Shown: piece after piece, positions 1-64,000 of the stretch | Numbering within the stretch: the stretch's first letter is position 1 | How the letters are laid out: every line of letters begins with the position of its first letter | From: Eledone cirrhosa | Lineage: Eukaryota | Length of the DNA stretch: 64,000 bases | Direction of reading: 5' to 3' | NCBI GenBank assembly: GCA_964016885.1 | Contig: OZ024755.1 | Span: forward strand, 5,952,001 to 6,016,000 | Notes under the pieces: model-generated | Database searches by the model: none | Told to the model about the DNA's origin: nothing | What the model saw: the letters and a program-made list of their open reading frames with translations, nothing else | Translations under genes and position numbers: made by a program

Positions 1-338
1 ACAGACACAGACAGACAGACACAGACAGACAGACACACAGACAGACACAGACACACACAGACACACACAGACACACACACACAGACAGACACACACAGAC
101 ACACACAGACACACACAGACACACACAGACACACACAGACACACACAGACACACACAGACACACACAGACACACACAGACACACAGACACACACAGACAC
201 ACACAGACACACACAGACACACACAGACACACACAGACACACACAGACACACACACAGACACACACAGACACACACAGACACACACAGACACACACAGAC
301 ACACACAGACACACACAGACACACACAGACACACACAC
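1..338. repeat. (ACACACAG)n / CA-rich microsatellite
   Basis: Visible tandem repeat. Confidence 0.95.
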
Positions 339-416
339 ATTATTAAAGAGACGGATGGGATGATTTGTAAGTGTCTGACCTGGCTCTGTACAACCCATAC
401 CAAACCTGTATTTCAG

Positions 417-537
417 ATCTTACCTGTTTTATTCCCAATGGCATCAACGAGGACTTCTATATCTAGCTTTGGTGTTGAATCTGTCATTGTGTATATTTGA
501 GAAACCAGCTGTCCCTGGTTGTGAATTACCAGTTTGG
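417..537 (+). CDS. TPC exon (IS1): [40 protein letters not shown]
   Basis: tttcag acceptor, gtaagt donor, FEKPA motif after S1. Confidence 0.88.
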
Positions 538-3500
538 GTAAGTTTAAAGTTTATTTCAATTTATTTTTATTACATTGGAAGCAGCATGGCCAAATGTTTT
601 CAGAAGTTTTCTTTGCAATCATTAGGTCCCGTGTTCAATCACATCATGGGAAATCATGTCATTTATCATAGCCTTGGGTCGATCGAAGCCTTCAGTGTGA
701 AATTGGAGTGACAGTAATTGTCTGACAGTCCATCAGGTGGACTGTATAAGTATACTAATACTAATTGTTTCTACTATTGGCACAAGGCCAGCAAATTACC
801 CAGTACATTACTGGTACTTTATTTTATCGACCCCCGTAAGGATGAAAGGCAAAGTTAACCTCGGCGGGATTTGAACTCAGAATGGCAAGGGCTGTAACTC
901 TATGCGTCAAAGCCTGGCGTCTGACCCTCTACCGATACTGCCCATTCACCGCCCTAATACTAATACTAATGTTTCTACTTTAGACACAAGGCCAACAATT
1001 TGAAGGGGGGGGGGGAGATTAAATCGACCCCAGTGTATTACTGGTACTTTATTTTATCCACCCAGTAAGGATGAAAGGCAAAGCTAACCTTGGCAGGATT
1101 TGAACTTAGGGGTTAGCTTTTAGCTTTGCTTTTCATCCTTACGGGCTCGATAAATAAAGCACCAGTAATGTACTGAGGTTGATTTAATTGACTTTCCCCA
1201 CCCCTTCAAAATGCTGGTGGCCTTGTACTTAAAGTAGAAATAATTATTATCAGTACTAATAATAATAAGAAATTTTTTTTTTAAATCTTCTAATCTAGTA
1301 TTTTTGTCTCTTGCAGGCCACATGTCTACTAGAATTGTTTTGTCTCATTATATTCCTCATCCGAATCATTCATACAGCTTACTTTGATGAAATAGAGAAA
1401 TTCTGGAAAGATACTAAATACTTGCTGCTCATAATAATAATGGTGGTAAGTGTGATATTCTGTAATTGATATCAGAACTATAACAAGATTAACCCTCTAC
1501 CATTTACATTACTCTATATTTAATATTGTATTTTCATGGTAAACTCTTTATTTCACATAATTATTTCACAGTATATTGAATCTACGAGACTTTGATATTA
1601 TTTATTTTGATAACAATACCTTAACATAAGTATGAGCAGCCGGTTATGGCCGGTTTGAGCAACCAGTTATGGCCGGTGAGAGAATTCTGGCCGTATATGG
1701 TGGCCGGTTTAAATGCTAAAGGGTTAAAGATGGTATAACTAAATCTGTAGTGAAATATTTTTGAGGTTTGTAATCCAATAAAATATATACCATTCTTTCC
1801 GTTTGGATTCCTTCTCTGGGATTTGAACTCCTTCCTCGGTAGCCAAGAACTCCCCGTTAGAGATTCACTGAACTAGAGGCAGTTTTGCTTATAAATAACT
1901 GCCTTAAATGTTTTCATTACCAAATATACACTCTTTTACTCTTTTACTCTTTTACCTGTTTCAGCCATCCGGCTGAGGCCATGCTGGGGCACCGTTTTTC
2001 AAATAATGTTTTTCAAATAATTTTGAAAATACAAAAATTTTGAAGGATTTGGTTCTCTAATTTCCTTATTATTATATTGGCAGTATCGGTAGAGGATCGG
2101 ACACCATAGAGTTATGGCCCTTTACGGTTTGATTTCAAATCCCACTGAGGTTAACTTTGCCTTTCATCCTTACTGGGGTCGATAAAATAAAGTACCAGTA
2201 ATGCACTGGGGTAATTGCTGGCCTTGTGCCAAAAGCAGAAACAATTATTATGTTGGTGTAACAAAGGTTCTTGCCAGATACTTGCCAGGTTTAAGCCTTT
2301 AGCATTTAAACCAGCCATATCTGGCCACCATTATCTCACTTCTTTCTGTTGAAACCAGCCATGACTGGCTACTCATACTGATATTAAAGTATTGTTCTCA
2401 AAATAAATAATATCAAAATCTCATAGATTTGATATTATGTGAGATAAAATGTTTACAGTGAAAATACAATAGTAAATATAGAGTAATGTAAATGCTAAAG
2501 GGTTAAAAAGGCCTTAGAAATGCCATATGTCAATACAGTGACCCCTAAACTCCCTAAGGAGTCACGGGACCATCCATCCATATATCTTTCCTGCTGCACT
2601 AAATAACATAAATCATATTTATATTTCCACCGTTCTCTCTTCTTCTAGCTCACCGTTATTGATATGTTGACCTACAGTATGTGGATTACATTTGCCCCAG
2701 CTGGAGCATTACGGTGGTCTAGATCTTTACGGCCGTTTCTGATTGTTAATTTCCCAGAAGGTAGACAGGTAAGATTTAAGATATAAACATCTTGTACAAC
2801 TATGCTGCCGCCTCTTTCCTCTCACACACTTACACACACTCTTTTCTCCCTACAACTGTCTCTCTCTCATCCCTCTCTCTCCTTCCCTTCCCCTCAATCT
2901 TCCTCTCCCTACCTCTTCCCTCAATCTTCCTCTCCCTACCTCTTCCCTCATTCCTCTCATTCTCTCTCTCATTCTTTCCTTCCCCTCTCTCTCTCTCTCC
3001 CTTCTCTCTCTCTCTCTCCCCTCCCTCTCTTCCATTCCCTGCCCATCTTCCCTTTCTTTCTTCCCTCCCCTCTCTCCCTTCTCTCACCACTCTCTCCTTC
3101 TCACTCCTCTCCCTCCCAACTCCCTCTGCTCCTCCCCTCATACTCACACATTCTCCCTTCCCTTCCTCGTCCTTCACACCCTCTTTCTCCCCCTCCCCAC
3201 ACACATACACATGTACACTACACTTAATGGATTTTGAGGTTTTGACTGCCATGGTCTAATTCTGTATAATCCAAATCCACAACTTCTTGTCTTTCTTCTC
3301 TTTTAGATCCGTCAAGCCTTCCGGAACATCCGTCGAGCCCTCCCTGAAGTATTCAACATCTTTATTCTCTTCACCCTCACCCTCTGTCTTTTCAGTCTCC
3401 TGGCTCTGAAGCTTTACTCTCACAGGTCTGTAAACTAACCCTCTTAGACTTTCTTCATTGCTATACCCTCTGATCGATTGACAAGATCCCAGACCTCATT

Positions 3501-6500
3501 CACCTGCCAGTGGGGTGGACTCCCTCAAATCGGACTAAGGAAACATTGTTTTCATTGGTCTTTCTATTGCTGATACTATCGGTGGCAAGTCCTGGCAGAA
3601 GGAGCAAGGAGCAATGTGAAATAAAGTGTCTTGCTCAAGGGCACAATTTATCACCTGGTCCGAGAATTGAACTTGCAACCTCACAATTGTGAAAACCAAC
3701 TCTAACCACTACGCTAAATGCTTTCACTTCATTACTATAACATACCAATGATTCCCAGTGCATTACTGGTACTTTATTTTATCGACTCTGTAAGGATGAA
3801 AGGCAAAGTAAACCTCGGCAGGATTTGAACACAATGTAAAGAACTGTAACTCTATGCTGCAAAGTATGGTATCCAACGCTGAATAGCAGCTTGTAAGATT
3901 GCCATATTTTGCTTCCAGAAAAGCCGTATCTCCTCAATATGGCATCCCTATGAGTCCCTCAGGAGTTACGAGACTAAATATACAAACAATCATATGATTT
4001 CATAAGTTAAAATCTGATCAAAGCCAAAGACTTATCAGGCCAGTGCTTATCCCTGGTTCCCTTGGCATTAAGCAACTGAGAGTATAAGTCTCTCCCTGGA
4101 TAGGACACCAGTCCACCGTAGCATTAACTTCCCACCTACTGCTGGTAGTCACTCTCAGCTGAGTGTATTGTAGCAATGTGAAATAAAGTGTTTTTCTCAA
4201 GAACACAACACAGCAGCCTATCCAGGAATTGAATTGATGATGTTATGATTGTACGGCAAGCAGCTTAACCATTAGGCTATCTTCCTTCACAAATGATTTC
4301 ATAAACGCCTTGATTAACTTCTTAACATATTATTTTTGTTATATTGACAGAGGTTTACATTTCCCAGATGGTACCCCATATTTCACAAATTACATTGAAA
4401 GTATCTGGCAGTTGTATGTGTTGGTAACGACAGCCAATAACCCAGATGTCATGTAAGTACAAAGATATGTTTTTTTTCTTAGAATCCGTCCATACTGCAT
4501 TGAGAATGATATGGACAAATATATTAACCCTTTAGCATTTAAACCATCCAGAATTCTTTCACCTCATTCTGTTCAAACTGGCTATAACTGGCTGCTTATA
4601 CTGATATTATGGTGTTGCTTTCAAAATAAATGATATCAAAATCTCATAGATTCGATATTATGTGAGATAATTATGAGGTAAAGACTTTACTGTGAAAATA
4701 TAATAGTAAATATTGAGTAATCATCATCATCATTTCATGTCAACTTTTCCCTGCTTGCAAGGGTGGGACGGGTCCTATTCAGCACAGCATCTCTCCACTT
4801 GTCACAGTTCTTCGTCATCTTCTCCATGAGATTCAGCGATCTGAGGTCAGCTCTCATCACCTCCGCTCATGATTTCTGTGGTCTTTCTCTACTGTGTCTT
4901 GCTTCTACTGGGATTTCTTGGCACTTCTTTACCCAGCGCTCATCCTCCATGTGCATCACATGTCCATATCAATGTAGTCTTCTCTCCCGCATGCTACGCC
5001 ACAACTTATCCCTCTTATACACAGTTTCTCTCTCAACTTGTCTATGCTTGGTCATTCACGCACATTGACATTGTACAGAATAATGTAAATTATAAAGGGT
5101 TAATAAATAAATATACACACATTTGCTATCATTAAAGTTGATGTATTTGTAAGTACTTTCCTTAGAATCCATTCACACCACATTGAGACAGATATGAACA
5201 AATATATAAATATATAAATATACACACATTCATTATCATTAAAGTTAATGTATCTTTCTTTCCAGGATGCCAGCCTATGACCTCAGTAACTGGGAAGCTC
5301 TCTTCTTCATCACAGTTCTAATTGTTCTCCTATACATCTTCATGAGTATTGTCCTTGCTGCCATATACAGCAGTTACAGGGATAATCTCAAAGTAGGTAC
5401 TCCTTGCTGTCATATACAACAGTTACAGGGATAATCTTAAAGTAGGTACTCCTTGCTGTCATATACAACAGTTACAGGGATAATCTTAAAGTAGGTACTT
5501 CTTGCTGTCATATACAACAGTTACAGGGATAATCTTAAAGTAGGTACTCCTTGCTGTCATATACAACAGTTACAGGGATAATCTCAAAGTAGGTACTTCT
5601 TGCTGCCATATACAACAGTTACAGGGATAATCTTAAAGTAGGTACTCCTTGCTGCCATATACAACAGTTACAGGGATAATCTCAAAGTAGGTACTCCTTG
5701 CTGTCATATACAACAGTTACAGGGATAATCTCAAAGTAGGTACTTCTTGCTGCCATATACAACAGTTACAGGGATAATCTTAAAGTAGGTACTCCTTGCT
5801 GTCATATACAACAGTTACAGGGATAATCTTAAAGTAGGTACTCCTTGCTGTCATATACAACAGTTACAGGGATAATCTCAAAGTAGGTACTTCTTGCTGT
5901 CATATACAACAGTTACAGGGATAATCTCAAAGTAGGTACTACTTGCTGTCATATACAACAGTTACAGGGATAATCTCAAAGTAGGTACTCCTTGCTGTCA
6001 TATACAGCAGTTACAGGGATAATCTTAAAGTAGGTACTCCTTGCTGCCATATACAACAGTTACAGGGATAATCTCAAAGTAGGTACTTCTTGCTGTCATA
6101 TACAACAGTTACAGGGATAATCTCAAAGTAGGTACTTCTTGCTGTCATATACAACAGTTACAGGGATAATCTCAAAGTAGGTACTTCTTGCTGTCATATA
6201 CAACAGTTACAGGGATAATCTCAAAGTAGGTACTTCTTTCGGATTGGCTAAATAAACGATATGGTATGAAATAAATCTTTCTAAATTTTGCACAAGGCCA
6301 GCAATTCAGGGGAAAGTAGAAAGTTGATTAAATTGATCCCACTGTGTTACTGGTACATTATTTTATCGATTCCGGAATGATGAAAAATAAAGTTGACTTT
6401 GGCATGATTTGAACCCAGAGCGTAAAGAGCCATAACTCTATGCTGCAAAGCATGGTGTCAGACACTGTACCGATACTGCCATTTCACCGTCCTTATCAAC

Positions 6501-7241
6501 CTCATAATGATGAAAGCCAAAACTAAATTTTATGGGATTTGAACCCCAAACCACACAGTTGCACGCTAAAGATTTTTTTTTTTTACCATACTGCTATGCT
6601 TACCTCAATATTTATAACATTTTGGTCATAATTTTTATTTTTGCCACCTGAAAATATTATTTCTATTCATTTATTTCCTATTTTTCCTCGTCAGATGGAG
6701 GTAAAAGATGTGGTGTATAGCAAAAGACAAAGATTAAAGAAGGCCTTTGACATTTTGAAAGTGACCCATAACAATCAATATGTTATAACTAAAGAAGTCT
6801 GGATGAAACTTATGACATATGTCCTACCCAAGCGAAGTATCCAACAACATGAATTGTTACTGAAGGTTCTTGATGCTGACAGGGATGGAACTATCAGTAA
6901 GTACCAATAACCTCCCTCCTCACTTTTACACATTAACCTTTTAACATTTACATTGCTCTATATATACTATTATATTTTCACAGTAAAGGCTTTACCTCAC
7001 ATAATACCTCAGATAACATTTACATTGCTCTATATATACTATTATATTTTCACAGTAAAGGCTTTACCTCAGAATTATCTCAGATAATATCGAATCTATG
7101 AGATTTTGATATCTATTTTGAGAACAATAACTTAAGTATGAGTGGCCAGTTAAAGCCGGTTAGAACAGAAAGAGGTGAGAGAATTCTGGCTGGACACGAC
7201 CAGTTTAAATGCTAAAGGGGTTCCTTACACCACTTTCTTTG

Positions 7242-7289
<48 letters not shown>

Positions 7290-7579
7290 AGATAGTCGAT
7301 CAGCCAGATCCCAGAAATCGTAATCGAACCAGTCTCATGCCTTCTCTCCCTCTCTCTGTATATATATCTATATATATATAGGAAAAAGTATGACCCCGAC
7401 GGCAGAGCTCAACCCGTTTCGACGGCTATTTCTGGACTATTTCTGTCCAGAAATAGCCGTCGAAACGGGTTGAGCTCTGCCGTCGGGGTCATACTTTTTT
7501 CTATTTCCCACTCGACTACCCTAAGTATTATAACTCTGGTGCGTTATGGTCCATCTGGTTCCTTACCACAATTCCTTTG

Positions 7580-7639
<60 letters not shown>

Positions 7640-9291
7640 CATTTAACATAATTAAGGCTAAATAGTGAGTCCTGTTACTCTGGAGTTTTGTCTGTTTATC
7701 ACAGGGTCATCAGACAAGATGTTTTTGTCTAATGACCCTGTGATAAACAGACGAAACTCCAGAGTAACAAGACTCACATTTTAGCTTTAATAATATTGAA
7801 TATTAAAGTTCTATTTAGGTATTGAGTACTCCTTTCTCTCAGCCATCAACCACATTCAGCGTCTTCATTCTCTAATCTCTGATAAATCTGGTTCAATGTA
7901 TTCCTCCCTTCATCCACCCAAATGATATTATATTCTTGTGCTTTTACTTACAGAAATAAACCAATTCTTAAAGGTTGCTGATCTTCTTCAGCTTCCACTG
8001 ACTGAAGTGAAAGACAGAATGTCATTTCTGGAGACCCATTGTCCAACATTATACAACAGTTATCCCAGTAATGTTGTTAAAATAGCTGTAAAACATCGGT
8101 GAGTCACTCATAAGTTTGTGTATTGCATTGGACCTCCGTTGTTCCAGTTGTTTGAACAACGGAACAGCCTGATTTTTGATAGAATAGCTGTTAAAAAGCT
8201 GCTTAACCCTTTAGCATTTAAACCAGCCATATCTGGCCAGAAATCTCTCACCTGTTTCTGTTCAAACTGGATGTAACCAGCCACAGATACTTATGTTAAG
8301 GTTTTGCTCTCAAAATAAATATCAAGATCTCATAGATTTGGTATTATGTGAAATATTATGAGATAAAGCCTTTACCTCAAATATAATAGTATATGTAGAG
8401 TAATGTAAATGGTAAAGGATTAAACATATGCAAGTCACTCATAAGATTATGCATTGAGTTGGACTTTCATTGGTTCTGGAAAATTGTTACAATAATTATT
8501 AGTAGATATTATAGGAGTAGATTTAATTGGTCATACAATTAGCCCATACAAAAATCTGATGTGTTTAGTCAAAAGGAATATATGAGGGGGGCTGAAAGTT
8601 CCTGGCTTTGGGTAAAAGAAAATACAGGCTGATCAGTTAATTATGATTTTATTCAACATATTCAGCTATTATCATTTAAAAAACCATATTTCCATATTTA
8701 TAATACCTATCATCATCATCATCATTTTATGTCCGCTCTCCTTGCTTGGAAGGGTGGGACGGGTCCTATTCAGCATCTCTCCACTTGTCACAGTCCTTTG
8801 TCATCTCCTCCGTGAGCTTCAGCGATATGAGGTCTGCTCTCACCACCTCCGCCCATATTTTGTGGTCTTCCTCTACTGTGTCTTCCTTTACTGCGTCTTC
8901 CTTTACTGCGTCTTCTTTCTACTGGGATTTCTTGCCACTTCTTTACTCAGCGGTCATCCTCCATGCGCATCACATGTCCATACCAACGCAGTCTTCTCTC
9001 CTGCACACAACTTATCCCTCTTAAACACAGGTTCTCCCTCAACTCATCTATATATACATATATGAATGTATCCTAGGTTCAATCCGGAGTGACCACAGTA
9101 ATACATACCAGAGTATAAATTTTGAATATAGAAATGGCTTCTACACAACTAGAACTGTTTCATTCAAAGGCTGAAACAGTTATAGTCCTGTAGAAGCCAT
9201 TTCTCTCTCTTTCTCTCTCTCTCTGTCCAAAGTTCAATCAGGTGTAATCACAGTAAGTAAGGTACTCAATACATTAGTAGAGTATATACAA

Positions 9292-9342
<51 letters not shown>

Positions 9343-10365
9343 TTATTGTTCCAGATTCTTCAGTTGGTTTTTTGATGCTTTGATTTTTGTTAATGCTTGG
9401 ATCATTGGGTTTGATATCGATGAAGCTGATTGGTTTTTCCTGTCGGTATTTATGATTGAGATTTTGTTGAAACTTTATGTATTTGGAGTACAGAAGTTTT
9501 TCCATCGATTCTGGAATATGTAAGTATCGAATCTTTCGCCTTTTTAATGGCTTTCTACAGTTGTTTTATATTTCAGAAAAAAAAAGGAGCTAATCATCAG
9601 ATCAGACTAATGAAACTGTTTTTATTGGTGTCTCTATTGCTGATACTAAGAGCTGGTTTATGGAGCAATTGTCAGTGCACTCTGTAATGTAGTTGACATT
9701 ATGTAGGACATCCAACTATAGAAACCTTGCTAAACTCTAACTCATATTAGCAAAACATAGCTCTCAGCTCTTCCAGGAGACAGTGGCTCTAATGAAGAAT
9801 TGATTTATTTTGTAACAATTCATCCAACTCATGGCAGCTTGGAAGAACAGACATAACATGTTTGGTTTTCATTTCAGTATATATAAATATATTTTTTATA
9901 TATTTCTATAAATAATTTAGCTGGCAATCAATGTTTATCATTGATTGACCAACAGTTAAAAATATAAATATAAATATAATTTCTCAAAGTGCTTTTGTCA
10001 CACATTTTCCAGTGACATGATGTTAATGAATATCAATTTATAATGATTTAATCACTTTAATATAGTTTTAAATAATCTATTTTAGATTTGACTTTTTCGT
10101 CATCAATGGAGCTTTGGTTTTCACAATATATGATTTTATAGAATCTGAAGGTAAGTTATATTTTTTTAGTATTTTACTGGTTTCAGTGATTAGACTGTGG
10201 CCATGCTGGAACAATACCTTCAAGTGACTTGGTTGATCATATCTATCATATCGACTTATTTTTCAAGCTTAGTACATATTCCATCAATCTCTTTTCATCA
10301 AACTGCAAATTATGAGACATTAACAAGCAGTAAATGCTAACATATACCCCCACCCATATATATAT

Positions 10366-10423
<58 letters not shown>

Positions 10424-11802
10424 AGCAAGTATTGCACCGAGAAGAATATAGACTTTGGCGTGAAAAGAGAGAAATAATTTATTTGCTTTAACATATGTTT
10501 CTATGTCTATTATAATAGTCTACATGTGCTGACTACAATATATATTGTTCAATCATATACAATACATACTTATTTATTACATGTCTTCAAAAAGCTTAAA
10601 TTTGTTTGTAGTAGTAGTATATTGATATACATAAACAAAACCTTATCTACCCTTCCACACAAATATATAGAGAGAGGAGATGGGTTCTGCCAGGTTTTAA
10701 AAAATGCCCTAGAAATTCTGTATGTCGATATGGCGACCATACATTCATACATATATTACGTAATATCTTTCTGGGATTTATGTTATTTTGAATATTTTTC
10801 AGAGCAAAATAATTCCTATGTATTGGATTTATTTTTGGTAATGAGAGTTCTGCGGCTTTTCAAGACTTTTGGTAACATTAAAAGGTAAGTTTATCCTCTG
10901 TTTTTTATGTGTAAAGATTTTATACTGTGTTTCCTACTAAGTCCCACACAAAACTACATATCATCATTGATATTTATATATTAGGCACACACACATACAC
11001 AAAGTATTATTAATAGTGGAAAACACACACATACACACACACACACAAATACACACACATACACACACAAACACATACACACACAAATTAGTAAATAATA
11101 ATAATAATTGTTTCTACTTTTGGCACAAGGCCAGCAATTATCCCAGTGTATTACTGGTACTTTATTTTATCAACCCCCATAAGGATGAAAGGCAAAGTTA
11201 ACCTCGGTGGGATTTGAACTCCAACCATAAGGGGCTGTAACTCATTACTGCAAAGCATGGCGTCCGACCCTCTACTGATACTGCCAATCCACCAATAATG
11301 GTTTCAGATATAGGCACAAGGCTAGCAATTTTGGTGGGAGGGGAAAGTTGATTTAATCAACCCCTAGTGCATTACTGGTACTTTATTTTATCGACCACGT
11401 ATATAATAATGATAATAATTTCTTTATTAATTACAAATGGATAACATTAAAGACAGTACAGGTCAGCAAATGGGGTTTCTCTGTGGAAAAACAAACATAA
11501 AACAAAAAAAGGATGTAACAAAAATAACAAAAAAACCCAAAGAAAATTCCCCAATAAGGGGGGAAAACTTCCCAGGGTCAATAATAATGATTTCTTATAT
11601 AGGCACAAGGCCAGTAATTTGGGAGGAGGGGAAAGTCGATTAAATCGACCCCAGTGCATTACTGGTACTTTATTTTGTCGACCCCGTAAGGATGAAAGGC
11701 TAAGTTAACCTCGGCTGGATTTGAACTCAGATCGTAAAGGGACGTAACTATGCTAGAAAGCATGGCGTCCCACCCTCTACAGATACTGCCAATTCACCGT
11801 CC

Positions 11803-11838
<36 letters not shown>

Positions 11839-14776
11839 TTTTTTTCTGTTTTAGGTTCCGGTTGGTAATCATGACTATAGTTAACATAGCTCCATCTATG
11901 ACTACCTACGGATCGATCATGTTTGTAAGTTATTAGTTATTATTAAAAATCTGGCAGTGCCCCAGCATGGCCTCAGCCAGTTCACTGGAACACGTAATAG
12001 ATAAAAAAAAGTTATAAAGTGGTTCAGTAGCAGAATTAATTGATAGCAGGGGATTACTAGTATCAATTTGAATTAATGGTTTCTGATTTAGATAAAAGGG
12101 TAACAATTTTGGGGGAGGGGAAAGTCAATTAAACCAACCTCAGTGTCCTCAGTGTATTACTGGTACTTTATTTTATTGACCCCGTAAGGATGAAAGGTAA
12201 AGTTAACCTCGGCAGGATTTGAACTCAGAACATAAAGGGCCGTAACTATATGCTGCAAAGACTATCAATATTAATGAATGGTTTTTAATAATTGTTTCTA
12301 CTTTAGGCACAAGGCCAGCAATTACCCAGTGCATTACTGGTACTTAATAATGTTCTTTAGATATAACCTACAGACTAAACCTCACTTTAATGTTCTTTAG
12401 TCTTAACGTACAGACTAAACCTCAGTTTAATGTTCTTTTGTCTTAACCTACAGACTAAACCTCAGTTTAATGTTCTTTAGTCTTAACCTAGAGACTAAAC
12501 CTTGGTTTAACTTCTGTTTTTTTTTCTTTTCTTCTCATAACCAGATTTTCTACTATACCTTCGCTATTATTGGGATGGAAGTATTCCATGGTCTCATCAG
12601 ATTTAATGGCTATAATGAATCTTACACGGAGCAAAATAACATAAGTTTCTGCGGCAACTTGAAGTTGAAGTATTCTGATTATTATAACGAACATTACTGC
12701 AACAACAATTTCAACCATATTTTCAAGTCAATGGTTATACTTGTTGAACTGACTGTGGTTAACCAATGGCATAATATCCTTTCTGATTTAAGCATAAGGC
12801 CAGCAATTTGGAAGAAGTCCTCGCCTGCCCCTTAACCCTTCAGCATTTACATTATTCTATATATACGATTGTATTTTCATGGTAAAGGCTTTCCTTCACA
12901 TAATTATCCCACATAATATCGAATCTACAAGATTTTGATATTATTTATTTTGAGAACAATACCTTAACATCAGTTTGAGTGGCTGGTTACAGCCAGTTTG
13001 AACAGAAAGAGGTGAGAGATTTCTGGCTGGACACAGCCGGTTTTAATGTCAAAGGGTTAAGGCTCACAAAACTTCAATCTTCCGCCATCATGGTCTATCT
13101 GTCGTGGTTCTCTTGACATTTCTCAAACTAATTTTGGTCTGTCCGAGGTCCTCCTGGAATGTTTGGCTCCCGGTACTTTTGGAGGAATAAAGTGTCATTC
13201 TTGAAGTATTTGTTATTCGTTTTCCCGTATTCTCATTATATGGACCCTTACCAACTGACATGGTTGTGGGGGCACTGTAGTAATATTTAGGGCACTTTAT
13301 AGTTCCAGAGGCCATCCTTCATCAGGTCAGAACAGTGCCAGTTTCTTAATTTGTGAAGGTGCGGGTCCTGAGTGGTTACAGAATTGAATTCGCAATCGTG
13401 AGGTTGTGATTTCGATTCCTGGACCAGGTGATGCGTTATGTCCTTGAGCAAGACACTTAATTTCACGTTGCTCCTTCTACTTGGAGTTACGACCGATAGA
13501 TAGTATTAGCAATTGGAAAGACCAACGGAAACATTGTTCCCTCGGTCCGATTTGACGAAAGTCGATTGTTTTATATATATATATATATATGAGAGAGAGA
13601 ATCCACCCGAGGATTTATTTATAGACCTCAAAATGATGAAATGTAAAGTTGACCTCAGCATTATTTGAACTCAGAGAGCGAAGAACTTAAATAGCCTTAA
13701 ATCCGACATTCGAAAGACTCTCCTGCCAATTCTTCACCTTACTAATTTTCATGTTATGTAACTGTAACTATACAAAAGCAATAATGATGGGGGTATGTAA
13801 ATTTTCAAAATGTGAATGAAATATATTTTTGAACAAGCTGAAGAAACAATTAATTCTTTCCTCCCACTTGACATGTTATAAGTTATGGTTATACTATGTG
13901 TTGTTTCCTTACATATGAGGTACTTCTGACTTCAGGCTTCGTGTTGGTTACGAACAAATTTGCTCGACTCTATTTTCTTGCTTTTCACATCTGCTGTGTG
14001 GTCATCATTTTGAAGTAAGTTGTGTGATAACATTTTACTACAATAACCTTGCAGTCATAACAGTATTAACATCTGTAGCATAAAGGCTAAAGACTACAAA
14101 CAATATTATATGTATAAATGTATATATGTATGTGTGTGTGTTTATAGCAAATTTATATATATATATATACGTATGTGTGTGAAGTGAAAGTCCAAATATT
14201 ATTGTTTTCAGATGCTCATATATTATGAATCACACTGTTAGTACGATTGTAATGTAAATATTATATTATTGAATGTATATATTCACACAGTTTGTGTATA
14301 TGTAAGAAATCTAAAAATCTCATTGACTGTATTCATGTATGTATATGTTTAAAATAGTAAATATATAATTGTTTGTATGTATGCAATTTATGTGTGTAAA
14401 AATAATATTCTCGTTGTGTATTTCCAGTATCTTTATAGCTTTTGTCATTGAAGCCTTTATTTTGGAGTATACTCTTAGTAAACAGGGTAAACCTGAGACC
14501 GTCATTGAATCAACGATTAAAGAACTTGGTTATAAAGGGGGAGTGTAAGTATGGATTACTTATTTAGAATTGTCATTAGAAAAATGTGGCTTACTGCACA
14601 GGACAAGGACAGTTAACTTCTGGAAATCGCTACGGTTTTGGTGCATTATATATCAGGACGGCTTTCCTGATGATTTCCTTCAAGTGAAACAGTTCTAATC
14701 CTGTAAAAGCCATTTCTATATTACATTTTGTTGTATACACTCTACTTATGTATTTAGTACCTTACTTATTGTACTC

Positions 14777-14813
<37 letters not shown>

Positions 14814-16142
14814 TGTTTTATTATAGAAATTACTACTACAGGACTAGACTAGACCTATTTCATTTGTAAGGAATCGTCAGGAAAATCCTGATGATTCCTT
14901 ACGAATAAAATAGTTCTAGTCCTGTAGTAGTCATTTCTATAATAAAATGTATATACCTATACTCTACTAATGTATTGAGTACTTTTTTTTAACAATGGCC
15001 ACTTCCCGATTTACTTCAGGATCCTACATATCATCATTTCATCATTTCATTTTACGTCCGCTTTTTCCCTGCCTGCAAGGGTGGGACGGGAACTGATTCT
15101 GGCTTGATTTCTACAGCTGGATGCCCTTCCTAACACCAACCTCATTTACAGTGCTGGGTGTTTTTTTGCCGTGGCACCTACACGACCACTTTGCAGTGGA
15201 ATGATAGGGACTGGGGTCCCTATCATCTCATTTCTACAGCTGAAATAACTGGAGCAATGTGAAATAAAGTGTCTTGCTGAAGGAAACAACACATCACCCG
15301 GCCTGAGAATTGAACTCACAACCTTTCGATTGCAAGGCCAATGCTCTAACCACTAAGCCATGTACCTGTGTGTGTGTGTGTGTGTGCGTGTGTGTGCGTG
15401 TGTGTGCGTGCGCGCCTAATTTTGATTTCAGTCTAAATGTCAAACGACTTTTCTTTACAGATATAAATCTACAAAGAAAACAAAACCTTCAAAAAGTTCT
15501 GACAAAGAAAACTTTGCAGATATAGATACATCACCTGCCACTTTTGACAATGCCGATGACACTGATTCTGATACAAACAGTATTGAAGATGTTTCATTAC
15601 ACAGAGGCTTTAGATTCCACTTAAAGAAAAATGGTAAGAAATTTTCAACTTTTCACACTTTGTGTTTTATCTTTATATATATTTTTGTACATAGTTTGTA
15701 TATAGTATATATAGTTGTATATAGTTTGTATATAGTTTGTATTTGTCATTCATTGTGAAGACTCGTGGTTGTGTGGTTAGAGAATTGAATTCACAACCCA
15801 ACGGTTGAGTTCGATTCCTGGTCCGGGTGATGTGTTATGTCCTTGGGTAAGACACTTTATTTCATGTTGCTCCTTCTACCTGGAGTTGCGACCAATAGAT
15901 ATTATAAGCAATTGGAAAGACCAATGGAAACCTTGTTTCGTCGGTCTGATTTGATGAAAGTTGACCGACTGTTGATTGTTTGAGAATTTAACCTTTCACT
16001 AATCCATTATTTTTGTTTCTCTTTCTGTTCTTTCCAAACCTGTACAGCCCGTAAAAGCATGCGAGTCATTCTCCAGCAAATGTTTGAAGAAGAGATTGAT
16101 GAACCAACTGCCAGAAAACTCACTTTTGATTCAGTAATGTGA
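417..16142 (+). CDS. TPCN3: Two-pore channel, TPC3-like; spliced gene, 17 coding exons in window, 5' end outside window
   Basis: Exons joined by hand: 417-537, 1317-1445, 2649-2768, 3307-3425, 4351-4452, 5266-5392, 6695-6896, 7954-8098, 9355-9519, 10086-10150, 10803-10884, 11855-11924, 12545-12773, 13924-14014, 14428-14544, 15461-15633, 16048-16142. Total 2152 nt with a continuous frame to TGA at 16140-16142. Motifs: IS4 RWSRSLRP, pore [18 protein letters not shown]-hand-like [11 protein letters not shown]4 MRVLRLFK, pore [13 protein letters not shown]6 [12 protein letters not shown]. The TPC family call is secure; the TPC3 subtype rests on recalled motifs (VVNQW) and is less certain. Confidence 0.9.
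765..955 (-). mobile_element. tRNA-derived SINE, representative copy. Further full or partial copies at about 970-1240, 2075-2245, 3750-3880, 6277-6490, 11105-11400, 11590-11800, 12078-12345, 17178-17395, 19697-19970, 20170-20500, 57892-57990
   Basis: Minus strand has A-box-like TGGGCAGTATCGG (TGGCAGTATCGG in other copies) and B-box GAGTTCAAATCCC; shared core GCCTTTCATCCTTACGGGGTCGATAAAATAAAGTACCAG; AT-rich tail. Confidence 0.85.
1317..1445 (+). CDS. TPC exon (IS2): [43 protein letters not shown]
   Basis: ttgcag/gtaagt boundaries, in frame with neighbours. Confidence 0.9.
1489..1727. mobile_element. TTAA-flanked MITE, piggyBac-like (copies at 2291-2506, 4524-5103 interrupted, 6933-7222, 8203-8423, 12832-13060, 18867-19082, partial 18130-18243)
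   Basis: TTAA-CCCTTTAGCATTTA ... TAAATGCTAAAGGG-TTAA terminal inverted repeats with a conserved ~220-bp body. Confidence 0.8.
2649..2768 (+). CDS. TPC exon (IS3-IS4): [40 protein letters not shown]
   Basis: ctag/gtaag boundaries, S4 arginine repeat. Confidence 0.92.
2810..3210. repeat. Polypyrimidine (CT-rich) low-complexity tract
   Basis: About 400 bp almost purely C/T on the + strand. Confidence 0.9.
3307..3425 (+). CDS. TPC exon (S4-S5 linker, IS5): [39 protein letters not shown]
   Basis: tttag/gtctgt boundaries, basic linker plus TM segment. Confidence 0.92.
4351..4452 (+). CDS. TPC exon (pore I): [33 protein letters not shown]
   Basis: TTANNPDV selectivity filter; gacag/gtaag boundaries. 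Confidence 0.95.
4720..5070 (-). mobile_element. LINE 3' fragment, RTE-like (related copies at 8709-9050 and 15030-15090)
   Basis: (ATG)n tail on the minus strand, shared GCTTGCAAGGGTGGGACGGG, decayed ORF end. Confidence 0.65.
5266..5392 (+). CDS. TPC exon (IS6): [42 protein letters not shown]
   Basis: tccag/gtaggt boundaries, MMPAY motif completed across the junction. Confidence 0.92.
5352..6233 (+). repeat. 49-bp tandem repeat x18 made from an exon 3' end plus its splice donor
   Basis: Unit TCCTTGCTGTCATATACAACAGTTACAGGGATAATCTCAAAGTAGGTAC; first unit overlaps the coding exon. Confidence 0.97.
6695..6896 (+). CDS. TPC exon (cytosolic linker, EF-hand-like)
   Basis: [22 protein letters not shown]...[13 protein letters not shown]; tcag/gtaagt. 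Confidence 0.92.
7383..7499. repeat. Perfect 55-bp inverted repeat with 7-nt loop, carrying a hammerhead 3' half
   Basis: Arms 7383-7437 and 7445-7499; contains GAAA-CGG...CCG-TC. Confidence 0.9.
7670..7772. ncRNA. Inverted pair of degenerate type-I hammerhead motifs (- 7670-7719, + 7723-7772)
   Basis: Consensus TCTTGT CTGATGA CC CTGT-GATAA-ACAG AC GAAA CTC-CA-GAG TA ACAAGA; each copy has one core mutation. Confidence 0.6.
7954..8098 (+). CDS. TPC exon: [47 protein letters not shown]
   Basis: tacag/gtgagt; phases match both neighbours. Confidence 0.9.
9355..9519 (+). CDS. TPC exon (IIS1-IIS2): [20 protein letters not shown]...[21 protein letters not shown]
   Basis: ccag/gtaagt; EILLKLY..G..FF...WN channel motif. 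Confidence 0.93.
10086..10150 (+). CDS. TPC exon (IIS3): [21 protein letters not shown]
   Basis: tttag/gtaagt; completes WN-I-FD. Confidence 0.9.
10803..10884 (+). CDS. TPC exon (IIS4): [26 protein letters not shown]
   Basis: ttcag/gtaagt; voltage-sensor R/K repeat. Confidence 0.92.
11855..11924 (+). CDS. TPC exon: [23 protein letters not shown]
   Basis: tttag/gtaagt; phases match. Confidence 0.9.
12348..12507 (+). repeat. 40-bp tandem repeat x4
   Basis: Unit TAATGTTCTTTAGTCTTAACCTACAGACTAAACCTCAGTT. Confidence 0.9.
12545..12773 (+). CDS. TPC exon (IIS5-pore II): [16 protein letters not shown]...YCNNNFN...[10 protein letters not shown]
   Basis: ccag acceptor; ends at the U12-type donor ATATCCTTT. 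Confidence 0.92.
12774..13923 (+). other. U12-type (minor spliceosome) AT-AC intron
   Basis: 5' end ATATCCTTTC; branch-like TTTCCTTAC at 13904-13912; terminal AC at 13922-13923; splicing restores NQWH-I-LTSGF in frame. Confidence 0.85.
13357..13570 (+). mobile_element. Second tRNA-derived SINE family (also about 3525-3725 -, 15245-15360 -, 15765-15975 +, 55735-55825 - partial)
   Basis: GTGGTTA...TTCGATTCCTGG box, shared GTCCTTGAGCAAGACACTT and CAATTGGAAAGACCAA segments. Confidence 0.75.
13924..14014 (+). CDS. TPC exon (IIS6 start): [29 protein letters not shown]
   Basis: Follows the AC acceptor; gtaagt donor. Confidence 0.9.
14428..14544 (+). CDS. TPC exon: [38 protein letters not shown]
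   Basis: tccag/gtaagt; S6 gate motif. Confidence 0.92.
14659..14980. mobile_element. Penelope-like pLTR remnants with degenerate hammerhead motifs (direct copy at about 14659-14770, inverted pair at about 14812-14950)
   Basis: CTGATGATT...GAAACAGTTCTAATCCTGTA...GCCATTTCTAT...GTATTGAGTAC; same family as 9121-9290, 58940-59020 and 62100-62192. Confidence 0.6.
15461..15633 (+). CDS. TPC C-terminal exon: YKSTKKTKP...[15 protein letters not shown]
   Basis: tacag/gtaag; open in the required phase. Confidence 0.82.
16048..16142 (+). CDS. TPC last coding exon: [30 protein letters not shown]
   Basis: tacag acceptor, phase match, TGA stop. Confidence 0.85.
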
Positions 16143-16423
16143 TAACAAATATCGTCTATAATCGCAACCATCTACTACTCTCTTGACACAAATTTATGTC
16201 CTTTACCCATGGGATTTGTGAACCAAACCATCTTTGGAATTCCATTGCATTTCTTTGTTGCTGCTGCTGTTGTTGTTTTCTTTTATGGATACGTCACCAA
16301 AATCACAAACCCAAATATCCAAACACATTCATCAAACTATTTAAGCTAATGTGTTCATTTCCTTGAGTGTTGTAGTTTGGTTGATAATATTAACAGGTAT
16401 TAATTCCCAATAAGCTAGACAGC

Positions 16424-16688
16424 TTGGCTCAGTTCAGCTGTAAGTCGGCTCAGTTCAACTGTAAGTCGGCTCAGTTCAACTGTAAGTCGGCTCAGTTCAG
16501 CTGTAAGTCGGCTCAGTTCAGCTGTAAGTCGGCTCAGTTCAGCTGTAAGTCGGCTCAGTTCAACTGTAAGTCGGCTCAGTTCAACTGTAAGTCGGCTCAG
16601 TTCAACTGTAAGTCGGCTCAGCTCAACTGTAAGTCGGCTCAGCTCAACTGTAAGTCGGCTCAGCTCAACTGTAACTCAGCTCAGCTGC
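16424..16688 (+). repeat. 21-bp minisatellite (about 12.5 units) in the probable TPC 3' UTR
   Basis: Unit CGGCTCAGTTCA(A/G)CTGTAAGT. Confidence 0.95.
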
Positions 16689-17566
16689 GAAACAGTTTAA
16701 TGACTGGTTTAAATGAGCCACTTTTGATGCCACAACTAATGTGTAGTTGATGAATGTATGTTTTTTTGTTGTTTACTTGTTATATTTCTGTTGTTTGTTC
16801 AAAGTTGCGATTTCTCTTGATTAGACGTTATAAATCGTGTTTAAACGACTGACAGCGAACTAAGAAAGGAGCCACTCCATGATTGTTGAACTACTAAAAC
16901 TAGCAGCCAGATCTCCCATAAAACACTTTACCATCGTACTAACCCCCCCCCCCCCCCCAAAAAAAAAACCCCAAACAAAACAAAACAAAAAATACAAACA
17001 AGAAACATAAACTGGCCAATGTAGTCCTAGATACACAAAAAGAGATGTTCATAGTTGGAATGTTTTTCATTATGAATTACTTGATCAGTGCTGGCTTCGA
17101 GCAAAATGGAACGTTGACATCTTTGATTACATTGGGCAACTACAACTTTTGCTGACATATATATATATATAGTAATAATGGTTTCTTATATAGGCACAAG
17201 GCCAGCAATTTGGGGGGAGGGGGAAGTCGATTAAATGGACCCCAGTGCGTGACTGGTACTTTATTTTATCGACCTCGTAAGGACAAAAGGCAAAGTTAAC
17301 CTCGGCAGGATTTGAACTTAGATCATAAAGGGCCGTAACTCTATGCTGCAAAGCATGGCGGCCGACCTTCTACCGATGCTGCCAATCCACTGCCCTTATA
17401 TATCCTTAATGTGAAGACTAAAATCCAAAGAGGGCTCGATACGGATAAATATATATCAAATATATAAGAACCCTAGAGCAAATATTTATTAAAATAAGGT
17501 TAAGGGTGAAAGCAGCGATTCTTTGCTTAAACTTTAATCTGTTATTTTAATTATATATATATTTAA

Positions 17567-17774
17567 TTACATAATAAACAGCACAATATAATTATTCCAT
17601 TACAAAAGGTTTCAGGAAACTAGACAATCTTTACAGGAACATTCAGCTCGTTCATCAGATGAAATAGTCATAACTATTTCCTTTGATGAACGAGCTGGAT
17701 GTTTCTGAAAGGATTGTCTAGTTTCCTGAAACCTTTGGTAATGGAATAATTATATTGTGTTGTTTATTATGTAA
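17567..17774. repeat. Imperfect inverted repeat with ~100-bp arms
   Basis: TTACATAATAAACAGCACAATATAATTATTCCATTAC... mirrored by ...GTAATGGAATAATTATATTGTGTTGTTTATTATGTAA. Confidence 0.85.
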
Positions 17775-18559
17775 ATAAATAGCTCTGTACTATACATAGA
17801 GCACTCTTCTTTCCTTTACCTTTTCTACAGAAATATAATTAAAAGGTAGTTTAAAAACTCTCAATAATCCCCCATGATCCAATGAGTTCCAGGAAGAGAG
17901 ACCGAGCTCTTTATAAATCATAGTAATGAGAGAAAGACACAGAATAAATTGTCAGATAATAGAGCTTAAAGTAAACCCCTGGTATATCAGATAAATAGCT
18001 AAGGACGGAGCAGTATATACAAATTAATTAAAAGAAGAAATCTAATTGTAGAAACCTCCTCTATTATCCGACATAATTTGTTGTCTTTCTCTCTTTACTA
18101 TTATATATATATATATATATATATAAATCTGAGATTTGATTTGAGAATAACTTAATATCAGTATTTAATATCAGCCATTTTGAACAGAAAGAGGTGAGAG
18201 AATTCTAGGCGAATATGGCTGGTTTAAATGCTAAAGGCTTAAAATATATATTTAATTTCTATACATTGACCAACACAGATGGGTTCTGTTTTCATACATA
18301 TCATCAATTTTATCCTATCACCTTTAATTTTGGAGATGCAACATACCTCTTTACATTCTGATGTATCCACTTATGCTTTGGGTGTACGGGTATATTAGAA
18401 ATTCTATTAGTATCTTATATTTTAGTCCAAAATAATTTAGATCTATTATTTTTTAGACCATTGATTCCAAGACTTTCATAAGATTTGCATTATAAGCTCT
18501 AATCAATCAATCGATCAATCAATTAATTAATTATTTTCTCCAAATTGAGTGATCACAAC

Positions 18560-18780
18560 TCTGATACTATGGCCCTGTGGTTAGAATGTCTCAGGAAAGA
18601 AGCGCTGGACAGATTTTATGAGCAAAGCCAACCACAGGAGACTCAGCGGTAAACCCACTCCGAGAAAGATGATTGGATAACATCCATGAACTTGGCTGGA
18701 CTTGCCTAGGGATCCAGCCGGGTCAGTTGGAGATAGTTGCTTCAGACAGGACCTGCTGGAGGGAGTGTTTGATACACAGT
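18560..18780 (+). mobile_element. Decayed LINE (RTE-like) ORF 3' fragment
   Basis: GC-richer island with a DRTCWRE-like ending that resembles the RTE C-terminus at 58379. Confidence 0.4.
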
Positions 18781-19297
18781 AAAAGATATTTTGTCACCTG
18801 TTAAAAATGCCTGGTTTTTATTACATAGAACCAGGGTCAGTTTTTAGCATGTTGTTATCAAAAGGTTTAACCCATTAGCATTTACATTACTCTACATCAC
18901 ATAATTATAACAGTAAATATAAAGCCTTTACTGTGAAAATATCTCACATAATATTGAATCTGAGATTTAATTTGAGCACAATAACTTAATATCAGTATGA
19001 GCAGCCGGTTACAGCCATTTTGAACAGAAAGAGGTGAGAGAATTCTAGCCGGATATGGCTGGTTTAAATGCTAAAGGTTTAAACTACCATAGCAGTATTT
19101 TACATACTTTCTTTACACAATTATACCATTATTTCATAAACTTTGTAATGAAATCAAAAAGAAAATGTAAACATCCAGAAAAGTTTATTTATTGCCATGT
19201 TTCTCTTGTTCAGTTACATAAAATGTAACCATCAGATTCTACCGATTAATGCCCTTATTATTAGATGAATAAATAGAATTTAAATGGCACACAGAAG

Positions 19298-19594
19298 CTA
19301 TCGAGAAATATCTAAAGGATTGCCACAGTGATCACAGAGTACTTCATTTTGACGACGTGTCTTGCTCAAATGATACAAAGGAATAGGGTAAAGTCGATAC
19401 TCAGGTAAACATGAGCTACATAAATTTGCCATTTTAATTTCTTCTGGGCGATAGGTTTCACCACAGTAACCACATACATAGATAGAGTATGTCATAAACT
19501 CTTGACTACCTCTAACTCTGAAACACTTTGGACAATATTCTCGCTGATGCATGGTTAATAAACCTGGTGGTCGAAAACCGGCGTAATTTTCCAT
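19298..19594 (-). CDS. Orphan 98-aa protein with four CxxC motifs (putative double zinc ribbon)
   Basis: CPKC-16-CGYC-14-CSSC-24-CDHC; in-frame TAA directly before ATG; acceptor TTTTATCTTTTCAACAG 50 nt upstream (exon starts at 19644); AATAAA at 19190-19185. Confidence 0.7.
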   Translation of the reverse strand: MENYAGFRPPGLLTMHQREYCPKCFRVRGSQEFMTYSIYVCGYCGETYRPEEIKMANLCSSCLPEYRLYPIPLYHLSKTRRQNEVLCDHCGNPLDISR

Positions 19595-20953
19595 TTAGAA
19601 GGATTTCTCGGTCAATTCCAGTATGGGATTAGAAATGCCAGAACCTGTTGAAAAGATAAAATCATTGTGGTAACATTTAAAATAAAAAAAAAAAAAATGT
19701 TTCTACTTTTGGCACAAGGCCAGCAATTACTCAGTGCATTACTGGTACTTTATTTTATCGACCCCCCGACCACGTAAGGATGAAAGGCAAAATTAACCTC
19801 AGCGGGATTTGAACTCAGAATGGCTAGGGGCATAACTCCATGCATCAAAGCATGGCGTCTGACCCTCTACCGATACTGCCAATCCACGGGACTTGAATTC
19901 AGATCGTAAAGTGGCGTAACTCTATGCTGCAAAGCATGGCGTCTGCCTCTTTTTCGATACTGCCAAACTATCCAATAATAATAAATAAGTAAATGTGGCG
20001 AAACTCTATATATAAGAACTGCAGCGAACTGTCATGGAAACGGTGTGTATGGCGTCTCGCAGTCTCTCGTTGGTAGTTTGGAATCACGCCAGGTGAATAC
20101 TCTCGGTTTTACCCTGGTTTCGTGCAGGTATACAAAACCGGTGTCCTATCATCATAACAGTTAACATCTGTGTGAGGTTAACTTTGCCTTTCATCCTTAC
20201 GGGGTCGATAAAATAAAGTACCAGTAATACACTGGTATAATTGCTGGCCTTGTATGTATAATCTCAATATACTAATATAATAATTGTTTATGATATAGAT
20301 AGGAGGACAACACTGTTGGGGGCGGGGAAAGTCGATTAAATCGACCCCAGTGTGTTACTGGTACTTATTTTATCAACCCAGTAAGGATGAAAGGTAACGT
20401 TAACCTCACCGTAATTTAAACGTAGAGCGTTAGCTTTGCCTAATAATTGTTTCTACTTTTGGCACAAGGCCAGCAATTACTCAGTTCATTTCATTACTGG
20501 TACTTTGACTTTCATCCTTACAGGGTCGATAAAATAAAGTTAACCTCAGCAAACAGAAGAAAAAAAAAAGCGTTACTCCGGAAGATAGAAAGGAGATATG
20601 CTGAAAAAGATATTTCAACTTATGGGGCTCATTCCAGCGGGTGATCAATCCCGTCCAAACAGCAGCGAGTAGAGATGTGGTTCGGGGACCCACAAAACGT
20701 CAGAAGGTTCCACCATTATAAGTCCAACAATAAACTTATCGGGACGTGGATGGTACGCCAACATCATGCAATCTTCAGCTTGTATGGTACGCCAACATCA
20801 TGTAATCTTCAGTTTGTAGAGGGCAAGGAAACTTGTATCACATACCTAAAATTATCCAAATGACGGAATTGTTTATCTAATTTTAAGACACCATTTAGTC
20901 AGATGACCAAATAAAGACGTTGATTAAAGCGACGAAAGAGCTTCGAGATTCTA

Positions 20954-20961
20954 TGACGTCA
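20954..20961. promoter_or_regulatory. Perfect CRE/ATF palindrome TGACGTCA near the putative first exon of the CxxC gene
   Basis: Exact match in non-repetitive DNA about 110 bp upstream of a minus-strand AG|GTATGT donor at 20846/20845. Confidence 0.3.
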
Positions 20962-21310
20962 AAATCTAATTATTAAACAATATCTAAACTATAATAAAGA
21001 AAGGAGAGTGGTACAGCGTCCAGAGTATTTTTTTTATCTCGTTTGTAAAATAAGTTGGATTACTTTGAATAAATAACGAATGAATATTACATAATTTATC
21101 TACTAAATTTCGTTATTCTTGATTAAATATAAATAATTTTGTTGCTTATTTTAAGATTCATTTGTTTAAAATTTTCAAATATCATCCGGTTAGCGATCGC
21201 TTAAATAAACATTCATATATGTCCGTCACTAATTTTTTCCTAATGCAGTTTACATATAATATCGTCTTTTATAGACATGTATACATATATATGTGTATAT
21301 AGATATATAG

Positions 21311-24300
21311 CCATTTTAGTCATTTATGATGCCGTTTTAGCCATTTTAGAGTCAATATAACCATTTATGATGCCGTTTTAGCCTTTTTAGAGTCATTTCA
21401 GCCATTTATTATTCCGTTTTAGCCATTTTAGAGTCAATTTAGCCATTTATGATGCCGTTTTGGCCTTCTTAGTGTCATTTTAGCCATTTATGATGCCATT
21501 TTAGCCTTTTTAGTGTCATTTTAGTCACTTATGATGCCGTTTTAGCCATTTTAGAGTCAATATAACCATTTACGATGCCGTTTTAGCCTTTTTAGAGTCA
21601 TTTTAACCATTTATGATGCCGTTTTAGCCTTTTTAGTGTCATTTTAGTCATTTAAGATGCCGTTTTAGCCATTTTAATGTCATTGAAGCCGTTTCACCCC
21701 TTTTAATGTAATTTTAGTAATTTATGATGCAGTTTTAGCCTTTTTAGTGTCATTTTCGTCATTTATGATGCCGTTTTAGACATTTATAGTCAATATAACT
21801 ATTCATGATGCCGTTTTAGCGTTTTAGTGTAATTTTAGTCATTTATGATGCCGTTTTAGCCATTTTAGGGTCAATTAAGCCATTTATGATGCCGTTTCAG
21901 CAATTTTAGTGTCATTTTAGTCATTTATGATGCCGTTTTAGCCATTTTAGAGTCATTTATCACGCAGTTTTAGCCTTTTTAGAGTCATTTTAGCCATTTT
22001 AGAGTTAATTTAGCTATTTATGATGCAGTTTTGGCCATTTTAGTGTCATTTTTGCCATTTATGATGCAGTTTTAGCCTTTTTAGTGTCATTTTAGTCACT
22101 TATGATGCATTTTAGAGTCATTTTAGTCATTTATGATGCCGTTTTAGCCTTTTTAGAGTCAATATAACCATTTATGATGCGTTTTTAGCATTTTTAGTGT
22201 CATGTTAGCCATTTATGATGCCGTTTTAGCGTTTTTAGTGTCATTTTAGTCATTTATGATGCCGTTTTAGCCATTTTAGTGTCATTTAAGCCATTTATAA
22301 TGCCGTTTCACCCCTTTTAGTGTCATTTTAGTCATTTATGATGCAGTTTTAGCCATTTCATAGTCAATTAAGCCATTTATGATGCCGTTTCAGCCGTTTT
22401 AGTGTCATCTTAGCCATTTATGATGTGGTTTTAGCGTTTTTAGTGTCATTTTAGTAATTTATGATGTCGCTTTAGCCATTTTAGAGTCAATTTAGCCATT
22501 TATGATGCCGTTTTAGCCATTTTAGTGTCATTTTAGTAATTTGTGATGCCGTTTTAGCCTTTTTTAATGTCATTTTAATCATTTAGGATGCCGTTTTAGC
22601 CATTTTAGAGTCAATATAACTATTTATGATGCCGTTTTAGCCTTTTTAGTGTCATTTTAGCCATTTATGATGCCGTTTTAGCCTTTTTAGAGTCATTTTA
22701 GCCATTTATGATGCCGTTTTATTCTTTTTAGTGTCATTTTAATCATTTATGATGCCGTTTTAGCCATTTCATAGTCAATTAAGCCATTTATGATGCGGTT
22801 TTAGCCATATTAGAGTCAATTTGGCCATTTATGATGCCGTTTTAGCCATTTTAGAGTCAATTAAGCCATTTATGATGCCGTTTCAGCCCTTTTAGTGTCA
22901 TTTTAGACATTAATGATGCCGTTTTAGCTTTTTTAGTGTCAATTTAGCAATTCATTATGCCGTATATGCTTGTTTAGTGTAATTTTAGTAATTTATGATG
23001 CCGTTTTAGCCATTTGAGAGTCAAGTAAGCCGTTTATGATGCCGTTTCAGCCATTTTAGAGTCAATTTAGCCATTTATGATGCCGTTTAATCTTTTAGCT
23101 GTCATTTTAGTAATTTATGATGCCGTTTTAGTCATTTTAGAGTCAATTTAGCCAATTATGATGCCGTTTTAGCCTTTTTAGTGTCAATTTAGTAATTTAT
23201 GATGCTGTTTTAGCCATTTTAGAGTCCATTTAGCCATTTATGATGCGGTTTTAGCCATTCTAGAGTCAATTTTGCCATTTATGATGCCGTTTTAGTCATT
23301 TTAGAATCAATTAAGCTATTTATGATGCCGTTTCATCCCTTTCAGTGTCATTTTAGTCATTTATGATGCAGTTTTAGCCTTTTTAAGTGTCATTTTAGTC
23401 ATTTATGATGCGGTTTTAGCAATTTTAGTGTCAATATAACCATTTATGATGCCGTTTTAGCCATTTTAGAGTCAATTTAGCCATTTATGATGCCGTTTTA
23501 GCATATTTAGTGTCATTTTCATCATTTATAATGCCGTTTTAGCCTTTTTAGTGTCATTTTAGTCATTTAAGATGCGGTTTTAGCCATTTTAGAGTCATTT
23601 TAGCCATTTATGATGCCGTTTTAGCCATTTTAGAGTCAATTAAGCCATGTATGATGCCGTTTCAGCCCTTTCAGTGTCATTTTAGTCATTTATGATGCAG
23701 TTTTATCCTTTTTTAGTGTCATTTTAGTCATTTATGATGCCGTTTTAGCCATTTTAGAGTCAATATAACCATTTATGATGCCGTTTCAGCCATTTTAGAG
23801 TCAATTTAGCCATTTATGATGCCGTTTTAGCCTTTTTAAAGTCATTTTAGCCATTTATGATGCCGTTTTAGTCTTTTTAGAGTCATTTTAGCCATTTATG
23901 ATGCCGTTTTAGCCTTTCTAGTGTAATGTTAGTAATTTATGATGCCGTTTTAGTTATTTTACAGTCAATTTAGCCATTTATGTTGCCGTTTTAGCCATTT
24001 TAGAGTCAATTAAGCCATTCATGATGCAGTTTTATCCTTTTTAGTGCAATTTTAGTCATTTAAGATGCCGTTTTAGCATTTTTAGTGTCATTTTCATCAT
24101 TTATAATGCCGTTTTAGCCTTTTTAGTGTCATTTTATTAATTTATCATGCGGTTTTAGCCATTTTAGAGTCATTTTAGCCATTTATGATGCCGTTTTAGC
24201 CATTTTAGAGTCAATTAAGCCATTTATGATGCCGTTTCAGCCCTTTCAGTGTCATTTTAGTCATTTATGATGCAGTCTTATCCTTCTTTAGTGTCATTTT

Positions 24301-27300
24301 AGTCATTTATGATGCCGTTTTAGCCATTTTAGAGTCAATATAACCATTTATGATGCCGTTTTAGCCATTTTAGAGTCAATTTAGCCATTTATGATGCCGT
24401 TTTAGCCTTTTTAGAGTCATTTTAGCCATTTATGATGCCGTTTTAGCCATTTTAGAGTCAATTAAGCCATTTATGATGCCGTTTCAGCCCTTTCAGTGTC
24501 ATTTTAGTCATTTATGATGCAGTTTTATCCTTTTTTAGTGTCATTTTATTCATTTATGATGCCGTTTTAGCCATTTTAGAGTCAATATAACCATTTATGA
24601 TGCCGTTTCAGCCATTTTAGAGTCAATTTAGCCATTTATGATGCCGTTTTAGCCTTTTTAGAGTCATTTTAGCCATTTATGATGCCGTTTTAGCCTTTTT
24701 AGAGTCATTCTAGCCATTTATGATGCCGTTTTAGCCTTTCTAGTGTAAATTTAGTAATTTATGATGCCGTTTTAGTTATTTTACAGTCAATTTAGCCATT
24801 TATGTTGCCGTTTTAGCCATTTTAGAGTCAATTAAGCCATTCATGATGCAGTTTTATCCTTTTTAGTGCAATTTTAGTCATTTAAGATGCCGTTTTAGCA
24901 TTTTTAGTGTCAGTTTAGCCATTTATGATTCCGTTCTAGCGTTTTTAGTGTCATTTTAGTAATTTATGATGCCGTTTTACCATTTTAGAGTCAATTAAGC
25001 CATTTATGATGCCGTTTCAGCCCTTTTATAGTCAATTTAGCCATTCATGATGCCGTATAAGCGTGTTTAGTGTCATTTTAGTAATTTATGATGCCGTTTT
25101 AGCCATTTGAGAGTCAAGTAAGCCGTTTATGATGCCGTTTCAGCCATTTTAGAGTCAATTTAGCCATTTATGATGCCGTTTAATCTTTTAGCTGTCATTT
25201 TAGTAATTTATGATGCCGTTTTAGTCATTTTAGAGTCAATTTAGCCATTTATGATGCTGTTTTAGCATTTTTAGAGTCATTCTAGCCAATTATGATGCCG
25301 TTTTAGCCTTTTTAGTGTCAATTCAGTAATTTATGATGCTGTTTTAGCCATTTTAGAGTCCATTTAGCCATTTATGATGCGGTTTTAGCCATTCTAGAGT
25401 CAATTTTGCCATTTATGATGCCGTTTTAGTCATTTTAGAGTCAATTAAGCCATTTATGATGCCGTTTCAGCCCTTTCAGTGTCATTTTAGTCATTTATGA
25501 TGCAGTTTTAGCCTTTTTAAGTGTCATTTTAATCATTTATGATGCGGTTTTAGCAATTTTAGAGTCAATATGACCATTTATGATGCCGTTTTAGCCATTT
25601 TAGAGTCAATTTAGCCATTTATGATGCCGTTTTAGCATATTTAGTGTCATTTTAGTCATTTATGATGCCGTTTTAGCCATCTTAGTGTCAATTTAGTCAT
25701 TTATGATGCCGTTTTAGCCTTTCTAGTGTAATTTTAGTAATTTATGATGCCGTTTTAGTTATTTTACAGTCAATTTAGCCATTTATGTTGCCGTTTTAGC
25801 CATTTTAGAGTCAATTAAGCCATTCATGATGCAGTTTTATCCTTTTTAGTGCAATTTTAGTCATTTAAGATGCCGTTTTAGCATTTTTAGTGTCATTTTC
25901 ATCATTTATAATGCCGTTTTAGCCTTTTTAGTGTCATTTTATTAATTTATCATGCGGTTTTAGCCATTTTAGAGTCATTTTAGCCATTTATGATGCCGTT
26001 TTAGCCATTTTAGAGTCAATTAAGCCATTTATGATGCCGTTTCAGCCCTTTCAGTGTCATTTTAGTCATTTATGATGCAGTCTTATCCTTCTTTAGTGTC
26101 ATTTTAGTCATTTATGATGCCGTTTTAGCCATTTTAGAGTCAATATAACCATTTATGATGCCGTTTTAGCCATTTTAGAGTCAATTTAGCCATTTATGAT
26201 GCCGTTTTAGCCTTTTTAGAGTCATTTTAGCCATTTATGATGCCGTTTTAGCCATTTTAGAGTCAATTAAGCCATTTATGATGCCGTTTCAGCCCTTTCA
26301 GTGTCATTTTAGTCATTTATGATGCAGTTTTATCCTTTTTTAGTGTCATTTTATTCATTTATGATGCCGTTTTAGCCATTTTAGAGTCAATATAACCATT
26401 TATGATGCCGTTTCAGCCATTTTAGAGTCAATTTAGCCATTTATGATGCCGTTTTAGCCTTTTTAGAGTCATTTTAGCCATTTATGATGCCGTTTTAGCC
26501 TTTTTAGAGTCATTCTAGCCATTTATGATGCCGTTTTAGCCTTTCTAGTGTAAATTTAGTAATTTATGATGCCGTTTTAGTTATTTTACAGTCAATTTAG
26601 CCATTTATGTTGCCGTTTTAGCCATTTTAGAGTCAATTAAGCCATTCATGATGCAGTTTTATCCTTTTTAGTGCAATTTTAGTCATTTAAGATGCCGTTT
26701 TAGCATTTTTAGTGTCAGTTTAGCCATTTATGATTCCGTTCTAGCGTTTTTGTGTCATTTTAGTAATTTATGATGCCGTTTTACCATTTTAGAGTCAATT
26801 AAGCCATTTATGATGCCGTTTCAGCCCTTTTATAGTCAATTTAGCCATTCATGATGCCGTATAAGCGTGTTTAGTGTCATTTTAGTAATTTATGATGCCG
26901 TTTTAGCCATTTGAGAGTCAAGTAAGCCGTTTATGATGCCGTTTCAGCCATTTTAGAGTCAATTTAGCCATTTATGATGCCGTTTAATCTTTTAGCTGTC
27001 ATTTTAGTAATTTATGATGCCGTTTTAGTCATTTTAGAGTCAATTTAGCCATTTATGATGCTGTTTTAGCATTTTTAGAGTCATTCTAGCCAATTATGAT
27101 GCCGTTTTAGCCTTTTTAGTGTCAATTCAGTAATTTATGATGCTGTTTTAGCCATTTTAGAGTCCATTTAGCCATTTATGATGCGGTTTTAGCCATTCTA
27201 GAGTCAATTTTGCCATTTATGATGCCGTTTTAGTCATTTTAGAGTCAATTAAGCCATTTATGATGCCGTTTCAGCCCTTTCAGTGTCATTTTAGTCATTT

Positions 27301-28300
27301 ATGATGCAGTTTTAGCCTTTTTAAGTGTCATTTTAATCATTTATGATGCGGTTTTAGCAATTTTAGAGTCAATATGACCATTTATGATGCCGTTTTAGCC
27401 ATTTTAGAGTCAATTTAGCCATTTATGATGCCGTTTTAGCATATTTAGTGTCATTTTAGTCATTTATGATGCCGTTTTAGCCATCTTAGTGTCAATTTAG
27501 TCATTTATAATGCCGTTTTAGCCTTTTTAGAGTCATTTTAGCCATTTATGATGCCGTTTTAGCCTTTTTAGAGTCATTTTAGCCATTTATGATGCCGTTT
27601 TAGCCATTTTAGAGTCAATTAAGCCATTTATGATGCCGTTTCAGCCCTTTCAGTGTCATTTTAGTCATTTATGATGCAGTTTTATCCCTTTTTAGTGTCA
27701 TTTTAGTCATTTATGATGCCGTTTTAGCCATTTTAGAGTCAATATAACCATTTATGATGCCGTTTCAGCCATTTTAGAGTCAATTTAGCCATTCATGATG
27801 CCGTTTTAGCCTTTTTAGAGTCATTTTAGCCATTTATGATGCCATTTTAGCCTTTTTAGAGTCATTTTAGCCATTTATGATGCGGTTTTAGCCTTTCTAG
27901 TGTAATTTTAGTAATTTATGATGCCGTTTTATCATCTTAGAGTCAATTTAGCCATTTATGAGGCGGTTTTAGCCATTTTAGTGTCATTTTAGTCATTTAT
28001 GATGCCGTTTTAGTCATTTTACAGTCAATTTAGCCATTTATGTTGCCGTTTTAGTGCAATGTTAGTCATTTAAGATGCCGTTTTAGCATTTTTAGTGTCA
28101 GTTTAGCCATTTATGATTCCGTTCTAGCGTTTTTAGTGTCATTTTAGTAATTTATGATGCCGTTTTAGCCATTTTAGAGTCAATTAAGCCATTTATGATG
28201 CCGTTTCAGCCATTTTATAGTCAATTTAGCCATTCATGATGCCGGATAAGCGTGTTTAGTGTCATTTTAGTAATTTATGATGCCGTTTTAGCCATTTTAG
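21311..28300 (+). repeat. 41-bp satellite, left arm, with a ~1804-bp (44-mer) internal duplication
   Basis: Unit TTTAGCCATTTATGATGCCGTTTTAGCCATTTTAGAGTCAA; rare variants recur at 24276/26081 and 25052/26856. Confidence 0.97.
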
Positions 28301-31300
28301 CATCATAAATGGCTAAAATGACACTAAAAAGGCTAAAACGGCATCATAAATGGCTAAAATGACTCTAAAAATGCTAAAACGGCATCATAAATGATTAAAT
28401 TTACTCAAAAATGGCTAATACTGCATCATAAATGACTAAAATGACACTAAAAATGCTAAAACTGCATCATAAATGACTAAAATGACACTAAAAGGGCTGA
28501 AACGGCATCATAAATAGCTTAATTGACTCTAAAATGGCTAAAACGGCATCATAAATGAATCAAATGACACTAAAAAGGCTAAAATGGCATCATAAATGGC
28601 TAAAATGACACTAAAAAGGCTAAAACGGTATCATAAATGACTAAAATAACGCTACAAAAGCTAAAGCGGCATCATAAATGGCTAAATTGACTCTAAAATA
28701 GCTAAGACTGCATCATAAATTACTAAAATGACACTAAAACGCTAAAACAGCATCATAAATGGCTAACATGACACTAAAAATGCTAAAACGGCATCATAAA
28801 TGGTTATATTGACTCTAAAATTGCTAAAACGGCATTATAAATGAATAAAATGACACTAAAAAGGCTAAAACGGCATCATAAATGGCTAAAATCAAACTAA
28901 AAAGTCTAAAACGGCATCACAAATGGTTATAGTGACTCTAAAATGGCTAAAACGGCATCATAAATGACTAAAATGACACTAAAAAGGCTAAAACGGCATC
29001 ATAAATGGCTAAAATGACTCTAAAAAGGCTAAAACGGCATCATAAATGACTAAATTTACTCAAAAATGGCTAATACTGCATCATAAATGGCTTAATTGAC
29101 TCTAAAATGGCTAAAACGGCATCATAAATGACTAAAATGACACTAAAAAGGATAAAACTGCATCATAAATGACTAAAATGACACTGAAAGGGCTGAAACG
29201 GCATCATAAATAGCTTAATTGACTCTAAAATGGCTAAAACGGCATCATAAATGACTAAAATGACACTAAAAAGGCTAAAACGGCATCATAAATGGCTAAA
29301 ATGACTCTAAAAAGGATAAAACGGCATCATAAATGATTAAATTTAGTCAAAAATGGCTAATACTGCAGCATAAATGGCTTAAATGACTCTAAAATGGCTA
29401 AAACAGCATCATAAATGACTAAAATGACACTAAAAAGGCTAAAACTGCATCATAAATGACTAAAATGACACTAAAAGGGCTGAAACGGCATCATAAATAG
29501 CTTAATTGACTCTAAAATGGCTAAAACGGCATCATAAATGAATCAAATGACACTAAAAAGGCTAAAATGGCATCATAAATGGCTAAAATGACACTAAAAA
29601 GGCTAAAACGGTATCATAAATGACTAAAATAACGCTACAAAAGCTAAAGCGGCATCATAAATGGCTAAATTGACTCTAAAATAGCTAACACTGCATCATA
29701 AATTACTAAAATGACACTAAAACGCTAAAACAGCATCATAAATGGCTAACATGACACTAAAAATGATAAAAACGGCATCATAAATGGTTATATTGACTCT
29801 AAAATGGCTAAAACGGCATTATAAATGAATAAAATGACACTAAAAAGGCAAAAACGGCATCATAAATGGATATATTGACCCTAAAATGGCTAAAACGGCA
29901 TCATAAATGGCTAAAATCAAACTAAAAAGTCTAAAACCGCATCACAAATGGTTATAGTGACTCTAAAATGGCTAAAACGGCATCATAAATGACTAAAATG
30001 ACACTAAAAAGGCTAAAACGGCATCATAAATGGCTAAAATGACTCTAAAAAGGCTAAAACGGCATCATAAATGACTAAATTTACTCAAAAATGGCTAATA
30101 CTGCATCATAAATGGCTTAATTGACTCTAAAATGGCTAAAACGGCATCATAAATGACTAAAATGACACTAAGAAGGATAAAACTGCATCATAAATGACTA
30201 AAATGACACTGAAAGGGCTGAAACGGCATCATAAATAGCTTAATTGACTCTAAAATGGCTAAAACGGCATCATAAATGACTAAAATGACACTAAAAAGGC
30301 TAAAACGGCATCATAAATGGCTAAAATGACTCTAAAAAGGATAAAACGGCATCATAAATGATTAAATTTAGTCAAAAATGGCTAATACTGCAGCATAAAT
30401 GGCTTAAATGACTCTAAAAGGGCTAAAACAGCATCATAAATGACTAAAATGACACTAAAAAGGCTAAAACTGCATCATAAATGACTAAAATGACACTAAA
30501 AGGGCTGAAACGGCATCATAAATAGCTTAATTGACTCTAAAATGGCTAAAACGGCATCATAAATGAATCAAATGACACTAAAAAGGCTAAAATGGCATCA
30601 TAAATGGCTAAAATGACACTAAAAAGGCTAAAACGGTATCATAAATGACTAAAATAACGCTACAAAAGCTAAAGCGGCATCATAAATGGCTAAATTGACT
30701 CTAAAATAGCTAACACTGCATCATAAATTACTAAAATGACACTAAAACGCTAAAACAGCATCATAAATGGCTAACATGACACTAAAAATGATAAAAACGG
30801 CATCATAAATGGTTATATTGACTCTAAAATGGCTAAAACGGCATTATAAATGAATAAAATGACACTAAAAAGGCAAAAACGGCATCATAAATGGATATAT
30901 TGACCCTAAAATGGCTAAAACGGCATCATAAATGGCTAAAATCAAACTAAAAAGTCTAAAACCGCATCACAAATGGTTATAGTGACTCTAAAATGGCTAA
31001 AACGGCATCATAAATGACTAAAATGACACTAAAAAGGCTAAAACGGCATCATAAATGGCTAAAATGACTCTAAAAAGGCTAAAACGGCATCATAAATGAC
31101 TAAATTTACTCAAAAATGGCTAATACTGCATCATAAATGGCTTAATTGACTCTAAAATGGCTAAAACGGCATCATAAATGACTAAAATGACACTAAAAAG
31201 GATAAAACTGCATCATAAATGACTAAAATGACACTGAAAGGGCTGAAACGGCATCATAAATAGCTTAATTGACTCTAAAATGGCTAAAACGGCATCATAA

Positions 31301-33992
31301 ATGACTAAAATGACACTAAAAAGGCTAAAACGGCATCATAAATGGCTAAAATGACTCTAAAAAGGATAAAACGGCATCATAAATGATTAAATTTAGTCAA
31401 AAATGGCTAATACTGCAGCATAAATGGCTTAAATGACTCTAAAAGGGCTAAAACAGCATCATAAATGACTAAAATGACACTAAAAAGGCTAAAACTGCAT
31501 CATAAATGACTAAAATGACACTAAAAGGGCTGAAACGGCATCATAAATAGCTTAATTGACTCTAAAATGGCTAAAACGGCATCATAAATGAATCAAATGA
31601 CACTAAAAAGGCTAAAATGGCATCATAAATGGCTAAAATGACACTAAAAAGGCTAAAACGGTATCATAAATGACTAAAATAACGCTACAAAAGCTAAAGC
31701 GGCATCATAAATGGCTAAATTGACTCTAAAATAGCTAACACTGCATCATAAATTACTAAAATGACACTAAAACGCTAAAACAGCATCATAAATGGCTAAC
31801 ATGACACTAAAAATGATAAAAACGGCATCATAAATGGTTATATTGACTCTAAAATGGCTAAAACGGCATTATAAATGAATAAAATGACACTAAAAAGGCA
31901 AAAACGGCATCATAAATGGATATATTGACCCTAAAATGGCTAAAACGGCATCATAAATGGCTAAAATCAAACTAAAAAGTCTAAAACGGCATCACAAATG
32001 GTTATAGTGACTCTAAAATGGCTAAAACAGCATCATAAATGACTAAAATGACACTAAAAAGGCTAAAACGGCATCATAAATGACTAAATTTACTCAAAAA
32101 TGGCTAATACTGCATCATAAATGGCTTAATTGACTCTAAAATGGTTAAAACGGCATCATAAATGACTAAAATGACACTAAAAATGATAAAACTGCATCAT
32201 AAATGACTAAAATGACACTGAAAGGGCTGAAACGGCATCATAAATAGCTTAATTGACTCTAAAATGGCTAAAACGGCATCATAAATGAATCAAATGACAC
32301 TAAAAAGGCTAAAACGGCAACATAAATGGTTATATTGACTCTAAAAAGGCTAAAACGGCATCATAAATTATTAAATTGGCAATAAAGAGGCTAAAACGGC
32401 ATCATAAATAGCTAAATTGACTCTAAAATAGCTAATACTACGTCATAAATTACTAAAATGACACTAAACCGCTAAAACAGCATCATAAATGGCTAAAATA
32501 ACACTAAAAAGGCTAAAACGGCATCATAATTGGCTAAATTTACTCTAAAATGGCTAAAACGGTAACATAAATGGCTAAAATGACTCTAAAAAGGCTAAAA
32601 CGGCATCATAAATCGTTATATCGACTCTAAAAGGGCTAAAACGGCATCATAAATGAGTAAAATGACACCAAAAAGGCTAAAACGGCTTCATAAACGACTA
32701 AAATGACACTAAAAAAGGCTAAAACTGCATCATAAATGACTAAAATGACACCGAAAGGGCTAAAACGGCATCATAAATGACTAAAATGACACTAAAAGGG
32801 CTGAAACGGCATCATAAATGGCTTAATGGACCCTAAAATGGCTAAAACGGCATCATAAATGGCTAAAATCACACTAAAAAGGCTAAAACGGCATTATAAA
32901 TGGTTATGTTGACTCTAAAATGGCTAAAACGGCATCATAAATGACTAAAATGACACTAAAAAGGCTAACACGGCATCATTAATGGCTAAATTGACTAATA
33001 CTGCGTCATAAATTACTAAAATGACACTAAAAACGCTAAAACTGCATCATAAATGGCTAAAATGACACTAAAAAGGCTAAAACGGCATCATAAATGGCTA
33101 AATTGACACTAAGAAGGCCAAAATGGCATCATAAATGGCTAAATTGACACTAAAATGGCTCAAACGGCATCATAAATGGCTAAAATGACTCTAAAATGGC
33201 TAAAACGGCATCATAAATGACTAAAATATGATTAATACGGCTAAAGCGGCATCATAAATGGTCAAATTGACTTTAAAATGGCTAATACTGCATCATAAAT
33301 GGCTTACTTGACTCTAAGATGGCTAAAACGGCATCATAAATGACTAAAAGGACACTAAAAGGGCTGAAACGGCATCATAAATAGCTTAATTGACTCTAAA
33401 ATGGCTAAAACGGCATCATAAATGATCCAATGACACTAAAAAGGCTAAAACGGCATCATAAATGGCTAAAATGACTCTAAAATAGCTAAATCGGCATCAT
33501 AAAAGGGCTAAAATGGCATCATAATAGACTAAAATGACACTAGAAAGGCTAAAACTGCATCATAAATGACTAAAAGGGCTGAAACGGCATCATAAATAGT
33601 TATATTGACTCTAAAAGGCTAAAGCGGCATCATAAATGGCTTAATTGACTCTGAAATGGCTAAAATGGCATCATAAATGGCTAAATTGACTCTAAAATGG
33701 CTAATACTGCATCATAAATGACTAAAATGACACTAAAAACGTTAAACGGCATCATAAATTGCTAAAATGACACTAAAAATGTTAAAACGGCATCAACAAA
33801 AGTTATATTGACTCTAAGATGGCTAAAACGGCATCATAAACGACTAAAATGACACTGAAAGGGCTGAAACGGCATCGTAAATGGCTTAATTGACTCTAAA
33901 ATATCTAAAACGGCGTCATAAATGGCTAAATGGACTCTAAAATGGTTAAAACGGCATCATAAATGACTAAAATGACACTAAAAGGGCTAAAA
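28301..33992 (-). repeat. 41-bp satellite, right arm in reverse orientation, ~1025-bp (25-mer) higher-order repeat
   Basis: Reverse complement of the left-arm unit; marker GCTACAAAAGCTAAAGCGG at 28651, 29634, 30659, 31684. Confidence 0.97.
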
Positions 33993-42080
<8,088 letters not shown>

Positions 42081-43206
42081 AGAGAGAGAGAAAGAAGGGA
42101 AACAGAAAAAACCTGAACTGATATATGAAAAATAGATATCAAAACGAAACTCACCAAAGTAAGAGTTTAAAAAAGGCGTAAAATCAGGAGAGAGAAAAGT
42201 AAAAAAAGAAATGTTATGGTAAAAAATTACAGAAGAATCTCAAAAAATCAGAAGGAAGATATTTGGAGAAAGCTCAACATGTAGAAAACACATTTCTTCT
42301 AACTCTACGATAATGTTTTTTTTATACTATGAAAAGTAATAATTTCTTTTTGTAAATTCAATTTTCATTTCTCAATATTTATGCAGCTTTCAATTCGTCT
42401 CCATGATGTTAAGAAGTATATATTTACATAATGTTAGCATGAAGTAGAGTAGGTCATTAGTTGTGTTGTGGGCATATATATATATATATATATATATATC
42501 ATATATATATATAAATCATATATATATATAAATATACGCGCACACACACAGCAGCAATAACTTGAAATGTTATCCGTTTGTCCTATTATACGCAAAATTG
42601 TATATATATATATATATATAACATGCATATATACGTACAATAGGAGGAACTGATAGCGTTTTACGCTTTTGCAGGTGCGCAAGCACGTATTATTAATTTT
42701 TTGTGTGAGGCGTAACTGCAAACAAAATAATAAAGAACTCACCCCTCCAAAAATACACCAGTAAATAACAAAAACAAAACGAGACAAAGTAATATATGAA
42801 ATATAAGGAAATAAACATGTCAAGACTGGTTGACTATGTGGGTTGTAGAAACACTTTGAGTACTTTTGGTGGTGTAATTGAAGAAATGTGTCCGCACGCA
42901 GCATTAACCAAACCATATTTATTATTCTAATCTTAGAACCTGGTTGACGGCTTTAGACAGCGGCCATGCTGGAGAACTTCCTAAAGGAATTTAGTGGATC
43001 GCAGCGAAACCATGTACTTGTATTTCAAATCTGGTACTTATTTTAGCGATCTCTTTTCCTAGAACCGTTACTATATCTTTCTCTCTCTCACACACACTAT
43101 ATTTACATATGTCTATATATACATCTATAAATATATATATATATATATATACACTATCTCACACACACACAATATATATACATACACTATAAATACATAT
43201 ATACAC

Positions 43207-43243
<37 letters not shown>

Positions 43244-43798
43244 TCTTTCTCACACACAGACAATATATATACATACATTATATATATATATATATACACA
43301 TTATATATATATATAAATACTCTCTCACAAAAACTCCCTCTCACTCACTCTCTATCTATCTGACACACATATATATAACATGTATGTGTGTGTGTGTGTA
43401 TTGGTGTGTGTGTTGGTTTGTTTGTATGTGTGTATGTATGAGTACACACGTTATTAGTGTTACTTTAGAAACTGAATTGCCTGTGGTGGAAGTGTGTATT
43501 ATGTATTAACTACATAAATGTACAACAGAAGACTAATGTCACCCACTGACAAGTACAAGTGGTGGTACAGAAGTGTTAAGCTTAAATAAAGCAAACACAC
43601 ACATAGATACAAATATATATGCATACATATATACACACATATATATATATATATATGCATGAATATATCAATTTATACATATACGTACAAAAAGATTCAC
43701 ACATATATATATGCATACATATATACAGAAATATTCATAAATGTATGCAAATGTATACATATATGCATATATGTATATATGTATACATACATGCACAC

Positions 43799-43833
<35 letters not shown>

Positions 43834-43842
43834 CATGCACAC

Positions 43843-43888
<46 letters not shown>

Positions 43889-44120
43889 GTATATATATAC
43901 ATTTATATATACATATTCATATATATATATATATATACACATATATATACGTATACATACATATTTACATACATATATATACATTTATATATACATATTC
44001 ATATACATATATATTTACATATATATATATATATATATATATATGCATACATATATATATACATACACTTATACATATATATATACATACACTTATACAT
44101 ACATATACATATATATTTAC

Positions 44121-44151
<31 letters not shown>

Positions 44152-44723
44152 CACTTATACATATATACATACATATACATATTCAGACATATATATATAT
44201 ACATATACATATGCCTACATATGCTAAAACGGCCATTTATTTATACTTGTTTTTCTTCTTCTTCTTCTTTATATTTATTAATCATTTTCTTAGATATTGT
44301 TGTTTCCAACTGCTTCCGGCCATGCAAAAGAAAAATGAAAGACAAAGAAAACAAACCCCAAACAACAACAATAAAAAAAGAAAACAAACACGAACAAACA
44401 AACAACAGCCAAAAAATAACGAAACACGTTATCAATATGGCCGACCGCTACCTCATCACCATCTCCTCCTCACCTTGTTTTGACATATACTCACTCTAGC
44501 GAAATAATTCTTGTGACCAGAAGATAGAGTGGAGTAGATCTGTCGTTAAAAGCGTTCTTATTTTAATGATAAGAATACTTTCATTTCCTACAAATTCTAC
44601 ATACATGCATACATTCAGGTATACATACATACATACATATCATATACTGATATATATTTTCATACAAATATTCACACTATTACACACACTTATATATATA
44701 TACACATATACTCACACATCCAA

Positions 44724-44771
<48 letters not shown>

Positions 44772-59231: not shown

Positions 59232-59355
59232 TACATATATGTATATATATATACATATATATATATGTATATATATATATGTATATACATATATATATAT
59301 ACATATATATATATACATATATATATATACATATATACATATATATATATATATG

Positions 59356-59389
<34 letters not shown>

Positions 59390-59429
59390 CATATATCTAT
59401 ATACATATATACATATATATATATATATG

Positions 59430-59463
<34 letters not shown>

Positions 59464-59477
59464 CATATATCTATATG

Positions 59478-59513
<36 letters not shown>

Positions 59514-59522
59514 TATACATAC

Positions 59523-59643
<121 letters not shown>

Positions 59644-59648
59644 CATAC

Positions 59649-59863
<215 letters not shown>

Positions 59864-59868
59864 TATAC

Positions 59869-59903
<35 letters not shown>

Positions 59904-59918
59904 TATACATATATATAC

Positions 59919-59969
<51 letters not shown>

Positions 59970-59974
59970 TATAC

Positions 59975-60093
<119 letters not shown>

Positions 60094-60098
60094 TACAC

Positions 60099-60147
<49 letters not shown>

Positions 60148-60414
60148 CATATATATATACATATATATATACATATATATATACATACATATATATATAC
60201 ATATATATACATACATACATACATACATATATATACATACATACATACATACATATATACATATATATATACATACATATATATATACATATATATATAT
60301 ACATACATATATATATACATATATATATATACATATATATATACTTATACATATATACATATATATATATACATATATATATACATATACATATACATAT
60401 ATATATACATATAC

Positions 60415-60469
<55 letters not shown>

Positions 60470-60510
60470 CACATATATATATACATATATATATACATAT
60501 ATATATACAC

Positions 60511-60544
<34 letters not shown>

Positions 60545-61269
60545 CTACCCACCAACCTACCCACCAACCTACCAACCTACCCACTAAACTACCCACCTAT
60601 CTCCCTATATAACTAGTTTTCATTCCTTCTGTTTTCTCCTTGTTTTGATTTCATTTTTTTCTTCTTTTGTTCCCAGTTTCTTTCTCTTTCAAGACTTTCG
60701 TTCTTCTACTTTTCTATACAACTTATCATCTGCGCCCCCCCCCCCCCCCCAAAAAAAAAAACTTGATAAAAACCAAGCTTCCCGAAGCTTAGCTATGATT
60801 CTAGCCTAGAGGAATGTCAGATCGTATCCTTTCTTTTTTACTTTGTATGTATGCGATAGATATTATATCATAACAAATGTTTAAGTGTCTTTCTTTATAG
60901 TAAACAGAACTTTGAATCTTCCAGGCAAAATAACCTCTTGAGAAATACACAGAATATATAAAGAAAGAAGTGCGGAATAGCTGAATAATAGAATAAAAGA
61001 ACAGAACAGAAAAAAAGTATGAATAGTTGAAGTAATAGATAAACGAACGATTGAAGGAATCTTACAGTATTCTGTTTATGTTGTTATTGCTTAGTCAGCA
61101 GAAACGACAATACATTTTGTATTTCCAGGACCTCCGAAACCGGTGGAAATTGACAAAGGTATCCAATTCGGCGACATGGTCCGGGTGCTTGCAACAGACT
61201 AGACTCCTCAAAACACACCCACGACACAGGTAGTGATGATAATCTGAGTGATGTTTTTTTACGTTTGTC

Positions 61270-61580
61270 ACCTAAAATTAAGTCCACCTTCCAATATTCA
61301 CTCTCACTCGAGATTAAATTTATTATTCAAGATAAAGTCTATCAGCCAAGACTAAGTCAAATGCTCAAGATTAAGTTTACCATCCATAATTCTATCGTAG
61401 GAGATTAAGTTTATTACACAGGATTGAGTCTATCAGGCAAACACGAAGCTAACTCCCAAGATTAAGTCAACCGCCTAAAATTAAGTCTACCTCACAAGAC
61501 CTTGTCTACCTACTTCCTAAAATTAGGTCTGCCATTCTAGATAAAATCTACCATCCAAGATTATATATCTACCACCCAAA
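61270..61580 (+). repeat. Diverged ~21-bp minisatellite (AAGATTAAGTCTACC-like)
   Basis: Recurrent AAGATTAAGT(C/T) motifs at near-regular spacing. Confidence 0.6.
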
Positions 61581-61581
61581 A

Positions 61582-61638
<57 letters not shown>

Positions 61639-62018
61639 GGCGGAAGAACTCATAACAGTCAACGGTCATCCGAAATTGTGTAAATATGTATGTATATAGA
61701 CATGTACCACCAAGTTAAACCACTGGGAGTGAAGGACCCCTAGCCCTTGTCAGGGCATTCTTCTAGGAAAGGCAACTCAGGAAACTGGGATAACTCCGAT
61801 ATAAAACCTGCGGCTCAGTAGTTACCGATGATGTTGATCTTTTCTTCTTTTCGGGTTATAGCTACTGTCGCTCAGAGAGTGGGATTGGCTCAGTGCACAG
61901 TCTTTCCTCACTTTAAAAAATATCTTCACGCACAGGCATTGCACGATACAATTAATTAATAATTATTAATAATGGTATATCGTACAATGGTCATACTCGA
62001 TAACGAGGGGGCAGCCAT

Positions 62019-62066
<48 letters not shown>

Positions 62067-62191
62067 GTAAACAGAATTAACAACGCAACGGTACAGTATA
62101 TGGAAAGGAGGTATTCAAAACATGGCAGAGTGTAAATATTTAATATAGAAATGGCTTCTACAGGACTAGAAATGATTAATTCCAAGGAAAT

Positions 62192-62223
<32 letters not shown>

Positions 62224-62347
62224 CATACACCTATATATATATATATATATATATATAGATTGATTTACCTGCTAGAAGGATATATATATTTATACTATGT
62301 ATGTAACTCTTAATTGCCTCAAAGGGTATGGTTTACTTATTATGAGG

Positions 62348-62547
62348 NNNNNNNNNNNNNNNNNNNNNNNNNNNNNNNNNNNNNNNNNNNNNNNNNNNNN
62401 NNNNNNNNNNNNNNNNNNNNNNNNNNNNNNNNNNNNNNNNNNNNNNNNNNNNNNNNNNNNNNNNNNNNNNNNNNNNNNNNNNNNNNNNNNNNNNNNNNNN
62501 NNNNNNNNNNNNNNNNNNNNNNNNNNNNNNNNNNNNNNNNNNNNNNN
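62348..62547. other. Assembly gap (200 N)
   Basis: Run of n characters. Confidence 1.
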
Positions 62548-62585
62548 AATCAAAATTTTAATTTGTAAACAAATAAACTCCTTAC

Positions 62586-62669
62586 CATCAACAAAGCAAT
62601 GCCGCAAGCCGTTCCACCTAAAATGTTTAGATTACTGTAGAAAAAATCAGAAACAGCAGAGAAGCATCC
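62586..62669 (-). CDS. Second, apparently identical copy of the tetraspanin 84-nt exon
   Basis: Lies in the 62548-63420 duplicate of 58151-59024, adjacent to the N gap. Confidence 0.55.
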
Positions 62670-63363
62670 CTGAAAATATAGAAAAAGAATGATTAATGGC
62701 GAAATTGTGAATATTAAATTGTGGTAGAGGACAAACTCAGAGCTGTATGGGAGCGTCCCAAAAGTCAGCTCAAAAGTGACACAGAGGAGACTGAGGGTCG
62801 CTGGACATGCTCACCGACATCCAGAGTTGACATTGCACTCAGTGCTCCTGTGGGAGCCCCTACATAGACACACTAGAAGAGGAAGACCAAGGTTAACGTA
62901 TGTTGATGCCCTCAGGACAGACACTGGTCTGTTGGAGACGCAGGACATGGCAGCGATAATGAGGGACAGAGGCTGCTGGAGAGAACTCGTCCATTGATGT
63001 CGGGAATTTTACCCGCCTTAGATAGATAGATAGGACAAAGATAGATACAACTAAAATAATTTTAAAACGAGAGACACTTGGTTTCAAAGAAAGAATTTCA
63101 AATCCCAGTGAAGAATTTTAACCTATGGAGGCAATTAATAGTCTACAAAAGACAGCTCTTACAGACTTAAGCTTGTTTGGGTCTATACAATTATTTAGGT
63201 TTGGAAAGCTTGCACATGTTAATACAGGGCCCAAGTGAAAGGATTACCAGGTGAGAACTCAAAATGCGCAAGAATTGAGGAAAACTGGGATCGCAAAGGG
63301 AAGAATAGCACCTATTCAGGGTTGAATCGGAGGTAACCACAGTAAGTAAGGTACTCAATACAA

Positions 63364-63416
63364 GAGATTCCTGATGATTTCTAAAGAATGAAACAGTTCT
63401 AGTCCTGTAGAATCTC
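63364..63416 (+). ncRNA. Duplicate copy of the 58968 hammerhead motif
   Basis: Same sequence within the duplicated block. Confidence 0.6.
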
Positions 63417-63731
63417 ATCTATATATATATACATATATATATGTATATATATATACATATATATATATGTATATATATATGTATATATATATGTATATAT
63501 ATATGTATATATATATGTATGTTAACCTTGGTCTTCCTCTTCTAGTGTGTCCATGTAGGGGCTCCCAAAGGATCACTGAGTGCAATGTTGATGCCCTAAG
63601 GACAGACACTGGTCTGTTGGAGATGCAGGATATGGCAGCGATAATGAGGGACAGAGACCGCTGGAGAGAACTCGTCCATGGATCTCGGGAATTTTACCCG
63701 CCTTAGATAGATATATATGTATATATATATG

Positions 63732-63762
<31 letters not shown>

Positions 63763-63791
63763 GTATATATGTATATATATATAAATATATG

Positions 63792-63826
<35 letters not shown>

Positions 63827-63850
63827 GTATATACATATATGTATATATAC

Positions 63851-63881
<31 letters not shown>

Positions 63882-63891
63882 TACATATATG

Positions 63892-63926
<35 letters not shown>

Positions 63927-63950
63927 GTATATACATATATGTATATATAC

Positions 63951-63981
<31 letters not shown>

Positions 63982-64000
63982 TACATATATGTATATATAT

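What the first reader, a model, noticed from the sequence alone, without database searches (positions are those of the whole stretch)
12774..13923. Hidden U12-type AT-AC intron right after the second selectivity filter of a two-pore channel
Seen: the pore-II exon reads VVNQWH with no GT donor at that point, and is followed by ATATCCTTTC. 1150 nt later come TTTCCTTAC and then TAC| directly before TT CTG ACT TCA GGC TTC. Joining gives [14 protein letters not shown] and keeps the whole 17-exon frame intact. Established: ATATCCTT plus a TCCTTRAC-type branch 10-20 nt from a terminal AC defines minor-spliceosome introns, and AT-AC introns occur in the related voltage-gated Na+/Ca2+ channel genes. 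Inference: expression of this channel depends on the minor spliceosome. Retention reads on to NILSDLS...PAP* (12835) and removes IIS6. GT-AG-only annotators probably mis-model this junction, for example using the TTCAG at 13935.
Basis: partly seen in the sequence, partly recalled or inferred. Interest (0 to 1): 0.75.

Follow-up and report, generated by a model that had tools for sequence, protein, structure and literature searches.

The report
Ancient minor intron in octopus TPC3
An octopus ion-channel gene (TPC3) carries a rare AT-AC intron that the cell's second, minor splicing machinery likely removes; matching intron signals sit at the same spot in coral-, clam-, sea-squirt- and fish-like relatives, so it is an old, ordinary example that gene databases often get wrong.

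Summary
Confirmed. 12774-13923 is a 1150-nt phase-1 intron, ATATCCTTT...AC, in an octopod TPC3 gene. It is the best of 4817 in-frame junctions against octopod orthologues; the other 15 in-window introns are GT-AG. U11, U12, U4atac and U6atac genes are in the genome. In 22 of 28 metagenome hits a TPC3 exon has a U12 donor at the identical position (14 AT, 8 GT). All 10 complete introns pair AT with AC or GT with AG, and the coral-like ones are GT-AG (subtype switch). In this genome TPC1 has only GT donors where mapped, and TPC2 is intronless. Corrections: the branch site is a one-adenosine variant (CCTTACAT, as in mouse Vac14), not TCCTTRAC; the gene has 19 coding exons; the three octopod database models are correct, although 18 of 141 long homologue models read through the donor. 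No RNA of this species was available, so splicing is inferred from orthologues. I found no paper on this intron, probably because human and rodents lack a working TPC3. An earlier scan note reports AT-AC introns in another eukaryote's TPC gene, one of them at filter I, a different site. Verdict: new member of a known kind.

The parts
417..16142 (+). TPC3 gene, coding exons 3-19 (417-537, 1317-1445, 2649-2768, 3307-3425, 4351-4452, 5266-5392, 6695-6896, 7954-8098, 9355-9519, 10086-10150, 10803-10884, 11855-11924, 12545-12773, 13924-14014, 14428-14544, 15461-15633, 16048-16142); exons 1-2 lie upstream in L039
   Evidence: closest solved structure of orthologue P0003 is a TPC3 chain (6v1q), E 2e-169, against TPC1 4e-66 and TPC2 3e-45
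12545..12773 (+). Exon for IIS5, the pore loop and selectivity filter II; ends one base into the Ile codon after VVNQWH
   Evidence: domain names from recalled channel topology
12774..13923 (+). U12-type AT-AC intron, 1150 nt, phase 1; interior largely interspersed repeats shared with other places in the window
12774..12783 (+). U12 5' splice site ATATCCTTTC; 0 mismatches to TATCCTTT against 3-7 for the other 15 donors; predicted to pair with the genome's U11 5' end
12833..12835 (+). In-frame TAA reached if the intron is retained (20 codons in)
13900..13913 (+). Branch region, core TTTCCTTAC 13904-13912; candidate branch adenosines A13911 (-13) and A13913 (-11); predicted duplex with the genome's U12 of -16.8 kcal/mol, with no bulge at the canonical position
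13918..13919 (+). AG 8 nt after A13911; out of frame and nearer than the 11-13 nt optimum
   Evidence: optimum from PMC3584512
13922..13923 (+). Terminal AC acceptor, 12 nt after A13911
13924..14014 (+). Exon for pore helix 2 and most of IIS6, followed by a GTAAGT major donor
13934..13935 (+). In-frame cryptic AG 12 nt into the exon; its use with the minor donor would drop four codons

Best explanation
The stretch 12774-13923 is an AT-AC intron with minor-class (U12-type) signals in an octopod TPC3 channel gene; it is likely removed by the minor spliceosome and likely dates from before the coral-bilaterian split. Shown: the donor, branch-like motif and AC; the unique best frame-restoring junction; the four minor snRNA genes in the genome; a U12 donor at the same codon position and phase in 22 other TPC3 loci. 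Inferred from the established pathway: U11/U12 binds donor and branch site, the 3' end is chosen by distance (AC at 12 nt, not the nearer AG), and U6atac/U12 catalyse. The branch nucleotide is probably A13911 (about 65%), otherwise A13913. An unspliced message would stop at 12833, lose pore helix 2, IIS6 and the tail, and would be held in the nucleus or degraded. TPC3 output would thus depend on minor-spliceosome activity, perhaps more than average because the branch site is off-consensus.
For: Best of 4817 junctions and open 716-codon frame. The other 15 introns are GT-AG. U12, U11 (2 matches), U6atac (15 matches) and U4atac lie over the Rfam cut-offs, and the control genomes rang in 0. 22 of 28 metagenome hits are TPC3 exons; all 22 have TT at donor +8/+9, which the pattern did not require, against 1 of the 6 chance hits. 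10 of the 22 hold the next exon: 7 AT..AC and 3 GT..AG, none mixed, each with a branch-like motif near the end. 37 of 172 homologue proteins carry the translated donor ([ND]IL 32, [SG]IL 5) at this site. 12 hand-picked long proteins from contigs too short for introns show the spliced junction. CCTTACAT is listed as the branch site of human SPC24, human and mouse VAC14 and NUP155 (PMC6717393 supplement 1), and a Vac14 reporter fell 8-fold with U12 blocking against 1.15-fold with U2 blocking (PMC8848931 passages).
Against: No spliced read from this species was seen. The branch site lacks the second purine of the consensus, and the predicted U12 duplex has no bulge at the usual position. The metagenome pattern demanded a U12 donor, so losses or conversions in other animals could not be seen. 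12 of the 22 loci lack the downstream exon. Taxa of the loci rest on a tree of about 100 residues with weak deep nodes. A regulatory role is untested, and PMC10639083 (passages) argues that much minor-intron evolution is neutral.
Confidence: 0.94

Rival explanations
1. A U2-type AT-AC intron of the sodium-channel kind, spliced by the major spliceosome.
For: Such introns exist in sodium-channel genes (PMC2831892 passages), and a scan note reports one in this genome (e1-9500578, unchecked). The branch site is off-consensus.
Against: U2-type AT-AC donors have G at +5; here +4 to +9 is TCCTTT. A TTCCTTA heptamer lies 19 nt from the end with 0 mismatches, against 1-3 in the other 15 introns, and the pyrimidine share before the acceptor is the joint lowest of 16 (0.62). 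Orthologues switch both termini while keeping TCCTTT.
Confidence: 0.02
2. A minor intron whose weak branch site is partly served by U2 snRNP (mixed use, as reported for mouse Tsta3).
For: Some minor introns with suboptimal branch sites use both machineries (PMC8848931 passages).
Against: The same motif class in Vac14 scored low for U2 and was barely affected by U2 block alone. The predicted U12 duplex here is stronger than in the 8 orthologous introns (-16.8 against -4.8 to -12.7 kcal/mol). This reading is compatible with the best explanation, not exclusive of it.
Confidence: 0.1
3. The real junction is a nearby GT-AG or GC-AG pair, or the gene is a pseudogene or mis-assembled, and the AT-AC motif is chance.
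For: An in-frame AG lies at 13935 and GC or GT donors lie within 45 nt of the exon end. Chance ATATCCTT or GTATCCTT matches occur elsewhere in the window (17400, 60824) and inside an exon of TPC1.
Against: The five best canonical alternatives all insert or delete residues in the pore and score at least 69 lower. The frame is otherwise intact. DNA contigs agree at both ends. The same donor recurs at the same site in 22 loci.
Confidence: 0.02

Closest known systems
U12-type (minor) introns, AT-AC subtype (Turunen et al., PMC3584512, passages read)
   Same: Donor ATATCCTTT, branch site 11-13 nt from the AC, weak pyrimidine tract, single minor intron among major ones.
   Different: Branch site has one A (TTTCCTTACAT) instead of TTCCTTRAY.
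Minor introns of voltage-gated Na+ and Ca2+ channel alpha subunits (PMC6865273, PMC2831892, PMC13602164, passages read)
   Same: Same channel superfamily; SCN5A has an ATATCCTTT donor.
   Different: SCN5A minor intron 3 lies at c.392, near the N-terminus, not after a pore filter. Positions in the other Nav and Cav genes were not compared, so positional homology is untested. Human TPCN1 and TPCN2 are not in the minor-intron tables searched.
CCTTACAT-type weak branch sites: mouse Vac14, human SPC24, NUP155 (PMC6717393 supplement 1; PMC8848931)
   Same: Same motif; human SPC24 is listed with the same 11 letters TTTCCTTACAT; Vac14 is U12-dependent in vitro.
   Different: Those listed have GT donors; this intron is AT-AC, and its predicted U12 pairing extends further upstream.
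U12 subtype switches AT-AC / GT-AG (36 U12DB clusters; PMC2831892 passage)
   Same: Orthologous TPC3 introns occur in both subtypes, never mixed in 10 complete cases.
   Different: Seen here between coral-like loci plus one unplaced locus (GT-AG) and octopod, bivalve-, tunicate- and fish-like loci (AT donors); the direction is not resolved.
TPC3 (PDB 6v1q)
   Same: Closest solved relative; same VVNQWH filter context.
   Different: I found no description of its gene's minor intron in the papers searched.

Membership tests
U12-type intron | 5' splice site RTATCCTTT | tested here: met
   ATATCCTTTC at 12774; 0 mismatches against 3-7 for the other donors
U12-type intron | Branch site matching TTCCTTRAY | tested here: inconclusive
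   TTCCTTA is exact but the next base is C, not A. Predicted U12 duplex is strong, and the same variant is listed for human and mouse minor introns.
U12-type intron | Branch adenosine about 11-13 nt from the 3' end | tested here: met
   A13911 is at -13 and A13913 at -11; which one is used is unknown
U12-type intron | Matched termini (AT-AC or GT-AG) that restore the frame | tested here: met
   Best of 4817 junctions; 10 of 10 complete orthologous introns have matched ends
U12-type intron | No distinct polypyrimidine tract | tested here: inconclusive
   0.62 pyrimidine at -20..-5, joint lowest of 16, but one major intron has the same value
U12-type intron | Host genome encodes U11, U12, U4atac, U6atac | tested here: met
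U12-type intron | Removal depends on minor snRNPs | not testable with these tools
   needs a snRNA block or knock-down
U12-type intron | Junction seen in RNA of this species | not testable with these tools
   no RNA run was offered for this stretch
U2-type AT-AC intron (sodium-channel kind) | G at donor +5, U1-type donor | tested here: not met
   +5 is C (criterion)
TPC3 subfamily | Closest to TPC3, with separate TPC1 and TPC2 genes in the genome | tested here: met
   TPC1 at G000:C19 about 15.908-15.939 Mb and TPC2 at G000:C2 about 16.394-16.397 Mb
Nav/Cav minor-intron positions | Same aligned position as a known Nav or Cav minor intron | not tested
   only the SCN5A intron 3 position was seen; Wu and Krainer 1999 is not held

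The most novel reading that the evidence does not exclude
This branch site pairs with U12 as an unbroken 9-13 bp helix and branches from the adenosine just beyond it (A13913), one step out of the textbook register. CCTTACAT sites (also human VAC14, NUP155, SPC24) would then be a distinct class of minor branch site whose splicing rate sets how much intact TPC3 channel an octopus makes.
Probability: 0.2. Interest if true: 0.6.

Novelty: new member of a known kind. Interest (0 to 1): 0.3.

Why it matters
It adds the two-pore channels to the voltage-gated channel families known to carry minor introns, in the one animal paralogue that is a pseudogene in human and missing in rodents (PMC7312350 passage). 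That probably explains its absence from human and mouse lists. It is a clean, old marker intron with a subtype switch. It also has a practical use: a TPC3 database sequence reading NQWH followed by [N/D/S/G]IL has a false pore sequence (18 of 141 long models here), which would mislead pore comparisons and structure prediction. It changes no principle of splicing.

Tried and rejected
RNA: no RNA holder listed. The three runs laid behave as genomic DNA, and the listed joints were at repeats; this is no evidence on expression. Retention in mRNA: the 19 short read-through proteins are single-exon genomic calls, with no spliced upstream junction seen. Paralogue search: a 28-aa and a 33-aa query found only the gene itself; a loose 15-base pattern gave chance-level counts (322 against 293 control); two tighter patterns gave 0; whole proteins then found TPC1 and TPC2. 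Other U12-like donors: 60824 has no open exon before it and neither 60824 nor 17400 has a convincing branch site with acceptor; one in TPC1 lies inside an exon. Six of 28 metagenome hits (L009, L017, L023-L026) were dropped as chance because they have no TPC3 similarity. I recalled a published 'late' U12 branch register, but passages of PMC5378181, PMC4315302 and PMC5959240 did not show it. The direction of the subtype switch could not be rooted. Wu and Krainer 1999 is not held, and the supplement of the zebrafish Zrsr2 paper PMC9501576 could not be read; it, or online tables (MIDB, U12DB and similar), may list this intron.

Full report
Observation. The window shows ATATCCTTTC at 12774, TTTCCTTAC at 13904-13912 and AC at 13922-13923. 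The upstream exon reads to VVNQWH, and read-through stops at 12833-12835. The exon matches octopod proteins at 83-88% and TPC3 proteins across animals. Mapping three octopod proteins gave 17 exons in the window. A junction search that allowed five dinucleotide pairs chose GT-AG for 15 introns and AT-AC for intron 13. Allowing any dinucleotides, 12773^13924 was the best of 4817 in-frame junctions (718; best GC-AG 649, best GT-AG 598). The model is open for 716 codons, 611 of 715 identical to O. sinensis. Two more coding exons, both followed by GT donors, lie upstream in L039, so the gene has 19. Contigs of three DNA runs from one sample cover both intron ends without a listed difference at the signals. 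The interior is mostly interspersed repeat.

The gene. The orthologue P0003 is closest to a solved TPC3 chain, then TPC1 and TPC2. The genome holds a separate TPC1 and TPC2. In TPC1 the donors printed were all GT. Its pore-II intron lies 11 nt further on, after IIM, in phase 0 with a GTGAGT donor, and its filter-I intron has a GTAAGT donor. TPC2 is a single open frame of 853 codons. So within this genome the minor intron at this site is specific to TPC3.

The machinery. U12, U11 (2 matches), U6atac (15 matches, copy status unknown) and U4atac are over the Rfam cut-offs, with no ring in the control genomes. The donor is predicted to pair with the genome's U11 5' end, and the branch region with its U12 at -16.8 kcal/mol. 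The branch site is not the consensus TTCCTTRAY: it has one A, and the predicted helix has no bulge there, while A13913 is left unpaired. In supplement 1 of PMC6717393, CCTTAC occurs 14 times among listed human and mouse branch sites, 7 of them (5 of 12 genes) as CCTTACAT. Sites without a downstream A are listed too, which favours the single A as branch point. For Vac14, which has this motif, blocking U12 cut in-vitro splicing 8-fold and blocking U2 1.15-fold, and the intron is retained in SMN-deficient mice (PMC8848931 passages). The AC is 12 nt from A13911, within the 11-13 nt optimum (PMC3584512 passages); the nearer AG is at 8 nt and out of frame.

Conservation in DNA. One scan of metagenome contigs for the filter codons plus a U12 donor gave 28 loci. 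22 are TPC3 exons and 6 are chance. Of the 22, 14 have AT and 8 have GT donors. All 22 continue with TT at +8/+9, which the pattern did not ask for, against 1 of the 6 chance hits. Ten loci (8 distinct) hold the next exon; their introns are 116-1393 nt, all phase 1, 7 AT..AC and 3 GT..AG, each with a branch-like motif near the end. A tree of 51 rows and 105 columns (16 of the 22 loci included) groups L013 with tunicates, L012 with a teleost, L015, L018 and L022 with bivalves, and the GT loci L006, L007, L010, L028 and L033 with stony corals. L008, L011, L016, L019, L021 and L029 are unplaced, and deep nodes are weak. The scan cannot show losses, because it demanded the donor.

Conservation in proteins. 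Of 172 homologues, 126 matched my pattern for the spliced junction, 37 read into the donor ([ND]IL 32, [SG]IL 5), 7 were other and 2 lacked the motif. Among 141 proteins of 450 residues or more, 18 read through. By source name they come from 11 species: three bivalves, an isopod, amphioxus, elephant shark, four teleosts and tiger. The three octopod models are correct. Twelve long proteins that I picked from contigs too short to hold introns show the spliced junction, the nearest at 67% identity to O. sinensis; this is indirect transcript evidence from relatives. Among 144 unnamed cluster representatives, 5 read through: 4 after NQWH and 1 after NNWH.

Mechanism. Shown: signals, frame, snRNA genes and positional conservation. 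Inferred from the established pathway: recognition by U11/U12, choice of the AC by distance, catalysis by U6atac/U12. Retention would end the protein 20 codons into the intron, before pore helix 2 and IIS6, upstream of three more junctions, so the message would be degraded or held in the nucleus (decay rule recalled; nuclear trapping model). Whether this is used for regulation is untested, and PMC10639083 argues for largely neutral minor-intron evolution (passages).

What is known. Minor introns are a feature of Nav and Cav alpha subunits (PMC6865273 and PMC2831892 passages), and subtype switches were seen in 36 U12DB clusters. U2-type AT-AC introns have G at +5, which this one lacks. Searches for two-pore channel with U12-type intron and TPC3 with intron and minor spliceosome gave 0 papers. 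The listings showed no paper joining the two topics (listings only; one search concerned branch sites, TPC3 loss). TPCN1, TPCN2 and TPCN3 had no hit in the supplements of PMC6717393, PMC11347168 or PMC13216214, and two-pore had none in the main text of PMC1635337 or PMC10639083. TPC3 is a pseudogene in human and missing in rodents (PMC7312350 passage). Online intron databases, subscription papers and one unreadable zebrafish supplement were not seen and may list it. Earlier scan notes: none matched by sequence; one on AT-AC introns in another eukaryote's TPC gene, titled for filter I.

Verdict. Real, well supported and ordinary in kind: a new member of the U12 AT-AC class, with useful extras (old, TPC3-specific in this genome, subtype switch, weak branch site, frequent mis-annotation). 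Interest 0.3.

Noticed in passing
window 5352-6238: A 49-bp tandem array of 18.1 copies repeats the end of a TPC3 coding exon together with its GT donor, giving 18 near-identical donors. Extension to any later copy meets a stop, so only the first donor (5392) gives protein.
   Followed up: partly
G000:C2 about 16394073-16396631 (L058:3073-5631): TPC2 is a single intronless open frame of 853 codons, possibly a retrocopy that replaced the parent. No intron-containing TPC2 was found, but the search used a strict first look.
   Followed up: partly
G000:C19 about 15908000-15939000 (L053-L056): TPC1 gene; a GT intron splits filter I and another lies 11 nt past the TPC3 minor-intron site. An earlier scan note places an AT-AC intron in filter I of another eukaryote's TPC, so the TPC1 filter-I intron could be a converted minor intron.
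   Followed up: partly
proteins P0034, P0099, P0122, P0142, P0145: In five mammal-like genomic gene calls the orthologous intron is short, stop-free and in frame, so retention would insert about 35-52 residues into the pore instead of truncating. The length filter of the search favours such cases.
   Followed up: partly
protein P0002 (O. bimaculoides model): This model reads into the intron after the exon ending at window 5392 and lacks the exon matching 6695-6896; probably an annotation or assembly gap.
   Followed up: no
L016: An unplaced TPC3 locus with a GT-AG minor intron outside the coral group, a possible second subtype switch.
   Followed up: partly
protein P0190: An unnamed TPC with NNWH followed by GIL, suggesting the same donor in a divergent lineage; taxon unknown.
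   Followed up: no
G000, 15 places: U6atac matches are many, while U12 and U4atac gave one each and U11 two; most are probably pseudogenes.
   Followed up: no
window 17400, 60824; 34000-60600; 62348-62547: Two further U12-like donors look like chance. The stretch from about 34 to 60 kb is very AT-rich, with long open frames in many overlapping frames, as simple repeats give. There is a 200-N gap at 62348.
   Followed up: partly
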